Positions 1 through 64,000 of a stretch of DNA of 64,000 bases are shown here, one piece after another. The stretch comes from Flavobacteriales bacterium (GTDB lineage: Bacteria > Bacteroidota > Bacteroidia > Flavobacteriales_C > GCA-002722245): contig JAQXEE010000002.1 of NCBI GenBank assembly GCA_029251005.1, positions 210-64,209 of the forward strand, in the 5' to 3' direction. Numbering within the stretch: the stretch's first letter is position 1; each line of letters begins with the position of its first letter. Made by a program: the position numbers and the translations under genes. The notes under the pieces are model-generated. The model ran no database searches, was not told where the DNA came from, and saw only the letters and a list, made by a program, of their open reading frames with translations.

Positions 1-36
1 TTGGAACATTTAACTCTTTTATTCGTAAAAAAAATA

Positions 37-705
37 ATGAAAAAATTGTCTCTTATTTTTCTCTTAACAATTAACCTTAACATATATAGCCAAGGATACG
101 ATTTTAAAAAAAAAATATTCGGGTATTCTCTTGATCAAATAACGATGATTACAAACGATGTAGATAGTAGTTTTTACATTGAAGATTTAATCACTAAAAT
201 ATTTTATCCTGATTCAACAGTTACAGATTTAGAAATAGCTTTAGGATACTATGGTTTTGTATTACAACCCGATTACAAGCCGGATAGATATATTGGACTA
301 GAACTAGAGGTGATGCAATTAAATGACAATCAACAATATAAAAGCGCTGCAAAATTTGCAGATTCCCTAGTCACCAACAATCCCACAGGCTTAATGGGTT
401 TAGTTGAATATTCCTATGCCCTACACAGGTTACAAGACACTGTAATGTCTGCTAGATACAGAAAATGTTATGAACGGCTTTGTGATGTTATTTTCAAATC
501 AGGAGATGGGAAGTCAATGGAAACAGCTTACATAATTACCGGGTTAAAAGATATCGAAGTATTAACTCAGTTTAAAAGAATGACCATCACTAAAAGAAAA
601 ACTAAATCAAAAAAGAAACAAACTTTTGAAGTCGTAAGTGTTTTTCAAAGCGGAAAATTAAAGACATTGTATTTCGACACTTCTTTAATCACCGAATTTC
701 GATAA
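37..705 (+). CDS. Exported protein, DUF4919-like
   Basis: ORF track 1..705. ATG at 37 gives a signal-peptide-like start (MKKLSLIFLLTINLNIYSQ). 'YYGFVLQPDYKP' and 'SGDGKSMETAYII' resemble DUF4919 proteins as I recall them. Confidence 0.55.
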   Translation: MKKLSLIFLLTINLNIYSQGYDFKKKIFGYSLDQITMITNDVDSSFYIEDLITKIFYPDSTVTDLEIALGYYGFVLQPDYKPDRYIGLELEVMQLNDNQQYKSAAKFADSLVTNNPTGLMGLVEYSYALHRLQDTVMSARYRKCYERLCDVIFKSGDGKSMETAYIITGLKDIEVLTQFKRMTITKRKTKSKKKQTFEVVSVFQSGKLKTLYFDTSLITEFR

Positions 706-711
706 TTAATT

Positions 712-1779
712 ATGACAAATAATTTAACTATACTTCTATTATTAATTAGCTCTCTACTCAAAGCTCAAAGAGATGTAAAAGTGTTCAAAGAAGATTTTGA
801 CGGAGACGGAAATATAGAAGAGCTTGTTGTTAATTCATATTTAGGAGAAGTCGATTTTGCTTTGCTAACTTATGATGATGGATTAAAAAAATGTACGCTA
901 AACATAAGACCTCAAAAAAAACATCCTTCATTAATTAATACAGTTCCACTTTGTAATGATTTATTACTTCCAAAATACAAGCGAATCACCCAATTTGTAG
1001 ATTCTATAATTTTCAATTCACCAGCCAGTAAGTCACTCGACCCAACATTAGGTTGGGTTTTAGATGTTTATTCAAGTAAAAAAAAATTAAAAAACCATCC
1101 TTATTTTACTTCCTATGCTAGATTTAAACCGAAAATTAAAAAAACACACTATGAATCTCCCACTCCACATCGTTTACTGGTGAAGGGGAAATTAGTAAAA
1201 AAAATAAATAAAATGCATGAAAAATGCGACACAACAACCAAGAGTTGGATCACTTTTGATGCAAATAAATTAACGAAAGCTCGACAAATTACAGAGTTTA
1301 ATTTAGAACCAGTATGGCCTCAATTTATAGATAGTATAAGCTCTATGAGCATCAACAAAACAGGTCACTCAGTTTATTTAGAGAAAGACACTGCTCATCA
1401 AATAATTTTTGTTAGCGACGGTGTATTATTTCAAAATCTACAAAAATTAGAATGGGAATCTATTCAAGAAGTACAACCTTATAAAAATTACTTCTTAATT
1501 CTTACCCATCCTTACCCCGCAATAGAGAATAAGCTTTTCTTAGTAGATTACAAGAAAGGATATGTGTTTGAATTTAGAAATGATGTTTTAATGGACTTTG
1601 AGAACTATTATTACAATATAGAGTCCTTTGAAATAATGGAAGATGAACTATTCCTATTTATCCGTGAATCACCTCAATTTAATGAGATAAAAGAAAAATC
1701 CATCCCCTTCATATTGATAAAAGAAAGCATTAAAACTGTTGATGAAAAACAAGTTACTGAAGCCGGAACTAAAAACTAA
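712..1779 (+). CDS. Hypothetical secreted protein
   Basis: 355-aa ORF with hydrophobic N-terminus and a DxDGDG motif (DFDGDGNIEE, FG-GAP/Ca-binding-like), 6 nt after the previous gene. Confidence 0.7.
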   Translation: MTNNLTILLLLISSLLKAQRDVKVFKEDFDGDGNIEELVVNSYLGEVDFALLTYDDGLKKCTLNIRPQKKHPSLINTVPLCNDLLLPKYKRITQFVDSIIFNSPASKSLDPTLGWVLDVYSSKKKLKNHPYFTSYARFKPKIKKTHYESPTPHRLLVKGKLVKKINKMHEKCDTTTKSWITFDANKLTKARQITEFNLEPVWPQFIDSISSMSINKTGHSVYLEKDTAHQIIFVSDGVLFQNLQKLEWESIQEVQPYKNYFLILTHPYPAIENKLFLVDYKKGYVFEFRNDVLMDFENYYYNIESFEIMEDELFLFIRESPQFNEIKEKSIPFILIKESIKTVDEKQVTEAGTKN

Positions 1780-1807
1780 ACAACCATTTCTTTAATCGTT
1801 AGAAAAC

Positions 1808-1837
1808 AAAAATCCCCCGCCAATGGCGAGGGATTTT
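1808..1837. terminator. Bidirectional intrinsic terminator between convergent genes
   Basis: aaaatccc-c-cgcca-a-tggcg-a-gggatttt inverted repeat flanked by A and T tracts. Confidence 0.8.
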
Positions 1838-1861
1838 ATATTTAAACTCTATATTCTAGAA

Positions 1862-3760
1862 TTATTTCACTTCTTCGAAGTCTACATCAGTTACTTCTTC
1901 GTTTGCATCAGCTTGATCACCTGCTTCAGGAGCAGCACCACCAGCTTGTTGATCTTGAGCGTAAGCTGCCTGAACATCTTCTTGAATTGCTTGTAAAGCA
2001 TTGTTCACACTTTCAGTAGCAGCATCGATTTGAGGAACGTCTTGAGCAGCATGTGCTTTTTTCAATTCTTCAACAGCAGCAGTTACAGGCTCTAATTTAG
2101 CAGCATCAACTTTGTCTTTAATTTCTTCTAATTGCTTTTCAACTTGGAAAATTAAGCTATCAGCTGCATTTACCTTATCTACTAGATCCTTAGCAATTTT
2201 ATCAGACTCAGCATGCTCATCAGCCTCTCTCTTCATTTTTTCGATATCCTCGTCAGATAACCCAGATGAAGCTTCAATTCTAATCGCTTGCTCTTTTCCT
2301 GTTTTTAATTCTTTAGCGGAAACATTTAAGATACCATTTGCATCTACATCAAAAGTAACTTCAATTTGAGGTTCACCTCTTCTCATTGGAGGAATACCAT
2401 CTAAATGGAATCGACCTAAAGATTTGTTATCCTTCGCCATTGGTCTTTGACCTTGAACGATATTAATTTCAACAGATGGTTGATTATCAGCAGCAGTAGA
2501 ATATGTTTCCTTTTTGTTTGTAGGAATAGTTGTGTTTGCTTCAATCATGTGAGTTGCAACACCTCCCATAGTTTCAATTCCTAATGATAAAGGAATTACA
2601 TCTAACAATAATACATCCTTAACATCTCCACTTAAAACACCACCTTGAATAGCTGCTCCAATTGCAACAACCTCATCAGGATTAACTCCTTTAGATGCTT
2701 CTTTTTTGAAAAAAGCTTTTACGGCATCCTGAATTGCAGGAATACGAGTAGATCCACCAACTAAAATAACTTCATCAATTTCACTAATGTCCATTCCAGC
2801 ATTCTTAAGCGCTGATTTACACGGTTCAATAGTTCTTTTAATTAAGCTGTCTGCCAATTGCTCAAATTTCGCTCTAGTTAAAGATCTAACTAAGTGCTTA
2901 GGAATACCATCAACTGGCATAATATAAGGTAAGTTAATCTCAGTTGAAGTAGACGATGATAATTCAATCTTCGCTTTCTCAGCAGCTTCTTTTAATCTTT
3001 GAAGTGCCATTGGATCTTTTTTCAAGTCGATGTTTTCATCATTCTTAAATTCTTGAGCCAACCAGTCAATAAGGACTTGATCAAAATCATCTCCACCTAA
3101 GTGAGTGTCTCCATCAGTAGCTTTCACTTCAAATACACCATCTCCTAATTCAAGAACAGATACATCATGAGTACCACCTCCACAATCAAAAACAACAATA
3201 TTTAAATCCTCACCTTTCTTGTCCATACCATAAGCTAAAGCAGCTGCAGTAGGTTCGTTAATGATTCTTCTTACTGTCAAACCTGCAATTTCACCAGCTT
3301 CTTTAGTAGCTTGTCTTTGCGAATCGTTAAAGTATGCTGGTACAGTAATAACTGCCTCAGTAATATCAGTTCCTAAGAAATCTTTAGCAGTAGACTTCAT
3401 TTTTTGAAGAATCATTGCTGAAAGCTCTTGAGGAGTGTAATTTCTGTCCTCAATTTTCACTCTTGGTGTATTATTATCACCTTTGATTACCTCGTAAGGT
3501 ACTCTGTCGATATCCTGAGCAACTTGATCATAACTAGATCCCATAAAACGCTTAATGGAAGCGATTGTTTTTGTTGGGTTAGTAATAGCCTGACGCTTTG
3601 CAGGATCTCCAATTTTTCTTTCTCCGTCACCTGTAAATGCAACAATCGAAGGAGTTGTTCTTTTTCCTTCACTGTTCGAAATTACAACTGGCTCCGAACC
3701 TTCCATAACTGCAACACACGAATTCGTTGTTCCTAAGTCAATTCCAATAATCTTACTCAT
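1862..3760 (-). CDS. dnaK: Molecular chaperone DnaK (Hsp70)
   Basis: [47 protein letters not shown] signatures; 632 aa. Confidence 0.99.
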
Positions 3761-3811
3761 CGTACTTAATTTATATTATTAACTAATAAATTCCTATTTG
3801 AAATCTCTTTG

Positions 3812-3827
3812 TTCAATCTGCGTGCCA
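3812..3827 (-). promoter_or_regulatory. Candidate sigma54-type -24/-12 promoter of dnaK
   Basis: Minus strand TGGCACG-CAGA-TTGAA versus consensus TGGCACG-N4-TTGC(A/T), about 52 nt upstream of the ATG. The same layout occurs upstream of clpB. Confidence 0.6.
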
Positions 3828-3849
3828 TTAGGATATTTTCATTTTCTGG

Positions 3850-3925
3850 TGTCTGATTGGCACTTTCCTAAACTATTTTTTTATCAACTGTCAGTAATTA
3901 TGACAATATTTCCGAAAGCTTGACA
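3850..3925. promoter_or_regulatory. Cluster of TG(A/T/G)CA half-sites upstream of dnaK
   Basis: TGTCT-gat-TGGCA (3850-3862), TGTCA-gtaatta-TGACA (3889-3905), TGACA (3921-3925). Confidence 0.4.
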
Positions 3926-4056
3926 ACTATTAAGGTATTCCATATGGCACTAATCAAAAGAACAACATTACTTCCAATATTGTTTATTAATAACAAGTAA
4001 AAAAGGTACTAGGTCACTAATGAATTATTTAAATTAGTAAACATAAAACAAATGCT

Positions 4057-4818
4057 ATGAAGTTAATATCTTGGAACGTCAACGGAATAAGAGCGGTAAT
4101 GAAAAAAGAATTCATGGACTCTTTTAAATCAATGAACCCTGATGTATTATGTTTACAAGAAACAAAAGCGCAAGACGATCAGGTTTTAGAAGCTTTAAAA
4201 GAAATTGAAGGTTACCATATATATACGAACTCAGCCGAGAAAAAAGGATATTCAAGCACTGCAATTATTTCCAAAAAAAAACCCATCTCTATTAATTATG
4301 GATTAGGCATTGAAAAACATGATAACGAAGGAAGGGTTATTACAGCTGAATACGACGATTTCTATCTCGTTACAGCATACGTGCCCAACTCTCAAAACGG
4401 CTTAAAAAGATTAGATTATAGAATAGAATGGGATGTCGATATAAAAGCATACCTCCAAAAATTGGATAAAAAGAAACCTGTTGCTTTTTGTGGAGATTTG
4501 AATGTAATACACACCGAAATGGATATTAAGAACTACAAAAGCAATTACAATAAATCTCCTGGTTGTACTCAAAAGGAAATCGATGGATTAGAAGCTTTTT
4601 TAAATGATGGTTTTACAGATACCTTTAGAGCTTTACACCCTGAAGAAGTTAAGTATAGCTGGTGGAGTTACCGCTTTAATAGTCGTGAAAAAAACACAGG
4701 TTGGCGCTTGGATTATTTCTTAACAAGTGATCGAATTTTAAACAACGTTAAAACAGCTGAAATTCATAACAATATATTCGGATCAGATCATTGTCCGGTA
4801 AGTATAACACTGGCATAA
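4057..4818 (+). CDS. xth: Exodeoxyribonuclease III (AP endonuclease)
   Basis: ISWNVNGIRA, LCLQETKA, YVPNS, GDLNV, YSWWSYR, GWRLDYF, GSDHCP. Confidence 0.97.
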   Translation: MKLISWNVNGIRAVMKKEFMDSFKSMNPDVLCLQETKAQDDQVLEALKEIEGYHIYTNSAEKKGYSSTAIISKKKPISINYGLGIEKHDNEGRVITAEYDDFYLVTAYVPNSQNGLKRLDYRIEWDVDIKAYLQKLDKKKPVAFCGDLNVIHTEMDIKNYKSNYNKSPGCTQKEIDGLEAFLNDGFTDTFRALHPEEVKYSWWSYRFNSREKNTGWRLDYFLTSDRILNNVKTAEIHNNIFGSDHCPVSITLA

Positions 4819-4879
4819 ATGTGACTTTACGGTATGATTAGTGTTAAGTATTTAAGAGCTGCCTTCAACCTGCCAAATT

Positions 4880-7231
4880 ATGAAATCAACTTTACTCCTG
4901 TTAACCTTTCTTTTAGCGTTTAAAGCAAACGCAAATTACGACGTAATCATTCAAGTATATGATAATAAAGGTCAGCAGGCTAGGAATCTCCCAGTAGTGC
5001 TAATCGAAAAGGATTCCAAAAAAGCACATCGTTACTTCACCAACTCTTTTGGAAAAGTATCGATAGTACTAACACCTGGTAAATGGAGTGTGAACATCAA
5101 TACAATGAAGCGGTGTCAATTCATTGAAGTTCCTGAAAAAGGAAGCGGTGCTTTAAATTTCATGATTACATATGACCCTAAACATTGGGCGAGACTGAAC
5201 CGCCCAGTTGTAAATCGATCAAGCATAAACTTCCAAACATTCAATCAAAGTAAGCTTAAGAAAAAAGAAAGACCCAAAATAGGGCATTCCTTTGTTAAAC
5301 TAGAACTAAAACAACTCAACAAAAAAGGATTAGCAAACTTCCCTGTCACAATTACCTGCTATAACACAAAGTCACAATTCCAATCGAAAACAAATAAAAA
5401 TGGAGAAGTTTTGTTTGAAGTTCCAAACGAAAACGATTATGAAATTGATTTAGAAAGGAATGAAAGCTTCTCCTATGTTGATATTGGTAAAAGAAGTGGA
5501 CTTTTCACTAAAAAGTTCACTTACCAACCACTTCAAATAAATGAAAATGAGCTTAATGACACCATTACGCAAGAAATACCAATAGCAGATAACAAGTTTG
5601 CATCTTCTGCTAGAGCCTTTTTAAAATTAAGAGTCAAGAATTACAACGATGACATGGAAGGTGAACCTGTTTATTTAAAAATGTTAAAGTCTAATAAAGT
5701 TTACAAGTCTAAAGTCAGAAAAGACGGTCAAGCTCTTTTCATGCTTCCACTACATCGTCGTTACATGATTGAAACTAACTACAAAAAAGCAATCGATGTG
5801 ATTGATTATATGGATTGTAAGGTTCAAAGCATCGTTAGAAGTGAAGATATGTTCACTTTCGACTTAAACTACAAAGTAAAGTTCCCCGAACGATATTTAC
5901 CTCAAAACAAAAACGACTATACTGAATTTTCATCAGAAATTTTCAAACCAAAAACGCACGATCAAGCGTTAGAATACTTTAACCTCTTTTTACAAAAACA
6001 ATATCCAGAACCAACTGGGAAAGAAAGTTTTGGAGCTTATTTAAAATGGGCAACCCCAGAAATTAATGAAAACTCAAAAGAAGCCCTTTTGGAAGTTGGC
6101 TTTGTAGCAAAAGAAATATCAAGCCTTAGCGACATCCCCAAAAGAACCAAACCAATAAACATCTCCTTTGTAATTGATTTAAGTGGGTCGATGGCAGGAG
6201 AAGAAAGATTAGAAGGTGTAAAAAAAGCACTTAAAAAAATACTAAAGCAGTTTCAACCTAATGATATTGTTTCCATCACTACTTTTAACAGAAGTGCTAC
6301 AGTAGTTGTTCCCGCAAATACAATGAGTAAACAAAAACTTATTTACGATATAATTGATGACCTAAGAGCAGGTGGTGGAACAAACATTTATGAAGGTTTA
6401 AAATCAGGGTATCCTCAATTGGAAAAAAATAAAATAGCCAACGCTACCAACAGGTTAGTTTTGCTAACCGATGGATACGGATCAACACCAGTTGAAAAAC
6501 TCATTTCACACACTAAAACTTATCACACAAAAGGATTTGAATGCTTGGCTATTGGTGTAGGAAGTGGTTACAACGAGGCACTAATTAGTCAGTTAGCAAC
6601 GGCTGGCGGAGGTTTAATGTACTTTGGGGGGAACTCAAATAAGCTGAATAATGTTTTTATAAAAGAGTTTTTTAGTACTACAGTTCCATTTGCCGAACAA
6701 GCTTCAATCGAAGTGTATTACAAAAAACAATTGGTTTGGAAACAGTTATACGGTAATACCGCTACCCTTACTCAGGGAAAAGCAAACTTATCTTTAGCAA
6801 ACCTTTACCCAGGAGTTAATAAACTAATGCTAATCAAGTTTGACTTAAACAATCCAACCAAAGAAATCGAAAAGTCCCCTGTCAGGGTAATCATGAAATA
6901 TAAAGACTTACAAAGCGGAAAATCCCAAATTGTAAAAAAAGAGGAGCGACTAAAATGGAAACCTTCGGACGGCTCTAGTGATTACCTAGTAGAAATGAAT
7001 AAAAAAAGAATTCAGGCTGTTGCCACAATGAATCAGGCGCTAAAAGTAATGGCTCAACAACATTCTTCAGGAAATAGCAAAGCAGCCCATCAAACACTTA
7101 TTTTCACCAGGAATCAAATCAAAAAAATATTTCCGAATGCAGTTGAAAAAGATATTTATTCAATGCTAGCGGTAATGGATGATTATGTTAAGACATTTGA
7201 ACTCTTTTTTAACAAAAAAAACGCTGAATAA
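4880..7231 (+). CDS. Secreted VWA-domain protein with N-terminal repeated beta-sandwich domains
   Basis: Signal peptide; MIDAS DLSGS...GGGTN...LLTDG; YfbK-like C-terminal region; three 'TNxxG'-type repeats in the N-terminal half. Confidence 0.8.
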   Translation: MKSTLLLLTFLLAFKANANYDVIIQVYDNKGQQARNLPVVLIEKDSKKAHRYFTNSFGKVSIVLTPGKWSVNINTMKRCQFIEVPEKGSGALNFMITYDPKHWARLNRPVVNRSSINFQTFNQSKLKKKERPKIGHSFVKLELKQLNKKGLANFPVTITCYNTKSQFQSKTNKNGEVLFEVPNENDYEIDLERNESFSYVDIGKRSGLFTKKFTYQPLQINENELNDTITQEIPIADNKFASSARAFLKLRVKNYNDDMEGEPVYLKMLKSNKVYKSKVRKDGQALFMLPLHRRYMIETNYKKAIDVIDYMDCKVQSIVRSEDMFTFDLNYKVKFPERYLPQNKNDYTEFSSEIFKPKTHDQALEYFNLFLQKQYPEPTGKESFGAYLKWATPEINENSKEALLEVGFVAKEISSLSDIPKRTKPINISFVIDLSGSMAGEERLEGVKKALKKILKQFQPNDIVSITTFNRSATVVVPANTMSKQKLIYDIIDDLRAGGGTNIYEGLKSGYPQLEKNKIANATNRLVLLTDGYGSTPVEKLISHTKTYHTKGFECLAIGVGSGYNEALISQLATAGGGLMYFGGNSNKLNNVFIKEFFSTTVPFAEQASIEVYYKKQLVWKQLYGNTATLTQGKANLSLANLYPGVNKLMLIKFDLNNPTKEIEKSPVRVIMKYKDLQSGKSQIVKKEERLKWKPSDGSSDYLVEMNKKRIQAVATMNQALKVMAQQHSSGNSKAAHQTLIFTRNQIKKIFPNAVEKDIYSMLAVMDDYVKTFELFFNKKNAE

Positions 7232-7241
7232 AATTAATTTC

Positions 7242-7280
7242 AAAACTTCAGGATGAACCATTAGTTCACCCCGAGGTTTT
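7242..7280 (+). terminator. Possible terminator hairpin after the VWA gene
   Basis: aaaac-ttc-agg-a-tgaac/gttca-c-ccc-gag-gtttt imperfect stem ending in a T tract. Confidence 0.4.
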
Positions 7281-7352
7281 AAGCTCAAAGAAAGGAAAAA
7301 AACTTAATTATAGCTGCTACTTAGGTGGTTTTGTTACCTCTGCATTTAAACC

Positions 7353-7360
7353 TACCTTTG
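7353..7360 (+). promoter_or_regulatory. Bacteroidota -7 element (TAnnTTTG)
   Basis: TACCTTTG, then agac, then the ATG at 7365. Confidence 0.6.
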
Positions 7361-7364
7361 AGAC

Positions 7365-7979
7365 ATGAGCAAGAACCTCGAAATCGTCCAAAATCTATAC
7401 AACTATATCGAAGCCAAAGAATTTGAAAATATCCGTCCATTATTCCACAAAAACATAAAGTGGAATCAAATGAAAGGATTAATCAATGGCGGAAATTATG
7501 TAGGAGCTGATGAAGTTTTTCAATACGTTTTTACTGAGTTTGAAAATGAATGGGCTGATTGGAAAACTGAGGTTAAAGAATTTTTGGAGGTTGGTGACGA
7601 TGTTATTACTGTAGGATCTTACTCCGGAACATTTAAAAAGTCGGGTAAAAAGATGGAAGCTGAGTTTATGCACAGATATACGCTAAATGCCGGAGCAGTT
7701 ACGATATTCCAACAATACACCGATACTGGTTTGTTCGCAAAAGCAATGAAAGGTGCTAAAACACAAGCTCAATTAAACAACCCTCTTCACGGAATTAGCT
7801 TAAAAGAGATATTAGAGTATTTACTTGCAGAGTATGACTGGGATGGTTTAGCAAGACGTGTTAATATTAATTGCTTTAAAAGTAACCAGACAATTAATTC
7901 TAGTTTGAATTTTTTAAGAAAGTATGATTGGGCAAGGGAGGAAGTTGAATTCCTTTACATCAAATCAATCAAAAACTAG
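7365..7979 (+). CDS. SnoaL/NTF2-like domain fused to a VF530 (DUF2132)-like domain
   Basis: N-terminal ~135 aa SnoaL-like (WNQMKG..GGNYVG.DEV, GSYSGTFKKSGK, FQQYTDT). C-terminal NNPLHGISLKEILEYL...INCFKSN..I.SSLNFLRK..WAREEVE matches VF530. Confidence 0.8.
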   Translation: MSKNLEIVQNLYNYIEAKEFENIRPLFHKNIKWNQMKGLINGGNYVGADEVFQYVFTEFENEWADWKTEVKEFLEVGDDVITVGSYSGTFKKSGKKMEAEFMHRYTLNAGAVTIFQQYTDTGLFAKAMKGAKTQAQLNNPLHGISLKEILEYLLAEYDWDGLARRVNINCFKSNQTINSSLNFLRKYDWAREEVEFLYIKSIKN

Positions 7980-8005
7980 TTTCATTTTACTCACCAGATA
8001 TCATT

Positions 8006-8884
8006 ATGGAATTACATCCAAGAAACAAGCATAAAGGAACTTACGATTTTATTGAGTTAACATTTAGGTTACCTGAATTAAAACAATACGTTCGCCCTAA
8101 CAAATACGGGAACGATTCGATTGATTTTTCAGATGCAAACGCTGTTAAAACTTTAAATAAAGCCTTATTAAAATCGTATTACAAAATTGATTTTTGGGAT
8201 ATTCCAGATGGTTTTTTAGTTCCACCAATTCCAGGGAGAGGTGACTATATTCACAACATTGCCGATTTACTAAAAGAAAGAACTGGTGAAGAAGTTAAAG
8301 TTTTAGATATCGGAACAGGCTCTAGTTTAATTTACCCAATTATCGGAAACAGAGAATACGGTTGGTCATTCATCGCTACTGAAATTGATGAGGAATCAAT
8401 GGCTTCTGCTCAGCAAATTATAGACAAAAATAAAAAGCTTAAAAACATAGAAGTTCGTCATCAAAAAAATCCAAGAGATATCTTTTTAGGAGCTTTGAAA
8501 TCGAATGAATTTGTAGATGTAACGATCTGTAACCCTCCATTCCACGCAAGTATTGAAGAAGCGCGAAAAGGAACGCTAAGAAAACTACGTAACCTGAATA
8601 AGGGGAAAACATTTAGAAAAGCAGAATTGAACTTTGGAGGGAAAGGAAATGAACTTTGGACTGAAGGTGGTGAAAAGCAATTCATTTTCAACATGATTCG
8701 TCAAAGTATTCGATTTGCAGAAAACGTAGGTTGGTTTACAGTTTTGGTTTCAAAAGAATCAATTGTACCTGCCATTATTTCCAGCCTAAAAGCCAATGGT
8801 GCCAAATCAAAAATCATAGAAATGGGACAAGGAAATAAGAAAAGTAGAATCATTTGCTGGAGGTTTAGTAAGAAAGTTAATTAA
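8006..8884 (+). CDS. rlmF: 23S rRNA (adenine1618-N6)-methyltransferase
   Basis: LHPRNKH, LVPPIPGRGDYIH, VLDIGTG, CNPPFH, LNFGG..NELWTEGGE, MGQGNKKSR. Confidence 0.95.
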   Translation: MELHPRNKHKGTYDFIELTFRLPELKQYVRPNKYGNDSIDFSDANAVKTLNKALLKSYYKIDFWDIPDGFLVPPIPGRGDYIHNIADLLKERTGEEVKVLDIGTGSSLIYPIIGNREYGWSFIATEIDEESMASAQQIIDKNKKLKNIEVRHQKNPRDIFLGALKSNEFVDVTICNPPFHASIEEARKGTLRKLRNLNKGKTFRKAELNFGGKGNELWTEGGEKQFIFNMIRQSIRFAENVGWFTVLVSKESIVPAIISSLKANGAKSKIIEMGQGNKKSRIICWRFSKKVN

Positions 8885-9255
8885 TGGCAAATATTGAAAT
8901 AGAAACGGCTTGGGAAAATGGACTTAATTCAGAGGCTCCGTTATTCCCTGCTTGGTTTTGTTTTAAAAGCCCTTATGAATTGTACAATTTTTCACTTTGT
9001 ACATCTGTAGATCTTATTTTAAATGGATCAAAAGACCTAATGCAACTACCCGATCCGTCGGAAAGAATCATTGATTCCAATGGAGATCTTTTCAAATTAG
9101 TCCAATCTAATAATATTATTACGCCAAAAAAAGAAGGGAAAATTACTTTTGACATGTTTAAAGAAATTATACAATCGGTAGATCCTGAAGAACTCAATAC
9201 TTTTGTACCGCTTGATCAAATTGAAGACTTTATTAAAATAAACAAAATCGCTTAA
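8884..9255 (+). CDS. Hypothetical protein
   Basis: 123-aa ORF coupled to rlmF by a TAATG overlap; no family recognised. Confidence 0.6.
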   Translation: MANIEIETAWENGLNSEAPLFPAWFCFKSPYELYNFSLCTSVDLILNGSKDLMQLPDPSERIIDSNGDLFKLVQSNNIITPKKEGKITFDMFKEIIQSVDPEELNTFVPLDQIEDFIKINKIA

Positions 9256-9590
9256 AAGTCTTGTATACCGTTTTTTAGATTAAGTAAACCTGAAGGATAA
9301 CCAGCTCCCTTTAAAAGGTCTATAGCTGCTAAACTTCTAATTCCCATTTTGCAATAAACAACCAATTTCTTATCTACAGGGATTTCATTAACCCTCATCA
9401 ACAACTCGTCTAAAGGAATATGCAAACCACCTATGTTAAATTGCTCTCTTTCCAAGTAGGTCCGAACATCGAGTAAACTAAACTCGCTTAAATATTCGCG
9501 AACGATTGCTGCCGTTACTTCTCCTTTTAATAATTTAATTTGAGCATCATCTAATGATGAATTCCTTTTTCCTTCTGTAGATAAACTCAT
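9252..9590 (-). CDS. Rhodanese-like domain protein
   Basis: LLDVR..E......IGGLHIPL, active-site loop VVYCKMGIRS; resembles the C-terminal domain of MoeZ. TAATTTTG -7 element upstream (about 9618-9625). Confidence 0.85.
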   Translation of the reverse strand: MSLSTEGKRNSSLDDAQIKLLKGEVTAAIVREYLSEFSLLDVRTYLEREQFNIGGLHIPLDELLMRVNEIPVDKKLVVYCKMGIRSLAAIDLLKGAGYPSGLLNLKNGIQDF

Positions 9591-9670
9591 AATTATACTA
9601 GTTCTAATTCTATGTGCACAAAATTAAGTAATCCATCTTCAGTTTTAACGCTCTAAAAAATTAAAACAAT

Positions 9671-9706
9671 AAAAAAAGCCAAGTAAAACATGTTCACTTG
9701 GCCTTT
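9671..9706 (-). terminator. Intrinsic terminator after the TonB-dependent receptor
   Basis: gccaagt...acttggc stem followed by a 7-U tract on the minus strand. Confidence 0.7.
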
Positions 9707-9722
9707 AAAAAAATAAATATTT

Positions 9723-12176
9723 CTAGAATTTAATCGTAACTCCAGTCAGAACATTTGTTCCAGCTTGAGGGTACAACCAATTTTCACTAATTCTATCCCC
9801 CGAAATGAATCCCCATGTATAACCGTTACTGCTATACATTTCGTTAAATACATTATTAACTAATAAGTTAAACTGTACTTCTTTTAAATTCATAAATGAA
9901 GTATTGTAACTAACGACAACATCACTTACTGTATAAGATGCTAAATCTCTGTCATCACTTTGGGTATTATCCAAATATTGCTTCCCTACAAACTTTGTTT
10001 GCAAGCCTAATTCTAATCCTTTTACAGGTTTAAAAGAAAGTAAACTTCCAGCAATTACAGAAGGAGAAAATGATATATCAGAATTTTTATTACTGTTAAC
10101 CTGCAATTGACCGTTCCAATCGGTTGTATAATCAGTAATATATTCTTTAAAATTCGCAATTTTATTTTGCGATAACGTTGTGTTAACTGTCCATTCTAAT
10201 TTTCTTGTTATTCTACAAGCTGCAACCAACTCAACACCAGCTCGATAACTACTAACAACGTTATCTCTAACTCCTGAGCCTACATCATTTAAAGCTCCTG
10301 TCAACACCAATTGATTTTGATAATCCATGTAGTAAAAAGTAGCCTGTCCTAAGAATTTATTAAAACGAGTTTCAACACCCAATTCATAATCATATAATGT
10401 CTCATGATTAGGTTGTGCATTTTGAGGATTGTCTATAAAGTCATTTCTAACAGGTTCTCTGTTTGCTACACTGAAAGAAGCAAATCCAGAAATCTTATTG
10501 TTCAATTGATAATTCAAACCAAACTTCGGGTTAAAAAAAGTAAAGCCTGTATCTACATCTAAAGACTGTTGATTAGCGTCAATTCCTGTATTAGAATAGT
10601 TGATACTTCTTACTTGTAAATCAATGAAACCATTCATCTTTTTATTGATTGAAAGCTCCGACTTAAAGTAAGTATTAAAATCTGTTTTCTTTCCTTGATT
10701 ATCATAGTAACGATCTCTTATACTAGAATTACTAGCATATTCCGCCCAAACTATTTCTCCAAAGTGATCACCAACATATTCGTTGTAACCACCACCTAAA
10801 ATAAACTGAGCCTTTTTAGTTTTGTATTTAACGCTGTAAACACCTCCATAGAAATGATTATCTAGCCATCTTCTTCTAATAAAATCAGATTTAGTTATCG
10901 TATCATTTCCTGTAAATAAAGTATCTAAGTTATAATCCGTTAAATCATCTTGTGAACGAAACTGCTCGTAATATCCTCTACCATAAGTGTAATGTAAAGA
11001 TGCATTTGCACTCAATTTATTGTTAAACTGATGTGTTAAATGTAATTGGTAATGATCTTGGTTATAATTATCAACTTCATTATCGTACGTATAATAATTA
11101 TAATCTCTACCCGAATTTACAAGGTTTGCCGAATCTGAAGGTCCCCACCAGTTATTCGCAATAGATGCTAAAACACCTTCATCATCACCATTTAATTTTG
11201 CTTCTGGAGTTCCCCACCAAGCTTGATAAGTTTTTTCCTTCCCTGCAAAAGTAATTGCTTTAATAACTGTTTTTTCACCATAATAACCTCCTTGCAAGAA
11301 GTAAGAAGATAAATCAGCAGAAGCTCTATCCAAGAAACCATCAGAAGTAACAGAAGATAATCTACCGTCTACAGCCCAATATTTATTGATTAATCCAGTT
11401 CCCATCTTAATCGTGTTTTTATTCGTGTTAAACGAACCATACGATGAAGAAACTTGAGCATAAGCTGAATCTGAAACTAAATCAGTTTGTAAGTTTACAG
11501 ACGCTCCAAAAGCAGCAGCTCCGTTTGTTGAAGTACCTACTCCTCTTTGAATCTGAATATTATTCGTAGACGATGCAAAATCAGGCATGTTCACCCAAAA
11601 AGTACCATGTGATTCTGCATCATTTATTGGAATTCCGTTTACGGTAACATTAATCCTAGATGCATCAGAACCTCTAATTCGAAAGCCAGTATAACCAACT
11701 CCTGCACCAGCGTCGGAAGTAGTTACGATAGAGGGTGTCAATTTAATTAAAGAAGCTAAATCTTGGCCTAAATTAATTTTCTCATAATCTTCCTTACTTA
11801 CATTCACATGAGCAACAGGTCCATTTCCTTTTACTCTTGTAGCTTGAATAGAAACTTCATCCAAGGCTTGTGGAGAAACAGAAAGCGAAAAGTTAGAGAC
11901 GACGTCAGAACCTGCAACAATTATGGTTTTGACTAACTTTTCTTTACCTAGAATTTCAGCTGAAACTTCGTACGAGCCATTCGGAAGATTCGTTAATTTA
12001 AAAGCACCATCAGGATCCGAATAGGTTGCCTGATATGTATTTTCGATTTTCACCAATGCACCGAAAACGGTTTGGTTAAGCGTATCCTTCACTACTCCAG
12101 AAATAGAGTATTGGGCTAACATCGAATAAGATGTTAGGATACACAGCGCCGTTAAAAACAAGTTACTTTTTTTCAT
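9723..12176 (-). CDS. TonB-dependent receptor, probable thiamine uptake
   Basis: Signal peptide, carboxypeptidase-regulatory-like domain, plug (RIRGSDASRINVTVNGIPIND, IQRGVGTSTNG), C-terminal LLVNNVFN...GVTIKF; directly downstream of a TPP riboswitch. Confidence 0.9.
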   Translation of the reverse strand: MKKSNLFLTALCILTSYSMLAQYSISGVVKDTLNQTVFGALVKIENTYQATYSDPDGAFKLTNLPNGSYEVSAEILGKEKLVKTIIVAGSDVVSNFSLSVSPQALDEVSIQATRVKGNGPVAHVNVSKEDYEKINLGQDLASLIKLTPSIVTTSDAGAGVGYTGFRIRGSDASRINVTVNGIPINDAESHGTFWVNMPDFASSTNNIQIQRGVGTSTNGAAAFGASVNLQTDLVSDSAYAQVSSSYGSFNTNKNTIKMGTGLINKYWAVDGRLSSVTSDGFLDRASADLSSYFLQGGYYGEKTVIKAITFAGKEKTYQAWWGTPEAKLNGDDEGVLASIANNWWGPSDSANLVNSGRDYNYYTYDNEVDNYNQDHYQLHLTHQFNNKLSANASLHYTYGRGYYEQFRSQDDLTDYNLDTLFTGNDTITKSDFIRRRWLDNHFYGGVYSVKYKTKKAQFILGGGYNEYVGDHFGEIVWAEYASNSSIRDRYYDNQGKKTDFNTYFKSELSINKKMNGFIDLQVRSINYSNTGIDANQQSLDVDTGFTFFNPKFGLNYQLNNKISGFASFSVANREPVRNDFIDNPQNAQPNHETLYDYELGVETRFNKFLGQATFYYMDYQNQLVLTGALNDVGSGVRDNVVSSYRAGVELVAACRITRKLEWTVNTTLSQNKIANFKEYITDYTTDWNGQLQVNSNKNSDISFSPSVIAGSLLSFKPVKGLELGLQTKFVGKQYLDNTQSDDRDLASYTVSDVVVSYNTSFMNLKEVQFNLLVNNVFNEMYSSNGYTWGFISGDRISENWLYPQAGTNVLTGVTIKF

Positions 12177-12247
12177 AGTAAATTAATTTAATGACGAATG
12201 TAGAGGAGTAATACAAACGTTTTGTATTAAACTTTATGGTTAATTAT

Positions 12248-12345
12248 GTCGCTCCCTACGCCAGCATTATCTGGATCAGGTTTATTTCCCAAATGGGAAA
12301 AACGGGTATAATCTCAGCCTGTAATATTAAGGCACCCCTCGTTGA
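12248..12345 (-). ncRNA. TPP (thiamine pyrophosphate) riboswitch
   Basis: Minus strand GGGGUGC...GGCUGAGAUUAUACCCG...ACCUGAUCCAGAUAAUGCUGGCGUAGGGA, containing all hallmark TPP aptamer segments. Confidence 0.95.
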
Positions 12346-12351
12346 GTGGCG

Positions 12352-12359
12352 CAAAGATA
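12352..12359 (-). promoter_or_regulatory. -7 element driving the riboswitch/receptor transcript
   Basis: TATCTTTG immediately 5' of the aptamer. Confidence 0.7.
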
Positions 12360-12391
12360 GTACTAAATAATTCGAAGAAAAAAATAAAAGC

Positions 12392-12904
12392 TTACATTTT
12401 TTGAATTTCGGCGATTGCCTTTTTAAGCCTAGACTCCCTATCTCCCTGTATTACACAGACTTTTTCATTATTACTTATTAAAAGTTCTTTATATCGATCA
12501 AACAATCTAACTCGATCTTTCGGATCAGAATGTTCTCTAAATTCATCATATTCCCATGGCAAATCAGTATCGCACAAAAGGTATAAATCACAGGTTGACT
12601 CTTTTATATTAGTTTCAACAAACGGAATCTCTTTTTGATATACCTCTTCAATCCAAACCTTGTAAACGTAAAGATCTGTATCCAATAATTTTAGGGACTG
12701 ACTAGAATCGAAGAACTCATTCTGAGTCTTAATTTGACCTTTCGCCATCTTAATAACATCATCAAATGTATACTCAGCTCCATTTAACTCTAAATAAGTT
12801 CGAGCATACTCCTTAAGAAAATCTATCTTAAAAAAGCGCGCTAAATCTTCACACAAGGTTGACTTACCAGTTGATTCAGGTCCGATTACAACAACTTTTT
12901 TCAT
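12392..12904 (-). CDS. NadR-type P-loop kinase/ATPase (AAA_28)
   Basis: Walker A GPESTGKST, EYARTYL, LLDTDLY, DLPWEYDEFR. Start moved to ATG 12904, which forms an ATGA overlap with the pnuC stop. Confidence 0.85.
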   Translation of the reverse strand: MKKVVVIGPESTGKSTLCEDLARFFKIDFLKEYARTYLELNGAEYTFDDVIKMAKGQIKTQNEFFDSSQSLKLLDTDLYVYKVWIEEVYQKEIPFVETNIKESTCDLYLLCDTDLPWEYDEFREHSDPKDRVRLFDRYKELLISNNEKVCVIQGDRESRLKKAIAEIQKM

Positions 12905-13470
12905 GATTTCAGGTATTCTTTTTTCCATTCAAAATATGCATAGGCAGCTAACACAGTATAAGCCAACATCAATCCTGCATAAATATTCAAGTCACTATTC
13001 CAGTACATTATTGATGTAAAAGCATCGATTATAATCCAATACAACCAACAGCTTAACCACCTTTTAATGGTAATCCAAGTAGCTAAAAAACTAAACATTG
13101 TAGTGAATGAATCCAGCATTGGCCTCGTTGCATCTTTTAAAATAGAACCTAGTAAAAAATACAATCCAAAACTTAAAACAATACCCAAGCCAATCAGCAA
13201 GGCATGATTTACTAAAGGTACTTTTAACACCTTTCTCTCCCGTTTGGGTTTATTCCATTCCACCCAACCAATTACTCCTGTAACTACATAATAAACAGAT
13301 AAGATGGCTTCAGCATAAAGTTTGGAGTAATGCCAAAAAAGGAAAATACTAACTGCCGAACCTAAAATCCCGAACAACCAGCACCAAATATTTCTTTTAG
13401 CCGCAAGTGCAACATAGGCTACTCCAAAAATAACAGATAAAACTTCAAGAATAAATGGTAGGTCTAGCAT
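12901..13470 (-). CDS. pnuC: PnuC-family vitamin transporter (PnuT-like by context)
   Basis: Multi-TM; NIWCWLFG, GWVEW, LDSFTT, WLYWIIID. Confidence 0.9.
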   Translation of the reverse strand: MLDLPFILEVLSVIFGVAYVALAAKRNIWCWLFGILGSAVSIFLFWHYSKLYAEAILSVYYVVTGVIGWVEWNKPKRERKVLKVPLVNHALLIGLGIVLSFGLYFLLGSILKDATRPMLDSFTTMFSFLATWITIKRWLSCWLYWIIIDAFTSIMYWNSDLNIYAGLMLAYTVLAAYAYFEWKKEYLKS

Positions 13471-13914
13471 TTAAAATGGGAAAATTATAAAAAAACGAAA
13501 TTAATTAGAATTGATAGGATATTCTAACTAATCCAATATTTGTTAGAAATTAAACACTTGTAGCTTTTTCTTGTTTTAGGTGAAAAATATGCTTCACAAT
13601 TGCTTAAAAAACATAACGGATTGTCTTTCTACTATTGAAATTAATCTAATTTTTCACTTTTTTAATCCGCTTTAACGGCGGAAACGGCATTGCACAAATC
13701 AACACTAAATTCCCTCATTATATTAAGCTACAGTTGTAGTAGTAAAATTTAAACCCAAGACTATTACAATAAAGTAAAACCTTTTTCACTTCTTAAGAAA
13801 AAACTTTAAAGACAACGTAAAAACGCTGTAATTCACAACGAACACTTAAGAACATTAACATCTTAAGTAGCTGAAAACGATATGATAAATGTAATTTCAC
13901 ATTTATCCAATTAA

Positions 13915-14928
13915 ATGACGAATCTGGTCAACTGTATACTCGCAATTACACTTTCTCTAACAATATGTTACGGACAAAGAGTAAATGACAAGTACATCAA
14001 AAAATTTCCGTTTGCAGTCACGTTGAAACCATTTATAGGGGCTAAAACCAATGAATTAAAAATAGAGGATAATTTAGGGTCAGGAAAAATAAATTATAGA
14101 GTTGCGACCGCTCCTAGGGTTGGATTAGGTGTCTCATATAAATGGTTCAATATCTCTTCTTCTTTTTTTAGAGTTGGCGAAATAGACAAATCAGAAAAAG
14201 GGTTAACACAAGAATTTGATTTACAATGGAACCTGTACTTAAGATTCATTAATGCTGATGTACGCATACAACGTTACGAAGGGTATTTTTTAAACAACTC
14301 CTCTGATATTTTAAATTGGGAATCTAACAGAGGTTTATTCTACCAACGAAATGATTTGGTAACCGCATCAATTGGAGGAAATATTAGATACAATTTTAAT
14401 TTTCGAAAATACTCCACAAAAGCAATTTTCTCACAAACTGAAAGACAATTAAGAAGTGCAGGATCTCCCGAAATTGGAATTCGGTGGAATTTATTGTTTG
14501 TAGAAAGTGATTCGAGTATTGTACCCAACAACTTAAAAAATAAATTATCAGACTTTAATCTTAACCAAATGGCGTTTTCAGATATTGGAATTGGAGCAGG
14601 TTATAGTTATACTTTTGTTCGTGGTAAATGGTTTTTTAACGCAGGAGCCATGGGTTTTATTCTTGCCCAATCGGTTAGTTTTATTGGAGATGAGATAGCT
14701 CACGAACAAACTGGATTCCAAGTTAACTTCCAAAGCAGAGGAGCTATTGGCTATACAAACGATAATTTTTATTTTGGTTTAAACGTTGTAGCTGACCAAA
14801 TGTATTCGAATTGGCAAAAACAAAAAGATATTTTATATACCTTTTCAAAAACAAAATTAATTTACGCGAAAAGAATTCACACAAGACCTTTAAAAAAAGA
14901 CGAACTTTCCATTTGGGATCAATTTTAA
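13915..14928 (+). CDS. DUF4421-family outer-membrane beta-barrel
   Basis: GLGVSYKWF, YEGYFL, YSTKAIFSQTERQLRSAGS, GAGYSYTFV. Confidence 0.75.
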   Translation: MTNLVNCILAITLSLTICYGQRVNDKYIKKFPFAVTLKPFIGAKTNELKIEDNLGSGKINYRVATAPRVGLGVSYKWFNISSSFFRVGEIDKSEKGLTQEFDLQWNLYLRFINADVRIQRYEGYFLNNSSDILNWESNRGLFYQRNDLVTASIGGNIRYNFNFRKYSTKAIFSQTERQLRSAGSPEIGIRWNLLFVESDSSIVPNNLKNKLSDFNLNQMAFSDIGIGAGYSYTFVRGKWFFNAGAMGFILAQSVSFIGDEIAHEQTGFQVNFQSRGAIGYTNDNFYFGLNVVADQMYSNWQKQKDILYTFSKTKLIYAKRIHTRPLKKDELSIWDQF

Positions 14929-14938
14929 ACCACACATT

Positions 14939-15490
14939 ATGCCGACTAAAAAAGTATCAGAATCACAAACTACCTTAACAGAATTAATGATTCCATCTTA
15001 TGCTAATTTTGGAGGAAAGGTGCATGGTGGACTTATATTATCACTCATGGATAAAGTGGCTTATGTTTGTGCAACAAAGCATGCTGAAAATTATTGTGTT
15101 ACAGCATCGGTGAGTGGGGTTAACTTTTTAGCGCCTGTTGATGTTGGTGATTTAGTATCTTTGAAAGCGAGTGTCAATTATGTTGGAACATCAAGTTTAA
15201 TCGTAGGGATTCGTGTTATCGCTGAAAATTTCAAAGAAAAAACAATCAAACATACCAATTCATCTTATTTCACTTTTGTATCTATAGATGATAATGGTAA
15301 ACCCAAAAAAGTTACAGGATTAGAATTAACTACAGATCAGGAAATCCGACGATTTGCACTGGGTAAATTACGTAAAGAGCAAAAAATTGCAGATTCTAAA
15401 GAATTTGATGAATTGGAAGCAAATATGGATTTAAATTCTATTCACCTATCTTGGACAAATGAAAACTGCATTGTTTCAACAAAAAGATAA
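14939..15490 (+). CDS. Acyl-CoA thioesterase (hotdog fold)
   Basis: ANFGGKVHGG..L..MD, VTASV..VNFL.PV.VGDLV, NYVGTSSL.VG. Confidence 0.93.
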   Translation: MPTKKVSESQTTLTELMIPSYANFGGKVHGGLILSLMDKVAYVCATKHAENYCVTASVSGVNFLAPVDVGDLVSLKASVNYVGTSSLIVGIRVIAENFKEKTIKHTNSSYFTFVSIDDNGKPKKVTGLELTTDQEIRRFALGKLRKEQKIADSKEFDELEANMDLNSIHLSWTNENCIVSTKR

Positions 15491-15735
15491 TGTGCTTTAA
15501 AAGCAGTTAGTCAAGATTTATAAACACGATCACTATTATCGAAACGGCACCAATTCGATTTGAGATTTCAGGAAAGTAATTACATCCCTCCCAAAATCAC
15601 AACTACTTCGTTTGGCTCTAATGTTAGATATAACTACAATACTGAGAACATTTTATAAAAATATAATTATGCTAAAAACTTACAAAGTTCAGCTATTTGT
15701 TTAAGCCTTTAGATAATTGTACACTCAAGTTTAAA

Positions 15736-15900
15736 TTAATCATTCATTAGTTTTTTGAAAAGATAAATTGCCAACCAAATTAAGGCTCCAATAAATAGCA
15801 CGTTGAGAACCCAGCCCAAAATACTTAATACGTATTTAAATAGAAAAACAAGTACGATTATAAATAATACCCAGTACCCAATCTTTTTTATATCTAACAT
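15736..15900 (-). CDS. Small two-TM membrane protein (54 aa), absent from the ORF track
   Basis: Manual translation MLDIKKIGYWVLFIIVLVFLFKYVLSILGWVLNVLFIGALIWLAIYLFKKLMND*; TAAATTTG -7 element 4 nt upstream of the ATG. Confidence 0.7.
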   Translation of the reverse strand: MLDIKKIGYWVLFIIVLVFLFKYVLSILGWVLNVLFIGALIWLAIYLFKKLMND

Positions 15901-15904
15901 GAAT

Positions 15905-15912
15905 CAAATTTA
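15905..15912 (-). promoter_or_regulatory. -7 element of the small membrane protein gene
   Basis: TAAATTTG-attc-ATG on the minus strand. Confidence 0.55.
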
Positions 15913-15961
15913 TAATATTTGAATAACTTAACTTTACTGTTTCTAGTATAATTATTTTAAA

Positions 15962-16684
15962 ATGGCTACAAGAATAAACAAATACCTAAGTGAGGTTGGA
16001 TACTGCTCGAGAAGAGAAGGTGATCGACTAATTCAAGAAGGAAAAGTAACCATTAACGGAAAAGTTCCTGAAATGGGAACTAAAGTTGAAGAAGGTGATA
16101 TTGTGTGTGTTGATGGCATTTCTGTTGAGAAGACAGACGAAAAATTACTTTACCTCGCTTTTAACAAACCGGTTGGAATTGTTTGTACAACTGATACAAG
16201 AGTCGAACCTGATAATATCATAGATTTTATTAATTACCCTACAAGAATTTTCCCGATCGGACGATTAGATAAACCTAGTGAAGGTTTAATTTTCCTAACC
16301 AATGATGGAGACATCGTTAATAAAATATTAAGAGCTCGGAATAATCATGAAAAGGAATATATCGTAACCGTTAACAAACCTATTACAAAAGACTTCGTTA
16401 AGAAAATGAGTAATGGTGTGGAAATACTTGATACGGTTACTAAACCGTGTAAGGTAGAGCAAATTGGAAAAAATAAATTTCGAATTATTCTTACTCAAGG
16501 ATTAAATCGTCAGATTAGAAGAATGTGCGAACATTTGGAATATCGTGTTTGGAGTCTTAAAAGAGTTCGAATCATGAATATTAAATTGGATCTACCAGTT
16601 GGAAAACTAAGAGAATTTACGAAAGAAGAATTCAATGAATTAAGTCGCTTAATAGAGGATTCTAGTAAAACACCTATTGAATAA
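15962..16684 (+). CDS. rluF: RsuA-family pseudouridine synthase, RluF-like
   Basis: S4 domain (RINKYLS..G.CSRREGD), FNKPVGIVCT, catalytic GRLDKPSEGL, TQGLNRQIRRMC. Confidence 0.85.
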   Translation: MATRINKYLSEVGYCSRREGDRLIQEGKVTINGKVPEMGTKVEEGDIVCVDGISVEKTDEKLLYLAFNKPVGIVCTTDTRVEPDNIIDFINYPTRIFPIGRLDKPSEGLIFLTNDGDIVNKILRARNNHEKEYIVTVNKPITKDFVKKMSNGVEILDTVTKPCKVEQIGKNKFRIILTQGLNRQIRRMCEHLEYRVWSLKRVRIMNIKLDLPVGKLREFTKEEFNELSRLIEDSSKTPIE

Positions 16685-16779
16685 TTTAAGGATTCCTCTC
16701 TTGCTGTTACATTTTTTACAAATATTTAGTTAGTATTGAAAATACCTCATCTTAAAAATCTATTTGAAACAGGAACTAA

Positions 16780-17655
16780 CTAATCTAACAGGAACTTCAA
16801 ATCGAAAAATCTAAAAGAAGGATTATGGGTATTAAAGTATCCATAACCACTATTAATATTGGTAGGGTAGTTAATGGGTTCATTTGTGAGTTCTGAAAGA
16901 AAACCTCCTGATCTTTCTCTGCTTTTTAAGAAGCTGTAATACCCCTCGCTAATATTGGATAATGAAACCATTAAACTATCGCTTGTCTTAACATTTTTTA
17001 AAGTAAATACTCTTTTTATTGTATCACTATCAGAATTGCGATCTTCAATCAGTTCTTGGTACTCTAACTTATTCGACCCGTTTTCAAAAAATAAATTTAT
17101 ATCCAGTACTGTTGTGTTTGAATTTCGAGAGTAAACACTTAAAACATAAAAATTCTCTATCTCTTTTGGATCAATAAAACTTATCATTAGGTTAATGGAA
17201 GTATCTTCCTCTTCTTCTAAGTTTAAACTAGGAATTACGGTATCTAAAGGCACATTTTGTAGCATCGTAGAATTTGCTGAGATTGTTTTACCCGTCCCAT
17301 AATCAACAACTTTTAAATTATAAACTCCTCCTGGCATTGCCAATTCTTTTAAACTCACGAATAAGCCAGAGGAAAGTTTAAATAACGTATCCGTTCCATT
17401 CAAAGAACTAATTGTAACTAAAGCTGAATCAATAAGTAAATTTTCAAATGTGGCATTCCCACCCCCACCATTAAACCCAGCAGAAGATAAAATGGTGAAC
17501 GAGCGAGTTAAACCAACTACCATTAAATAATTTGGTATTACCTGAGATGATACAACCACTTGCGGTTCGTATTCATCAAGCTTAACATCCAATGGCTCTG
17601 GTCTACATGACCAAAGAATGATAGCTACACACAATATTTTAAATAATATCTTCAT
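16780..17655 (-). CDS. DUF4249-family lipoprotein
   Basis: Lipobox-like LWSC; ISEGYYSF..., PINYPTNINSGYGYF; coupled to a TBDR, the usual context for this family. Confidence 0.8.
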   Translation of the reverse strand: MKILFKILCVAIILWSCRPEPLDVKLDEYEPQVVVSSQVIPNYLMVVGLTRSFTILSSAGFNGGGGNATFENLLIDSALVTISSLNGTDTLFKLSSGLFVSLKELAMPGGVYNLKVVDYGTGKTISANSTMLQNVPLDTVIPSLNLEEEEDTSINLMISFIDPKEIENFYVLSVYSRNSNTTVLDINLFFENGSNKLEYQELIEDRNSDSDTIKRVFTLKNVKTSDSLMVSLSNISEGYYSFLKSRERSGGFLSELTNEPINYPTNINSGYGYFNTHNPSFRFFDLKFLLD

Positions 17656-19931
17656 TAAAATTCAAAATTATAGGCTACAGATGGTATAAAACCAAACAAC
17701 CCAGGTTGAACATATTTAAAACCACCATTACCGTCTTCTTCCACTTCTATCCTCCATGGTGTTGCTCTATTATAAACGTTATAGGCTCCAAAATGCCATT
17801 CTCCTCTAAACTTTTCCAAGTCTTTACTCTTCCATACAAAATTCACGTCCAAACGATGCGAAGACGACATACTTACGGAGTTTCTTTTGGAATAAACAGG
17901 AATCCAATCAACACCTGTTAATCCTGCATTTGGCATCCCAAACAATCCAGTTTGAGGGGTAAACCTTGCTCCTGATGAGAAAGTCCAAACACCCCCAAAA
18001 CTCCAGGTTTTACTCAATTTTAAATTTTGTACAACTGATAAATTATGTCTGCGGTCATACTTTGAAAAAAAGGGATCACCACCATTTAACTCATCAAAAT
18101 AACGTTTACTCCAACTCAAAGTATAACCAATCCAACCATTCCAATGTCCTAAATCCTTTTTAATCAAAAACTCTAAACCATAACTATCACCATTGCCCTG
18201 CAATAACTCACTTTCAAAATCATCGTTTAACAGTAAATTTGCTCCTTCCTTATATTCAGTAAGATTCTTCATGTATTTATAATAAGTCTCTACCGAAAAT
18301 TGGGTTTTTAATTTTGGATGGAAATAAGAATAACCAGCCGCTGCTTGATGAGAAACTTGAGGCTTTACAGAATTGGTTACCGGATACCATAAATCGGTAG
18401 GTAAAGCAACTGTACTAGAAGAAACCAAATGCATATACTGGCGCATCATGGAATAACTAAATTTCAGATTGCTATTCGAATCTAAATCATATTTGACCGA
18501 CAATCGAGGCTCAATTCCTCCGTAATTTTCATCTTTTACATTTGCGCCTGATAATCTAAAACCTGTCCTGAAATCCCATTTAGAACTATCAGGAGAATAG
18601 ATGTGTTGAAAATAAGCACCTGTTTCCAATGTCCCTAAAAAATCTCCCCTATCGCTAGATACAAATTCCTCAACTTCACCTTGGCTATTAATAATATTGG
18701 GTCTAAACTGATGAAAAACTGCCATTGCACCATATTTCAATTTATGCCTTGAATTTTTAAAAAATTCAAAATCTGCCTTTGTTCCATAATCATTAATAGA
18801 AGAAGAAATAAACAATGAGTTCTCTTCAAACCTACCTGTTATATTGTAATCAAAATTCGTATATATCAAAGAATAATTCACAAATAGTCGTTCGTTAATC
18901 ACTCTGTTCCACCTCGCTGTACCGGTAACATTACCCAGTGTAAAACCGAAATTAAACAATGCATCTTCTTCTAATTCACTTTGATCAAACCGTAATAAAT
19001 CATCACCAACATAAGTGCTGATGTACAAATGATTTTTACTGTTAATCTCATAATTTAACTTAGCATTGATGTCATAAAAATAATAGGGCATTAAACTTCC
19101 AATCCATTTAAAAACCTGATCGATATAAGTTCTTCTCCCTGCAATCATAAATGAACCTTTATCTTTCTTAATAGGACCTTCTAGCATTAAACGGGAACTC
19201 AGCAAACCAACGCCTCCTTTTCCATGAAATTCGGTCACGTTTCCTTCATTCATTCTAATATCCAAGATACTAGAAAGTCTACCTCCATATTTAGAAGGAA
19301 ATGCTCCTTTATATAGCGTCATATCCTTTATAGCATCTTGATTAAAAACAGAGAAAAAGCCAAATAAATGTCCAATATTATAAACTGGAGCTTCATCCAG
19401 CAACACTAAATTTTGATCTACATCACCACCTCTAACGTACATTCCTGTTCCTCCTTCCCCCCCTTTTTGAACACCAGGCATAAGTTGTATAACTTTTATA
19501 ACATCGGTTTCGCCTCCAATTGAGGGTATATTCCGGATATCCTTTACTGGAATTTGAATTGCACTCATCTGGGTACTTTTGTGTAATTCTTCTTGAGGTG
19601 TGCGTTTAACGTTAATTACAACAACGCCTACTTCATTAGATTCTTGCTGTAAATTAAACTCTACATCATTCACATTAGCTTTGTGTATTAACATAACCTT
19701 TGGCTGGTAGCCAAGGTAGTTAATGGTTATTTCCACCGTATCTAAAGGTAATGTGAGCGAAAAATAACCATATTCATTTGTAACCGTTCCTATCCCAGAC
19801 GCCTCATTAAATACCGAAGCAAAAAGCAAACGTTCACCCGAAACAGCATCTTTTACGGTACCATCAACGGTAATTTGACCCATAATTGGTTTAACAAATA
19901 AGATCAGTATGAAAATTAAAAATCTGGTCAA
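17655..19931 (-). CDS. TonB-dependent receptor (DUF4249-associated type)
   Basis: Carboxypeptidase-regulatory-like N-terminus, plug (GETDVIKVIQLMPGV, YVRGGDVDQNLVLLD, KYGGRLSS), terminal PSVAYNFEF; TTG start. Confidence 0.92.
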   Translation of the reverse strand: MTRFLIFILILFVKPIMGQITVDGTVKDAVSGERLLFASVFNEASGIGTVTNEYGYFSLTLPLDTVEITINYLGYQPKVMLIHKANVNDVEFNLQQESNEVGVVVINVKRTPQEELHKSTQMSAIQIPVKDIRNIPSIGGETDVIKVIQLMPGVQKGGEGGTGMYVRGGDVDQNLVLLDEAPVYNIGHLFGFFSVFNQDAIKDMTLYKGAFPSKYGGRLSSILDIRMNEGNVTEFHGKGGVGLLSSRLMLEGPIKKDKGSFMIAGRRTYIDQVFKWIGSLMPYYFYDINAKLNYEINSKNHLYISTYVGDDLLRFDQSELEEDALFNFGFTLGNVTGTARWNRVINERLFVNYSLIYTNFDYNITGRFEENSLFISSSINDYGTKADFEFFKNSRHKLKYGAMAVFHQFRPNIINSQGEVEEFVSSDRGDFLGTLETGAYFQHIYSPDSSKWDFRTGFRLSGANVKDENYGGIEPRLSVKYDLDSNSNLKFSYSMMRQYMHLVSSSTVALPTDLWYPVTNSVKPQVSHQAAAGYSYFHPKLKTQFSVETYYKYMKNLTEYKEGANLLLNDDFESELLQGNGDSYGLEFLIKKDLGHWNGWIGYTLSWSKRYFDELNGGDPFFSKYDRRHNLSVVQNLKLSKTWSFGGVWTFSSGARFTPQTGLFGMPNAGLTGVDWIPVYSKRNSVSMSSSHRLDVNFVWKSKDLEKFRGEWHFGAYNVYNRATPWRIEVEEDGNGGFKYVQPGLFGFIPSVAYNFEF

Positions 19932-20611
19932 TTTAAAAAATTAGATAGAATGTAAATTTAAGACGTAATCGTCTTAGATAGGTTGACTAAACAGTATTTA
20001 TTTAAATAAAATCGAATAACACCCATTGGGTAGAATTCAACCATTAATTTTTGCGTAACCGAACTCCGCTTCACCGGTCTTTATTACTTTAGGAACAAAA
20101 AAATAGTTCCATCTCTAATCATAATATATCTCAAAAACTGTAGGCGGCTTTTATTCTTCCGAAAAGATAATCATGCCTATTTTCGTTCACAGGATTCTTT
20201 TCTTTAATTGTTAGGAAACAATATTCCAACACAACAACATAATTGCCTTAACACTCTTTTTATTTCATAAAAAAAGCCAAATAATTATTTTTTGATCTTG
20301 TTTAATAATTCTCAATTAAGGTTCTAAATCCGTTATTTTAGACTGGTGACTTTCCATTTACTTTTTAGTTTACAAGTAATAGAGTGTAATCGTTTTTACG
20401 GAATCAGACTTTTAATTATTGCGAAAGTAAATCCCTAAGTCTCGTCTAACAGGAACTAAGTCTCCGTTTAATTTATAGTACCTTGTTGTTTTTGGAATAG
20501 ATGTATAACTATCAAATTTAAATTCGGAGAGGTTTACAAGAAATCACACCAAAAGTTTGAATTATTTCAAACTAAATTTAATTATATACTTAAGGTAATG
20601 CACTTCCTTAA

Positions 20612-21256
20612 TTAATACCAACGCTTCTTTTTCCTTTTCGAATTGGCAGATTTTCGACTTTTTTTACTCGTACCTTCAGTCCGTCTAACCTCAGCAGCAA
20701 ACTCTTTAGGATTTAAAACAAATGGATGATTTTTTTCGACAACTAACTTTAAGTCAAGTAAATCCTGAATATCTCTAACCATTTGTTTCTCTTCTAGAGC
20801 ACAAAAAGTGATGACTAAAGCTTTGGAGACAGCAATCGACTGACGATCTACATAATGCTCTGAAAAAGTAGGTAGATCAAAATTAATAATCATATCCACC
20901 CTATTCAATTCTAACTGCCTAAAAGCAGTATCCGTAACAACTAAAACATCAATCTTTCCACTTTTAAAACTCTTTAAAGAAACAGCATTTTCTTCCTCCG
21001 ACTTTTCAGAATGAATCCCAACTGAATCACAGCCAATACCTGCGAGCATCTTCACAACCTTATCCGCGCCAAAAGTGGTTCTTCTAAAAATGATCAACTT
21101 ACCTTTCAAACGCTTTCTTAAAACGTAAGTTAACAGTTCCATCTTCTTTTGCTTGGGAGCATAAAACAGCTTTTGCTTTAAACTCTTTAAAAAAGCAGGT
21201 AAAACCTCTTGTCCGTCCCAGGTTTTTAAAATTCCGTTTTCCATTATTATCATCAA
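20612..21256 (-). CDS. Stand-alone, degenerate DEAD-box helicase C-terminal (RecA2) domain, RhlE-derived
   Basis: LIIFRRTTFGADKV, GIHSEKS, FKSGKIDVLVVTDTAFRQLE, INFDLP, ITFC..EE, NHPF, basic tail KRKKKRWY. No DEAD/RecA1 domain; motifs V and VI altered. Confidence 0.75.
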   Translation of the reverse strand: MMIIMENGILKTWDGQEVLPAFLKSLKQKLFYAPKQKKMELLTYVLRKRLKGKLIIFRRTTFGADKVVKMLAGIGCDSVGIHSEKSEEENAVSLKSFKSGKIDVLVVTDTAFRQLELNRVDMIINFDLPTFSEHYVDRQSIAVSKALVITFCALEEKQMVRDIQDLLDLKLVVEKNHPFVLNPKEFAAEVRRTEGTSKKSRKSANSKRKKKRWY

Positions 21257-21536
21257 TTGTGATCGTGTAAAAGTAATCTAAATACAGAAGGATTGAAAGT
21301 TTGTTTTTTCTAGAAATCAATTCCGTTTAAATTTTAGCTTACTTAATAAAATGAATGATGTAAAAAGAAACTAATGAACCTGGATAAGCTAAGAAACGAG
21401 AGTCAAAATCTTTTTCAATCTAATTTAGTTCGTATCTACAACCAAATTCCCGGGAGTCTCGGCAATCTTTAAACAAGGGATTCATTTATTTAAAATAACC
21501 GATCAAAAGGTTTTGAGGTAAAAGTTGGAATAAAAA

Positions 21537-22199
21537 CTAGTAACGAATCGTCATAGAAAATCCTAATGAAGATTGAAACGCATTTACATCAACATCCCCC
21601 TCAAAAAGTCCGATTAAGTTTTTAGAAAAAACAGGTTCAATGTCTATTGCGATTTTACTATTAACAAGAGTATAGCCTACTCCGAAATCTCCTGAAATAT
21701 TAAAAATATTGTAATCTTTATCATCACTAGATGTTACGCTAGAAGAAGAGCCATCATTTGTATTCGTTATTAATGTATTTAATCTGTTTCGCAAATTAAC
21801 TAGTGAAGTAACCCCTGTTCTAATAAAAATACGTTTAGTCAATTTCAACCTCATATACATTGGTATCGTACCATAGTCATGGGTATAGCTAAGCGTTTGT
21901 TCCTCTGCTATATTTAAAATAATTGCTTCTGTTTGTTCGCTTAAGCTTTTGTAGCCTATTCCAAAACCAAAAGCAACCTTTGGAAATTTTTTTTCAATAA
22001 AAACTTCGCCATTAATTAATATTGAAGCCGCAAAACTTTTATATAAATCTTCGTTAATTTTCACTCTTAATTCATCACCCTCAAATGAAACGAAAGAAAA
22101 ATTAGGAGAGAAGCGAACTCCAAAACCTAATTTACCAGAGGCGAAAATTTCAGAAGATGAAAACAGGAAAATAAAAAAGAGACAAATTAAGAATCGCAT
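21537..22199 (-). CDS. Outer-membrane beta-barrel protein (porin/OMP_b-brl_2-like)
   Basis: Start moved to ATG 22199 (MRFLICLFFIFLFSSS, with TAAATTTG just upstream); alternating strands, YGTIPMYM, terminal LGFSMTIRY. Confidence 0.75.
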   Translation of the reverse strand: MRFLICLFFIFLFSSSEIFASGKLGFGVRFSPNFSFVSFEGDELRVKINEDLYKSFAASILINGEVFIEKKFPKVAFGFGIGYKSLSEQTEAIILNIAEEQTLSYTHDYGTIPMYMRLKLTKRIFIRTGVTSLVNLRNRLNTLITNTNDGSSSSVTSSDDKDYNIFNISGDFGVGYTLVNSKIAIDIEPVFSKNLIGLFEGDVDVNAFQSSLGFSMTIRY

Positions 22200-22343
22200 A
22201 TTCAAATTTAAACGGCTTAGTAAAAACATCTTATACATCAAAAACAATATAATGTTGCAGTTGCTGTTATTTAGTAACATTCAACAATGAAAAAAAGAGA
22301 TTTAAGATTGTATTTGTTGGCCTATAAAATAAGCCAACCCTTA

Positions 22344-23420
22344 TTATAAGCTTACAAAACTAATCCCTACTAACCCATAAAGTGAGGTTCCTAGTGAGGA
22401 AAAAGCTGCGATTTCTTGTTGTCCAAAAAAGCCTCTAAAAAATTCCTTCCCATTTTCTAATTCATCATACGTAAAACCATAATTTATCCGAGTACCCAGT
22501 TGAGCATTTAGCCAAAAAAAGCCAACGAGCTTTCTATTCCACTCAATTCGAGGTCTTACCGCTCCTCTTCTTAATTCAAAACTATTCCCATTATTAGATA
22601 GTCCTTCTAAATGATAGCTCCCACCCTCTAATTCGTATCCAAACATGATTAAACTGTTCTTATTCATCCAATACTTACCATTTGCCTTTGCAGGAAATAA
22701 AATCTCTGTTCCCCATTTTTCTTTTTTAGAAGTCCAATTGTACATAATGATAGGTACATAATTTAATTCTCCCACTCTGTAGGTTCGGGATGCCCCAATA
22801 GCCCATTGCAATCTGTCATGCGGTCTTTTCCCCCACAATACCGCAGCACTGTATTTGGTAAGTCCAAATGAATGAAAATCGGTAAAAGTGTAGTTTCCAT
22901 TATAATCAGCCTGCCCCTGAAATATTAAAAATTGTTTATCATTTAATGGCTTAAAAACTGTAGTGAATAACCCAGTTGTATTCAGAGAAGTCCTATCAAG
23001 TTCTGATAGTATAGGACCGTCCGAAGGATCTGCATCATCAATACTGAAATTAGTATTCATGTAATTGGCACCCATTTGCCACACAATGTTATTTCTTGAA
23101 ATTACTGGAATGTTTGCATTTAATCTTAATCCCCCAGTGTAGTTAACATTACTGGACTCTTTTATTTCCCAAGAAGCATCAGGAAGATAACCTATTGTGT
23201 CAGAAGTATTCATTGTGTAAGGAGACTGAACATCCCAAGCAACATTTATAAAACGATTAGGGCTTAAACCTATAATTTTAGGACTTGCAAATGTAGTAGC
23301 ACCTTCATCTGCATATTCTAAATCGTCGTACATGCTGTAATCTTCTTCATCTTGTGCGACCATTAACAGGGGGACAAGGAAAAATGAAAACAATAATACT
23401 TTTATATTCATAATTTTCAC
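22344..23420 (-). CDS. DUF6268-like outer-membrane beta-barrel
   Basis: Signal peptide; YVPIIMYNW, KWGTEILFP, GYELEGGSY, terminal GISFVSL. Confidence 0.65.
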   Translation of the reverse strand: MKIMNIKVLLFSFFLVPLLMVAQDEEDYSMYDDLEYADEGATTFASPKIIGLSPNRFINVAWDVQSPYTMNTSDTIGYLPDASWEIKESSNVNYTGGLRLNANIPVISRNNIVWQMGANYMNTNFSIDDADPSDGPILSELDRTSLNTTGLFTTVFKPLNDKQFLIFQGQADYNGNYTFTDFHSFGLTKYSAAVLWGKRPHDRLQWAIGASRTYRVGELNYVPIIMYNWTSKKEKWGTEILFPAKANGKYWMNKNSLIMFGYELEGGSYHLEGLSNNGNSFELRRGAVRPRIEWNRKLVGFFWLNAQLGTRINYGFTYDELENGKEFFRGFFGQQEIAAFSSLGTSLYGLVGISFVSL

Positions 23421-23884
23421 TTTTTATTTTTCATTACTAATCTTTTCCAAACATCCGTTCTTCCAAACGTTTTCAATCCAATAAAACCTCTGATGTCCAA
23501 AGTGTTTTCATCTTTTAATTTAATCACAGAACTGTAAGTGCTTCCATTTTGAGGGTCGTATATTGTGCCTTCAGACCACTCTCCATTTCCGTTGTAAACG
23601 AAATCTTTTAACATTCTAAAACCTTTTAAAGCAACGTCTTTTAAACTTTCATCTGGGTTATTTTTATCAGTTTTAGGTTTTCCAGTAACTGGATCAATTG
23701 GCTCTCGCAACCAAACAATCTTACCATAATATTTACCCGATATCTTGTCAATTTTCACTTTAATCTTTTTGTTACTTGGTTCCCATACGCCAACTAATTT
23801 ATCTGCATCCTCAGAATCTCCTACCATTGAAGTGAGCAAAAATAATCCAACGAAAAAAATGGCTAATGTTTTAAACTTTTTCAT
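23417..23884 (-). CDS. DUF2147-family protein
   Basis: LVGVWEP, YYGKIVW, DKNNPDESL, GTIYDPQNGSTY, LDIRGFIG, FGRTDVWKR. Confidence 0.9.
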   Translation of the reverse strand: MKKFKTLAIFFVGLFLLTSMVGDSEDADKLVGVWEPSNKKIKVKIDKISGKYYGKIVWLREPIDPVTGKPKTDKNNPDESLKDVALKGFRMLKDFVYNGNGEWSEGTIYDPQNGSTYSSVIKLKDENTLDIRGFIGLKTFGRTDVWKRLVMKNKK

Positions 23885-23890
23885 AACATA

Positions 23891-24394
23891 TTAGTTTTTA
23901 ATTTTTAATTCCCAATCAATAGCTGCGGTAATGGACAAATCATCGTACCAATCTCCCTCAAGATTAAAATCAATTACGAGCGTTTGCATTTTGTCTTGAA
24001 GAATTTCTACTAGAAACTCTTGTTCCTCTGCCAAACTCACTTTATAATTATTTATTTTAATTGACTCTTCCTTTAAAAACCCACATTCTTTCATACTTGT
24101 ATTGGGCGATGCCAACAAAACAGTAAAAGAATTTGGAGTTGGAGCTTCTGTGTTAACCAAACTAAGCTGAATACTTTTTATTCTAACCTCGGTAAGTTGT
24201 TCTTTTTTAACACCAGTTGGCAATATTTTCTGAACATCAAATTCAACTGTAGCTGTATTAACGCCTTCAAAAAGAGGACCAACAGCAATCGTTTCCAATT
24301 TTTGCACATCTGTTTGAATCGGTTCCGATTCCCCACATCCCCAAAAAACAATAACGACGAGGACTAAAAGGTTTGTTTTAAAAAAATATTTCAT
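23891..24394 (-). CDS. Hypothetical lipoprotein
   Basis: Lipobox-like FWGC; first gene of an apparent three-gene operon. Confidence 0.7.
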   Translation of the reverse strand: MKYFFKTNLLVLVVIVFWGCGESEPIQTDVQKLETIAVGPLFEGVNTATVEFDVQKILPTGVKKEQLTEVRIKSIQLSLVNTEAPTPNSFTVLLASPNTSMKECGFLKEESIKINNYKVSLAEEQEFLVEILQDKMQTLVIDFNLEGDWYDDLSITAAIDWELKIKN

Positions 24395-24940
24395 ATTGCA
24401 TTCAGTACGAGAATATATTAATTGTGTTTCATTCTTTCTTCTTGAGACAAGTTTCCATTACTATTCTCTTAATAAGTGAATAAAAGTTGATTAAGATTTT
24501 AATCAAAAAAATCCATCAATTACAACTCTGTTAAAAACTTTTCTTTTGAAAATTCTTGACCCCATTATACTTAATTGGGTTACTTAACCCATTATTAAAT
24601 TTAGTATTTGAGGATTAAAAACTCTTTCATTTCGATTTATCACCTGTGGTCTAATCTTATAGCGCTATCAAACTAGTACTCTTTTAGGTCATTATTTTAG
24701 CTTTTTGTTCTGATCTCATTGATATACAGAAACTAAAGTATCGTTTTAATCAATAGAAGCACTCAATTCTATATTTACTTAGTTTGTGATTATTAATGTT
24801 TTGTTTGAAGATAACTCATAAAAGAAGATGCTAAATATCATTGTCACACCCCCTTCTTCAATCAACTAAAACCTTTGCAGTTGCAATGTTTAAATTTGTA
24901 TACGTGCACAAATATTGACGAATAATCGATAGTATATGGC

Positions 24941-24977
24941 AAAAAAAAAGCATCTACGAAAGTCGTAAATGCTTTTT
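24941..24977 (-). terminator. Terminator of the tRNA transcript
   Basis: aaaagcat-c-tacga/tcgta-a-atgctttt stem with a long U tract on the minus strand. Confidence 0.8.
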
Positions 24978-24981
24978 GATG

Positions 24982-25056
24982 TGGGCGATGAGGGATTCGA
25001 ACCCCCGACCCCCTGCTTGTAAGGCAGGTGCTCTGAACCAACTGAGCTAATCGCCC
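24982..25056 (-). tRNA. tRNA-Val (anticodon TAC), CCA not encoded
   Basis: GGGCGAT/ATCGCCC acceptor stem, AGCTCAGTTGG D arm, CCTGC-CT-TAC-AA-GCAGG anticodon arm (anticodon 25019-25021), GGTTCGAATCC T arm. Confidence 0.98.
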
Positions 25057-25093
25057 GTTTTATTTAAAGAACTTCGTTATCTAAACGGGAGCG

Positions 25094-25124
25094 CAAATAT
25101 ATAGCGAGTTTTTTGTTTAACAAA
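25094..25124 (-). promoter_or_regulatory. tRNA promoter, -33/-7
   Basis: TTTG (25121-25124), 19-nt spacer, TATATTTG (25094-25101): full Bacteroidota primary-sigma consensus. Confidence 0.8.
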
Positions 25125-25490
25125 GAAAAAATTAAAAAAAATTAAAACTTTTTATTCATCAAATCATAACTCCCACTTATAGAGTAAATTAATTTCCCAA
25201 CGGGTTCTGAGCTTCATTTTTACTACTTTTTAGGTTTTACTTAATTATGAAGTGTTAAAAAATAAAAACTGAAACAATAGTATACTAAATATGGGCTTGA
25301 AGATTTAGAAACAGGTTGTTTAAACAAAATTGGGTTAACTGTTATTATTGTTGTTTTGAGTTTAATTTTCACTTGTATCTTTTGATTTTTGGATAGTTTG
25401 TTTCCACGTAATATTGGTGAATTTTAATTCATTTTTATAAAGGGGACCGACGAATCGATGCCCTTGGTTAACTATCCCATTTATCCAGCT

Positions 25491-28133
25491 TTATCCTTTT
25501 ACTATTTTATCTAAATCGACAATGTCTTCTACTTTTAATTCTGATGGACGAAATACGAATTCACCTTCTTCAAATACATCAAGTGTAATGTTACTGCCTG
25601 GTTTTATTTCTCTTTTTAAAATAAGCTTTGATAACTCGTTTAGAACTCTTTTTTGAAGAACTCTTTTTAGTGGTCGAGCTCCAAATTGCGGGTCGTATCC
25701 TAAACGCGCTAGCTCCTCAAAGGCAAAATCCGTAGCATTAATTGTTACATTCTGTTTTGCTAATCGCTCTTGAATGTCTTTAAATAAAATACGAACTATT
25801 CCTGAAATCTCTTTTACACTTAATGGTGTAAACATAATCGTTTCATCTATTCTGTTTAAAAATTCCGGACGCAAAGTTTGCTTTAGTAGCTCAAATACTT
25901 CTACTTTTGTTTTCTCCCCTATCCTATCTAAATCTTCGAGTTTAGCATTCTCATAATTACCTTGAATAATATGAGAACCAATATTGGAAGTTAGTATTAA
26001 AATTGTATTCTTAAAGTTTACTGTTCTCCCTTTATTATCGGTTAACCTACCATCGTCCAAAACTTGCAATAACGTATTGAATACATCTGGATGTGCTTTT
26101 TCAATTTCATCAAATAATACCACTGAGTAGGGTTTACGACGAACAGCTTCTGTTAATTGCCCGCCTTCATCATAACCAACATAACCAGGAGGCGAACCCA
26201 CTAAACGGGAGATAGAGTGTTTTTCTTGATATTCACTCATATCTATTCGTACCATCGCATTTCTATCATTAAATAAATACTCACTTAATCCTTTTGCTAG
26301 TTCAGTTTTACCAACCCCAGTTGTTCCTAAAAATATGAATGAACCAATTGGCCTGTTCTCATCCTGCAATCCTGCTCTATTCCTTCTAACCGCATCAGCA
26401 ACAGCTACTATGGCATCTTCTTGGCCTACCACCGTTTTATGCAACTCTTCTTCTAGCTTTAATAGTTTCTCAACTTCTGCTTCTACCAACTTGGTTACAG
26501 GAATACCCGTCCATTTACTAATTACATCAGCAATTTCCTCCGCATCAACATCCTCCTTTACCATTTTCTCATTGCTCTGGATTTCAGACAGCTTAATTTT
26601 TAACTCCTCTTGTTCTGCGTTAGCCTCTTTAATTTTACCGTATCGTAATTCTGCAACTTTACCGTAATCTCCAGCACGTTCTGCCTGATCGGCTTCCAAC
26701 TTGTATTTCTCTATGTTTTCTTTTGCCAATTGTATTCCGTCGATCACACTTCTCTCGGCTTCCCATTTAGCTTTTAATTCATTTCGAGATTCATTTAGGT
26801 TGGCTAGTTCAGATTGAATATATTTTAATTTTGCGCTTTGCCCCTCCCGCTTAATAGCCTCTCGTTCAATTTCTAATTGTAAAATTTTACGTTCCAAAAA
26901 CTCTAACTCTTCAGGTTTAGAATTAATTTCCATTCTTAGCTTGGCAGCAGCTTCATCAATTAAATCAATTGCTTTATCAGGAAGGAATCGATCACTTATG
27001 TAGCGTTGAGAAAGCTCAACAGCAGCAATAATTGCTTCATCTTTTATTTGGACTTTATGGTGTGTTTCATACTTCTCTTTAATTCCCCTAAGGATAGAAA
27101 TCGCGTCCTCAGTTTTAGGTTCGTCAACAATCACTTTTTGAAATCTACGTTCTAATGCTTTGTCCTTTTCAAAAAACTTTTGATACTCGTTTAGGGTAGT
27201 TGCACCAACAGCTCTCAGTTCCCCACGGGCTAATGCTGGCTTCAAAATATTAGCAGCGTCCATTGCACCTTCTCCACCACCAGCTCCAACGAGTGTATGA
27301 ATTTCATCTATAAAAAGGATGATATCTCCATTGCTAGAAGTCACCTCTTTAACAACCGACTTTAGACGTTCTTCAAATTCTCCTTTATATTTTGCGCCAG
27401 CAATTAAGGAACCCATATCTAAAGAATAAAAAGTTTTGTCTTTTAAATTCTCAGGAACATCACCGTTTATAATTCGATGTGCAATACCCTCTGCAATAGC
27501 TGTTTTACCGACACCTGGCTCACCAATTAGTATAGGATTATTCTTAGTTCTTCGAGAAAGTATTTGTAGGACTCTTTTTATTTCGTCATCTCTTCCAATT
27601 ACAGGGTCTAGTTTTCCTTCTTTAGCAAGGGTGTTTAAGTTTTTAGCAAACTTTTCAAGTGCATTATAAGTGTTTTCTTGAGATTGCGAGGTTACCCTTT
27701 CTCCTTTTGTTAATTCTTGAATAGCAGCTATTAATCCCTTTTCGGTAAACCCACTATCTTTCAGTAACTGAGAAGCATTATCAGAAGTATTCATTAAGCC
27801 AAATAATAAATGCTCGATAGACACATATTCATCTTTCGATTTTTCGGCAAAATTGGTTGCTTTATTTAGAGCTTCTGATGTAAACCGAGATAAATTAGGC
27901 GTATTTCCAGAAACTCTTGGATAACCTTCGATTACTCGATCTAAAGCTTGCTCTACAACTTTATAATTCACACCCAACTTACTAAATATAAAAGGAATTA
28001 CGTTACTATCAACTTCAAAAGCGCCCTTTAAAACGTGCCCTAGCTCAACAGTTTGAGTTTCATTTCCAACTGCGATTTGTTGCGCACGCTGAATAGCCTC
28101 TTGTGATTTTATAGTATAGTTATTGAAATTCAT
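25491..28133 (-). CDS. clpB: ATP-dependent chaperone ClpB
   Basis: Two AAA+ modules ([16 protein letters not shown]), long middle domain, [19 protein letters not shown]; 880 aa. Confidence 0.98.
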
Positions 28134-28169
28134 AGAATTGGTTTTTTAGCATTAATTAAGTTTGTTTAG

Positions 28170-28184
28170 TCAAAGCCTGTTCCA
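28170..28184 (-). promoter_or_regulatory. Candidate sigma54-type -24/-12 promoter of clpB
   Basis: Minus strand TGGAACA-GGCT-TTGA with the same spacing as the dnaK element, 36 nt upstream of the ATG. Confidence 0.5.
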
Positions 28185-28215
28185 TTCTTATTAATTCCCA
28201 TTATCACTGAAAAAA

Positions 28216-28291
28216 CGACAGAAAACACTGATTTTCAACGACTTTTTGTCGGAGGAAATCAGAATAATAAGTTAAGTTGACACATTGCGCA
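28216..28291. promoter_or_regulatory. (T/C)GACA-type sites upstream of clpB
   Basis: CGACA (28216), CGACT-ttt-TGTCG (28239-28251), TGACA-cat-TGCGCA (28278-28291). Confidence 0.35.
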
Positions 28292-28376
28292 GTCTTTCAT
28301 CACTAAATTGTTAAAAAAAATATCTGTACCAACAAGTGAAACACTAATTATGGACGTAATTTTGCGCTTGGGAATT

Positions 28377-29975
28377 ATGAGAAAATTACAAATCATTTTA
28401 GGGGCTGTTTTAATTATCGCTAGTACAAGCTTTATGATGAACACGAGCAAGGTAAAACGTAAAAACCCAGCCGTAAAACCACTTGAAACAGTGAGTTCTT
28501 TAATGTCACCTGAAGAAATGTTTGTAATGAATCATCCAAAAAGAGAGTTTCGATCGGCTTGGATTACAACTTTCACAAATTTAGATTGGCCAAGTAAACG
28601 AGGGTTAACTTCCGAGCAACAAAAGGCTGAATTTTTAACAATCATAAATGATTTCCAGGACAATTCTATTAATGCTGTAGTTGGTCAGGTAAGGGCTTCA
28701 TCAGATGCGTTTTATAAAAGTGAAATATCACCTTGGAGTGAATGGTTAACTGGTATTCAAGGTAAGGCACCCGATAACGATTTTGATCCTCTTCGGTTTA
28801 TGGTGGATGAATGCCATGAACGAAACATGGAGTTTCATGCCTGGTTTAACCCTTTTAGAGCAGTTTCTCACACTAAATTTTCAAGTGTAGCTAAAAATCA
28901 TATTTCGAATACTAACCCTGAATGGTTTTTTACATACGGAAACTCAAAGTATTATAATCCAGGTATTCCTGCGGTAAGAAAATATATTTGTGAAGTAGTA
29001 AAAGAGGTTGTTGAAAATTATGATATTGACGGAGTTCATTTTGACGATTATTTTTACCCTTATACCATTGAAGGTCAAAAAATACCAGACGCTAAACAAT
29101 ATGCTACAAATAATAGAGGTTGTACTTCATTAGATGATTGGAGAAGAGATAATATTAATTTATTAATTCAAGAAGTCTCTAAAACGATTAAAACAGCCAA
29201 AAAGCACGTTAAATTTGGAGTAAGTCCACTTGCTATTTGGAGGAATAAAAAACAAGACCCCGAAGGAAGCTATACAAATAGCGGTCAATCGAGTTATGAT
29301 AATTTATACTGTGATACCAAACTATGGATTGAAGAGGATTGGGTTGATTATATGGCACCTCAATTATATTGGAGTACTAAAAACGAATTCGCTAACTACA
29401 ATAATTTAATTAATTGGTGGACAAAATATAGTCATGAAAGACATCTTTATGTTGGACATGCTATTTATAAATTGGATGAAAGAAATAGACATAGCTTTAA
29501 AACTGCTGAATTAATGAATCAGGTAAATATTTGCAGAAAAAATGGAAAAGTCGACGGGAGTATATATTTCCGAGCAAAAGCTTTTGTAAGTAATCATCAA
29601 AACTTTCAAAAAACAATGAATGCGTCAATTTATAAATACCCTTCCCTTGTACCCGCAATGAATTGGATTGATAGTATTCCCCCATCAGCACCTCTTAAAT
29701 TAAAAGCAAAGGTTAAAGAAGATAATGTTGTGCTTAAATGGAAAGCCCCTAAATATCGTTCGGTTAATGATTCAGCTACTTATTATGTTGTTTACCGTTT
29801 TGAAGAAAATGAGGTTATTGATTTACAGTTTTCGAACAAGATTGTCTCTATTCAAAAGCAAACTGAATTTATAGATTCTTCAGCAACATCTTCATCTTGT
29901 TTCAAATACGCTGTAACTGCTGTGGATCGTTTACACAATGAAAGTGTGAAATTTGCTTCTGCAGAATTGAAGTGA
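28377..29975 (+). CDS. Glycoside hydrolase-like family 10 (GHL10, YddW/DigH-like) with C-terminal Fn3 domain
   Basis: EFRSAWITT..NLDWPS, FHAWFNPFR, GVHFDDYFYPY, DYMAPQLYW. Start moved to ATG 28377 (signal peptide; TAATTTTG at 28357-28364). Confidence 0.88.
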   Translation: MRKLQIILGAVLIIASTSFMMNTSKVKRKNPAVKPLETVSSLMSPEEMFVMNHPKREFRSAWITTFTNLDWPSKRGLTSEQQKAEFLTIINDFQDNSINAVVGQVRASSDAFYKSEISPWSEWLTGIQGKAPDNDFDPLRFMVDECHERNMEFHAWFNPFRAVSHTKFSSVAKNHISNTNPEWFFTYGNSKYYNPGIPAVRKYICEVVKEVVENYDIDGVHFDDYFYPYTIEGQKIPDAKQYATNNRGCTSLDDWRRDNINLLIQEVSKTIKTAKKHVKFGVSPLAIWRNKKQDPEGSYTNSGQSSYDNLYCDTKLWIEEDWVDYMAPQLYWSTKNEFANYNNLINWWTKYSHERHLYVGHAIYKLDERNRHSFKTAELMNQVNICRKNGKVDGSIYFRAKAFVSNHQNFQKTMNASIYKYPSLVPAMNWIDSIPPSAPLKLKAKVKEDNVVLKWKAPKYRSVNDSATYYVVYRFEENEVIDLQFSNKIVSIQKQTEFIDSSATSSSCFKYAVTAVDRLHNESVKFASAELK

Positions 29976-30034
29976 TATTGGAGAAATAGAAGTTTTTAAC
30001 TTTATGAATTGAGGTCGAAATGTTTCGTATTTAC

Positions 30035-31141
30035 CTAGTTTCTTAATACCACCTCTTTGTTGTTCACTTCGAATACTGAGCTTTCTAGTTCTAATTGCGA
30101 TAGAATGTCTTCGATTCTTTTTGGGTGCGTATCTGATATAAAAATTTGCCCGAATTGATTTCCGTTTACCATTTCTAGTATATGAGACACTCTTTCCTCA
30201 TCTAGCTTATCAAACACATCATCTAATAAGAGAATTGGATTGATTCCTACTGTACTTTTTAGAAACTCTAATTGAGCTAATTTCAAAGCTATTAAATATG
30301 ATTTTTGTTGTCCTTGAGATCCAAACTTTTTAATTTGTCCTCCTGATAATTTGAAGACCAAATCATCTTTATGAATTCCTACTGTTGAAAATAATCGGCG
30401 AGAGTCCTCTTTATAAGCTTGCTTTAACTGACCTGCAAAATCTCCATTTTCTAACTGAGAATGGTAAACCAATTCCACCTCTTCTTTACCTCCTGATATT
30501 TGTTGATAATAACGTTGAAAAACTGGTGTTAATTGCTGTATTAGCTGTTTGCGCTTTTCATAAAGTACATTCCCATACTTTACAACTTGATCATCCCAAA
30601 CATCAAGCTGATCTTGATTAAAAGTTCGCTGACGACTGAAATACTTAAGTAATGCATTTCGTTGAGTAATTGCTTTATTGTAGATGAGTAATGTTTCTAA
30701 ATACGGATGATCAAACTGAGAGATAATACCGTCCAGAAATTTACGTCGTAAATCACTTCCAAGGGTTATTAAATTAGAATCAGACGGAGAAATAATAACT
30801 AATGGAAACATTCCAATATGGTCCGCTAGCTTTTCATATTCTTTCTTATTCCTTTTAAATACCTTTTTTTGTCCTTTTTTTAGCCCGCAGTAAACCCGTT
30901 CTTTTTTTTCTTCTCGTTCATATTCACCTTGTAAAACAAAGAAGCTTTCTTCCATGTTTACATTTTGAGTATCAATTGAATTTAAGAAGGATTTACAAAA
31001 AGATAAATAATAAATAGCGTCTAACAACGTAGTTTTACCTTGACCGTTGTTCCCTACAAAACAATTAATTTTTGGATTAAGAGAAACCTCAATTCCTTTG
31101 AAATTTTTAAAATTAACAACCGATAATTCTTTTAGAACCAC
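30035..31141 (-). CDS. recF: DNA replication/repair protein RecF
   Basis: NFKNF, GNNGQGKT, GIHKDDL, GSQGQQKS, LLLDDVFDKLD; GTG start overlapping the ribH stop. Confidence 0.97.
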   Translation of the reverse strand: MVLKELSVVNFKNFKGIEVSLNPKINCFVGNNGQGKTTLLDAIYYLSFCKSFLNSIDTQNVNMEESFFVLQGEYEREEKKERVYCGLKKGQKKVFKRNKKEYEKLADHIGMFPLVIISPSDSNLITLGSDLRRKFLDGIISQFDHPYLETLLIYNKAITQRNALLKYFSRQRTFNQDQLDVWDDQVVKYGNVLYEKRKQLIQQLTPVFQRYYQQISGGKEEVELVYHSQLENGDFAGQLKQAYKEDSRRLFSTVGIHKDDLVFKLSGGQIKKFGSQGQQKSYLIALKLAQLEFLKSTVGINPILLLDDVFDKLDEERVSHILEMVNGNQFGQIFISDTHPKRIEDILSQLELESSVFEVNNKEVVLRN

Positions 31142-31632
31142 TATCCTAATTTTTCAGTTAATCCTAACATTTTTAACGCGCCTACAGCTGCTTCAACTCC
31201 TTTATTTCCAAGCTTACCGCCACTTCGGGCCTTACTTTGCTTTAATGTATCATCTGTTAATACACAAAACATAACCGGCTTATTATACTTTAAATTCACT
31301 TCTTGGATACCTTGAGTAGCGCCTTGACAAACGTAATCAAAATGAGCTGTTTCTCCACGTACAACACAACCAATAGCTACCACAGCGTCAACCTCAGTTT
31401 GTTCAAGTAAATACTGAGCTCCTAACGGCAATTCAAATGTACCGGGTACGTATTCAATTGTAATATCTCTTTCGTATACCCCACAAGCTAATAAAGCTTC
31501 TACAGCACCTTTTTTTAATCCATTTGTAATATCATCGTTCCATTCACTTACAACGATCCCGATTTTCTTCCCTCTTCCTGATGGAACATCTTTTAGATTA
31601 AATGCAGATAAATTTTTATTCTTAGTAGCCAT
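31141..31632 (-). CDS. ribH: 6,7-dimethyl-8-ribityllumazine synthase
   Basis: IGIVVSEWN, VPGTFELP, GCVVRGETAHFDYVC, GGKLGNKGVEAA. Confidence 0.98.
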   Translation of the reverse strand: MATKNKNLSAFNLKDVPSGRGKKIGIVVSEWNDDITNGLKKGAVEALLACGVYERDITIEYVPGTFELPLGAQYLLEQTEVDAVVAIGCVVRGETAHFDYVCQGATQGIQEVNLKYNKPVMFCVLTDDTLKQSKARSGGKLGNKGVEAAVGALKMLGLTEKLG

Positions 31633-31687
31633 TATTCAAAAGTTTAAATGTCCTTATCGAATTAACTTCGATGAATCGTATTCAAAT

Positions 31688-31717
31688 AAAAAAAGTGCAA
31701 CAGGAAGTTGCACTTTT
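31688..31717 (-). terminator. Intrinsic terminator between the TPR gene and ribH
   Basis: aaaagtgcaac-aggaa-gttgcactttt 11-bp stem with a U tract on the minus strand. Confidence 0.75.
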
Positions 31718-31738
31718 TCATATGCTTTCGTTGTGTTA

Positions 31739-32428
31739 TTATTTAGAAGCTTTCGCTCTAGCTAATAACATTTCCATTTCTGTTTTTACCGATTGTACCG
31801 AAGGTGCAGAGGTACTTAAATAAGTATTTAAAGCCAACTCATAAACCTCAACAGCATCAGCTGATTTTCCGTTTTGCTCCAAAATAATTCCTGCCTTTTT
31901 TAGGTAATAAGGGGAAACTCCTTTCGAGTCTAACAAGCTTGCAGCCTTTTTATAACTAGCAACTGCTTTATCAACATCTCCTAATTCACTATGACAATCT
32001 CCGATTAAACCTACTTTTAAACCTGGAGACAACTTTCCTTCAGCATCAAATGCTTCTAAAGCAGTTAATGCTTCAACAAAATTTCCAGATTGTAGTTGAG
32101 AAATCCCCAAGTACAAACCAGCTAAATTACCAGCTTTAGTTCCACCATGATTTTCAAGAATGTATTCAAATTCAGTTGAAGCAGAATCAAATAATTGTTG
32201 TTCAAACATTTTTTGAGCAGGCCATATTTCTTCAAGAGCAGCCTGTTCTGCAGGTTCTGCAAACATGTTGTTATATCCGAAATATCCAGCAATTATGATT
32301 GCTATTCCGATCAACACTTTTGAAATTACATCTTTGTTTTCTTCCAATAAAACTTCCGTTTTACTTAGAGAATCCTCTAAAGTCTCAGGTGTTTGTTGAT
32401 CGTTTAAGTTGTTGTCTTGTTCTGCCAT
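31739..32428 (-). CDS. Membrane-anchored TPR protein (YfgM-like)
   Basis: One N-terminal TM followed by TPR helices (AGNLAGLYLG, GDCHSELGD..KA...Y.KA, SPYYLKKAG); the usual neighbour of ribH-recF. Confidence 0.85.
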   Translation of the reverse strand: MAEQDNNLNDQQTPETLEDSLSKTEVLLEENKDVISKVLIGIAIIIAGYFGYNNMFAEPAEQAALEEIWPAQKMFEQQLFDSASTEFEYILENHGGTKAGNLAGLYLGISQLQSGNFVEALTALEAFDAEGKLSPGLKVGLIGDCHSELGDVDKAVASYKKAASLLDSKGVSPYYLKKAGIILEQNGKSADAVEVYELALNTYLSTSAPSVQSVKTEMEMLLARAKASK

Positions 32429-32465
32429 GATTCAAATTGAATGTCTAAAATACGTTTTTTCTTTA

Positions 32466-33689
32466 TTAGAATAAAAGACGGAATTTAATTTTACCTTTTA
32501 CTCCTCTTAATTCTTCCAATATATGATCATCATATTTTTGATCAACATCAGTTATAAGGTAACCTACAGTTTCATCAGTTTTCAAAGACTGACCTGTTAT
32601 ATTCATGTTGTACTTCGCTAAAATATTAGTAACCTCAGCCATTACACCACTTATATTATCATGGATTAATAAAAATCTATGCGCGTTTTTTTGTGGACCA
32701 ACTTTAATTGGAGGAAGGTTTACACTATCAAAACAAGACCCCGTGTTGATGTATGATATAATATTTGAAGGCACAAAGTTTCCGATATGCTTTTGAGCTT
32801 CCATTGTACTCCCTCCAATGTGCGGTGTTAATATCGTATTTGGCTGTCCTGATAAGTCAGACTGAAAAGGCTCATCGTTTGATTTTGGCTCTGTTGGGTA
32901 AACATCAACAGCAACACCAGCTACTTTACCAGAATTTTGAGCTTCAACTAAAGCAGCAATATCTACAACAAAACCTCTTGCAAGATTAATAAAGATAACA
33001 CCGTCTTTCATTTGTGCAAATTCAGCAGCTCCAATCAAGTCTTTGTTATCAGGGTTATCATCAACGTGTAATGAAATAACGTCAGCTTCATTAAAGACAG
33101 CTTCCATAGATGGACGCTTTTCAGCATTTCCTAAAGCTAATTTTTCCAATTGGTCATAAAAGATAACTCTCATACCCATTGCTTCAGCTAATACAGACAA
33201 CTGTTTTCCGATATTACCGTAACCAATAATTCCTAAAACTTTACCTCTAACTTCTTTCGAGCCTGCAGCAGTTTTTTTCCAAATACCTTGGTGCAATTCA
33301 GTACTTCTAACAAAAGTACTTCTCATTAGCAAAATGATCTCTCCAATTGCCAATTCAACAACCGAACGTGTATTTGAGTAAGGCGCGTTAAAGACAGCAA
33401 TTCCTTTAATTTTACAAGCTTCTAGATCAATTTGTTTTGTACCAATACAAAAGGCACCAACTGCTAATAACTTATCAGCTGCAGCGACTACTTTTTTAGT
33501 GATTTTTGTTTTTGATCTAATTCCAATTACGTGAACACCTTTAACCTTCTCACATAATTCATCTTCGTTTAAACTATCAGGAGAATATACTACATTATAC
33601 CCTTCATTATTAAATGCTGCTACAGCATCATCATGCACCCCCTCTAAAAGAAGAACATTGATTTTATTTTTTGGAAATGAAACTTTCAT
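32466..33689 (-). CDS. serA: D-3-phosphoglycerate dehydrogenase with ACT domain
   Basis: VGAFCIGT, FNAPYSNTRSVVEL, GIIGYGNIG, LTPHIGGSTMEAQ. Confidence 0.97.
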   Translation of the reverse strand: MKVSFPKNKINVLLLEGVHDDAVAAFNNEGYNVVYSPDSLNEDELCEKVKGVHVIGIRSKTKITKKVVAAADKLLAVGAFCIGTKQIDLEACKIKGIAVFNAPYSNTRSVVELAIGEIILLMRSTFVRSTELHQGIWKKTAAGSKEVRGKVLGIIGYGNIGKQLSVLAEAMGMRVIFYDQLEKLALGNAEKRPSMEAVFNEADVISLHVDDNPDNKDLIGAAEFAQMKDGVIFINLARGFVVDIAALVEAQNSGKVAGVAVDVYPTEPKSNDEPFQSDLSGQPNTILTPHIGGSTMEAQKHIGNFVPSNIISYINTGSCFDSVNLPPIKVGPQKNAHRFLLIHDNISGVMAEVTNILAKYNMNITGQSLKTDETVGYLITDVDQKYDDHILEELRGVKGKIKFRLLF

Positions 33690-33753
33690 GCGCTTATTTT
33701 CTTTTTCCGGTCACCTAATGATCCCGCAAACAATGCGTTTAATTAAGAGTCGT

Positions 33754-34419
33754 TTATAATTTATTTATTGTCAAAAACTCATCAAGACTTGCCACAACAT
33801 GATCAGCATTATCTGTTGCTTTTTTTCTTGACACATTCTCCGTGTATGCAAAAAACTTTTGCGCAACACCTTCTCTTCTCATTACGAAGTCACTATAACC
33901 GTCACCAATAATTTGAATTTCACCATCAAGGTTTGCACCTTTTAAACAATTTACTTTCCCATTATGTTGGGATAATGGATTGACTTCATCGAAACCAACA
34001 ATTGTCCCATTCTCATCAAACTTAAAAGTATTTGCATAAACTCTGTCCGAGGTAATGTTTAAATCAGCAACAATAGGATCGATGAATTCCTTAAAACCAC
34101 AACTAATCACATAAATTTGATCTTTGTAGTCTTTGAAAAAAGATTTGTTTGCAGCAACAGAAGCAGACAATTTACCTTTTAACAACTTAATTAATTCTCC
34201 TAAATGAGATTTATTAGCTTGTAACAAGGCGATTCTTCTACTTAAAGAATCGGTAAATGAAATATCACCATCAATTCCTAAATCAGTAATTTCTTGAATT
34301 TTCTTAACAATTTCAGCTCTTTTAGGATTTCCCTCTAAAGAAATCTCGGCTAAAACGTCCAAACCTTCAACTGAAGTTAGGGTGCTATCGAAATCAAAAA
34401 CAAACTTTCTGTTTGACAT
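33754..34419 (-). CDS. HAD-IB phosphatase, probable phosphoserine phosphatase (SerB-like)
   Basis: FDFDSTLT..E.LD, ISCGFKEFI, IIGDGYSD; start moved to ATG 34419; adjacent to serA. Confidence 0.85.
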   Translation of the reverse strand: MSNRKFVFDFDSTLTSVEGLDVLAEISLEGNPKRAEIVKKIQEITDLGIDGDISFTDSLSRRIALLQANKSHLGELIKLLKGKLSASVAANKSFFKDYKDQIYVISCGFKEFIDPIVADLNITSDRVYANTFKFDENGTIVGFDEVNPLSQHNGKVNCLKGANLDGEIQIIGDGYSDFVMRREGVAQKFFAYTENVSRKKATDNADHVVASLDEFLTINKL

Positions 34420-34535
34420 ATTGCTACACTCGTAAGAATTAGAGTGCAAAATTAATACTTTAAACTAAAAAAACACTATAGATTCCTATAATTTGTCAAC
34501 CAAAAAACACCTAATGTGAATAACCTTGTTTTTGG

Positions 34536-35318
34536 CTAGTTATCTTCTCGTACTAAAGGTATTTCATATCGAATTCCAAACTGATAAACGTTGAAATATT
34601 TATCTTCAATTTCGCTTAAGATTGGGCCAGTTATTTTCGCCGAAAAATCGAATTCAAACTTTTCCCACCTGTAACCTATAGCAAACAAACCTCCAGACAA
34701 AAAGATGGAACGGTTATCGTTAAAATGTTCGTGAAAATACAAATCCTCATCTCGCTCGGTTACGTCGCTCCCAAATCTACCAGAAAACACTTTTGATTCC
34801 TTTATTTTAACTCGATCACCAATATTGTAATTAACAAAAGCTCCTAGCGTTAAACTAACTCCAAAGTCATTGTAATATTTAACCCCTGGAGCAAAATGAA
34901 AATAATCAAGACTTGCGTTTAATTTATAGCTGTGCTTTAAACTATATGATTCTGTTTCACCTACTGCATTTAAAGTTTCCCTGTAACCTGTTTGCCAATA
35001 GCTTGTTTGAAATTGTAGGGCAAATCGTTTTGAAAGGTACATATCATAAAAAACGCCAAAAGACAAAGCATTTCTTCCAAAAAGTCCTCCATCAGCAGCA
35101 ATTCCATTATTGTTTAAATCTTCAACATAATCACTTAAATATTCAGTCCTTTCATTTCCTCCAATTCCATTTAGTTGTGTGTAAACGTAATCTATGTGCG
35201 CACCAAAATAGGACTGTGCTTTGTGCCTTCTTTCCGCCTCTGCTGCGGGTGCATCTTGCCCCCATATATTCAATGCAGAACTTAAAAAAAACATCAATAT
35301 AGTAATCTGGTTACTCAA
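34536..35318 (-). CDS. Outer-membrane beta-barrel protein
   Basis: Signal peptide, amphipathic strands (FGVFYDMYL, LDYFHFAPGVKYY), terminal QFGIRYEIP. Confidence 0.7.
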   Translation of the reverse strand: MSNQITILMFFLSSALNIWGQDAPAAEAERRHKAQSYFGAHIDYVYTQLNGIGGNERTEYLSDYVEDLNNNGIAADGGLFGRNALSFGVFYDMYLSKRFALQFQTSYWQTGYRETLNAVGETESYSLKHSYKLNASLDYFHFAPGVKYYNDFGVSLTLGAFVNYNIGDRVKIKESKVFSGRFGSDVTERDEDLYFHEHFNDNRSIFLSGGLFAIGYRWEKFEFDFSAKITGPILSEIEDKYFNVYQFGIRYEIPLVREDN

Positions 35319-35321
35319 AAA

Positions 35322-36860
35322 TTATTTTCTTAAAAAGTAATAATACATAGATAATTGTAACGTTGTATTCCAAAAACCTGGCCGTCCATTTCCTTTTTGA
35401 AAAATTGACTCATAAAATCCCAACTGAGCTGAAACAGACAAAGCATTATCAACATGCGCACCTGCACCTATTTCCCAACCTAATGAAAACCTATCTGGAG
35501 AATGCCCAAAATAATCGTCTACTTTAACTTTTTTCTTATAGTTGATGTTTTCTTCTGGGAAGTTTACTAATCCATCATAAACTTGATAATAATCAAATAA
35601 CCTATTGGACATGTTTATCGAAATTATTGGTCCGGTGTGAAAGAAATACCTTGGTTGAGGATAAAAAATTATTTTTAGTGGAACATCAAAATTACCGATA
35701 TAAACTCTTTGACGAGTTTTAATTGTACGTCCATCTTTTAAAAAATAAGTGTGTTTTGATTTAAAACCCCTCTCGGTATAAATTGGACTAACTCCTAATG
35801 AAAAATAATCATGAAATAAATATTCAAAATGTAATCCTAAATGCGGAGTTAGCGTGGAATGAGTCTCACCCGTTGCAGTTTCTAATTCAAACTCGGTTGC
35901 TGGTAAAACCCCTTGAAAACCAATTAACGGGTCATTTGCACTTGCTCCCATTAAAAAGTTAAACTGAGCTCCATATCGCATTCCAAACATAAACTTTGGT
36001 CTTTCTTTCGAATCTGGAGAATCACTAAACGAGGCGCAATCAGTAGGCTTACCATTGTCCTCCTCTTTAGTTAAATATGGAAAACGATATCCTATTTTTA
36101 ATTCTGCACCAACCGAGTGATAATAGGATTTAATAGGAGCGTATTCGTAATAACTTAACAAAGTTGCTCGAGCATGCGCACGAATATTAAAAAAGAATGG
36201 TGATCGTGTATTCATATGAAACCCAATTCCACCGAGAGCTGCAAGCCCCATATTCCCTGTAATATCATTAAGTTCTATTCCATTATAAAAATTACGATCA
36301 TTCACAGGGAAACCAATACCAACTCCATAACTCAGAAAAAAGTAACGATACATATTGGTTAATGAACTTCCAGTTTTTCGCTTTCCTAAGTCAATTCTAT
36401 TGGAACTTCCTAAGCGGTGACGCATAATTAATGGAACCTCTAATATTCTAGATTTGTTGACTACTTTATCTCCTAAGTTTTGAATCCCGAAATTGGTAAT
36501 CAAATTATAATTGGGAATCTCACCCATTTCAAACTTTGTTCCTCCCTCCACATATCTCAACCCTGATTCGAGCGTTAACACGGTATTTAATTTATAGGCT
36601 AACAAAACCCCAAAAGATTTTCCCGGAAAATAAGGTTTATCTATTTCATTTCTAATATCAACGTATTCTTGATCAGTTATCCCTAACAAAAAAGTAGAAT
36701 CGATATTAAATCGTTCTGCATCTACTATTGTGCGAATAAAAAACTCAGCAGACCCTGTTAAACCTACACTCACTCTACCCATAGGACCTTGAGCTAAAAC
36801 AGCTTGAAATGCCAAAAGGACAAGTGAAATTGATAATGTTTTAACTTTTATTAAATACAA
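35322..36860 (-). CDS. Protein with two tandem outer-membrane beta-barrel-like domains
   Basis: Each half has the LEVPL/FDVPL pattern and an aromatic terminal strand (LKIGYRF; LSMYYYF), joined by a polar linker. Confidence 0.65.
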   Translation of the reverse strand: MYLIKVKTLSISLVLLAFQAVLAQGPMGRVSVGLTGSAEFFIRTIVDAERFNIDSTFLLGITDQEYVDIRNEIDKPYFPGKSFGVLLAYKLNTVLTLESGLRYVEGGTKFEMGEIPNYNLITNFGIQNLGDKVVNKSRILEVPLIMRHRLGSSNRIDLGKRKTGSSLTNMYRYFFLSYGVGIGFPVNDRNFYNGIELNDITGNMGLAALGGIGFHMNTRSPFFFNIRAHARATLLSYYEYAPIKSYYHSVGAELKIGYRFPYLTKEEDNGKPTDCASFSDSPDSKERPKFMFGMRYGAQFNFLMGASANDPLIGFQGVLPATEFELETATGETHSTLTPHLGLHFEYLFHDYFSLGVSPIYTERGFKSKHTYFLKDGRTIKTRQRVYIGNFDVPLKIIFYPQPRYFFHTGPIISINMSNRLFDYYQVYDGLVNFPEENINYKKKVKVDDYFGHSPDRFSLGWEIGAGAHVDNALSVSAQLGFYESIFQKGNGRPGFWNTTLQLSMYYYFLRK

Positions 36861-36968
36861 GAAGCTGATCTTTTGATGCTAAATTGTTTACTTTGTAAAT
36901 CACAAAACTAATGATTTATTATTTTGTGGGTATCTTCGTAAATGCGCAAACTATCAAATGCTATCTAG

Positions 36969-38447
36969 ATGTTTAAACACACAAAAATCACGTTAATTTT
37001 AATTTTTTTCTCTTTTGGGATTTTTGCTCAGCGTAACGGACCAATAAACTGGGTTTCTTTACAAAAAGCTGATTCTTTGTATCAAATTCAACCTAAACCT
37101 TTTTTTATAGATGTTTATACTGATTGGTGTGGTTGGTGTAAAAGAATGGATGCAACTACGTTTAGCAATCAAGAGATTGCTAATTACCTGAATCAAAATT
37201 TTTATGCTGTTAAGTTAGATGCTGAAACAAAAAATTCAATTCTTTTTAAAGGAAGCGTTTTCAAAAACACTCAACAAGAAAAAGTAAAGGTTTTATTGGA
37301 TAGTTTAAACCTGGAATTAAAAATCATTTCCTCTAAATTATCATACAACGATTCAATTAAAAAAGCTCAAACTGCACTTTTTAAAAGACCGCTAAATATC
37401 AACCAATTACTTTTTAACTTAACGAATAAGCTCAGTGAGTCTGCGCATAACAAAGAACAATTTGACATCTTAAAAAAAGATATATTTTTAAAGCACAAGA
37501 AACAAAAAGCTATCGTGAGTGGTGCCGACTCAATGGTTCTTTCCAAGGAGGAACTTAAGGGATTTAAAAAGAGTTTAAAAACCATAAAAAAATCAGACAC
37601 TTCATCTGTGAAAAATTTACTAACTGTTTTTGACATTCAGGTAAAAGAATCTAAGGATGGTATTGAAACATTATTAAACCCTAAAAAAGACAAAGAGTTG
37701 AAGAACGCCTTTCAACAAAAAGAAGCTCAACTAAAAAGTTTTGCACGTAGGGCTAGAAAAACAACCCACGATGTAGCTATTGAGTTATGTCAAGGACAAA
37801 TGTCCTATCCTACTTTTATACTTTTATTTGGTGACTCTTTAAGTGCAAATATGCCTCTAAAAGGGTTTAAAAAAGTGGATGAATTATACGCTTACCTGGC
37901 ATTTGTTAATGAAGGGATTTATAAATCAACAAGAGACGTAGCGAACTTTGTTTCGACATTTAAAAAAGTATACAACCCAAGCTTTAAGCCATCTAACGAT
38001 AATATTAAATGGTTACGTTTTGATGAAGCAGTTAAGCGATCTAAAAAAAATAAAAAACAAATTTTTATTCATATTGCACATCCAAATAGCATCGCATCCA
38101 ATTTAATAGATAAAAACAACCTAATAAACCCAACAACTGTTAAGAAAATAAACAGCAATTTTAATCCCGTGAAATTTCTGATTAATGACACAGTCTCCTA
38201 CAATCATTTAGGAGCTCTTTACAAAAATGTAAATGGAATAAACCAGCTTGCGTTTTACCTTACAAAAAACCAATTAAGCTTCCCTAATTTTTCATTTTTA
38301 GATTCCCAGGGTAACGTTATAACTAACGTTCCTCAGTATTTTGCAGAAACCCAAATAAACCCTGTATTGGATTACTTTACAGAGGAAGCTTATAAAAAAA
38401 GTACTTACGGAGATTGGCTTAAAAACAGACCGCAATCTAAAAAGTAA
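36969..38447 (+). CDS. Periplasmic thioredoxin-fold protein (DUF255-like) with an insertion and a second degenerate domain
   Basis: INW.SL..A, FIDVYTDWCGWCKRMDATTF, NFYAVKLDAE; later QMSYPTF; repeat of the fold from about aa 345 without CxxC. Confidence 0.85.
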   Translation: MFKHTKITLILIFFSFGIFAQRNGPINWVSLQKADSLYQIQPKPFFIDVYTDWCGWCKRMDATTFSNQEIANYLNQNFYAVKLDAETKNSILFKGSVFKNTQQEKVKVLLDSLNLELKIISSKLSYNDSIKKAQTALFKRPLNINQLLFNLTNKLSESAHNKEQFDILKKDIFLKHKKQKAIVSGADSMVLSKEELKGFKKSLKTIKKSDTSSVKNLLTVFDIQVKESKDGIETLLNPKKDKELKNAFQQKEAQLKSFARRARKTTHDVAIELCQGQMSYPTFILLFGDSLSANMPLKGFKKVDELYAYLAFVNEGIYKSTRDVANFVSTFKKVYNPSFKPSNDNIKWLRFDEAVKRSKKNKKQIFIHIAHPNSIASNLIDKNNLINPTTVKKINSNFNPVKFLINDTVSYNHLGALYKNVNGINQLAFYLTKNQLSFPNFSFLDSQGNVITNVPQYFAETQINPVLDYFTEEAYKKSTYGDWLKNRPQSKK

Positions 38448-38510
38448 TTATCAAGGCGATTTACCTTGAATGTTTTAATTTTACAAATCAATTGACAAAT
38501 CAATAATAAG

Positions 38511-39671
38511 ATGAATACTGTAGAAGAATTTAAAAGCTATGTTGCTTCGGTTGAAGCAAAGCCAGGATACCAAAAACCATTAGCTTTTGGTTTAGGAGTT
38601 AAAAGAAGTAAAGGTGATAAAACTTTAGATGCTTATTTTCCATTAATTAATTGGGAAGTTTCCTTCGGAACAGCAGCAGTATTTGCCGATGTTGCAGATA
38701 TTAAGTTTGGAAAAAACGCTGAATACGTTTTAGACATTGAAAAACTAAACGACTCTTACAATAAATTTTCTGCATTTCACGGAGATATTTCAGGACACGA
38801 AAACATTATTGCAATCAAAAACTTCTTGGAGAATTATTCAAACAATCACTCCTATTACAAATCTGAGGTAGTTGTTTATTTCTTGTTTGATAAGGATCAA
38901 GATGTTGAATCGGCTACTGAGGGGTATTTTAAATTACAAGCTTTATCGCAAAGATGTGTTGAGCCACATGGCACAAACTTAAACGGAGCATTTGGAAAAT
39001 TAACAAATGTTGCATGGACAAATAAAGGACCTGTTTTACCAGAGGATTTATCTGCTGAAATTTCAAAGTATATTTTTACGGAACCTTTACAAGTAACTCA
39101 TATTGATAAATTCCCATACATGGTGAACTATCATGCTCCAACAGGAACGAGAATTGTTTCAGGATCACAAGTAAGACTTGGTGCTTATTTAGGTGAAGGA
39201 ACAACAGTAATGCCTGCTGGCTACGTAAACTTCAATGCTGGAACTTTAGGTAATGCTATGGTTGAAGGTAGAGTTTCAGGTGGCGTTGTTGTTGATAAGA
39301 ATACGGATATCGGTGGCGGTGCGTCTATCATGGGAACCCTTTCTGGTGGTAACAAAAACGTTATTTCTATTGGTCAAGAATGTTTATTGGGTGCTAACGC
39401 CGGAACAGGTATATCATTAGGGTTTGGCTGTACAATTGCTGCTGGAGTATATATAACTGCGGGTAGTAAAATTGCGCTTTATAATTCAGCTAACGAACCT
39501 GTTAATTTAAGCAATGATGTTGTTGCTGAAGGTGAGAATATTGTTAAAGGAATGGATTTAAACGGAAAGGATAAATTGTTGTTTATCCAAGATTCTCAAT
39601 CTGGAAAGATTGTTTGCAAACCAAACCCTAAAACGATTGAATTAAACACTGCTCTTCATGCAAACGACTAG
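38511..39671 (+). CDS. dapD: Tetrahydrodipicolinate N-succinyltransferase, long (Campylobacter/Pseudomonas-type) form
   Basis: IDKFPYMV, VRLGAYLGEGTTVMPAGYVNFNAGT, VEGRVS.GVVV...TDIGGGASIMGTLSGG, CLLGANAG. Confidence 0.92.
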   Translation: MNTVEEFKSYVASVEAKPGYQKPLAFGLGVKRSKGDKTLDAYFPLINWEVSFGTAAVFADVADIKFGKNAEYVLDIEKLNDSYNKFSAFHGDISGHENIIAIKNFLENYSNNHSYYKSEVVVYFLFDKDQDVESATEGYFKLQALSQRCVEPHGTNLNGAFGKLTNVAWTNKGPVLPEDLSAEISKYIFTEPLQVTHIDKFPYMVNYHAPTGTRIVSGSQVRLGAYLGEGTTVMPAGYVNFNAGTLGNAMVEGRVSGGVVVDKNTDIGGGASIMGTLSGGNKNVISIGQECLLGANAGTGISLGFGCTIAAGVYITAGSKIALYNSANEPVNLSNDVVAEGENIVKGMDLNGKDKLLFIQDSQSGKIVCKPNPKTIELNTALHAND

Positions 39672-39708
39672 TCTAGAAAGATTTTCTGATTAAGTTAATC
39701 ATACTTCT

Positions 39709-39740
39709 AAGGCCCTAACAATTTTGTTGGGGCCTTTTTT
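39709..39740 (+). terminator. Intrinsic terminator after dapD
   Basis: aaggccctaaca-attt-tgttggggcctt followed by a T tract. Confidence 0.8.
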
Positions 39741-39874
39741 ATTTTTCACACTAATCTAAAAAAATAAATAATCAAGAAATTAATCGTCTTAACGATTTTA
39801 ACATTCTTATTTATTTAAACAGACTCTAGAAATAAAATCCTTTTAAGAAACATATATTTGAGTTCAATGCAACA

Positions 39875-41401
39875 TCAAAGCTCAAACTTAATCCCTTGAG
39901 CTAATGGTAAACCTTCACCGTAATTCAAGGTACAAGTCTGTCGTCGCATATATGCTTTCCAAGCATCCGAACCAGACTCTCTACCTCCACCCGTTTCTTT
40001 TTCCCCACCAAACGCACCTCCAATTTCTGCCCCAGATGTTCCGATATTTACGTTAGCTATTCCACAATCAGAACCAGCTACAGATAAGAATTTTTCGCTT
40101 TCTCTAATGTTCAAAGTGAAAATAGAAGATGACAATCCTTGCGGCACATTATTTTGTATTTCGAACGCCTCCTCAATTGTTGAGTACTTCATTACATATA
40201 ATATTGGCGCAAATGTTTCGTGTTTAACAATTTTCAGATCGCTTTTAGCTTCTATAATTGTTGGTTTAATATAACAACCAGATTTAAACTTCCCCCCTGA
40301 TAATACTTCATTACCTGATAACACTTTTCCTCCTTCTTTTATCGCTTGATTTATTGTTTTTTGATATGCTTTCACCGCATCCTTGTCAATCAGAGGTCCA
40401 ACATGATTGGCTTCATTTAAAGGTGATCCAATTTTTAATTGACCGTAAGCCTTAACCAATTTCTCAATCATTGAATCATATTGTGACTCATGAATAATTA
40501 ACCTTCTAGTAGACGTACAGCGTTGTCCGCAAGTTCCAACAGCACCAAAAACTACAGCTGGGATAGCATGCGATAAATCGGCATTTTGTGAAATTATAAC
40601 AGCATTGTTCCCTCCCAATTCCAATATAGTTTTACCTAATCTAGATGCAACTGCTCGAGCTACACTTTTCCCCATTCGAGTAGAACCTGTTGCTGAAACA
40701 AGGGCTACTCTTGAATCTGTAGCCATTTGTGCTCCTATATCTCTACCACCAATGATCACAGAGCAAATTCCTTCAGGTAATTTATTCTTTTTAATCACCT
40801 TCTTCATTATTTCCTGACAAGCTAATGCAGTAAACGGAGTTTTTTCCGATGGTTTCCAAACACAAACATTTCCACTAACCCAAGCCAAAGCGGTATTCCA
40901 CGCCCAAACAGCTACTGGGAAATTAAAAGCTGAGATAACCCCAACAACTCCTAAGGGATGCCATTGCTCCATCATTCGGTGCTCCGGTCTTTCAGAATGC
41001 ATTTGCAATCCGTATAACTGGCGAGACAACCCTACTGCAAAATCGCAGATGTCAATCATCTCCTGAACTTCCCCCAACCCCTCTTGTAAGCTTTTACCCA
41101 TTTCATAGCTCACCAATTCTCCCAAGGCTTGCTTTTGCTTTCTTAAACCTTCACCAAACTGACGAACAACTTCACCACGTTGTGGAGCAGGCATTAACCG
41201 CCATTCCTTAAAAGCCGATTCAGCTTTTTTAATAACCTTATCAAAATCAGTAGAAGAACCGCTTTTTACACTTCCTATATTTTTTCCATCTACAGGGGAT
41301 TTAATTGAAAATATTTCTCCACCTCCTTTCCAACTTTTATGACCTGTACTGACTCCTTGAAAGGGAGATTTTATATTATTTTTAATTAGAATATCTTTCA
41401 T
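39875..41401 (-). CDS. ALDH7-family alpha-aminoadipic semialdehyde / P6C dehydrogenase
   Basis: [78 protein letters not shown]. Confidence 0.92.
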
Positions 41402-41455
41402 ACTAACTAGAGTTTTACTGTTAAATCATTTACCAAGTATCACAAATAAAAAAGA

Positions 41456-42532
41456 TCATCTAACCGTATCACCTTTTTCATACAGACCACCACTTTTTGT
41501 TTTCTTAAAGGCTTCAAACGAAATTTCCTCTTGCTTAATAAAACCCTTATTTGGTAATTCACCTTTGTCAACCAATTCAATCACTGCAGCAATAGAAGCA
41601 GCAGTTGTCCATGAAATAGCTCTCCATTCCTGCCCTTCAATTTCCATTGGAAAAAAAGCTTTATAATATTCGTTTCTAAAAAGTTTTTCATTTTTCCAGC
41701 CTTCAACAACAGCATAAATATAAACCACATCCTCTTTTACAGGAGGCTTAGCATTTTCGAGAATTTTGGTTAAAGTTTCTTTGTCATCCTTCATTATCAA
41801 TTCGCTAATTAGAAACTTCATTAATTTCCCATGACCAGGATACCTTATTGATTTATAATTCAGTGTATCTACCTTTCCCTCATAAGTTTCGCACATTGTA
41901 CCAAGTCCACCCGAGGTTGTGAAAGCCTCAAATTCAAGTCCACCAATATTTATATATTCAAAACCATTTAAAGAAGTTACCATTTTTCGTTCTCCGTGAT
42001 GAATCGCTTCTGCATCATTTATATATTCATTAATTACACCAGCCGGAGACCATGTGAAGGAATATGCCATTTGACCGTTAGGATAACGAGGCAATGCCCC
42101 TACCCTTAATTCTATATCTCTTAATTTTGTAAATTCATTTGCTAAATTAGCGCCAATAATTCCAATAACTCCCGGAGCCAAACCACACTGAGGAGCCATT
42201 ACACCTTTAGAGGTTTTACTTAATTCTCGAATATAATTAGTGGTTTCTATATCCTCTGTAAGATCGAAATAGTGAATTCCTAAATCATGGGCGATCTTAG
42301 CAATTGATTTGTTTAAAAAATATGGAAGAGCCGAAACAACAGCTTCATTCTCTTTTAAAAGATTCGTCATGAACTCAACATCAGTTACATCTCCTTCAAT
42401 CACCTTAAAAGGTAATTGAAAATCGTAATGTGGTTTTTGCCTATCTACTCCTATTACTTCGTATTGCTTACTTAACAATACACCAACTAAAGTCCCCACT
42501 TTCCCTAAACCTAAAGCAACTATTTTTTTCAT
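41456..42532 (-). CDS. Saccharopine dehydrogenase-family enzyme, lysine 6-dehydrogenase-like
   Basis: Rossmann GLGKVG, HYFDLTED, CGLAPG, WSPAGVINEY, AFTTSGG, YKSIRYPGH. Confidence 0.8.
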   Translation of the reverse strand: MKKIVALGLGKVGTLVGVLLSKQYEVIGVDRQKPHYDFQLPFKVIEGDVTDVEFMTNLLKENEAVVSALPYFLNKSIAKIAHDLGIHYFDLTEDIETTNYIRELSKTSKGVMAPQCGLAPGVIGIIGANLANEFTKLRDIELRVGALPRYPNGQMAYSFTWSPAGVINEYINDAEAIHHGERKMVTSLNGFEYINIGGLEFEAFTTSGGLGTMCETYEGKVDTLNYKSIRYPGHGKLMKFLISELIMKDDKETLTKILENAKPPVKEDVVYIYAVVEGWKNEKLFRNEYYKAFFPMEIEGQEWRAISWTTAASIAAVIELVDKGELPNKGFIKQEEISFEAFKKTKSGGLYEKGDTVR

Positions 42533-42570
42533 GTCTTATCCTTTAAAAATTAATAATACCCCGCTCTGTT

Positions 42571-43467
42571 TTACGTTCTTTTTTTTATTTGATTTAAGTT
42601 AGTGCTCTCAAATATTTTATCAGCATTCCCTACTTCAAAACCTTCCCGGCGATGTTCTCTTTTAATTTCTTTAGTAGGCAAACCTTCGAACTTCTTTAAT
42701 ACCTTCCGCTCACAAAACTCAACGTAACTCCCAGCAATTTCATGGTAATCACCATTCGCAAATTTGGCATTACATAACTGGGAAACTGTTGAGCTTTGGA
42801 TTAAAAATCCATCAGCACTTTTTTTGACTATCCCACCGGAATCATTAAGGATTACTCCAATTGATTTTAAAAAAAAATTAAACTTTTCAAGCGTGTTATA
42901 CCCCTCTTGCAATTCATGAACAGAGATTGTATAATGATTCAAGTAATACCGATTATAAATTACCCAAGCCGCATATTCACTTTCTGCCTGAAGTGTTTTA
43001 AAATCCTCCCAACTTGGTGCACTCCACAAAGGAGAATGTAAAAATTGATCAACCATACTTGCTTCATCAAGGTTTAGTTCATCAACTGGATCTGATATTA
43101 TGTGCTTTGTATACTTTTTTATTATTCGCTGAACTCCAACCGACAATTCATTAACCCTTAATTCACTTATAAAAATTCTTGGTAAACTATCCTCAGGCGG
43201 TGAATACCATCTTGCATTTAATTTTTTGGATTCAAAATTATAATCATCTTCAGCTTTATATCCATAATGGACAAATATCTTCTCAAAAGATTGAATACCA
43301 AGATTAGGTAGACCCATTGTCCTAAAAGCAATGTGATCATTACTAATATCTTCTTCTCTTTTGATTACGTTTTGATCAATCAGGGCTTTTGTAACCTTTG
43401 ATACGTCCGGAACTCGCTTTTTGTATCTGCGCATTAACCCTTTTAAAACTTCATATATTGGATTCAT
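42571..43467 (-). CDS. DUF1338 / HglS-family 2-oxoadipate dioxygenase-decarboxylase
   Basis: NDHIAFRT, PRIFISEL, SEYAAWV, YLNHYT, GSYVEF (His/His/Glu metal ligands), EGFEVGNADKIFEST. Confidence 0.85.
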   Translation of the reverse strand: MNPIYEVLKGLMRRYKKRVPDVSKVTKALIDQNVIKREEDISNDHIAFRTMGLPNLGIQSFEKIFVHYGYKAEDDYNFESKKLNARWYSPPEDSLPRIFISELRVNELSVGVQRIIKKYTKHIISDPVDELNLDEASMVDQFLHSPLWSAPSWEDFKTLQAESEYAAWVIYNRYYLNHYTISVHELQEGYNTLEKFNFFLKSIGVILNDSGGIVKKSADGFLIQSSTVSQLCNAKFANGDYHEIAGSYVEFCERKVLKKFEGLPTKEIKREHRREGFEVGNADKIFESTNLNQIKKRT

Positions 43468-43551
43468 GTATTACCAGATTTGGTTAGTACTATATAAATA
43501 AACCTTAAATTCAATAAAATGTTTCATCGTATCTACAGCAATAAACCTTTA

Positions 43552-43595
43552 AAAACACAAAATCACCTGAGTTTCCTCAAGTGATTTTGTGTTTT
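43552..43595 (-). terminator. Long inverted repeat / terminator after the TPR pair
   Basis: aaaacacaaaatcac...gtgattttgtgtttt perfect 15-bp outer stem plus an inner tgag/ctca stem. Confidence 0.75.
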
Positions 43596-43616
43596 CAAAC
43601 TGTTGTGTTTTTGTAA

Positions 43617-44081
43617 TTAATTTGAAGAAACTTCTTGATTAATTTTTGTTTTGTAAAGGTTACAGTAGGAATTAAAAATTTTGTTTGCTTGATCTAAGCC
43701 CAAAATGTAAGCTTTCTTTAAGTCATAGCAAGCATCATACGAATATCTAAACCTTGCTTTTGCCAAAGCTCTATTAAAGTAAGCAATCGGCTGATTATCA
43801 TTTAATTTGATAGCAATATCATAATCAGAAATAGCTTCAACACTTAATCCTAACAAACCATAATACACTCCACGCTGCAAAAAAGCTTTAGGATTCACAC
43901 TGTCTTGTGCTATATATTTATCCATGTGCGCAATCTTTGCTTTATACTCCTTTCTTAAAGAATCCGATAAATCATTATTATAATATTTTTGAACTATTGT
44001 CTGAGCTGAATCTACTTGAGTTTGCTGTGCATTCATAAATCCAAAAGCAAAAAGAAGTACGTAAAGTATAAGAAATTTCAT
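43617..44081 (-). CDS. Exported TPR protein (paralog of 44165..44761)
   Basis: Signal peptide; AFLQRGVYY..LG...EAI.DY..AI, AYFNRA.AK, DACYDLKKA. Confidence 0.85.
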   Translation of the reverse strand: MKFLILYVLLFAFGFMNAQQTQVDSAQTIVQKYYNNDLSDSLRKEYKAKIAHMDKYIAQDSVNPKAFLQRGVYYGLLGLSVEAISDYDIAIKLNDNQPIAYFNRALAKARFRYSYDACYDLKKAYILGLDQANKIFNSYCNLYKTKINQEVSSN

Positions 44082-44164
44082 AAACCTACGTTAACTCGTG
44101 TGTATTAAAAAGCGAATTATGAATATGGTTAAATCGACATCAAACAATTCGTCAATAATATTAA

Positions 44165-44761
44165 TTATTTTGGAACTTTAATCGTATCGCTATTTAATTT
44201 TGCCATATGCCTTCCACATTGCTGCATCATTAATGTATTGGCTTGCATTAGTCCTAAATCCCGAGATTTCTTCAAATCTAAACAGGCGTCATAAGTGTAA
44301 AAGAATCTTGCTTTACTTAGTGCTCTGTTATAGTAAATAATTGGTTGATCATCACTAATTAATAAAGCTCTGTCATAATCCTTAATCGCTTGGACATGCA
44401 ACCCTAAGGTTGCCCAATAAGAACCTCTATTTATATAAGCACTTATATTAGATGTGTCCTCTTGAATTTGCTGAGAAAAAATCTCAATAATGGCTTTTGC
44501 CTGTGCTCTTTCTGCTTCTGTTAAGTCTAAGGTAAATAAATCGCTAACATCATAATCAACAGAGGTCTTAATTTTCTGATCACTAACGGTTGCAGAGGTG
44601 TCAATATAAACTCCACCTTCCTTTTCTTCGTATGAATTTAATTTAGGTATGAATACTTTTTGAGCAGTAGCACCAAGTCCGAAAACAGAAATCAATAAAA
44701 TTAATAGAGTTTTATTCAACGTCAATTCAAAGTGTTTCAAAGGTATTTGTTTCAAAATCAT
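44165..44761 (-). CDS. Exported TPR protein
   Basis: AYINRGSYW..LG...QAI.DY..AL, IYYNRA.SK, DACLDLKKS. Confidence 0.85.
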   Translation of the reverse strand: MILKQIPLKHFELTLNKTLLILLISVFGLGATAQKVFIPKLNSYEEKEGGVYIDTSATVSDQKIKTSVDYDVSDLFTLDLTEAERAQAKAIIEIFSQQIQEDTSNISAYINRGSYWATLGLHVQAIKDYDRALLISDDQPIIYYNRALSKARFFYTYDACLDLKKSRDLGLMQANTLMMQQCGRHMAKLNSDTIKVPK

Positions 44762-44913
44762 ACTTAATTTATATTCAATTGTTACGAATTTTCACCGTCA
44801 ATAAATTGGTTAAAACAGCTTCTAAATTTAAATATTAAAAATAACAAATATAGTGATAGATGAATAAATATTGTGATAATAAAAATATCTAGGTAAATAA
44901 AAGAGAAAAAGAT

Positions 44914-45777
44914 TTAATTATATCTAATTTTTTGTCCGATTCTTAATGTATCCTTCTTATTCGTACTATTTAATCTACAAATTCTACTAATTGAAACTCC
45001 ATATCGTTTTGATATTCGCCACAAACTATCTCCACTTCGAACACGATGATATTTTATTTTACGAACCTCTTTTAGAAAAATAAAATTCTCTGCATCTAAT
45101 GCTAATGATTGATTCTTGATTTTAAAGGTAGAATCATTTATTTCAAAAACATCATGTGGATTTAAAGGTTCACCTAAGTATCTTGTTTCAAAATGTAAAT
45201 GACTTCCTGAACTTCTTCCTGTATTCCCTCCAAGCCCTAGAGTTTCTCCAGCTGCTAATTTATCTCCTTCACTGACAATTCTTTTGCTTAAATGTGCATA
45301 CAAGGTTTCCAATCCATTTTCATGGCGAATGACAATTACGTTCCCATATGTAGAACTGTATCTAGCAATCCGTACCATTCCGTCAAATGCATTTCTAACG
45401 CTATCTCCGGTCTGTAATTTAATATCCACACCGTAATGAGGCCTTGAGCCTCTCCATCCATAATCAGAGGTTAATCTACCCACCCAAGGACTTCCAAAGT
45501 CACAGCTATCATGTGCCACTTGTATAAGTGTTGTATCTTGTTTTTTCGTTTGGTCAACCTTTAATCCCCAAATCTTTTTTTGATCAAAACCACAATACAA
45601 ATCAAAAGCGGGTATATTAAATAAACTATCGTTGATATTCCAAACAGAAGGCTCCACATCAACGGAGGTAACCGCAGTTTTATGTAAAAGGAAAACATTT
45701 ACAGAATCAGGATTAGGATTAGCCATAACTTTAAAGCCAATAAACAATCCAAAACAAAAGAAAACTCCTTTTAACAT
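44914..45777 (-). CDS. M23 metallopeptidase with C-terminal LysM
   Basis: HYGVD, YAHL, TGRSSGSHLHFE; YHRVRSGDSLWRISKRYGVS..RICRLN. TATTTTTG at 45782-45789. Confidence 0.93.
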   Translation of the reverse strand: MLKGVFFCFGLFIGFKVMANPNPDSVNVFLLHKTAVTSVDVEPSVWNINDSLFNIPAFDLYCGFDQKKIWGLKVDQTKKQDTTLIQVAHDSCDFGSPWVGRLTSDYGWRGSRPHYGVDIKLQTGDSVRNAFDGMVRIARYSSTYGNVIVIRHENGLETLYAHLSKRIVSEGDKLAAGETLGLGGNTGRSSGSHLHFETRYLGEPLNPHDVFEINDSTFKIKNQSLALDAENFIFLKEVRKIKYHRVRSGDSLWRISKRYGVSISRICRLNSTNKKDTLRIGQKIRYN

Positions 45778-45907
45778 ACCTCAAAAATAAATAGGATAAG
45801 TAAACGGAACCAAAGTGCTAGGTATAGTTTTACACACTTAGCTTTTCACAGTAAAAAAAACATTAAAAACCTAGGTGTTTACAAACTTTCTTAACGTTTG
45901 AGGATTC

Positions 45908-48313
45908 TTATTTCTTTACAATTCTTTTTGACACCGCAGTGCTTTCAGTTTCTACTTTCAAAATATAAACACCTGCACGGAGTTTATGTCCAAATTCAAC
46001 AATTCCATTTTTAAAGTTTATTTTTGAAACTAAAACTCCTTTTAAATCTACAACCTCCAACACTCCAGACTCTAAACTAAAAAAGTTAAATTCATTTGTT
46101 GAAGGATTGGGGTAAACTCTAAAAGGCTCTTCATTCACTGCTTCATAACTTACCGTTAAACAAGCTTTTGTATTTGTTGGATCAACTACAATTGTAACGG
46201 GTACTTTCATACATTCCTTACCTGCAGAAATTTTCATATTTGTAAACAATCCATAATTAGTACTTGCCGTGTAAGGCCCTGACCATTTTTCGTAACAAAA
46301 CTTATCAGAAGAAATCACACCTTCAATTAAAAAGTCAGAAGATGCTTGTGTACCATCCATGATTAGACTCACAGAAGAACCAACAGCATTAATATAATAA
46401 GTTCCAGGAGCAATACCCATCCAATCTAAAGAAATTTCCTGAGTTCCTCCAGAAACAGAAAAAGATTTTGTCTCTAAAATAGTTTCAGACTCATTTAATA
46501 AATTCAGTTTAAGAGTTCCGGCTGAAGAAGGATTTAAAGATATTTTAAGAATAGATAATTCTGACAAAACTTCGATTTTAGTCGCATAATTAGTTGCCGA
46601 AACAGCCCAACCTCCTGAAGAAACAGGCTTTAAGGTGGTATATTCTGTTAAAGCAGAACCGGCTCCTCCCATCCAATAAGTTGTAGTATTATCTATTATT
46701 TCTATGAATTCTTGGTCCGTAACTAGTGGCGTTGATGAAAATTCTGAGCTATACCATTTCACTGTTTCATTTGCGATTAAAATGGATTCCATTCCTGAAT
46801 TACACACCGTGTCATTATTCGCATAAGGAACTTCTGAAGTTACTGTTGTACTTGCACTAACAGCAGAGCAGCCTGCTGCCATGACTGACACTTTGTATAC
46901 ACCACCTTTTTTTGCTTCAATAGATTTTCCCGTTTCACCAGCAATCTCAATATTATCGCGAAACCATGTGATTGTTCTACCAACTGAACTAATTCCAGCG
47001 TCTAATGTCACACTAACCGGATCACACAACTCGTAAGGACCTCCTAAATCTGGAGACTCTAAGGTTCCTGTAATTTCTATATCGTCTGATGAATTACATC
47101 CATTTTCCCAAACCTCTAAAGTATAAACCCCCGTGGAGGTCACATTAAAAGTATTAGCAGTTGATGATTTATCTACTAAAGTTTGAATTCCTTTCTTCCA
47201 TGTAAAGGTTCTTCCTGATGCTGTTTCAACACCACCATCTAATTGTAAATTTGTAACACCACAAATGCTTTGATCTAATCCTAAATCAGGCTGAGGAGCG
47301 TCACAACCATATGGACTCATGGCATCAGATAAAGCTTTTAATAAGGAATATTCATCAAATCGATCATAAGTAACTTCCCAAATTAGAACTCCAGCACCAC
47401 CTGCGCCCATAATGTAATCTACCTTTTGTTTTAGTAATGGCGCACCATTATAATAAAAATCGCCACTATTGTTTTGGTTAAAATACTTAGCGGGGTCTGA
47501 TTCAGATATTTTCCCATAAGTAATGTTGTAAAAACCACCTGATGGTAAGGCTCTTGAAGTTTTATGACGAGCATAAAAGGGAACTCCTAAAATAATTTTT
47601 TCAATTGGGCATCCTTTGGTTACCCAATCGTTAACGTTGTTTACTCCATCGGCATAGGATGAGTGATTATTATCCCCTGAAATATTCCGTCCAATGTCGT
47701 AAGACATTACATTCAAATAGTCAATGTATTGAAATGCGTCTGATGAACAATAATCTGTATGATAAACACCTTGGGAACCAACAGATGGTGTTTCACCTCC
47801 AACGGCTATTGCAATTTTCCATTCATCTCTTTTGCCTCTTGACAAAAACTCATCATGAACTGCTTTTAATATATTCACTTGCGATATTTGTGCACTTGCT
47901 GTTTTTGGGAACTCCCAATCTAAATCCCAGCCTTTCATGCCAGTAGACTCTAACATATCCGCAATTTCGTTAGCATAATTTGCTACTGCTGTAGGGTTTT
48001 TTCCTAGAGACTCAAACATAGATGAATTGGTTGCTCCTCCAGAAGAAAAATGTAAATCCACTCCATGATCAATACATTTTTGACGAATAGTTTCAAATAA
48101 TGTTAAACTAAATGGATCAGGCAATTCGCCATTTGCATCCGGTGTAATAAAGCCATATATAAAATCAGTCATATCACCCCAGTTCATCAGATCTGTTCTA
48201 GTTGAAGCCTCGGCGAGGTTTACATCCATGTAACCAACTACTTTTTGAGCGATTGAGAAATTAAAAGTAAAGACAATGAAAATTGATATTAATATTCTTT
48301 TTAAGTTTTTCAT
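45908..48313 (-). CDS. GH18 chitinase-like protein with Ig-like repeats and a T9SS C-terminal sorting domain
   Basis: Catalytic GWDLDWE (DxDxE), NVMSYD, LGVPFYAR, IWEVTYD; PDLG..IC repeats; CTD VYPNPS...LRAGVYILKV....SKRIVKK. Confidence 0.9.
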   Translation of the reverse strand: MKNLKRILISIFIVFTFNFSIAQKVVGYMDVNLAEASTRTDLMNWGDMTDFIYGFITPDANGELPDPFSLTLFETIRQKCIDHGVDLHFSSGGATNSSMFESLGKNPTAVANYANEIADMLESTGMKGWDLDWEFPKTASAQISQVNILKAVHDEFLSRGKRDEWKIAIAVGGETPSVGSQGVYHTDYCSSDAFQYIDYLNVMSYDIGRNISGDNNHSSYADGVNNVNDWVTKGCPIEKIILGVPFYARHKTSRALPSGGFYNITYGKISESDPAKYFNQNNSGDFYYNGAPLLKQKVDYIMGAGGAGVLIWEVTYDRFDEYSLLKALSDAMSPYGCDAPQPDLGLDQSICGVTNLQLDGGVETASGRTFTWKKGIQTLVDKSSTANTFNVTSTGVYTLEVWENGCNSSDDIEITGTLESPDLGGPYELCDPVSVTLDAGISSVGRTITWFRDNIEIAGETGKSIEAKKGGVYKVSVMAAGCSAVSASTTVTSEVPYANNDTVCNSGMESILIANETVKWYSSEFSSTPLVTDQEFIEIIDNTTTYWMGGAGSALTEYTTLKPVSSGGWAVSATNYATKIEVLSELSILKISLNPSSAGTLKLNLLNESETILETKSFSVSGGTQEISLDWMGIAPGTYYINAVGSSVSLIMDGTQASSDFLIEGVISSDKFCYEKWSGPYTASTNYGLFTNMKISAGKECMKVPVTIVVDPTNTKACLTVSYEAVNEEPFRVYPNPSTNEFNFFSLESGVLEVVDLKGVLVSKINFKNGIVEFGHKLRAGVYILKVETESTAVSKRIVKK

Positions 48314-48497
48314 TACATGTTTTTAACCACCTATTGTAAAGAAGGCGAAATGAGAAAAAATATAAAAACTTTACTGATTTTGGTAATAAGGTAAAGTCAT
48401 TAGGCCTTTCTAATTTATAGTATTTTGATTTAGAAACAAAAAAATATACCCCTTCAGTTTCTTGTTTTAGACAAACTTCAATTTTGTATCGATAAAA

Positions 48498-50195
48498 TTA
48501 TTTAATAATAACCTCATCCATAAAAATCCAAGCCGGCCTACCTTCTCCATTAAAACCAGCAGGTATAATTTGATTTGCTACGATTACTTTCACAAATCTA
48601 ACTTCGGCAGGTGTATGAACCTTAAACTGAACAATAGGACGTCCTGTTTTCCTTTTAGCCAATGAACCAATTACAGAAAATACTTTATTGTCGACTGAGC
48701 CTAGTACAATCATTTTTTGAGGGTGATGAACCCAATCATTAACTTTATTATTAAAATTAATGGATACGGAATTGATCTTTTGGATTGAGTCTAAATCAAC
48801 AATAAATTCTACATCATTTCCTTCATAACCTAACCATTCTCCATCAGCATAAGATTGCGTAAATTCAATACCATTTACTAAAGTCTGCTCTTTATTTTCG
48901 AGCGCGTACTTATCACTTGGTGTCGTAATAAAATTTAACCTCTTTCCTATTCCTTTATGTATTGTAAATTCCTTTTCTGAAATTATTCCAGCATAAATAC
49001 CATTCTCTACAGGAACAGCTTTAATAAGTTGTCCTTTAACGTACTCAAAAGGTTTACCGTATATTAAAGAATCAGGTAAAGGGTCAGAACCGTCAGTTGA
49101 ATATGCAATTTGAACAGCTCCATTATTCGATGTTAACTTCACCAATAAATTTCCCTTTTCATTTATTCCAGCTTGGTTGATCGACACTTCGTGAAACCTA
49201 TTTTCGCTTATTGTAAATAAGCCTTTGTTTATTGATTCGTATCCTAATAATGAATCTTTCGGAACCTCTCCCCAAGTTGTAAACATATGCCCCAACATAT
49301 TAGAATCTTGTTTAGCATAAGAATAACGTATAAAGGCATTTGCAGCTTCAACATTCTTCCAAGAAGATGGTAAAACTCTAAAACCTTTTTCTAAAAATAA
49401 ATCGACCGATGGATATTCATTCTGAGTTAGGTAATGCCAGTCACAAATAATAATATCTTTTGGAACACTATCGATTGCTAAAAAAGTGCCATTTGTTGAT
49501 GCTTCCCAACTACCATAGCCATACTTACTAGCATCAATTAGTCGATCACCCCAAATGTATAACTGTTTGCCTTGCTTTTTTGTAAAGTAATCGTGAAACT
49601 CCCTTACTACTTTTCCAAATAAAAAAGCAGGATCCATTCCTTTTGTACTGGGAGACTTTAAACTCCCCAAAAGAAAAACCTCATCCATTCCTAAATGAAC
49701 CCCATCAGCATTAAAAGCATCAATTATCTCATCAATCATTGGAAAAACAATCTCATTTACTTTAGGGTTCATCAAATCCCATTCTCTACAGTACAGAGAA
49801 TCGTTATTGGCAAATGCTCCAGGGGTTAAATCCAGTTCAGGATAAACGGTTAACAATTTCATTGTGTTTTCAGCCCATGATTGATGTCCTAAACTTTGGA
49901 ATTGAGGTACTATACTAATTCCATAATCCGAACAGATATTCGCAAATTTCCGAGCTCCGCTTTTAGTAATTACGTTTTCGGTTTGTTGTAATTCGGGGTG
50001 AGACTTGAATTTGAAATGGTAATCAATTTCTAAAAAAATAGTGTTGATTCCTTTATGGGCTAACGAATCTATTTGACCGGACAACTGCAGCAAATCTTCA
50101 TTTGTATTATAATCTAACAAATGAATGCTTTTAATTTGTTGCGCTTTGGAAACAAACGTAATTAATACTATTAAAAGGAATAATATCTTTTTCAT
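48498..50195 (-). CDS. GH20-like beta-N-acetylhexosaminidase with chitobiase-C/Fn3-associated and F5/8-type C-terminal domains
   Basis: VPQFQSLGH, catalytic HLGMDE, YIWGDRL, CDWHY; YSTDGSDP; VDLDS, WIFMDEVII. No N-terminal GH20b domain. Confidence 0.8.
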   Translation of the reverse strand: MKKILFLLIVLITFVSKAQQIKSIHLLDYNTNEDLLQLSGQIDSLAHKGINTIFLEIDYHFKFKSHPELQQTENVITKSGARKFANICSDYGISIVPQFQSLGHQSWAENTMKLLTVYPELDLTPGAFANNDSLYCREWDLMNPKVNEIVFPMIDEIIDAFNADGVHLGMDEVFLLGSLKSPSTKGMDPAFLFGKVVREFHDYFTKKQGKQLYIWGDRLIDASKYGYGSWEASTNGTFLAIDSVPKDIIICDWHYLTQNEYPSVDLFLEKGFRVLPSSWKNVEAANAFIRYSYAKQDSNMLGHMFTTWGEVPKDSLLGYESINKGLFTISENRFHEVSINQAGINEKGNLLVKLTSNNGAVQIAYSTDGSDPLPDSLIYGKPFEYVKGQLIKAVPVENGIYAGIISEKEFTIHKGIGKRLNFITTPSDKYALENKEQTLVNGIEFTQSYADGEWLGYEGNDVEFIVDLDSIQKINSVSINFNNKVNDWVHHPQKMIVLGSVDNKVFSVIGSLAKRKTGRPIVQFKVHTPAEVRFVKVIVANQIIPAGFNGEGRPAWIFMDEVIIK

Positions 50196-50276
50196 CTCTA
50201 AAAAACTTAAGAATACAAAAATGCGATTTAATCTGAGATAAAAACAAGAAATTAACAGGACAAGGTTTGGACAATA

Positions 50277-50510
50277 TCACTCCTCTTTCTTTTCAGGCAC
50301 AGGATCGTACCCAGAAGTTCCCCATGGATGACACTTTAACAATCGTTTTACTCCCATCCAAACGCCTTTAAATGGACCCCAAATTTTAATAGATTGAATC
50401 GTATAACAAGAACAAGTTGGCTGATGACGACATGAAGAAGGAAACCAAGGACTTATTAATCCTTGATATATTCTCACTAAAAAAATAAAAAGTTTTGAAA
50501 ACAATTTCAT
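50277..50510 (-). CDS. yidD: Membrane protein insertion efficiency factor
   Basis: YQGLISP..PSSCRHQPTCS.Y, RLLKCHPWGTSGYDPVP. Confidence 0.95.
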   Translation of the reverse strand: MKLFSKLFIFLVRIYQGLISPWFPSSCRHQPTCSCYTIQSIKIWGPFKGVWMGVKRLLKCHPWGTSGYDPVPEKKEE

Positions 50511-50559
50511 ACCTTAAAATTAAGCATTGCTCTCAAAGAAAAACAATTAAAAACAAACC

Positions 50560-50967
50560 TTAATTGTGGTAAAGCTTAAAGAATTTTATAACATCTAACG
50601 CAGGAACTCTATTATCAATACTTTCCAACATCGAATCTAAAAGATTACTTACTGCAAATGGATTTAATCCTAATTTAAATCCAATATCCTTACAGAATGT
50701 TAATTCTTCTGGAGCTAAATATCCATCAATTTTAATAACTAATAAAAAAGTATAAAACAACACAATCCTTTGATCCTCTCCTTTAGGAGGATGAAAATCG
50801 ACTTCTTTTCCAAGTAATCCGTCAATATCGATTTTTGTAATATTAAGTTTCTTCCCAATCTTATAAATAAAGTCCATTTCAATTTCGGACTCCACATGGT
50901 CAACTCTTGTTAGGGTTAATAAATTGTGAAGTAAACTCAACTTTTCGTTATAGTTTAAATTATTCAT
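50560..50967 (-). CDS. TerB-like domain protein
   Basis: L..L.RVD....E.E..FI..IGKKL, IKIDG.L..EE..F...IG.KLG; likely start ATG 50967. Confidence 0.7.
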   Translation of the reverse strand: MNNLNYNEKLSLLHNLLTLTRVDHVESEIEMDFIYKIGKKLNITKIDIDGLLGKEVDFHPPKGEDQRIVLFYTFLLVIKIDGYLAPEELTFCKDIGFKLGLNPFAVSNLLDSMLESIDNRVPALDVIKFFKLYHN

Positions 50968-51048
50968 TTTGCGTTGTTTTTGTAAACTACCATTACAGCT
51001 ATTTATATTAACGTAATTATTTGATTTAAGGTTACTTACCAAAAAAAA

Positions 51049-52221
51049 CTAAGGTAGCTTAATGAGTGCATCAGCAAACCATTTAGCCATTGCAACCCTA
51101 TTATCAACAACAGTAAATCTTTTCTGATCTTTGGGGTTCTGAATATTACCCAACTCTATGTAAACCCCGGTTGGCATTGCTTCTCTGAGCATATGAAGGT
51201 TTCTTGGTTTTACAGTTCCCTTATAGCCCCTTCCTTTTTGATATTGGCCATATTTTGATTTCACAGTAGAATACATCGTTTTAGCTAAATTTTTACCACT
51301 TTTACTTTTAGGATAATAGTAAAAAAACATATCCACTCTACTTCCTTCATTTCTAGAATCTACATGAACAACAACCATTCTTTGATAAGTCACACCTTTT
51401 TTTTTGTGTTTTCTATACAATGTATTTATAGAACCAACTCGCTGATTTAAACGTTTAACCTGATTAATGGGCATTTTTTGGTTCGGATACGTTACCTCAT
51501 CCTTATCACATTTCAATAGGGATACATCACGAATCCCATCGTTCTTATCTCTTGTAATAATGTAAACCGTAGCTCCTTTTTCAATCAATCTTCTGCCTAA
51601 TCTTAAAACAACATCATAAGCATATTCATCTTCACAAATAGTTTGCCCCTTACATTTACCAACTGCACCAGGGTCTGGCCCACCATGACCACTAACCAAA
51701 TAGTAAACCCTACCCTTTAATTTTGCAGATTTTATTTTAATGTCTTTATATTTTTTTCCGAAAATATCATAAGAAACCATTTTGTTTTCAACGATTGGGT
51801 GCTTTACCCCTGGCTTGACTTTCTTGTTTTGTTTTTCATAACAAGATTTCAAAAAATAAGGAATCCATAAAGCACCACCCTTTGTGTATCCTTTACTTTT
51901 TAAAGGTGTTTTTATAATTTTCTCATTCCATTTTTGAATGGATTTTGCTTGATCATAATTCGAAATCCCGATTGTTCCACGAATACTTTTCCCGTTATAC
52001 TTATATATCTGAATTGGTAATTTATACGACTTACCCTTTATTAAATACTGCTGCTCAGTCATTGAATTAAGCGCCAAAAACTTGTCTTTACTGCATTGAT
52101 CCGATAGATTGTATTTTTTCAATAATAAAATCCGATTATCGCCGGATTTCGCTAAAACTGTAAGCCATTTCTGCGCAGAGGCAAGCTGGACAGAAAGCAA
52201 TAAAATTAGTATTAAACGCAT
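51049..52221 (-). CDS. N-acetylmuramoyl-L-alanine amidase (Amidase_3) with LysM-like N-terminal region
   Basis: SGHGGPDPGA, EDEYAYD, VVVHVDS, YIELGNI (Zn ligands and catalytic Glu). TAAATTTG at 52226-52233. Confidence 0.9.
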   Translation of the reverse strand: MRLILILLLSVQLASAQKWLTVLAKSGDNRILLLKKYNLSDQCSKDKFLALNSMTEQQYLIKGKSYKLPIQIYKYNGKSIRGTIGISNYDQAKSIQKWNEKIIKTPLKSKGYTKGGALWIPYFLKSCYEKQNKKVKPGVKHPIVENKMVSYDIFGKKYKDIKIKSAKLKGRVYYLVSGHGGPDPGAVGKCKGQTICEDEYAYDVVLRLGRRLIEKGATVYIITRDKNDGIRDVSLLKCDKDEVTYPNQKMPINQVKRLNQRVGSINTLYRKHKKKGVTYQRMVVVHVDSRNEGSRVDMFFYYYPKSKSGKNLAKTMYSTVKSKYGQYQKGRGYKGTVKPRNLHMLREAMPTGVYIELGNIQNPKDQKRFTVVDNRVAMAKWFADALIKLP

Positions 52222-52331
52222 TAACCAAATTTAAAAATTTGTTTAAACCCTCAGATGCCAATAAAATAATTGTATTAAAAAAAAGCTGTTGATTGTCAAA
52301 ACGATTTTATTTAAAGCACATCAAAAAATGT

Positions 52332-52838
52332 TTAATAAATACTTTTCAACTTATTATCTAACGTTTTTAAACCTCTTAAAAACATTGTTTCTAATTGAGA
52401 TTTAGCATCAAAAAGGTACAGCATAAGATTCCCTTCAAAATTCATACTCCATTTTATAACTGTCCCATTTTCACTCGGTGCTATTTCAAATAAATAAGTC
52501 AGAGGTTCAATTTTTTGAATACCCACCTTCATTTCAATTTTATTCTCACCAATGTTTTCGACCGAATAAAATCCAACGATTGATTCAGTTGAATCTGTTA
52601 AATCTAAGGTTTCAATACCGTTTCGCTGCGTCAAATTTAACGTTACTGAAGAATCAATAATCGTTTTAGGATCCCAATTTGGAAAATTTGAAACATCGGA
52701 CACATAATTCATCACCTCTTTTGGAGAAGCGCTTAATTCATAACTAACACTTGGTTGAATATCTACTTTTATAAAAGTTATAATAACAGCAAATAAAACA
52801 AAACCTAATACCGAAAACCCTAAAATCCTTTTAATCAC
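52332..52838 (-). CDS. SRPBCC/START-like protein with an N-terminal membrane anchor
   Basis: ASPKEVMNYVSDVSNFPNWDP, NGTVIKWSM, GLKTL; GTG start. Confidence 0.7.
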   Translation of the reverse strand: MIKRILGFSVLGFVLFAVIITFIKVDIQPSVSYELSASPKEVMNYVSDVSNFPNWDPKTIIDSSVTLNLTQRNGIETLDLTDSTESIVGFYSVENIGENKIEMKVGIQKIEPLTYLFEIAPSENGTVIKWSMNFEGNLMLYLFDAKSQLETMFLRGLKTLDNKLKSIY

Positions 52839-52901
52839 AATTATAAATTTTCAACAAAGATAAGTATAGTTAATAGTTATAAGAATGATTAACTTTACAC
52901 C

Positions 52902-54101
52902 ATGTTCAATGTAATTCTTAAGTCGGGGAAAGATGCATCTCCTAGAAGGTTTCACCCATGGATTTTTTCAGGTGCTATTAAAAAAATAAAAACCGCTGCT
53001 GGGCAAGATGCTGAGCCTCAAGAAGGAGATTTAGTTAGAGTAACCAGTAACAAAGGTGACTTTTTAGGTACTGGTCATTATCAAAATGGCTCAATCGCGG
53101 TTCGAATTTTATCATTTCAAGATGTTGGAATTGATGAAGATTTTTGGACAAAAAGAATTAAGGAAGCTTACGAATTAAGACAACAAATTCACCTTACCGA
53201 CAACAAGTCCACAAACATTTATCGTTTGATTCATGCTGAAGGTGATGGATTACCGGGATTAATTTTAGATTACTACGCAGGAACAGTTGTTGTCCAATCA
53301 CATTCAATTGGAATGCATTACGCTAAAGACATTATAGTTAAAGCTATTAAGAATGTTTATGGTGATAAATTAAAGGCCATTTTTGATAAATCAGAAGGAA
53401 CACTTCCTAAAACGGGACCTGTTCAAGTTGAAGATCATTACATCTACCAATCAGAGGACTTTACTTCAGTTGGTTTAGAGCATGGTTGTAAATTCAAAAT
53501 TGATTGGGAAAAAGGACAAAAAACTGGATTCTTCATTGATCAAAGAGATAACCGTGCATTACTTGCTTCCTATTCGAAAGGAAAAAAAGTGTTAAATACA
53601 TTTTGTTACACTGGAGGTTTCTCAATCGCAGCGTTAAATAATGGAGCCGAACATGTAGATTCTGTTGATGCTTCCGCAAGAGCTATTGATTTAACCAATG
53701 AAAATGTTGAGTTAAATGGATTTGTAAATAAGCATGGATCTCACGCTATTGACACCTTTAAGTTCTTTGAACAAAATGATTGTTCTCAATATGACGTAAT
53801 CGTTCTCGACCCTCCTGCTTTTGCTAAACATCAAAATGTCAAACACAATGCAGTTAAAGGATATAAACGATTAAACGCGATGGCGTTAACAGCTATGAAA
53901 CCGGGATCTTTATTGTTTACATTTTCCTGTTCTCAAGTAGTTGATTCTAAATTGTTTTACAATACAATAATGGCAGCAGCTATTCAGACAGGAAGAAAAG
54001 TTAGAGTATTACACCAGGTAACTCAACCAGCCGATCATCCAATTAATATTTATCATGCTGAAAGTCATTATTTAAAAGGACTTGTTTTACAAATTATCTA
54101 G
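52902..54101 (+). CDS. rlmI: 23S rRNA m5C1962 methyltransferase (RlmI family)
   Basis: HPWIFSGAI (PUA), AEGDGLPGL, GQKTGFFIDQRDNR, LNTFCYTGGFS, LDPPAF, TFSCS. Confidence 0.9.
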   Translation: MFNVILKSGKDASPRRFHPWIFSGAIKKIKTAAGQDAEPQEGDLVRVTSNKGDFLGTGHYQNGSIAVRILSFQDVGIDEDFWTKRIKEAYELRQQIHLTDNKSTNIYRLIHAEGDGLPGLILDYYAGTVVVQSHSIGMHYAKDIIVKAIKNVYGDKLKAIFDKSEGTLPKTGPVQVEDHYIYQSEDFTSVGLEHGCKFKIDWEKGQKTGFFIDQRDNRALLASYSKGKKVLNTFCYTGGFSIAALNNGAEHVDSVDASARAIDLTNENVELNGFVNKHGSHAIDTFKFFEQNDCSQYDVIVLDPPAFAKHQNVKHNAVKGYKRLNAMALTAMKPGSLLFTFSCSQVVDSKLFYNTIMAAAIQTGRKVRVLHQVTQPADHPINIYHAESHYLKGLVLQII

Positions 54102-54182
54102 TAGGAAAGCTGCTTTTTAAAAAAAATAAAATTTGAGTTTAAATCTTGAACGATTTAAACTTCACCCCACAAAAACAAAAAA

Positions 54183-54992
54183 ATGTTCAACGCTTTACCA
54201 AACATCAACTTTAAAGATTCAAAAAACTTTTTCTTAATCGCAGGACCATGTGCTATCGAGGGAGAACAAATGGCAATGGATATTGCGGGTGAAATCGTTG
54301 AAATCACGAACGAATTAGAAATCCCATATATATTTAAAGGATCCTTCAAAAAAGCCAATCGTTCAAGATTGGATTCTTTCACAGGAATAGGCAATGAAAA
54401 AGCTTTGGAAATTTTAAAGAAAGTTGGTGAAACGTATAACATTCCAACAATAACCGATATCCATGTTCCTGAAGATGCAGCTTTAGCAGCTAAATATGTG
54501 GATGTGCTTCAAATTCCAGCTTTTTTGTTCCGACAAACAGATTTATTAGTTGCGGCAGCGAATACAGGAAAAGTAGTAAGTATAAAAAAAGGACAATTTG
54601 CCGGACCAGAAGCAATGAGTTTCGCTGTGGATAAAGTAAAAGACTCTGGAAATAACAATGTTTGGATTACAGAGCGAGGAACCACATTTGGATATCAGGA
54701 CTTAGTAGTCGATTTCAGAAGCATTCCTGTAATGAAAAACTATGCGCCTGTTGTTATGGATATTACCCATTCACTCCAACAGCCAAACCAAACCAGCGGA
54801 GTAACTGGAGGAAAACCTGAGTTAATTTCAACCATTGCAAAAGCAGCTGTTGCAACTGGTGCTGATGGACTTTTCATCGAAACACACCCTGATCCTTCAA
54901 TTGCAAAATCTGATGGCGCTAATATGTTGCAATTAGAAGGTTTAAAACCTCTTTTGGAGCAATTATTAAGAGTTCGACAGGCTGTTATTTAA
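54183..54992 (+). CDS. kdsA: KDO8P synthase
   Basis: IAGPCAIE, FKKANRS, QIPAFLFRQTDL, KKGQF, TERGTTFGYQDLVVD, DITHSLQQP, FIETHPDP. Confidence 0.98.
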   Translation: MFNALPNINFKDSKNFFLIAGPCAIEGEQMAMDIAGEIVEITNELEIPYIFKGSFKKANRSRLDSFTGIGNEKALEILKKVGETYNIPTITDIHVPEDAALAAKYVDVLQIPAFLFRQTDLLVAAANTGKVVSIKKGQFAGPEAMSFAVDKVKDSGNNNVWITERGTTFGYQDLVVDFRSIPVMKNYAPVVMDITHSLQQPNQTSGVTGGKPELISTIAKAAVATGADGLFIETHPDPSIAKSDGANMLQLEGLKPLLEQLLRVRQAVI

Positions 54993-55102
54993 ATCAGAGA
55001 AAACCATTTTTATTTAACCTAAACCTTTTGCAATAGAGATTTAAATTAATTATTGTTTTATGAATTGCTTGTTTTAAGTAGATAAATAAAACATATAATT
55101 AC

Positions 55103-56617
55103 TTAGTTCGTTGGTTTCTTCAACAAATCAATCTTTTTACGCTTCTTAAACGCAAATAAACCTATGGCTGTTATTGCCCCATTAATGGCTAAAATTTCAA
55201 ATCCAAGTCCCAAATAAGTAGCTAATAAATAACTTGAAACAGCACTAAAAACGGCTATAAAAGGAACTGCTTTATCACGAACTTGAATTTTGGTTAATAT
55301 TCCAATTCCGTACAATCCCAATAAGGGACCATACGTAAAACCTGTCCACTTAAAAAGGGCCCAAACAATACTGTCTTCATTAATTGCTTTGAAAATCATA
55401 ATTACACCAAATAAAACAAAGCTCATTAAAATATGAACCCATGTTCTTGTCTTTTTATCTTCTTTCTCTACAATATCCAAACACACACTCGTTGTTAAAG
55501 ATGTTAAAGCCGAGTCAGCACTTGAATAGGCTGCCGCAATTAAGCCAATTAAAAATGTTCCACTCAACCATAAAGGAAAGTAACCATACTTCGCGAGAGA
55601 TGGATATATTTGATCGGTAGTCACATCAACCATTTCAGCCCCTTGCCGCATTTGATACAATGGTTTTTGACCCGCCAATCCTGAATCATTCACAAAATCA
55701 ACCATTTGAAAAGTTAAATCTCCACTTTCCATAAACGTCTCAAATAGCAAAACACCTAATGCAAGAAAAGCAAAGTTGATTGGAATCAAAACCAAACTAA
55801 ACCAAAAGATATTTTTTGACGCCTCCTTAGCGTTTTTACAGGTTAAGCTTTTCTGCATGATGTCTTGATCCAACCCAGACATAACGATAGCGAAAACGAC
55901 TCCATTAAACAATCCTAGCCAAGGGTTTTCTTGTTTCAAATTACCCCCTTCAAACGAAAACATTTCACTTGATTCAAGCATATTCCAAAGACCTGAAAAC
56001 CCATTCGTATTCAAGTCTGCCAAAAAGTAAATAGTAGACCCCGCAGCTATTAAAATTGCAGCAGTCTGTAAAGTATCCGTCCAAACAATTGTTTTAATTC
56101 CACTTTTAAAAGTATATACCCAAATTAATGCGATTGTCGTTAAAACACCTAACCAATAAGGGATTCCAGTTGGCGTAAATAAGAAAATATCTAAAACTTC
56201 AGCCACCAAATACAAACGCAATGAGGCTCCAATAATTCTGGATACTAAAAAAGAAATTGCGCCCGTTTTAAATGAACGAACACCAAATCGATCCCTTAAA
56301 TAAGTATAAATTGAAGTTAAATTTAAGCGGTAATAAAGTGGTAATAAAATAAATGCAACAGCCAAATAACCAAAGAAAAAACCAAAAGTCATTGGCATAT
56401 ATAACATCCCTTTGGCATAAACCGATCCTGGGATGGAAATAAAAGTGATACCGGATAAGGTTGCCCCAATCATACCAAAAGCAACTAAAAACCAAGGGGA
56501 CTTACGATCTCCGGTAAAAAAAGATTTCTCAGAACTATTTCTAGAAGTTAGATAAGAGATCCCAATTAGTACTAAAAAGTAAATCAAGATTATGATTAAA
56601 GCGATACCCCCAGTCAT
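55103..56617 (-). CDS. Sodium:solute symporter (SSS family)
   Basis: FFTGDRKSPW, LSGITFISIPG, GIKTIVWTDTLQ, GLDQDIMQK, AAYSSADSAL. Confidence 0.93.
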   Translation of the reverse strand: MTGGIALIIILIYFLVLIGISYLTSRNSSEKSFFTGDRKSPWFLVAFGMIGATLSGITFISIPGSVYAKGMLYMPMTFGFFFGYLAVAFILLPLYYRLNLTSIYTYLRDRFGVRSFKTGAISFLVSRIIGASLRLYLVAEVLDIFLFTPTGIPYWLGVLTTIALIWVYTFKSGIKTIVWTDTLQTAAILIAAGSTIYFLADLNTNGFSGLWNMLESSEMFSFEGGNLKQENPWLGLFNGVVFAIVMSGLDQDIMQKSLTCKNAKEASKNIFWFSLVLIPINFAFLALGVLLFETFMESGDLTFQMVDFVNDSGLAGQKPLYQMRQGAEMVDVTTDQIYPSLAKYGYFPLWLSGTFLIGLIAAAYSSADSALTSLTTSVCLDIVEKEDKKTRTWVHILMSFVLFGVIMIFKAINEDSIVWALFKWTGFTYGPLLGLYGIGILTKIQVRDKAVPFIAVFSAVSSYLLATYLGLGFEILAINGAITAIGLFAFKKRKKIDLLKKPTN

Positions 56618-56721
56618 GCTAATTAATTTTAAACCAATTTAAATTAATACTGGGTTGATATTTAAGAAAAATAAAATAGTTGTTATGAAACTTATGTTAA
56701 ATTCAATTAATGTGTACAAAA

Positions 56722-56747
56722 TAAAAAATGGGCCACAAGCCCATTTT
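56722..56747 (-). terminator. Intrinsic terminator after the 69-aa ORF
   Basis: aaaatgggc-cacaa-gcccatttt 9-bp stem with a U tract on the minus strand. Confidence 0.7.
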
Positions 56748-56766
56748 AATAAATATGTCTATGTTT

Positions 56767-56976
56767 TTAATTTAATAAAAACTTGTTCCTTTTAAATGTT
56801 TCCATCAATGCTAAGGTTACAGGGTATTTTCGAACCTCTTTCATCTCATACCTTTTAACTGCCAATTTCTTTAGATTTAAAATTTTAACCTCTTCATTTG
56901 TTAAATTCTCTTTTTCAAAAATATCTGCAATATCGTCTAAGGTTTTTAAGTATTCAGAAGTAGAGTTAATATCCAT
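56767..56976 (-). CDS. Small protein resembling the N-terminal (non-HTH) part of HigA-type antitoxins
   Basis: I.S..EY...L..I..IF.K..LT.EE...L......V..YE...YP pattern; followed by a terminator. Confidence 0.5.
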   Translation of the reverse strand: MDINSTSEYLKTLDDIADIFEKENLTNEEVKILNLKKLAVKRYEMKEVRKYPVTLALMETFKRNKFLLN

Positions 56977-57030
56977 TGTCTATATTTTCCCTAAAATTAG
57001 GGTCAAAAAACCAACTTGTCAACCTTAAAA

Positions 57031-59040
57031 TTATCGCGTCCTTGTAACTGTCGCAATATCAACGAATAAAAAGTCTCTTTTTCTTTTTCTCTCCTTAACT
57101 AAGTCATCAATCTTAACCACTAATCTTACCTGAACAGGTTGTTTTGCTCTTTGTAAAAATATATCATTTTCATCTTTTGCCTTGAGCAAAATAAAATAAT
57201 GCTCCTTCCAACTAACTTTTATCGGAGAATCCAACTTTACTAAATACCAATCTTTTTCCCAGGATAAAAGCTCTCTCTTAACGACCTCTCCCTTAATTGG
57301 AAAATGGTTAGACAATACTCCATAATCACCGTAGCTATCAATTGTCACTTTTGCACCAATTATTTCCTTTAAGTTAAAGTGTTTTACATCTAACCTAGGA
57401 ATACTAAAAAGCAAGTTCCAATCCCAAAATTTGAGTGGCGCCCAATAGTTTGGGATATAATCAAACCTACTTAATTTAGATGTTAAAAAAATTAACAAAA
57501 ACAGTCCTGAGTACAAATCTTTTTGCAACTCATTGTTCGCAACTTCAGCATTAAAACGCCAAGCCATCATGAGATATTCGAACAAGAAAATAGCAGACAA
57601 CCCAAACAATAGATAACTATTTAATCTATCGGGATTGTATGTCCAAATCACCTTTCGATTATAACTATTATTTAAACAATTATTAATCATCGAAACCCAA
57701 AGCACCATGCTAATCAATAACCAAATAAATGTAATAAAACTAAAACTTCGAGCAATTCTGTTGATCAACCAAAAATCATAAAACCCGTGAAAAATGGCAG
57801 CCAACATGTAGAAAAATCCAAAATAAAACAACCAGTTTCTTTTCTTAGCAAATTTACCTATTACAACTCCATAGGCTACAAGTGAAGTATTAAACATATG
57901 AGTTACTGTTGATGAAAGAGAACGCCCTTGAATAGTACTTAAACCTCCTTCGTCAAAGTAAATAAGGTTCTCTACAAAAGCGAAACCCAAAGCAGATATT
58001 GAAGCAAAAACAATATAATCTATAGGCTCTTTTAACTTCTTAGAGAAAATCATAACCAAAACAAGGGGAATAATTTTCACGAACTCTTCAATCATTCCTA
58101 TCCCGATTACAGAATATAAAAAATCATGGAAAAATGAATCTTCAAATTTAAATCCTAAAACATTAGTGTTGAAATCAGTTAAAATGGAAGTCCCAAAAGC
58201 GAAAAACATACCTAAAAAAAGAACTTCAATAGCTAACAACCACCTCTTTTTAAGATACTTATGAATAAAAATCAAATAAACAAACCAAACAATTAGAATC
58301 AATAAAGCCCCCATAAATCCAATAGCATTAACACCGCTAAAAAATCGACTAAAAATAGCTTTCGAATACCCTTCTACGTCTCTTAAATAAAAATAGGTGT
58401 ACCGCTTTACTTTGTTAGGAGTATTGGCAAAAGCTGTAGAATCTTGAAAAAAACTTAACAGTTCGTATGGTTTTTCGTATCGCTTATAAGTATTAGCCAA
58501 TTCCCTGTAGGCTAACTTATTAGTAGGGTTTGAAATAATTTCGATTCTTAAGTATTCAACAGCCTTATCATAATTTGCAAACCCAAAGTAACTACCATAT
58601 ACAAAGTTTAGGTAATCCATCTTTTGATTGTGAATCCCTACAAAACTAGAAAGCGATTCTTCAGCTAAACCCAAATGAAAGAAACAGACTCCCCTTCCAA
58701 ATTTACCGATATCTGAAATTTCATCAAACGGATGACAAGACATTCTTGTATAATATTCAACCAATTTGTTGTTGCTTGATTTTAATTCGAGAGAGGAGGG
58801 GTCATATTCTGAAGCAATCTTAAAATGTGTTGCAATAAAATTAAAGTGATGAGCTACATTTGAGCTATCCTCTTTAATTAATTCAGCATAAATTTTATTT
58901 TGATTGTGAACATCGCCTAAAATAATATACTCCTGAAGTTGTTCTAACTTATTGGAGTAATTTGAATCCGAAAAAAAATAATTCACCACCCCCACCATGA
59001 GTAGTGTAATTGGAAGAATATATAGTAGAATTTTTTTCAA
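57031..59040 (-). CDS. PrsW-family intramembrane glutamic protease with N-terminal TPR-like and C-terminal soluble domains
   Basis: GMIEEFVK, LGFAFVENLIY, THMF, FHGFYD; TPR-like helices in aa ~30-230; TTG start 9 nt after the previous gene. Confidence 0.88.
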   Translation of the reverse strand: MKKILLYILPITLLMVGVVNYFFSDSNYSNKLEQLQEYIILGDVHNQNKIYAELIKEDSSNVAHHFNFIATHFKIASEYDPSSLELKSSNNKLVEYYTRMSCHPFDEISDIGKFGRGVCFFHLGLAEESLSSFVGIHNQKMDYLNFVYGSYFGFANYDKAVEYLRIEIISNPTNKLAYRELANTYKRYEKPYELLSFFQDSTAFANTPNKVKRYTYFYLRDVEGYSKAIFSRFFSGVNAIGFMGALLILIVWFVYLIFIHKYLKKRWLLAIEVLFLGMFFAFGTSILTDFNTNVLGFKFEDSFFHDFLYSVIGIGMIEEFVKIIPLVLVMIFSKKLKEPIDYIVFASISALGFAFVENLIYFDEGGLSTIQGRSLSSTVTHMFNTSLVAYGVVIGKFAKKRNWLFYFGFFYMLAAIFHGFYDFWLINRIARSFSFITFIWLLISMVLWVSMINNCLNNSYNRKVIWTYNPDRLNSYLLFGLSAIFLFEYLMMAWRFNAEVANNELQKDLYSGLFLLIFLTSKLSRFDYIPNYWAPLKFWDWNLLFSIPRLDVKHFNLKEIIGAKVTIDSYGDYGVLSNHFPIKGEVVKRELLSWEKDWYLVKLDSPIKVSWKEHYFILLKAKDENDIFLQRAKQPVQVRLVVKIDDLVKERKRKRDFLFVDIATVTRTR

Positions 59041-59049
59041 ATTATTGGA

Positions 59050-60033
59050 TTATCCGATCATAAGTGGAAGTTTTACAAAGTATTCATCAGCAGTGGATAA
59101 TTCGGAAACACCCGATGCTCTATTATATAACTGATATCTTTGCTTAAGGTTATTTATAAATCGATCATTTTTGACATTATTTTTCAAAGACGGAGGATTG
59201 GATGTTTTAACAACAACAAACTTTCCATTTTCGATGTAAACTTCGATCTTCAATCCAATCTCTGATGCGCAATTATAATTCTTAAACTGATTATCTAAAA
59301 CCATTTGAAAAACTAAAGGAGGAATATGAGTTTTATAAAAATCTTCGGATAAGTTTAACAATAATTCTATTTTCTGATTTAGGTGTATTTCTGCCAATTC
59401 ACAATATTCCTTAACGTTTTTCAACTCAGCACCTAATCTTACAAACTTTTCATCCCTGCTTTGCAATAAATATCTTAAAATAGAAGTTAATTTTTCAACT
59501 TGAACCATAGCAATAGTTTGATCCTTCTTTATTAAATCAATAGTATTGATTAATGATTCTTGTAAAAACTCAATTACATTTTGAGATTTTAAAGCGTTAA
59601 AATTTTGTTGTAAATAATTTTGCTTCTCTTGGGTTAAAATTTGTTGAATGTTGGCGTTTTGTCGTAAACAAAAACAAACGCTTTGAAAAACTCCTGTAAT
59701 GAAAATTACACCTCCTAAAACAAGCTGAATTTCAACAAGAGTAGTTTCCGAAAAATTGAGACTAAACTCTAAAAAACGATAAACTATAAATCCAAAAACA
59801 AACCCAGCAACAGTGTAAGAAATACAGAAATTGAAAAACGTCCAATATTTACTCTTAACAAACTGTTTCACAAGTATCCGCCCTATTCTCATAGTGCTTA
59901 AGCAAAACAAAAATGCAAATAACCATATGTAAAAAACAGCTATTCTAACACTAATTATAATAGCGCCTGACGTTAAGAGCACACTTAAAATCAAAACCAC
60001 CAAAAACCTTACCGATGTTAAACTTTTAAGCAT
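59050..60033 (-). CDS. LytS/YehU-type sensor histidine kinase homolog, predicted catalytically inactive
   Basis: About 4 TM helices, then ALKSQ..., KLTSILRYLL, VRLGAEL..V..Y, IPPLVFQMVLDN, N.KQRYQL, FVKLPL. H-box reads VIEFLQES instead of NPHFLFNS; the GxG box is missing. Confidence 0.85.
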   Translation of the reverse strand: MLKSLTSVRFLVVLILSVLLTSGAIIISVRIAVFYIWLFAFLFCLSTMRIGRILVKQFVKSKYWTFFNFCISYTVAGFVFGFIVYRFLEFSLNFSETTLVEIQLVLGGVIFITGVFQSVCFCLRQNANIQQILTQEKQNYLQQNFNALKSQNVIEFLQESLINTIDLIKKDQTIAMVQVEKLTSILRYLLQSRDEKFVRLGAELKNVKEYCELAEIHLNQKIELLLNLSEDFYKTHIPPLVFQMVLDNQFKNYNCASEIGLKIEVYIENGKFVVVKTSNPPSLKNNVKNDRFINNLKQRYQLYNRASGVSELSTADEYFVKLPLMIG

Positions 60034-60260
60034 ATAATTAAGTTAACACTTTTTCGACAAACAAATTTATATATCAAGTTTACACGTTAAATTTCACTGA
60101 GCGCTGACACCTCATCAGTACAAAAACTAAAATAATTATTATTTTTTTTTAAGATTTCTATTTAACTTTCTCCTTTTGAAGAGAAGAAGATCTAATTGGT
60201 GCGAATTACCTCATATCTTTACGACTTATTTTAAAACTAAAATATAACAAAAGATATATT

Positions 60261-62663
60261 ATGCGATTTCATATCTTATTGGCTTTTTTACTTGCATTCC
60301 TTTTTGGTTCAGCACAAAAAGGTATCGTATCTGGTAAGTTAATCGATCGCAATACAAAACAACCAATTCCATATTCGAATGTTGTTTTATTCAACTTAAA
60401 CGATTCCATCATTAACGGATCTATTACAAATGATCTAGGTGAATTTACAATCATAAACATCCCATGGGGTAAATATTACCTTTCTTTTCAATCACTTACT
60501 CACAAGGAATTAAAAACCGATCCCATTAATTTATCGACTTCTACCGTACAAATAAAATTGGGTGAAATAATTTTAAAGGAATCAACAAATTTGACGGATG
60601 AAGTAAGCATCAAAGTAGAAAGAGCTGCTGTAAAAATTGAACCTGCTAAAAAAACCTTTGATGTTGCTGCAACTGGAGCAGACGCTGGAGGAACAGCAAT
60701 AGATGTATTAAATAATTTACCTTCAGTTGATGTAGATGATAATGGAACCGTTAGCTTGAGAGGTAATAGCAATATCAGAGTTTTAATCGACGGAAAACCG
60801 GCTGGAGTTACCTCAGATGATATTACTTTAGTCATTTCTCAACTGCCGGCGAATTCCATTGAAACAATCGAAGTTATCACTGTTCCTTCTGCCAAATACG
60901 ACCCTGAAGGTGTTGGTGGAATTATTAACATCATTCTAAAAAAGGAAAAAAAGAAAGGTTACCGAGGTTCGTCTAGCATTTCGTACGCTGCAATTGATAA
61001 AGTTAATGCGAGAGTTTCTTTAAGCATCAATAAAAAAAAATGGGGTTTAAATACATCTTACAGTTACACCGATGGAACTTACTGGAAAAAAATAACAAGC
61101 GATGCTTCAACTTTAATTGATGACAGTTTAACCATTTTTAATAATCATCGAAATGCAATAAACCGTTTCCCTAATCACAACGCAAAACTAGAGGTTTCCT
61201 ACAAGGTTAATAAAATCACAAAACTTAACCTTGAAGGAACGGTAAAGAAAATGTTTTTTAATAATTTAGATTCTTCGGAACTTTATTGGAATTACGATCA
61301 AAAAAACATAATTGAAAACACTCGGAATTCAAATAAAAAAGGGCACAGACTAAGCGGTGGAGGACAATTTAGTTTAGTTTCAAAATTTAAAAATGGAAAT
61401 TCAATAAACTTTCTTTCAAGATTAAAAGGCGTGAATACGCCTAAAGAAGGTTACTTTGACGAGCCTTACCTCTTGCAAAAAGAAACTAGAGTATTTGGTG
61501 CTCAAAATATAGTAAATCAACTCGATTTAACTTTCCCAATTAAAAAAGCAACTAATGACACTGTTAACCTAAAGTATTTAACAATTGAAACAGGCTTAAA
61601 GTCAGCATTTCGTGAATTTCATGAAAATTATAGTTTCTTCGATTACAGCCCAAGTTTAAATAGCTATTATGAGCAAACTTCATTTTCAAATGATTTGAAA
61701 TACAGTGAAAATGTTTATGCTATATATGGTTTATTAAACTTAGGAAATAAAAACTATAAGGCTTCATTTGGGCTTCGATCTGAATATTCAGATATTATTT
61801 CTGAAGCTGCCGGAAATAAGTTTAACAAAGCACTATTGAACTTATTTCCAAGTGCCTCAATAGTTCGTTCATTTTCGGAAACGAGATCGTTATCAATCAG
61901 TTATGGTAAAAGAATAAAGCGACCGCGTGGGAAACAACTCAATCCTATTCCGAGCTACTCCAACCCCTACAGTATTTTTATTGGAAACGCAGAATTAATT
62001 CCAGAGAAAAGTCACATGAGTGAAATATCCTACTTAAACATAGCCAAAAAAACCACCTTTAACGGAACCGTATTTCATCAATTCCGAGATGATCGCTTAG
62101 GAAGATTAAGCTACACCGATTCTATTACAGGAACATCAACTGTAGAATGGTATAATTTCAAATTTCACCAAACACTTGGTTTAGAATTGTTTGCTAATTT
62201 CAAAGCGAAAAAATGGTTTAAAATAAATGGATCAAGTACATTTTATAACACTTGGGTTGATGGCTCTAACTTCAGAGAAAGTTACACTGCTGAGTATTTT
62301 GGATACGATTTAAAAACCAATCTCCAATTTCAACTTGCTGCAAATACAAATTTAACAATCACGGGTGATTACAATTCAGCTCGTATAGCTGTAGTTGGAA
62401 CTGTTATTCCTCGTTATGGCTCTGACATATCCGTTAAACAAAAGTTATGGAAAAAAAAAGCAACGCTTTCGGTAAGGCTAACAGATGTCTTTAAGACGAG
62501 AGGCTTCGGTATAGATGTAAATACCGATAACTGGGAAAGAATAGTTAGATATCGATATGAATCACAATTATTGTGGGTTGCTTTTAGCTATTCATTTGGT
62601 CAAACTAAATTTGGTGGTAAAAGAAATTTTAAAAGAACCTCTCCCAACGATCGTAGCTTTTAG
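60261..62663 (+). CDS. TonB-dependent receptor-like outer-membrane protein (OMP_b-brl_3 type)
   Basis: Carboxypeptidase-regulatory-like domain, plug (DVLNNLPSVDVD..G.VSLRG, VLIDGKP, PSAKYDPEG.GGIINI.LKK), RIKRP, GNAELIPE, FSYSFG near the end. Confidence 0.9.
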   Translation: MRFHILLAFLLAFLFGSAQKGIVSGKLIDRNTKQPIPYSNVVLFNLNDSIINGSITNDLGEFTIINIPWGKYYLSFQSLTHKELKTDPINLSTSTVQIKLGEIILKESTNLTDEVSIKVERAAVKIEPAKKTFDVAATGADAGGTAIDVLNNLPSVDVDDNGTVSLRGNSNIRVLIDGKPAGVTSDDITLVISQLPANSIETIEVITVPSAKYDPEGVGGIINIILKKEKKKGYRGSSSISYAAIDKVNARVSLSINKKKWGLNTSYSYTDGTYWKKITSDASTLIDDSLTIFNNHRNAINRFPNHNAKLEVSYKVNKITKLNLEGTVKKMFFNNLDSSELYWNYDQKNIIENTRNSNKKGHRLSGGGQFSLVSKFKNGNSINFLSRLKGVNTPKEGYFDEPYLLQKETRVFGAQNIVNQLDLTFPIKKATNDTVNLKYLTIETGLKSAFREFHENYSFFDYSPSLNSYYEQTSFSNDLKYSENVYAIYGLLNLGNKNYKASFGLRSEYSDIISEAAGNKFNKALLNLFPSASIVRSFSETRSLSISYGKRIKRPRGKQLNPIPSYSNPYSIFIGNAELIPEKSHMSEISYLNIAKKTTFNGTVFHQFRDDRLGRLSYTDSITGTSTVEWYNFKFHQTLGLELFANFKAKKWFKINGSSTFYNTWVDGSNFRESYTAEYFGYDLKTNLQFQLAANTNLTITGDYNSARIAVVGTVIPRYGSDISVKQKLWKKKATLSVRLTDVFKTRGFGIDVNTDNWERIVRYRYESQLLWVAFSYSFGQTKFGGKRNFKRTSPNDRSF

Positions 62664-64000
62664 GCTTTTAATTCCTCTAATAAATCCTTCAACTTCTCAA
62701 TAAGTATCCCTACTTTTTTCTTAAGTGATAAAATTCCATCATTGCTTCTAGCATCAAGCTCAACTTGTAGTAATAAATTATATATTGAAGTATTCCCTAA
62801 TATTTGAATGTTAGGTTTCATTTTATGACAAATAGAGCCTAACTTCTCACGATTTAATTCTGAATTAAAAGCAATCAGCATTTCCAAATCCTTGGGTATT
62901 TCAGATTTAATCTTATCTAAAATTTTCAACATTAGCCGTTCACTCCCCCCAACATAATCAAGCAAGAAATTCCTGTCCCATAATTTAGGAACATTTAAAC
63001 TCAACGCAGTAGAATCATCTAAATCAAATGCTAACGAAGGTAATTCTCTAGTATTTAATAACTGACTTATTTTTTGATATAATTCTTCAGGTTTGTATGG
63101 CTTAGATAAATATTCGTCAGCTCCCGCAGCTTTACATTTGTCCATTTCTACCTCAGAAACATGTGCTGTTAAAGCAATAATAGGCACATTAAAACCAGCC
63201 GCTCTCAACTTCCGAATGGCTTCATACCCGTCCATAACAGGCATTTGCATATCCATCAATATCAGAGCATGCTTTTCTGGATCAAAAAGGTTAATTGCCT
63301 CTTGTCCATTCACTGCTAATTCTACTTCCGCTTCAATCTCATTCAACAAATCGGTTACCACTAATTGATTTACAGGATTATCTTCTACAAGTAGTATATT
63401 CGTACCACCAAGTTTTAAATCCAAATTATCGTTGGATACTGAAATGCTCGACTCAGATATTTTTTTAAAAGGATATAAAATTTCAAATATAAAGGATGAA
63501 CCTTTTTCTTCTTCACTCACTATAGAAACAGACCCTCCTTGCAATTCTACAAGCTTTTTTACAATAGACAATCCTAAACCGGTTCCTCCAAATTCACGAG
63601 TTGTACTTGAGTTAGCCTGACTAAACTCGTTAAATATTTTAAACTGTTGTTCTTGTGAAATTCCAATTCCTGTATCTGTTATGGTAAACCTCAACAATAC
63701 ATCCTCGCCTGACATTTCCACAGCATTCACGGTTAGTGTTACACTTCCTTCTTGTGTAAATTTAACAGCATTATTAATCAAATTATACAATATTTGATTA
63801 AGTCTAACGGAATCTCCAACTAATACTTCTGGCAGATCATTTTTGTGATAATTAGCAACTAATTCAATGCCCTTCTCTAGTGCTTTCCCCTCAAAAACAC
63901 CAACTACAGAACTCAAAAGGTTAATAAATAAGAACTCTTTTTTCTCCAAAGAAAGCTTTCCCGCTTCTATTTTTGAAATATCAAGTATGTCATTAATAAT
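62660..64000 (-). CDS. Hybrid sensor histidine kinase (HisKA-HATPase-REC-HPt), 5'-truncated by the window edge
   Basis: The frame stays open to 64000 (IINDILDISKIEAGK); NLINNAVKFT, DTGIGI, GGTGLGLSI, LLVEDN, ILMDMQMP, HPt CHKMK. Confidence 0.95.
   Translation of the reverse strand: MINDILDISKIEAGKLSLEKKEFLFINLLSSVVGVFEGKALEKGIELVANYHKNDLPEVLVGDSVRLNQILYNLINNAVKFTQEGSVTLTVNAVEMSGEDVLLRFTITDTGIGISQEQQFKIFNEFSQANSSTTREFGGTGLGLSIVKKLVELQGGSVSIVSEEEKGSSFIFEILYPFKKISESSISVSNDNLDLKLGGTNILLVEDNPVNQLVVTDLLNEIEAEVELAVNGQEAINLFDPEKHALILMDMQMPVMDGYEAIRKLRAAGFNVPIIALTAHVSEVEMDKCKAAGADEYLSKPYKPEELYQKISQLLNTRELPSLAFDLDDSTALSLNVPKLWDRNFLLDYVGGSERLMLKILDKIKSEIPKDLEMLIAFNSELNREKLGSICHKMKPNIQILGNTSIYNLLLQVELDARSNDGILSLKKKVGILIEKLKDLLEELKA

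Follow-up and report, generated by a model that had tools for sequence, protein, structure and literature searches.

A conserved stand-alone RecA2 domain with a basic RWY tail, best explained as a catalytically dead DEAD-box pseudo-helicase

We found that a minus-strand gene at 20612..21244 of the 64,000-nt stretch of Flavobacteriales DNA analysed here (the window) is best explained as encoding a functional, catalytically dead pseudo-helicase that consists of a stand-alone DEAD-box RecA2 domain and a C-terminal extension. DEAD-box proteins are usually treated as two-lobed, ATP-driven clamps; a RecA2 lobe kept together with its tail over approximately 50% protein divergence argues otherwise, suggesting that this lobe and the basic extension do something useful by themselves, without ATP. 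Its conservation further singles out the invariant RWY tail as a candidate functional element across a whole clade of flavobacterial helicases.

A RecA2 lobe and tail with eroded motifs

The list of open reading frames contained an intact minus-strand frame ending at 20612 that, read from a TTG codon at 21256, encodes 214 amino acids (aa). The ATG at 21244 is the sole start codon common to five homologous loci and is likely the true start, giving a 210-aa protein (MENGILK...) whose coding sequence spans 20612..21244 on the minus strand, stop codon (20612-20614) included. A Pfam scan of this protein, hereafter the half-protein, assigned Helicase_C alone (E 4e-13, residues 38-138), with a weak match to Utp25_C (E 0.032), and positions 217-402 of the 434-position NCBIfam RhlE1 profile matched residues 24-208, from the interdomain linker to the C-terminus. 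Both results agree with an earlier note on this DNA, which had described a stand-alone RhlE-type RecA2 domain with a retained basic tail; the strings quoted there (TDTAFRQLE, DRQSIAVS, KRKKKRWY and TACTTTTA) are all present where it had placed them. The best-scoring named families were the RhlE models of E. coli and Pseudomonas (NF007882, NF053711), aligned from the linker to the C-terminal extension; unlike RhlE, the half-protein falls far below the family cut-offs (82-84 bits versus 743-750) and is not a helicase.

The RecA1 domain, with its Q motif, motif I (P-loop), Ia, Ib, II (DEAD) and III (SAT), is missing from the half-protein. When five full-length relatives were compared by tblastn with positions 20400-22400 of the window, the RecA2 half alone was matched (from about residue 197 of each relative onwards, E 1e-41 to 1e-52), and residues 1-196 of the same relatives gave nothing better than E 0.3 in this interval, which bears out the claim that no RecA1 remnant lies upstream. 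The 21 N-terminal residues (21182..21244, minus strand) correspond by homology to the final β-strand of RecA1 and the linker between the domains in the parent helicases; they align with LAxxILNNPETVxV... of the full-length relatives, have a dN/dS of 0.13-0.23 and were modelled by AlphaFold2 (AF2) with pLDDT 72-88. They are followed by the RecA2 core (residues 22-165; 20750..21181, minus strand), most of which has pLDDT >90, and by a C-terminal extension (20615..20749, minus strand) made up of an EKNHPF motif, a short helix and a disordered basic tail ending in ...SKRKKKRWY, its last eight residues (KRKKKRWY) being encoded at 20615-20638. The model as a whole has pLDDT 85 and pTM 0.80, and the tail drops below pLDDT 50 from residue 189. 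Sequence matches in the PDB were the RecA2 domains of DbpA, DDX3X and CshA (E ~1e-14), and Foldseek matched the RecA2 domains of YxiN, DDX3 and CshA (E 1e-12, rmsd 1.4-1.7 Å), the superposition on YxiN (2hjv) covering approximately 153 residues at the same rmsd. Judged from this model, the half-protein is predicted to contain a RecA2 fold. With a pI of 9.8 (11.1 for the tail), the protein shares its basic character with the C-terminal half of the full-length relatives, and its extension matches the basic, disordered one reported for RhlE proteins (PMC11260450).

Within the core, conserved motifs are divided between those kept and those destroyed. Motif IV, FRRTTFG (21068..21088, minus strand), is retained; it is near-identical to the FRRTKFG of the full-length clade and invariant but for its G across the half-proteins. 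The former IHGDxxQxxR (motif IVa) now reads IHSEKSEEEN (20987..21016, minus strand), having lost the Q and R of the consensus. In the eroded motif V, TDTAFRQLE (20909..20935, minus strand), TD is kept and ARG(I/L)D is lost; the latter differs between subclades, being FRQLE in one and SLAQLE, SLEHFS or ALQEFS in the other, a pattern suggesting that these positions can now change freely. Motif VI (20825..20848, minus strand) is destroyed, HRIGRTGRAG being replaced by DR and QSIAVS, or by DR and QLLVTG in other members, with a 3-residue deletion common to all half-proteins. Both motif V (T-D-x-x-A-R-G) and motif VI (H-R-x-G-R-x-G-R) are gone in 6/6 representatives of the half family, so that the destruction of ATPase motifs noticed earlier in the window's protein is true of every member. 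Because there is no P-loop lobe and there are no motif VI arginine fingers, the half-protein is predicted to be neither an ATPase nor a helicase, able neither to bind nor to hydrolyse ATP; as an enzyme, it lacks what defines a DEAD-box helicase. Automatic annotation calls the genes of the family 'helicase-related protein' (for example, 'helicase-related protein [Flavobacteriales bacterium]', MDA9328842.1) or 'ATP-dependent RNA helicase RhlE', and the second name is wrong because the protein cannot, by its motifs, bind ATP.

Other parts of the protein are mostly invariant across the family: LKQKLyYAPK.KKMELL (the first RecA2 strand and helix), motif IV, the TD of motif V, INFDLP, FC..EEK, EKNHPF and the RKS..SKKKK.RWY tail, together with the retained stretch of approximately 20 N-terminal residues that corresponds to the last RecA1 strand and the linker. 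The tail, shared with full-length helicases, is the most rigidly conserved feature outside the core: ...RKSxxSKKxKKRWY was found in 9/9 half-proteins and in 34/34 members of the full-length clade, and it is absent from the other helicases compared.

Conservation, distribution and origin

A search for RecA2-only homologues of about 210 aa returned proteins of 210-213 aa at 93, 82, 55 and 52% identity. The half-size frame was also present on seven metagenome contigs from independent TARA, JGI and ENA assemblies (93%, 81% and 51% identity), and all seven loci have in-frame stops or no start codons immediately 5′ of it. The window gene sits inside its contig (C6), and the TARA and JGI assemblies show the same structure, which settles the question of an assembly break. 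The frame, described as intact in the earlier note, is intact in all homologues, down to 51% identity. In five pairwise comparisons of the window gene with homologues (Nei-Gojobori estimates), including those with dS >0.6, dN/dS was 0.10-0.17: 0.10-0.12 against the 93% and 81% homologues and approximately 0.17 against the 51% homologue, for which dS is saturated. Against the homologous locus L034, the half-helicase gene has a dN/dS of 0.096 and five flanking genes have values of 0.058-0.134. The N-terminal segment, the core and the tail are each separately constrained. These estimates indicate that the gene is under purifying selection. Its GC content (0.355 versus 0.333 for the window) gives no sign of recent transfer.

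The family has few members, all of them from uncultured marine bacteria. The 21 other genomes of the same GTDB order all lack the gene, and it is in no other species representative of the genome contig collection searched; among five same-genus genomes, the window gene is the only Helicase_C match in a frame shorter than 360 aa. This narrow distribution implies a function that is dispensable for close relatives. An exhaustive search of 1.84 billion representatives yielded one other 50% cluster of the family (P0006) and a fragment (P0013), then a 419-aa RWY-tailed helicase at 42% identity, then generic helicases. Apart from that fragment, the short matches (≤260 aa) keep motifs V and VI intact in all cases but one (P0129) and are thus gene fragments, not additional half-families. 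The exception, P0129 (229 aa), is a RecA2-only singleton with eroded motifs V and VI that is 31% identical to the half-protein.

In the genome and metagenome contig searches, the next-best relatives (35-43% identity) were all full-length DEAD-box helicases of 409-419 aa that end in ...RKSxxSKKxKKRWY and come from Flavobacteriaceae (Lutibacter, Polaribacter, Urechidicola and MAGs). The half-protein resembles these RhlE-type enzymes, exemplified by the gene of Lutibacter aestuarii (NZ_JBHTIC010000006.1, locus L014) and by those of Polaribacter and Urechidicola MAGs, in its RecA2 core, motif IV, INFDLP, (E)xHP(F/Y) and tail; unlike the half-protein, they have a RecA1 domain with all motifs and intact motifs V and VI. 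In some Flavobacteriaceae (L014:1499-2797, L058:1519-2799), the gene of the RWY-tailed enzyme is preceded, at a distance of approximately 2.6 kb, by a second DEAD-box helicase gene.

When a tree was built from the region that corresponds to the half-protein, the nine half-proteins formed one clade (support 100) on a stem of 1.04 substitutions per site, joined to the RWY-tailed helicases at 98 (SH-aLRT, tail columns included). A tree of core columns, with the tail and the N-terminus left out, again recovered the half clade (100/100) and the joint clade (94/87), with a stem of 0.86; the placement of the half clade as sister to the full-length RWY clade or nested within it had low support (55/25). 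The 3-residue motif VI deletion common to all half-proteins is a second, tree-independent mark of a single origin. The trees and this deletion point to a single origin of the half-proteins next to the RWY-tailed helicases, and by descent the half-protein appears to be a truncated member of this RhlE-type clade. The family would have arisen once from a flavobacterial RhlE-type helicase of approximately 411 aa ending in ...RKSxxSKKxKKRWY. Loss of RecA1 would have been followed, on the long stem branch, by a burst of substitutions that stripped the ATP-binding and arginine-finger residues (the motif V ARG, QxxR and motif VI, with its 3-residue deletion), and then by slow evolution under purifying selection.

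An unstable locus around a stable gene

Approximately 70 nt 5′ of the ATG (21245..21315, minus strand) are conserved, including in the homologous loci L031 and L035, whose upstream neighbour differs: a divergently transcribed response regulator gene in these two, as against a gene for a secreted protein of 247 aa (222 aa in L034 and L031). This block contains the promoter-like element TACTTTTA (21268-21275), which the earlier note had proposed as a -7 variant and which is kept despite the change of neighbour; the string TAyTTTTACA is invariant in five loci. The Bacteroidota -7 element is TAnnTTTG, and TAyTTTTACA would fit it with A replacing the final G. A scan for σ70 promoters and terminators gave nothing above chance, the σ70 consensus being the wrong model for Bacteroidota, and an Rfam scan of the gene's flanks found no element.

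Set against window positions 21257-21536, L031 (3913-5999) and L035 (2170-5994) have, directly upstream of the half-helicase gene, a divergently oriented gene for an OmpR-type response regulator of 232 aa together with one or two others. In L031, the regulator and the further gene or genes are inserted between the half-helicase gene and the gene for the 222-aa secreted protein; in L035, this last gene falls outside the available sequence. In the window, the corresponding 247-aa signal-peptide protein (21537-22280, minus strand) has no Pfam match and is 90-93% conserved in L034 and L031. Directly downstream of the half-helicase gene, and forming its context rather than part of it, the window holds remnants of a decayed TonB-dependent receptor gene (19932..20611, minus strand), with fragments of residues 212-317 and 509-562 in a 680-nt 'intergenic' gap; L034 has an intact copy of the receptor gene (780 aa), and the copies in L031 and L035 carry frameshifts. 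Its decay at the same locus and on the same timescale is an internal control: genes decay here, and the half-helicase gene does not.

Gene gain and loss are thus concentrated at this locus. In other species of the genus, the genes that flank the half-helicase gene lie on different contigs or 15 kb apart, and the site is taken by queA, a 2OG-oxygenase-like gene or another receptor gene; the half-helicase gene and that of the 247-aa signal-peptide protein are both absent beside the DUF6268 gene. A full-length helicase at this site in close relatives was looked for and not found, the closest relatives carrying the half-size gene and the same-genus species none. The 51% homologue (L037) adjoins a gene for a T9SS-secreted giant protein, which indicates that it also comes from Bacteroidota, and has no neighbour in common with the window. 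The neighbourhoods of the half gene and of the full-length RWY helicases contain no conserved partner gene, and no mobile-element genes lie near the half-helicase gene. PADLOC gave marginal generic helicase matches alone (E >1e-4) among defence families, and a phage tblastn gave generic matches alone (≤34% identity).

In such surroundings, the gene might be taken for the decaying remnant of a recently deleted helicase, or for an assembly artefact whose frame is open by chance. The instability of the neighbourhood, where a receptor gene is decaying next door and other genes have been gained or lost between strains, and the gene's absence from seven other species of the genus would suit this explanation, which we regard as highly improbable: the frame has stayed open to a distance at which dS is saturated, dN/dS of approximately 0.1 equals that of bona fide neighbours, no RecA1 remnant was found in the interval searched, independent assemblies show an identical structure and the promoter-like block upstream is conserved. 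A pseudogene was rejected on the intact frames and low dN/dS, with the true pseudogene adjoining as a contrast, and a recent deletion of a helicase was rejected because same-genus species have neither a full nor a half helicase at the site.

Possible functions and related proteins

On balance, we think that the half-protein is a module that binds RNA or an RNP particle independently of ATP, a reading drawn from its sequence. The basic module would grip RNA, or an RNA-protein particle (the ribosome, for example), through what remains of the RecA2 surface (motif IV, the TD of motif V and INFDLP) and through the invariant lysine-rich RWY tail, and it would serve as an RNA chaperone, annealer or anchor rather than as an unwinding enzyme. 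Against RNA binding stands the loss of QxxR and the motif V ARG, two RNA-contacting elements of RecA2, and binding by the core may be weak, resting mainly on the tail. The narrow distribution, and the absence of a conserved neighbourhood tying the gene to any pathway, also count against a binding module.

The half-protein could instead be a protein-interaction adaptor or decoy, whose RecA2 domain and tail dock on a usual partner of RecA2 (for example, a degradosome ribonuclease or an RraA-like regulator) and titrate or recruit it without RNA remodelling. We consider this the main alternative, possible but unlikely. Isolated RecA2 domains are docking platforms in solved complexes among the structural neighbours, namely SrmB RecA2-RraA (2yjt), the C-terminal domain of eIF4A, and DDX6 RecA2 with CNOT1, EDC3 or LSM14, and the invariant RWY end resembles a specific docking peptide more than generic charge; yet none of the contexts examined contains a linked partner gene, and the genome lacks any full-length member of the parental RWY clade with which the half-protein could compete, which removes the simplest dominant-negative version. 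The window's genome encodes approximately eight full-length DEAD-box genes, none with an RWY tail or membership of the RWY clade, which makes it unlikely that the half-protein interferes with the parent enzyme in a dominant-negative way and, to that extent, weakens the earlier suggestion of a dominant-negative helicase modulator. A partner in trans is offered by an unlinked gene of the same genome (G000 C80:18260-18874, minus strand; L080:4258-4875, minus strand) that encodes a RecA1-only DEAD-domain protein of 205 aa (PF00270, E 4.8e-21) with an intact P-loop (SGKS), DDAD in place of DEAD and motif III (SAT) lost. The two proteins might pair as a split helicase forming a two-lobed RNA clamp, and both seem to be present in another MAG of the species group (two NCBI accessions close together). 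We judge such pairing improbable, since the RecA1-only family is very broad in Bacteroidota and the RecA2-only family tiny, one other genome (G008, 81% complete) has the RecA1-only gene and no short Helicase_C frame, both proteins contain the last RecA1 strand and so overlap instead of meeting at a clean fission point, and motif VI, needed for cleft closure on ATP, is gone from one as motif III is from the other. The breadth of the RecA1-only family, the genome with that gene alone and the shared strand also show that the RecA1-only protein is not an obligate partner of the RecA2-only gene, and retention of the strand in both halves means that they are not fission products.

The preferred reading of the half-protein as an ATP-independent binding module can be set beside other single-lobe proteins. 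The RecA1-only family (~203 aa) has >1000 matches in Bacteroidota at 58-75% identity, all annotated as DEAD/DEAH box helicases, with hosts in Bacteroidales, Marinilabiliaceae, Prolixibacteraceae, Flammeovirgaceae and Draconibacterium. It is conceivable, if doubtful, that Bacteroidota repeatedly make DEAD-box helicases into non-unwinding single-lobe proteins; here, the RecA2-only protein, anchored by its tail to RNA or the ribosome, would form with the unlinked, P-loop-bearing RecA1-only protein a non-covalent, nucleotide-sensing RNA clamp, the RWY tail being a specific docking peptide with which the half-protein, instead of a helicase, takes up a site on the ribosome or the degradosome.

Among better-known proteins, Utp25 is eukaryotic, has a role in ribosome assembly and keeps both RecA-like domains; the pseudohelicases Utp25 and D. 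radiodurans PriA both retain the full two-lobe architecture. The half-protein differs from Utp25 in being bacterial and single-domain. The nearest concept is the pseudohelicase, as presented in reports on Utp25 (PMC9539457) and on D. radiodurans PriA (PMC4504706), the former describing Utp25/Def of the eukaryotic SSU processome as a DEAD-box-derived protein that has lost its catalytic motifs and is retained as a functional, non-enzymatic factor. A search of the available literature found no paper on bacterial RecA2-only proteins or on Helicase_C-only 'helicase-related protein' clusters. The importance of the half family is modest unless the broader single-lobe 'helicase-related proteins' share a role. 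Such proteins may be a recurrent class: the ESM Atlas contains sizeable clusters of Helicase_C-only proteins (204-235 aa) from Campylobacterota, Verrucomicrobiota and Bacteroidota that have the same one-domain architecture and size as the half-protein, having been matched to it by language-model features.

Follow-up and report, generated by a model that had tools for sequence, protein, structure and literature searches.

What can a LytS-type histidine kinase do once its catalytic residues are lost and a protease gene stands where a response regulator would be expected? The question is raised by positions 57031-62663 of the window (the whole 64,000-nucleotide stretch of DNA analysed here, part of a 67.6-kb contig, C6, from a genus of uncultured marine Flavobacteriales). 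Here, a PrsW protease and a PF06580 pseudokinase are encoded on the minus strand and a receptor on the plus strand, at the same coordinates as in an earlier sequence-only reading. The interpretation favoured below, with a probability of roughly 0.45, is a clade-specific envelope module in which the pseudokinase is coupled to PrsW as a non-catalytic partner or through proteolytic signalling. The locus comprises the following features:

60261-62663, plus strand: OMP_b-brl_3 receptor, 800 aa
60034-60260, unstranded: divergent region, 227 bp between the receptor and pseudokinase genes
59050-60033, minus strand: LytS-family pseudo-histidine kinase, orphan, 327 aa
59041-59049, minus strand: spacer of 9 nt from the pseudokinase stop to the PrsW TTG start
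57031-59040, minus strand: long PrsW glutamic-type intramembrane protease, 669 aa
56767-56976, minus strand: conserved 69-aa ORF, 54 nt downstream of PrsW
56725-56747, minus strand: terminator-like hairpin (10-bp stem, then a T run) just past the 69-aa ORF

The sequence-only reading had placed the sensor 9 nt upstream of PrsW on the same strand, with no LytTR regulator at the locus. The ORF coordinates confirm the spacing, and a domain search found no LytTR gene on contig C6, all eight LytTR genes of the genome lying elsewhere. A LytTR regulator is likewise absent from nine of nine orthologous loci.

That reading had also described the sensor as dead-looking, and its H-, N- and G-boxes, compared with those of four live paralogues from its own genome and some 40 orthologues, uphold the description. 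The protein matches PF06580 (32.9 bits, cut-off 25.2, residues 145-221), with the second-weakest score of the genome's seven PF06580 matches, and Pfam returned no HATPase_c (PF02518) match at E ≤ 0.1. The canonical H-box SQxxPHF(L/I)FN reads SQNVIEFLQES, with Glu155 in place of His; nearly all orthologues have Glu at this position and a few have S, A or Q. Consistently, when the family's profile is aligned with the GanS kinase structure (6swj), the Glu coincides with the His of GanS. In the G2 box, GxGLxN is replaced by DRFINN (R291 and I293 for the glycines), and by (R/K/Q)FINN across orthologues. The N-box position varies among N, E, K, Q and H in orthologues, Asn248 being present in the window's copy. 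Both G2 glycines are gone in all family members, none of which has a His at or adjacent to the H-box position, and the family has newly conserved motifs of its own, QIEKLTSILRYLLQSRDE and FINNLKQRYQLYN.

The kinase architecture has outlasted these substitutions. Four TM helices (~5-120), connected in the predicted model by periplasmic loops of only 3-6 residues, are followed by a DHp-like hairpin (~125-192) and a degenerate CA-like alpha/beta domain (~200-327), whose fold is retained in the model despite the lost catalytic residues. GanS, BceS, DesK and CpxA all match the predicted fold, and so do RetS and DivL, which are pseudokinase-like. More than 40 orthologues, the most distant at 39% identity, preserve an uninterrupted reading frame. 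Relative to genome G001, dN/dS is 0.31 overall, 0.40 in the TM part and 0.16 in the cytoplasmic part, and the best-conserved part of the protein is the side of the DHp to which a receiver domain would normally bind. By these criteria, the 327-aa protein is a genuine pseudokinase, and purifying selection acts on it, most strongly in the cytoplasmic domain. The lost His, Mg-ATP Asn and ATP-lid glycines, together with the kept fold, the lack of a local regulator and purifying selection, make it well supported that the protein would work through protein binding rather than phosphotransfer. To this extent the earlier proposal is supported: lacking its catalytic residues, the sensor cannot carry out phosphotransfer.

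The downstream protein belongs to the PrsW family (PF13367, E 6.8e-27, 94.7 bits against a cut-off of 23.5, residues 267-444), and its TTG start aligns with the Met of orthologues. E318/E319, E357/N358, H381, H418 and D422 (the EE, FxxEN, H and HxxxD motifs) are invariant in 47 PrsW homologues, down to 26% identity. Because all catalytic residues are kept, the window's PrsW is predicted to be an active protease. An N-terminal TM helix leads into a TPR-like helical-repeat domain (~31-236), the core (~239-457), two more TM helices (470-524) and a beta-rich C-terminal domain (~564-667) that is probably cytoplasmic. The positive-inside pattern on the predicted model (pLDDT 86) suggests that the TPR-like domain is periplasmic. 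The earlier TPR label for this region is not backed by Pfam (TPR_16 at E 0.17), but it is sustained by the predicted N-terminal fold, which matches consensus-TPR and MamA.

In the Bacillus subtilis PrsW-RsiW-sigmaW pathway, a PrsW-family membrane protease makes the site-1 cut in an anti-sigma factor. The window protease shares with B. subtilis PrsW the PF13367 core with its EE, ExN, H and HxxxD motifs, and its operon also encodes a membrane protein that could be a substrate or partner. In contrast to B. subtilis PrsW, it is three times longer, adding the TPR-like domain, two TM helices and the C-terminal beta domain, and it scores only 47 bits against the 225-bit cut-off of the corresponding equivalog model (NF033739). 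The setting differs as well. The triad loci contain neither ECF sigma nor anti-sigma genes (the only sigma close by in two metagenome loci, L029 and L032, is a 290-aa four-region primary-type sigma), and the adjacent gene encodes a 4-TM pseudokinase that is barely exposed to the periplasm.

The pseudokinase and PrsW genes form a tight operon. Their spacing is 9 nt here; in orthologous loci the genes overlap by up to 4 nt or lie as much as 41 nt apart, and the two are probably translationally coupled. A joint transcript, as the earlier reading had anticipated, is supported by metatranscriptome contigs from two independent runs that bridge the junction (58952-59128 in X29 and 59009-59163 in X30); these are low-depth Logan contigs, and such samples can hold DNA. 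A further RNA contig (56595-57141) covers the PrsW 3' end and the 69-aa ORF, past which sits the only good terminator-like hairpin. The ORF has no Pfam match, is 57-90% identical in all genus genomes and also follows PrsW in L032; the pseudokinase-PrsW transcription unit probably ends with it.

The triad of receptor, pseudokinase and PrsW is a real conserved arrangement, young and narrow in distribution. All five genus genomes with a complete assembly of the region have it; the G006 contig begins inside the pseudokinase gene, so that only the pseudokinase and PrsW are visible there. Three metagenome contigs (L029, L030 and L032) also carry the triad, with 39-44% identity for the pseudokinase, 54-55% for PrsW and different genes on both flanks. 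The adjacency on which the sequence-only reading depended is therefore conserved in every genus genome holding the pair and persists where the flanks are rearranged. The pseudokinase family is carried by only eight species representatives, and the arrangement is a real, previously undescribed operon variant of a narrow clade.

Relatives outside the triad indicate the order of events. A sister group of pseudokinases, occurring in genus g4 and in metagenome relatives, is also catalytically dead and is monocistronic between rlmH and ribBA; in G013, the sister pseudokinase and the PrsW orthologue lie on separate contigs. Because this dead, standalone group is unlinked to PrsW, kinase loss preceded the PrsW link and did not come about through it. 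The pseudokinase state is the older one, and the history proposed earlier, in which the sensor was rewired, is not supported; the scaffold, adaptor or substrate functions suggested with it are candidate roles. Genus g3 has a PrsW orthologue and lacks the pseudokinase family, no PF06580 gene neighbours PrsW at five more remote long-PrsW loci, and only three conservative group-specific substitutions separate PrsW of triad and non-triad lineages. An obligate dependence of PrsW on the pseudokinase is unsupported, given the PrsW of neighbouring genera without a kinase-like neighbour and the lack of triad-specific PrsW divergence.

The receptor has a signal peptide, a CarboxypepD_reg-like domain, a Plug and a PF14905 barrel (229.8 bits, E 8e-68; Plug 34.8 bits; CarbopepD_reg_2 36.9 bits), as in TonB-dependent-receptor-like outer-membrane proteins. 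Pfam found no STN signalling domain at E ≤ 0.1, no sigma/anti-sigma pair is present at the locus, and the receptor falls outside the FecA-type TonB-dependent transducers. Orthologues are 58-93% identical within the genus, 47-52% in L029, L030 and L032, and 52% in genus g2. The 227-bp distance to the divergent pseudokinase gene was given correctly in the earlier reading, but this DNA is mostly not intergenic in origin. Its receptor-proximal part (~60180-60254, plus strand) is the relic 3' end of small221 (tblastn, 25 aa, 52% identity), a 221-227-aa signal-peptide gene that lies upstream of the receptor in the same orientation in four genomes (G007, G003, G002 and G005). A DNA alignment shows a deletion of ~610 bp that is common to the window genome and G001, in which small221 was deleted.

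OMP_b-brl_3 receptors beside intact LytS/LytTR pairs, mentioned as background in the sequence-only reading, were indeed seen at four loci (C133 of the same genome, G022:C49, G022:C50 and G033:C7), in each case with the receptor divergent from the pair; this layout is a recurrent but uncharacterised Bacteroidota gene arrangement. The window shares the receptor type, the divergent layout and a small multi-TM PF06580 protein as the first gene. Unlike those loci, where an intact PHFLFN H-box is followed by a REC-LytTR gene, its kinase is dead and PrsW takes the regulator's position. The receptor on C133 is only ~25% identical to that of the window, whose closer relatives, in genera g2 and g4, are encoded without an adjacent kinase.

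According to the favoured model, the module would have been assembled recently from parts functioning independently in sister genera. It would consist of two transcription units, the receptor gene being divergent from a unit running from the pseudokinase through PrsW and probably to the 69-aa ORF. The pseudokinase would most likely gate or recruit PrsW, or serve as its substrate, and PrsW is the likeliest partner because tight, probably translational coupling persists while the flanks rearrange. In the cytoplasm, the conserved DHp/CA-like surface of the pseudokinase would most likely make contact with the C-terminal domain of PrsW, with the periplasmic TPR domain facing the outer membrane and the receptor. 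Compared with G001, the pseudokinase TM region is fast-evolving (dN 0.21) but the PrsW membrane core shows 95% identity, which argues against a specific TM-TM interface.

A substantial possibility, though short of even odds, is that the adjacency is historical only. The pseudokinase would then act independently of PrsW on targets encoded elsewhere, either pairing with a live LytS kinase as a DHp heterodimer to modulate it or docking an orphan LytTR regulator, and PrsW would be a family-wide housekeeping membrane protease whose gene simply comes next. The unlinked sister pseudokinases, the PrsW orthologues of genus g3 and beyond, which function with no pseudokinase, and the lack of triad-specific divergence in PrsW are all in keeping with this, and the genome holds five live LytS kinases and four orphan LytTR regulators as potential targets. 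Contig C133 even has a His-less LytS paralogue (HK2) between a live kinase (HK1) and a LytTR gene, beside an OMP_b-brl_3 receptor. Like HK2, the window protein is a His-less, G-box-less PF06580 paralogue maintained intact. However, HK2 overlaps the live kinase gene and precedes LytTR, whereas the window pseudokinase has no live partner nearby and is not a close relative of HK2 (BLASTP E 0.49). Among known bacterial pseudo-histidine kinases, which include DivL, RetS acts on GacS in the way envisaged here. The window protein resembles these and FasB/FasC in combining a histidine-kinase fold with no phosphotransfer capacity, so that protein-protein binding is expected; unlike them, with a live kinase or regulator as target, it has neither at its locus and is operon-coupled to a protease. 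Kinase-like proteins that heterodimerise in pairs upstream of a LytTR regulator are described in PMC12675982, and the proposed action resembles the division of labour between FasB and FasC. FasC retains the His and FasB the ATPase domain (PMC12675982), whereas the window pseudokinase has neither. A merely historical adjacency also sits poorly with the tight spacing, the RNA contigs across the junction and the retention of the pairing though both flanks changed at least three times, and no heterodimer partner is obvious because the pseudokinase is only ~20-26% identical to the genome's live LytS kinases.

Two further explanations carry less weight. In a full relay, a receptor signal would pass to the PrsW TPR domain, PrsW would cleave an anti-sigma-like pseudokinase, and a bound transcription factor would be released or destroyed, with control of the receptor gene as the output. 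Conservation of the triad as a unit with the receptor included, the putatively periplasmic TPR domain, the intact catalytic residues of PrsW and the well-conserved receiver-docking DHp face fit such a scheme. Nevertheless, it is improbable: the short periplasmic loops of the pseudokinase leave no RsiW-like extracytoplasmic site-1 target, the receptor lacks an STN domain, its orthologue occurs in a genus g2 genome without detectable PrsW or pseudokinase, the divergent promoter region is not conserved in the genus because the 610-bp deletion altered it, and the module includes no transcription factor. Similarly unlikely is a phosphorylation-free trans-envelope device in which the periplasmic TPR domain of PrsW would read the state of the receptor or its cargo and PrsW would cleave or release a membrane-tethered pseudokinase whose dead DHp/CA region restrains an orphan receiver-LytTR regulator; if true, a two-component scaffold and an intramembrane protease would together carry out an anti-sigma-like logic. 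Least credible, and by a wide measure improbable, is that the kinase-like gene is a functionless decaying remnant or a cryptic active kinase with non-canonical residues. The gene evolves faster than any other in the block (82% identity with G001, where its neighbours have 93-97%), and the window's copy keeps the N-box Asn248. Cryptic activity is nonetheless hard to reconcile with a family that has no His at or near the H-box site, a variable Asn position and no G2 glycines, and decay with frames intact throughout the orthologues, dN/dS of ~0.1-0.3 and substituted motifs that are themselves strongly conserved.

Three open reading frames (ORFs) form the core of the locus, and ORF calling recovered each where the sequence-only reading had placed it, with the claimed 9 nt separating prsW from the kinase-like gene and the claimed 227-bp gap before the divergent receptor gene. 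These and the adjoining features are:

56747-56725, terminator-like hairpin directly after the 69-aa ORF, the only good one found
56767-56976, minus strand, 69-aa ORF, 54 nt after PrsW, no family match
57031-59040, minus strand, PrsW, 669 aa; PF13367 PrsW-protease, Pfam E 6.8e-27
59050-60033, minus strand, PF06580 kinase-like protein, 327 aa; Pfam His_kinase 32.9 bits against a cut-off of 25.2
60261-62663, plus strand, receptor, 800 aa; CarbopepD_reg_2, Plug and OMP_b-brl_3, E 8e-68
62660-64000, minus strand, hybrid histidine kinase; HATPase_c, receiver and C-terminal helical region

The PrsW start codon is TTG, which lines up with the Met of all orthologues in the alignment. The window's contig, C6, belongs to a 2.9-Mb assembly of 161 contigs, in which a domain search found seven PF06580, eight LytTR, one PrsW and three OMP_b-brl_3 genes. 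None of the eight LytTR genes lies on C6, in agreement with the earlier statement that the locus holds no LytTR regulator. The hybrid kinase gene is convergent with the receptor gene, their ends overlapping by 4 nt. It was considered as a module member and excluded because other species carry unrelated genes at that place; only G001, another genome of the genus, has one beside the receptor (75% identity).

The PF06580 protein had been called a dead-looking LytS-type sensor, a description upheld by comparison with three live LytS paralogues of its own genome and about 40 orthologues. In the alignment, the H-box SQxxPHF(L/I)FN reads SQNVIEFLQES in the window protein, with Glu155 at the His position. 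The N-box Asn (N248 in the window copy) varies among N, E, K, Q and H across orthologues, the G2 box GxGLxN is replaced by (R/K/Q)FINN in all family members, and a Pfam search of the 327-aa protein gave no HATPase_c match. The family profile matches the solved LytS-type kinase GanS (6swj) with E 5e-15, aligning the GanS His with the family Glu. The AlphaFold2 model (pLDDT 78) predicts four TM helices joined by outer loops of 3-6 residues, a DHp hairpin entered by a long helix, and a CA-like domain of alpha/beta type; its Foldseek matches include GanS (E 8e-8), BceS, DesK and CpxA, together with the pseudokinase-like RetS and DivL.

The pseudokinase reading frame is open in every orthologue, and the substituted motifs are conserved within the family as QIEKLTSILRYLLQSRDE and FINNLKQRYQLYN. 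Against G001, the one unsaturated pair, dN/dS is 0.31 over the whole gene; its TM part has 0.40 and its cytoplasmic part (residues about 125-327) 0.16. The corresponding values are 0.07 for PrsW, 0.10 for the receptor and 0.045 for the neighbouring symporter. By its open frames, conserved substitutions and dN/dS values, the gene is not in decay. It can be said with high confidence that the 327-aa protein is an orphan pseudo-histidine kinase, working by binding instead of phosphotransfer. With no live kinase or regulator near it, it is an unusual case among the bacterial pseudo-histidine kinases, a class whose known members are increasing.

Its neighbour, a long-form PrsW, is predicted with high confidence to be an active protease: E318/E319, E357/N358, H381, H418 and D422 do not vary across 47 homologues, the most distant of which share 26% identity. 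With 47 bits, the protein falls far below the 225-bit equivalog cut-off for B. subtilis PrsW. The structure model (pLDDT 86, pTM 0.79) comprises, in order, one TM helix, a helical-repeat domain (31-236), the membrane core (239-457), two TM helices (470-524) and a beta-rich domain (564-667). The TPR label attached to it earlier has no support from Pfam, but the predicted fold does match consensus-TPR proteins and MamA; a sequence search against the PDB returned weak TPR matches alone, with none for the C-terminal beta domain. The modelled helices and the charge distribution of the loops (positive-inside) would place the TPR domain in the periplasm and the C-terminal domain in the cytoplasm. PrsW-family proteases are widespread, the known substrates being just a few Firmicutes anti-sigma factors, and the long TPR-PrsW form conserved in many Bacteroidota is not known to have a role. 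The operon partner offers a first concrete lead to its function.

Pseudokinase and PrsW are likely co-transcribed, given their tight spacing, the RNA contigs crossing their junction and the hairpin that follows the 69-aa ORF. The proposed joint transcript is bridged at the junction by metatranscriptome contigs from two runs (X29, 58952-59128; X30, 59009-59163), which are low-depth Logan contigs and may contain DNA carry-over; the junction was covered in this second RNA set, the first (X25-X28) being fragmentary and without junction coverage. Another RNA contig links the PrsW 3' end with the 69-aa ORF, a probable third member of the operon, which is found in all genus genomes and in metagenome contig L032 and is missing from contigs L029 and L030. 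Scans for sigma-70 promoters and the Bacteroidetes -33/-7 pattern gave nothing above shuffled sequence.

Synteny comparison found the block in six other species of the genus, the carriers being uncultured marine Flavobacteriales MAGs such as FRAM18_bin212, SP330, SP250 and LRMED-117, in the conserved order receptor, pseudokinase, PrsW, 69-aa ORF, symporter, kdsA, rlmI. This says little alone, because the housekeeping neighbours are equally syntenic. More telling are L029, L030 and L032, which carry the triad (pseudokinase 39-44% and PrsW 54-55% identity) between genes that differ from those of the genus on both sides: saccharopine dehydrogenase and a primary sigma factor on the left, and on the right a glycosyltransferase and ParAB (L029, L030) or DUF4340 and an ABC transporter (L032). 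The pseudokinase-PrsW adjacency, on which the sequence-only reading was built, is thus kept in the genus and in these contigs despite altered flanks, and its spacing, from a 4-nt overlap to 41 nt, is tight every time. PF06580-PrsW adjacency was absent from 13 non-genus relatives with a long PrsW and from five distant PrsW loci.

The two proteins also occur apart. A sister pseudokinase group, from the neighbouring genus g4 and about 19 metagenome relatives, has the family motifs common to both groups, no G-boxes, and H, Q or Y at the H-box position. At every locus examined, among them L020:8012-8992 (G013:C6), L050 and L051, the gene stands by itself, flanked by rlmH (SPOUT methyltransferase) and ribBA; in genome G013 the 47% PrsW orthologue lies on another contig, C24. 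In the eight genomes of genus g3, the PrsW orthologue has 40-44% identity and no member of the pseudokinase family was found. At five long-PrsW loci that are more distant still, the genes beside PrsW are unrelated, among them gldN/phoH, a trp operon, hybrid kinases and glycosyltransferases. From this distribution it follows that the pseudokinase state is older than its link to PrsW, and each protein can work without the other. The suggestion that an intact LytS/LytTR pair was rewired at this site is rejected, the sister group being already catalytically dead and unlinked to PrsW or receptor.

The claimed association of this receptor type with intact LytS/LytTR pairs was confirmed at four loci, one on the organism's own contig C133 and three in other genomes (G022:C49, G022:C50, G033:C7); at each, the OMP_b-brl_3 gene is divergent from a kinase gene whose PHFLFN box is intact and which precedes a REC-LytTR gene. 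The paralogous module at C133:5148-10508, outside the window, is a live-kinase plus dead-kinase cassette: a receptor (787 aa, minus strand) diverges from a live LytS kinase (342 aa, PHFLFN intact), whose gene overlaps by 23 nt that of a His-less, G-box-less PF06580 protein (302 aa), with a REC-LytTR regulator (240 aa) after it. This C133 pseudokinase is not the closest relative of the window protein, which also counts against rewiring from an intact pair at this site. The window and C133 receptors share ~25% identity. Closer receptor relatives, in neighbouring genera g2 and g4, have as partner a 221-aa signal-peptide gene and no kinase, and neither PrsW nor pseudokinase was found in the g2 genome with the receptor orthologue. 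The partner gene (221-227 aa, no Pfam family; L014:4409-5074 for comparison) stands upstream of the receptor in the same orientation in four other genus species and in g2. The window and G001 lost it through a common ~610-bp deletion, which also took the ancestral intergenic region beside the pseudokinase start. The segment 60034-60260 therefore has the 227-bp length described but is not simply intergenic, being mostly the relic 3' end of the deleted gene (the last ~75 nt clear, ~200 nt more weakly so). Because the gene is deleted here and in G001 and kept in four species, the divergent control region is not conserved in the genus.

The tight operon and an adjacency that outlasted several flank rearrangements favour functional coupling of pseudokinase and PrsW, the former as a candidate gate, adaptor or substrate; we put the probability of this reading at about 45%. 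Any contact would be expected between the C-terminal beta domain of PrsW and the DHp/CA domain of the pseudokinase. Against it, a scan for group-specific substitutions gave no sign of PrsW adapting to a partner, with just three conservative changes between triad and non-triad lineages, and the pseudokinase TM region is fast-evolving, in contrast to a PrsW membrane core that has hardly changed. Its weight is also limited by the separate functioning of the triad parts in sister genera, and by the narrow spread of the family: of 185,579 species, each scanned through a single genome, just eight have it, all of them represented by uncultured marine MAGs. Somewhat less probably, the adjacency would be an accident of history, and the pseudokinase would modulate live LytS kinases or orphan LytTR regulators whose genes lie at other loci, along the lines of RetS or FasB/FasC (PMC12675982); the genome has five such kinases and four such regulators. 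Such a reading sits easily with the separate occurrence of the two genes, and less so with their invariably tight spacing in the triad. A full relay from receptor through protease to pseudokinase would engage all three members of the conserved block, but is improbable, as hardly any of the pseudokinase is exposed to the periplasm, the receptor has no STN domain, and the g2 receptor orthologue occurs without the other two.

Pseudo-histidine kinases and PrsW proteases are both already known kinds of protein. What is new is their operon pairing, and this locus is unusual in giving the pseudokinase a protease partner and neither a live kinase nor a regulator; no paper tying PrsW to PF06580 or OMP_b-brl_3 was found in the literature.

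Long PrsW genes also occur in other arrangements. In genus g4, locus L046 (G013:C24) holds two long paralogues ~7 kb apart (4248-5819 and 12631-14625), with 30% and 47% identity to the window PrsW, and genomes G012 and G014 likewise have two each. In L028:1-5562, from a Crocinitomicaceae MAG, two hybrid regulator genes in tandem (~1035 aa each; TPR, HisKA, HATPase, receiver, AraC-type HTH) directly precede a long PrsW of 34% identity and are another kind of signalling neighbour for the long PrsW family.

What the first reader, a model, noticed from the sequence alone, without database searches (positions are those of the whole stretch)
59050..60033. Full-length LytS-family pseudo-histidine kinase
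Every structural landmark of a LytS-type kinase is present and in register, but the catalytic ones are replaced. The H-box LKxQ(I/L)NPHFLFNSL becomes LKSQNVIEFLQESL (His to Glu155, nt 59569-59571). The N-box ENAIKH becomes DNQFKN, and the G-box GIGLxN becomes DRFINN. An intact 327-aa frame with no stops or frameshifts suggests selection on a non-catalytic role, and Glu at the phospho-His site could be a phosphomimetic (speculative).
Basis: partly seen in the sequence, partly recalled or inferred. Interest (0 to 1): 0.65.

Follow-up and report, generated by a model that had tools for sequence, protein, structure and literature searches.

The report
Dead LytS-type kinase beside PrsW protease
This is a real, conserved membrane protein in uncultured marine Flavobacteriales that keeps the full shape of a LytS-type sensor kinase but has lost every residue needed to bind ATP or carry phosphate; it always sits just upstream of a membrane protease gene, so it probably signals without phosphorylation.

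Summary
ORF 59050-60033 (-) encodes a 327-aa protein with four TM helices. It matches Pfam His_kinase PF06580 above the curated cut-off and aligns over its full length with canonical LytS kinases (hhalign 99.9%). The predicted fold is closest to the GanS kinase domain.

The catalytic residues are gone:
- Phospho-acceptor His is Glu155, and the preceding Pro is Ile.
- The H+4 Asn, needed for phosphatase activity in S. aureus LytS, is Glu159.
- The N-box Asn is not conserved among orthologues.
- The G2 glycine is an invariant Phe.
- There is no conserved alternative His.

It is not decaying. I found about 42 intact homologues at 41-99% identity. dN/dS is 0.21-0.32 overall and 0.06-0.09 in the dimerisation hairpin. 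Metatranscriptome contigs cover the gene.

The degenerate family forms one clade next to canonical kinases. A sister sub-clade still has His but already lacks the ATP site, so ATP binding was probably lost first. The H-site is E, S, A, Q or N in the window's sub-clade, so a required phosphomimetic Glu is not supported.

In all 7 genus genomes and 7 metagenome contigs the gene lies 1-52 nt upstream of a TPR-PrsW protease and divergent from an OMP_b-brl_3 receptor. No LytTR regulator is adjacent.

Verdict: a histidine pseudokinase, and a new variant of that known kind. Its function with the protease is inferred, not shown.

The parts
59050..60033 (-). Pseudo-histidine-kinase gene (pHK), 327 aa plus stop
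   Evidence: ORF listing. PF06580 hit above the cut-off. Full-length hhalign to canonical LytS kinases. About 42 homologue clusters.
59659..60033 (-). N-terminal membrane domain, residues 1-125. Four TM helices with very short outside loops.
   Evidence: The AF2 model has helices 5-26, 33-60, 66-92 and 96 onward. This is the fastest-evolving part of the gene: dN/dS 0.40-0.46, and only 73-80% nucleotide identity to L022 against 90-95% in the flanks.
59368..59658 (-). DHp-like helical hairpin, residues 126-222, holding the degenerate H-box
   Evidence: PF06580 match at residues 145-221. dN/dS 0.06-0.09. Most of the family's invariant columns lie here.
59569..59571 (-). GAG codon for Glu155, at the position of the phospho-acceptor His
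   Evidence: Sequence read. Alignments to canonical paralogues. Column counts: E31, S2, A1, Q1.
59053..59367 (-). CA-like alpha/beta domain, residues 223-327. N-box reads DNQFKN (nt 59278-59295) and the G2 box reads DRFINN (nt 59149-59166).
   Evidence: Phmmer and Foldseek matches to the GanS kinase domain 6swj/6swk. The N-box Asn is variable and the G2 Gly is an invariant Phe.
57031..59040 (-). TPR-PrsW-beta-domain intramembrane protease, 669 aa. It starts 9 nt after the pHK stop codon.
   Evidence: PF13367 at 94.7 bits. AF2 pLDDT 85, with a TPR-like N-terminal domain. Invariant E318, E319, K322, H381, H418 and D422. Immediately downstream of pHK in all 7 genus genomes and in 7 metagenome contigs.
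56767..56976 (-). Conserved 69-aa ORF downstream of the protease. No known family.
   Evidence: 52-90% identical copies at the same position in L001, L003, L006, L022 and L024. No Pfam hit.
56725..56747 (-). Terminator-like hairpin (10-bp stem followed by a T-run) just after the 69-aa ORF. Possible end of the operon.
   Evidence: Consensus scan. The number of such sites in the region is not above chance, so only its position is suggestive.
60261..62663 (+). Divergently transcribed outer-membrane receptor (CarboxypepD_reg + Plug + OMP_b-brl_3), 800 aa
   Evidence: Pfam. Conserved divergent neighbour in every pHK contig that has enough flank. The genome has only two strong genes of this type, and both lie next to a LytS-type gene.

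Best explanation
The gene encodes a histidine pseudokinase: a LytS-family (PF06580) paralogue that is kept by selection but cannot act as a kinase.

It retains a four-helix membrane domain with almost no exposed loops, the dimerising DHp hairpin and a CA-like alpha/beta domain. It has lost the phospho-acceptor His, the neighbouring Pro, the H+4 Asn needed for phosphatase action in LytS, a constrained Mg-binding Asn and the G2 glycine. It therefore should not bind or hydrolyse ATP, autophosphorylate, or dephosphorylate a regulator. All of this is read from sequence and inferred for activity.

It most likely works as a non-enzymatic membrane signalling or scaffolding subunit whose conserved DHp surface binds a partner. 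The best candidate partner is the TPR-PrsW intramembrane protease encoded 9 nt downstream. The divergent outer-membrane receptor may provide the input. This step is inferred from synteny only.

My confidence that it is a catalytically dead protein maintained by selection is about 0.85. My confidence that the protease is its functional partner is about 0.35-0.4.
For: **Homology and fold**
- PF06580 hit above the cut-off.
- Full-length profile alignment to canonical kinases, probability 99.9%.
- AF2 model at pLDDT 77. Best PDB matches are the GanS kinase domain (TM 0.61 by target), then DesK, CpxA, AgrC and BceS.

**Loss of catalytic residues**
- Alignments with the five canonical paralogues of the same genome and with 134 canonical representatives.
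- Column counts.
- No conserved alternative His.
- The roles of LytS His390 and Asn394 come from PMC8774646.

**Selection**
- dN/dS is 0.21-0.32 overall and 0.06-0.09 in the DHp region.
- 42 intact homologues.
- The family forms one clade (SH-aLRT 95).

**Expression**
- Metatranscriptome contigs with 0-3 mismatches cover parts of both genes.

**Link to the protease**
- The two genes are 4-13 nt apart in all 7 genus genomes.
- They are also adjacent (1-52 nt by the gene calls) in metagenome contigs whose outer flanks differ.

**No adjacent regulator**
- None of the genome's 8 LytTR genes is on this contig.
Against: - No biochemical data exist, and the organism is uncultured.
- The window protein itself still has the N-box Asn.
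- Orthologues of the protease (40-47% identity) in sister genera have no adjacent pHK. The His-bearing sister sub-clade of the pHK family is not next to a PrsW gene. So the pairing is specific to this clade and could be inherited gene order rather than a functional link.
- No transcript contig spans the gene junction.
- The CA-like domain evolves faster than the DHp region (dN/dS 0.27-0.41), so part of the protein is under weaker constraint.
Confidence: 0.6

Rival explanations
1. It is a pseudokinase that modulates ordinary LytS/LytTR two-component signalling. It would do so by forming heterodimers with a canonical LytS kinase, or by binding or sequestering a LytTR regulator, as DivL binds DivK~P. 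The neighbouring protease would then be unrelated.
For: - The DHp hairpin, which is the dimerisation and regulator-docking surface in kinases, is the most conserved part (dN/dS 0.06-0.09).
- The genome has three orphan LytTR regulators and one orphan LytS kinase.
- A second degenerate LytS-like gene sits inside a kinase-pseudokinase-LytTR operon on contig C133. Accessory dead paralogues within LytS/LytTR systems therefore exist in this organism.
Against: - No LytTR gene is adjacent.
- None of the three orphan LytTR regulators shares the pHK distribution across the 21 genomes of the family.
- The tight and invariant coupling to the protease gene within the clade is left unexplained.
Confidence: 0.25
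2. It is a phosphotransfer protein of the Spo0B/ChpT type rather than a fully dead protein. It would be blind to ATP but still pass phosphate, using a non-canonical acceptor.
For: - The sister sub-clade (P0167, P0169, P0170; loci L032 and L033) keeps His at the H-site while already lacking the G2 glycines and the Pro.
- Earlier scan notes describe ATP-blind, His-retaining LytS-like proteins in other Bacteroidota. These are leads only.
Against: - The window's sub-clade has E, S, A, Q or N at the site and no other conserved His.
- No kinase or receiver gene is adjacent.
Confidence: 0.04
3. It is a substrate or anchor that the PrsW protease cleaves, in the way RsiW is cleaved in Bacillus subtilis. 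Cleavage would release or inactivate the cytoplasmic DHp-CA module.
For: - Operon arrangement with a PrsW-family protease whose catalytic motifs are invariant.
- PrsW is known as the site-1 protease of a membrane anti-sigma factor (established knowledge of B. subtilis PrsW/RsiW).
Against: - The pHK has almost no extracytoplasmic loop for a site-1 cut.
- No ECF sigma or other released effector gene is in the conserved neighbourhood.
- The protease is conserved without pHK in sister genera.
Confidence: 0.08
4. It is a decaying relic of a kinase gene with no function.
For: Loss of all catalytic motifs. The TM and CA-like parts evolve relatively fast.
Against: - Intact frames across 41-99% identity.
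- dN/dS well below 1 everywhere, and 0.06-0.09 in the DHp region.
- 56 invariant columns across 35 sequences.
- Transcript fragments are detected.
Confidence: 0.02

Closest known systems
Canonical LytS/YehU-type sensor kinases (Pfam PF06580 + HATPase_c), e.g. S. aureus LytS, E. coli BtsS/YehU, Geobacillus GanS (PDB 6swj/6swk)
   Same: Membrane domain, DHp hairpin and CA-like fold are aligned over the full length. Structural motifs such as LKSQ, LRY, IPPL and NLKQRY are kept.
   Different: There is no phospho-acceptor His or Pro, no H+4 Asn, no constrained N-box Asn and no G2 glycine. No LytTR partner gene is adjacent.
Histidine pseudokinases DivL (Caulobacter) and PsmA (Streptomyces venezuelae)
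   Same: Kinase-like proteins that lack the H-box His, are conserved, and act through protein-protein contacts rather than phosphorylation (PMC4211667; PMC12963549).
   Different: Those two are soluble or PAS-containing members of the HisKA type. DivL keeps a CA domain that binds a regulator. This protein is a PF06580-type, four-TM membrane protein with a degenerate ATP site, no nearby regulator, and a protease as neighbour. A literature search for 'LytS' plus 'pseudokinase' found nothing.
Spo0B / ChpT histidine phosphotransferases (kinase-derived, ATP-blind)
   Same: DHp-like helices plus a degenerate CA-like domain. The His-bearing sister sub-clade resembles this state.
   Different: The window's sub-clade has no His at the site and none elsewhere that is conserved.
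Bacillus subtilis PrsW-RsiW regulated proteolysis
   Same: A PrsW-family intramembrane protease is encoded together with a membrane signalling protein.
   Different: No anti-sigma or ECF sigma gene is present. The protease carries extra TPR and C-terminal beta domains. The pairing is limited to one genus-level clade.
Intramembrane-sensing kinases that need a membrane partner (BceS with BceAB, LiaS with LiaF)
   Same: A short membrane domain without a real extracellular sensor. BceS in the BceAB-S complex is among the top fold matches (8g3a_D).
   Different: Those are active kinases with response regulators. Here the output chemistry is absent.

Membership tests
Functional LytS-type histidine kinase (PF06580 family) | DHp domain matching PF06580 above the gathering score | tested here: met
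   32.9 bits against a cut-off of 25.2, residues 145-221. hhalign 99.9% to canonical members.
Functional LytS-type histidine kinase (PF06580 family) | Phospho-acceptor His in the H-box (N/S-P-H-F) | tested here: not met
   The site reads V-I-E-F. It is E in 31 of 35 orthologues, otherwise S, A or Q. 134 of 134 canonical representatives have PH. No alternative conserved His exists.
Functional LytS-type histidine kinase (PF06580 family) | H+4 Asn (Asn394 in S. aureus LytS, needed for phosphatase activity) | tested here: not met
   The window has Glu159. The column reads E23, D5, N3, K2, Y1, G1. The role of this residue is taken from PMC8774646.
Functional LytS-type histidine kinase (PF06580 family) | Conserved N-box E-N-A with the Mg/ATP-ligand Asn | tested here: not met
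   The window has D-N-Q, so Asn is present. In orthologues the position is N23, K4, H4, E3, Q1. Canonical members are essentially invariant at EN(A/C).
Functional LytS-type histidine kinase (PF06580 family) | G2 box G/S-x-G/A-L in the ATP lid | tested here: not met
   The window has D-R-F-I. Phe replaces the Gly in 35 of 35 sequences.
Functional LytS-type histidine kinase (PF06580 family) | Cognate LytTR response regulator encoded next to it | tested here: not met
   None of the genome's 8 LytTR genes is on the window's contig. Neighbours in all related contigs are a PrsW protease and an outer-membrane receptor.
Functional LytS-type histidine kinase (PF06580 family) | ATP-dependent autophosphorylation | not testable with these tools
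   Needs purified protein and labelled ATP.
Histidine pseudokinase (functional class of DivL and PsmA) | Kinase fold retained | tested here: met
   AF2 model pLDDT 77. Foldseek top hits are all histidine-kinase DHp-CA structures, with GanS at TM 0.61.
Histidine pseudokinase (functional class of DivL and PsmA) | Catalytic residues absent but the gene is kept under purifying selection | tested here: met
   dN/dS 0.21-0.32 overall and 0.06-0.09 in the DHp region. 42 intact homologues.
Histidine pseudokinase (functional class of DivL and PsmA) | Demonstrated absence of kinase activity, and an identified binding partner | not testable with these tools
   Biochemistry and interaction assays are required.
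Spo0B/ChpT-type histidine phosphotransferase | Conserved phosphorylatable His on the helical bundle | tested here: not met
   Absent in the window protein and its sub-clade. Present only in the sister sub-clade.
PrsW/anti-sigma regulated-proteolysis module | Anti-sigma factor and ECF sigma genes linked to the protease | tested here: not met
   No ECF sigma gene lies in the conserved core of the neighbourhood. The only sigma seen, in L003 and L004, has regions 1.2, 2, 3 and 4 and lies outside the core.

The most novel reading that the evidence does not exclude
Two-component hardware has been rewired into a phosphorylation-free envelope pathway. In this reading the outer-membrane OMP_b-brl_3/Plug receptor senses a signal. 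The four-TM pseudokinase relays it within the inner membrane by a conformational change of its conserved DHp dimer. That change gates, or is read out by, the TPR-PrsW intramembrane protease. The output would be proteolysis rather than phosphotransfer. The evolutionary route would be: active LytS kinase, then an ATP-blind form that keeps His, then a fully dead adaptor.
Probability: 0.2. Interest if true: 0.8.

Novelty: new variant of a known kind. Interest (0 to 1): 0.5.

Why it matters
Bacterial histidine pseudokinases are known from only a few studied cases, such as DivL and PsmA, and none of those cases is of the LytS/PF06580 type. The full-text search found no paper that pairs LytS with 'pseudokinase'.

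This family gives a clean natural series: canonical kinases, an ATP-blind sub-clade that keeps His, and a sub-clade that has lost His. That series suggests the order in which kinase functions are lost.

The family also points to a possible coupling between a kinase-derived scaffold and an intramembrane protease. If confirmed, that coupling would be a new way of wiring envelope signalling in abundant marine Flavobacteriales.

There is a practical point as well. One source already names these proteins 'LytS/YehU family sensor histidine kinase', and that annotation is misleading.

Tried and rejected
1. **NCBIfam scan of the pHK:** no hit.
2. **Missing HATPase_c hit as evidence of degeneracy:** rejected. 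The canonical paralogues of the same genome also fail that model.
3. **Phylogenetic profiles of the three orphan LytTR regulators (C143, C159, C67) across the 21 family genomes:** none tracks the pHK. All have orthologues in genera without pHK or are missing from pHK-bearing genomes. No candidate regulator partner emerged.
4. **Co-transcription of pHK and the protease:** metatranscriptome contigs cover both genes in pieces, but none spans 59040-59050. Contigs are unstranded and could include DNA carry-over.
5. **Promoter and terminator scan:** counts are not above shuffled expectation. Only the hairpin after the 69-aa ORF is suggestively placed.
6. **Fold search of the whole PrsW-like model:** it identified only the TPR part. 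The C-terminal beta domain (about residues 560-668) remains unassigned, and Pfam finds nothing there.
7. **Glu155 as a required phosphomimetic:** rejected as a requirement because S, A, Q and N occur in orthologues. An H-to-E variant of DesK has been crystallised (DesKC_H188E, entry 3gif), which I recall (from memory, not checked here) was designed as a phosphomimetic. The idea therefore remains possible for the majority form.
8. **The low dS of the CA-like segment:** it looked odd at first but lies within the local background identity between the two genomes.
9. **GTDB genome scan for the family:** only 8 loci, all uncultured MAGs. No cultured host is available.

Full report
**1. The observation**

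The ORF at 59050..60033 on the minus strand is intact: 327 aa, ATG start, no internal stops. Glu155 is the GAG codon at 59569-59571.

Pfam finds His_kinase PF06580 at residues 145-221 with 32.9 bits, above the curated cut-off of 25.2. It finds no HATPase_c. NCBIfam finds nothing.

A phmmer search of PDB sequences matches residues 175-289 to the kinase domain of GanS (6swj). The match runs through the N-box region.

A profile of 35 family members aligned against a profile of 25 canonical LytS-type kinases gives probability 99.9% and E 3.5e-36 over 315 columns, from the membrane region to the C-terminus.

**2. What is lost and what is kept**

I aligned the protein with the five canonical paralogues of the same genome and with 147 representatives from a search of 1.84 billion proteins. 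The comparison is as follows.

| Feature | Canonical members | Window protein | Orthologue column (35 sequences) |
|---|---|---|---|
| H-box | (K/R)SQ(L/M)(N/S)PHF(L/I)FN | KSQNVIEFLQE | H-site: E31, S2, A1, Q1 |
| H+4 residue | Asn | Glu159 | E23, D5, N3, K2, Y1, G1 |
| N-box | E-N-A | D-N-Q | Asn position: N23, K4, H4, E3, Q1 |
| G2 box | G/S-x-G/A-L | D-R-F-I | Phe in 35 of 35 |

- In S. aureus LytS, His390 is the autophosphorylation site and Asn394 (the H+4 residue) is needed for phosphatase activity (PMC8774646).
- Among the representatives, 134 of 134 canonical proteins have Pro-His in the H-box, and 129 have EN(A/C) in the N-box.
- The window protein has only two His residues (217 and 236), both at variable columns. 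The one majority-His column in the family is Gln in the window. There is no alternative acceptor.
- The structural residues that are invariant in canonical members are retained. These include L148, Q151, L157, the LRY motif, E203, Y210, IPPL, Q243 and the C-terminal NLKQRY...P.

First, the window protein itself still carries the N-box Asn. Second, the absent HATPase_c hit means little, because the His-bearing canonical paralogues of this genome also miss that model's cut-off.

**3. Fold**

An AlphaFold2 model built on the 35-sequence alignment has a mean pLDDT of 77. It shows four membrane helices with very short connecting loops, a long helical hairpin and an alpha/beta domain.

Foldseek against the PDB returns only histidine-kinase DHp-CA structures at the top. 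GanS is first (E 1e-7, TM 0.61 normalised by target). BceS in the BceAB-S complex, DesK, CpxA, AgrC and RetS follow.

**4. Selection and expression**

The word-indexed search found 42 close homologue clusters at 41-99% identity. Nearly all are 311-334 aa and come from marine metagenomes and Flavobacteriales MAGs.

Nei-Gojobori estimates for the three closest gene sequences are given below.

| Region | dN/dS |
|---|---|
| Whole gene | 0.21-0.32 |
| DHp hairpin | 0.06-0.09 |
| Membrane domain | 0.40-0.46 |
| CA-like domain | 0.27-0.41 |
| Neighbouring protease | 0.07 |

None of the 8 gene sequences examined has an internal stop. Neutral decay is excluded.

Marine metatranscriptome assemblies from at least three studies contain fragments of the gene with 0-3 mismatches. 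This suggests expression in situ. These contigs are unstranded, may include DNA carry-over, and none spans the junction with the protease gene.

**5. Extent and history of the family**

In the exhaustive profile search only 13 representatives score at E <= 1e-30. After them comes the continuum of canonical kinases.

The degenerate proteins form one clade (SH-aLRT 95) with two sub-clades:

- **Sub-clade A** contains the window protein. Its H-site is E, N, S, A or Q.
- **Sub-clade B** has H, S, A or W at the H-site. Its His-bearing members (KSK(T/S)ILHFLQ) already lack the Pro and the G2 glycines.

The simplest reading is that ATP binding was lost first. That would leave an ATP-blind protein, perhaps a phosphotransfer protein like Spo0B or ChpT. 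The His was then lost at least twice. This ordering is an inference from a quick tree rooted at its midpoint.

Among the 21 genomes of the taxonomic family, sub-clade A is present in 7 of 8 genomes of the window's genus. Sub-clade B is present in one other genus. A scan of one genome per GTDB species found only 8 loci, all from uncultured MAGs.

**6. Genomic context**

The pHK stop codon is 9 nt from the start of a 669-aa protein with a PrsW intramembrane-protease domain (PF13367, 94.7 bits).

The model of that protein (pLDDT 85) shows an N-terminal membrane anchor, a TPR-like domain of about 200 residues, the helical protease core and a C-terminal beta domain. The acidic and histidine motifs E318, E319, K322, H381, H418 and D422 are invariant across 42 homologues. 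The protease is therefore probably active.

In all 7 genus genomes that carry pHK, the protease gene follows it after 4-13 nt. The same pairing occurs in seven metagenome contigs, with 1-52 nt between the called genes (some protease starts appear to be called short), including contigs whose outer flanks differ.

A CarboxypepD_reg/Plug/OMP_b-brl_3 outer-membrane receptor is always divergently upstream. A conserved 69-aa ORF usually follows the protease.

However, orthologues of the protease at 40-47% identity in sister genera, and more distant ones across Bacteroidota, have no adjacent pHK. Sub-clade B is also not next to a protease. The pairing is therefore invariant within one clade but not obligatory for the protease.

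**7. Relation to ordinary LytS/LytTR systems in the same genome**

The genome has 7 PF06580 matches and 8 LytTR genes, and none of the LytTR genes is on the window's contig.

It has only two strong OMP_b-brl_3 genes. One is the neighbour of pHK. The other, on contig C133, is divergent from an operon made of a canonical LytS kinase, a second degenerate LytS-like protein of 302 aa and a LytTR regulator.

That second degenerate protein belongs to its own conserved family, at 47-96% identity. It has no His at the H-site, and most of the ATP-lid region is deleted.

The receptor-plus-LytS arrangement therefore looks ancestral. The window's locus looks like a derived version in which the kinase is dead, the regulator is absent and a protease follows.

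I looked for a regulator partner by phylogenetic profile. None of the three orphan LytTR regulators tracks the pHK.

**8. Mechanism**

- **Shown by sequence comparison:** the residues for phosphate acceptance, phosphatase action and ATP binding are missing or unconstrained. The dimerisation and docking hairpin is under strong constraint.
- **Inferred:** the protein is a dimeric membrane scaffold that signals through protein contacts.
- **Inferred from synteny alone:** the partner is the TPR-PrsW protease, with the outer-membrane receptor as possible input.

The membrane domain has no real extracellular loop. It resembles intramembrane-sensing kinases that rely on a membrane partner, such as BceS and LiaS. 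This comparison rests on established knowledge plus the fold hit.

The membrane domain is also the most divergent stretch of the whole locus between close relatives, at 73-80% nucleotide identity against 90-95% in the flanks. That pattern fits a fast-evolving interaction or sensing surface, or relaxed constraint.

The main rival is that the protein modulates LytS/LytTR signalling, as DivL does in the CckA pathway.

**9. Comparison with known systems and novelty**

Histidine pseudokinases are an established kind: DivL (PMC4211667) and PsmA (PMC12963549). A full-text search for LytS together with pseudokinase returned nothing. PrsW together with histidine kinase and Bacteroidetes returned only an unrelated Bacillus paper.

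I rate this as a new variant of a known kind. It is a membrane-embedded pseudokinase of the PF06580 type, dead at both the acceptor and the ATP site, without a regulator gene, and fixed in an operon with an intramembrane protease.

Interest is moderate. The pseudokinase call is solid and the evolutionary series is neat. The functional link to the protease is untested and the hosts are uncultured.

Noticed in passing
Own genome contig C133, about 5148-10508 (locus L059:2649-8009; L013:75-2716): A second locus has the same layout. An OMP_b-brl_3 receptor is divergent from an operon of a canonical LytS kinase (342 aa), a degenerate LytS-like protein (302 aa; H-box LKNQIDIPETIN; N-box VGEVLKH; ATP-lid region deleted) and a LytTR regulator. 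The degenerate protein has its own conserved family at 47-96% identity.
   Followed up: partly
window 56767-56976 (-): A 69-aa ORF with no known family is conserved (52-90% identity, 25 invariant residues) directly downstream of the PrsW-like gene in five related contigs. It is followed by a terminator-like hairpin at 56725-56747.
   Followed up: partly
window 59887-59889 (-), residue 49 of the pHK: The window protein has Arg49 where at least 90% of family members have Glu, at the cytoplasmic end of TM2 (motif LMEIG). An independent 99%-identical cluster of 27 sequences shares the Arg, so it is a real lineage-specific charge reversal.
   Followed up: partly
window 59650-60033 compared with L022: The part of the pHK gene that encodes the membrane domain is only 73-80% identical in nucleotides to the closest relative. 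The flanking receptor and protease genes are 90-95% identical. This is a local divergence hot-spot or a recombined segment.
   Followed up: no
window 57031-57360 (-), residues about 560-668 of the PrsW-like protein: A confidently predicted C-terminal beta-rich domain has no Pfam match, and the whole-protein fold search gave it no assignment. It contains nearly invariant S593, E595, D597 and W598.
   Followed up: no
window 62660-64000 (-): A hybrid histidine kinase (HisKA, HATPase_c, receiver and a C-terminal Hpt-like tail) lies convergent with the receptor gene. It is present in some related contigs (L001, L022, L024) and absent from others (L003, L004), so it is not part of the conserved core.
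   Followed up: no
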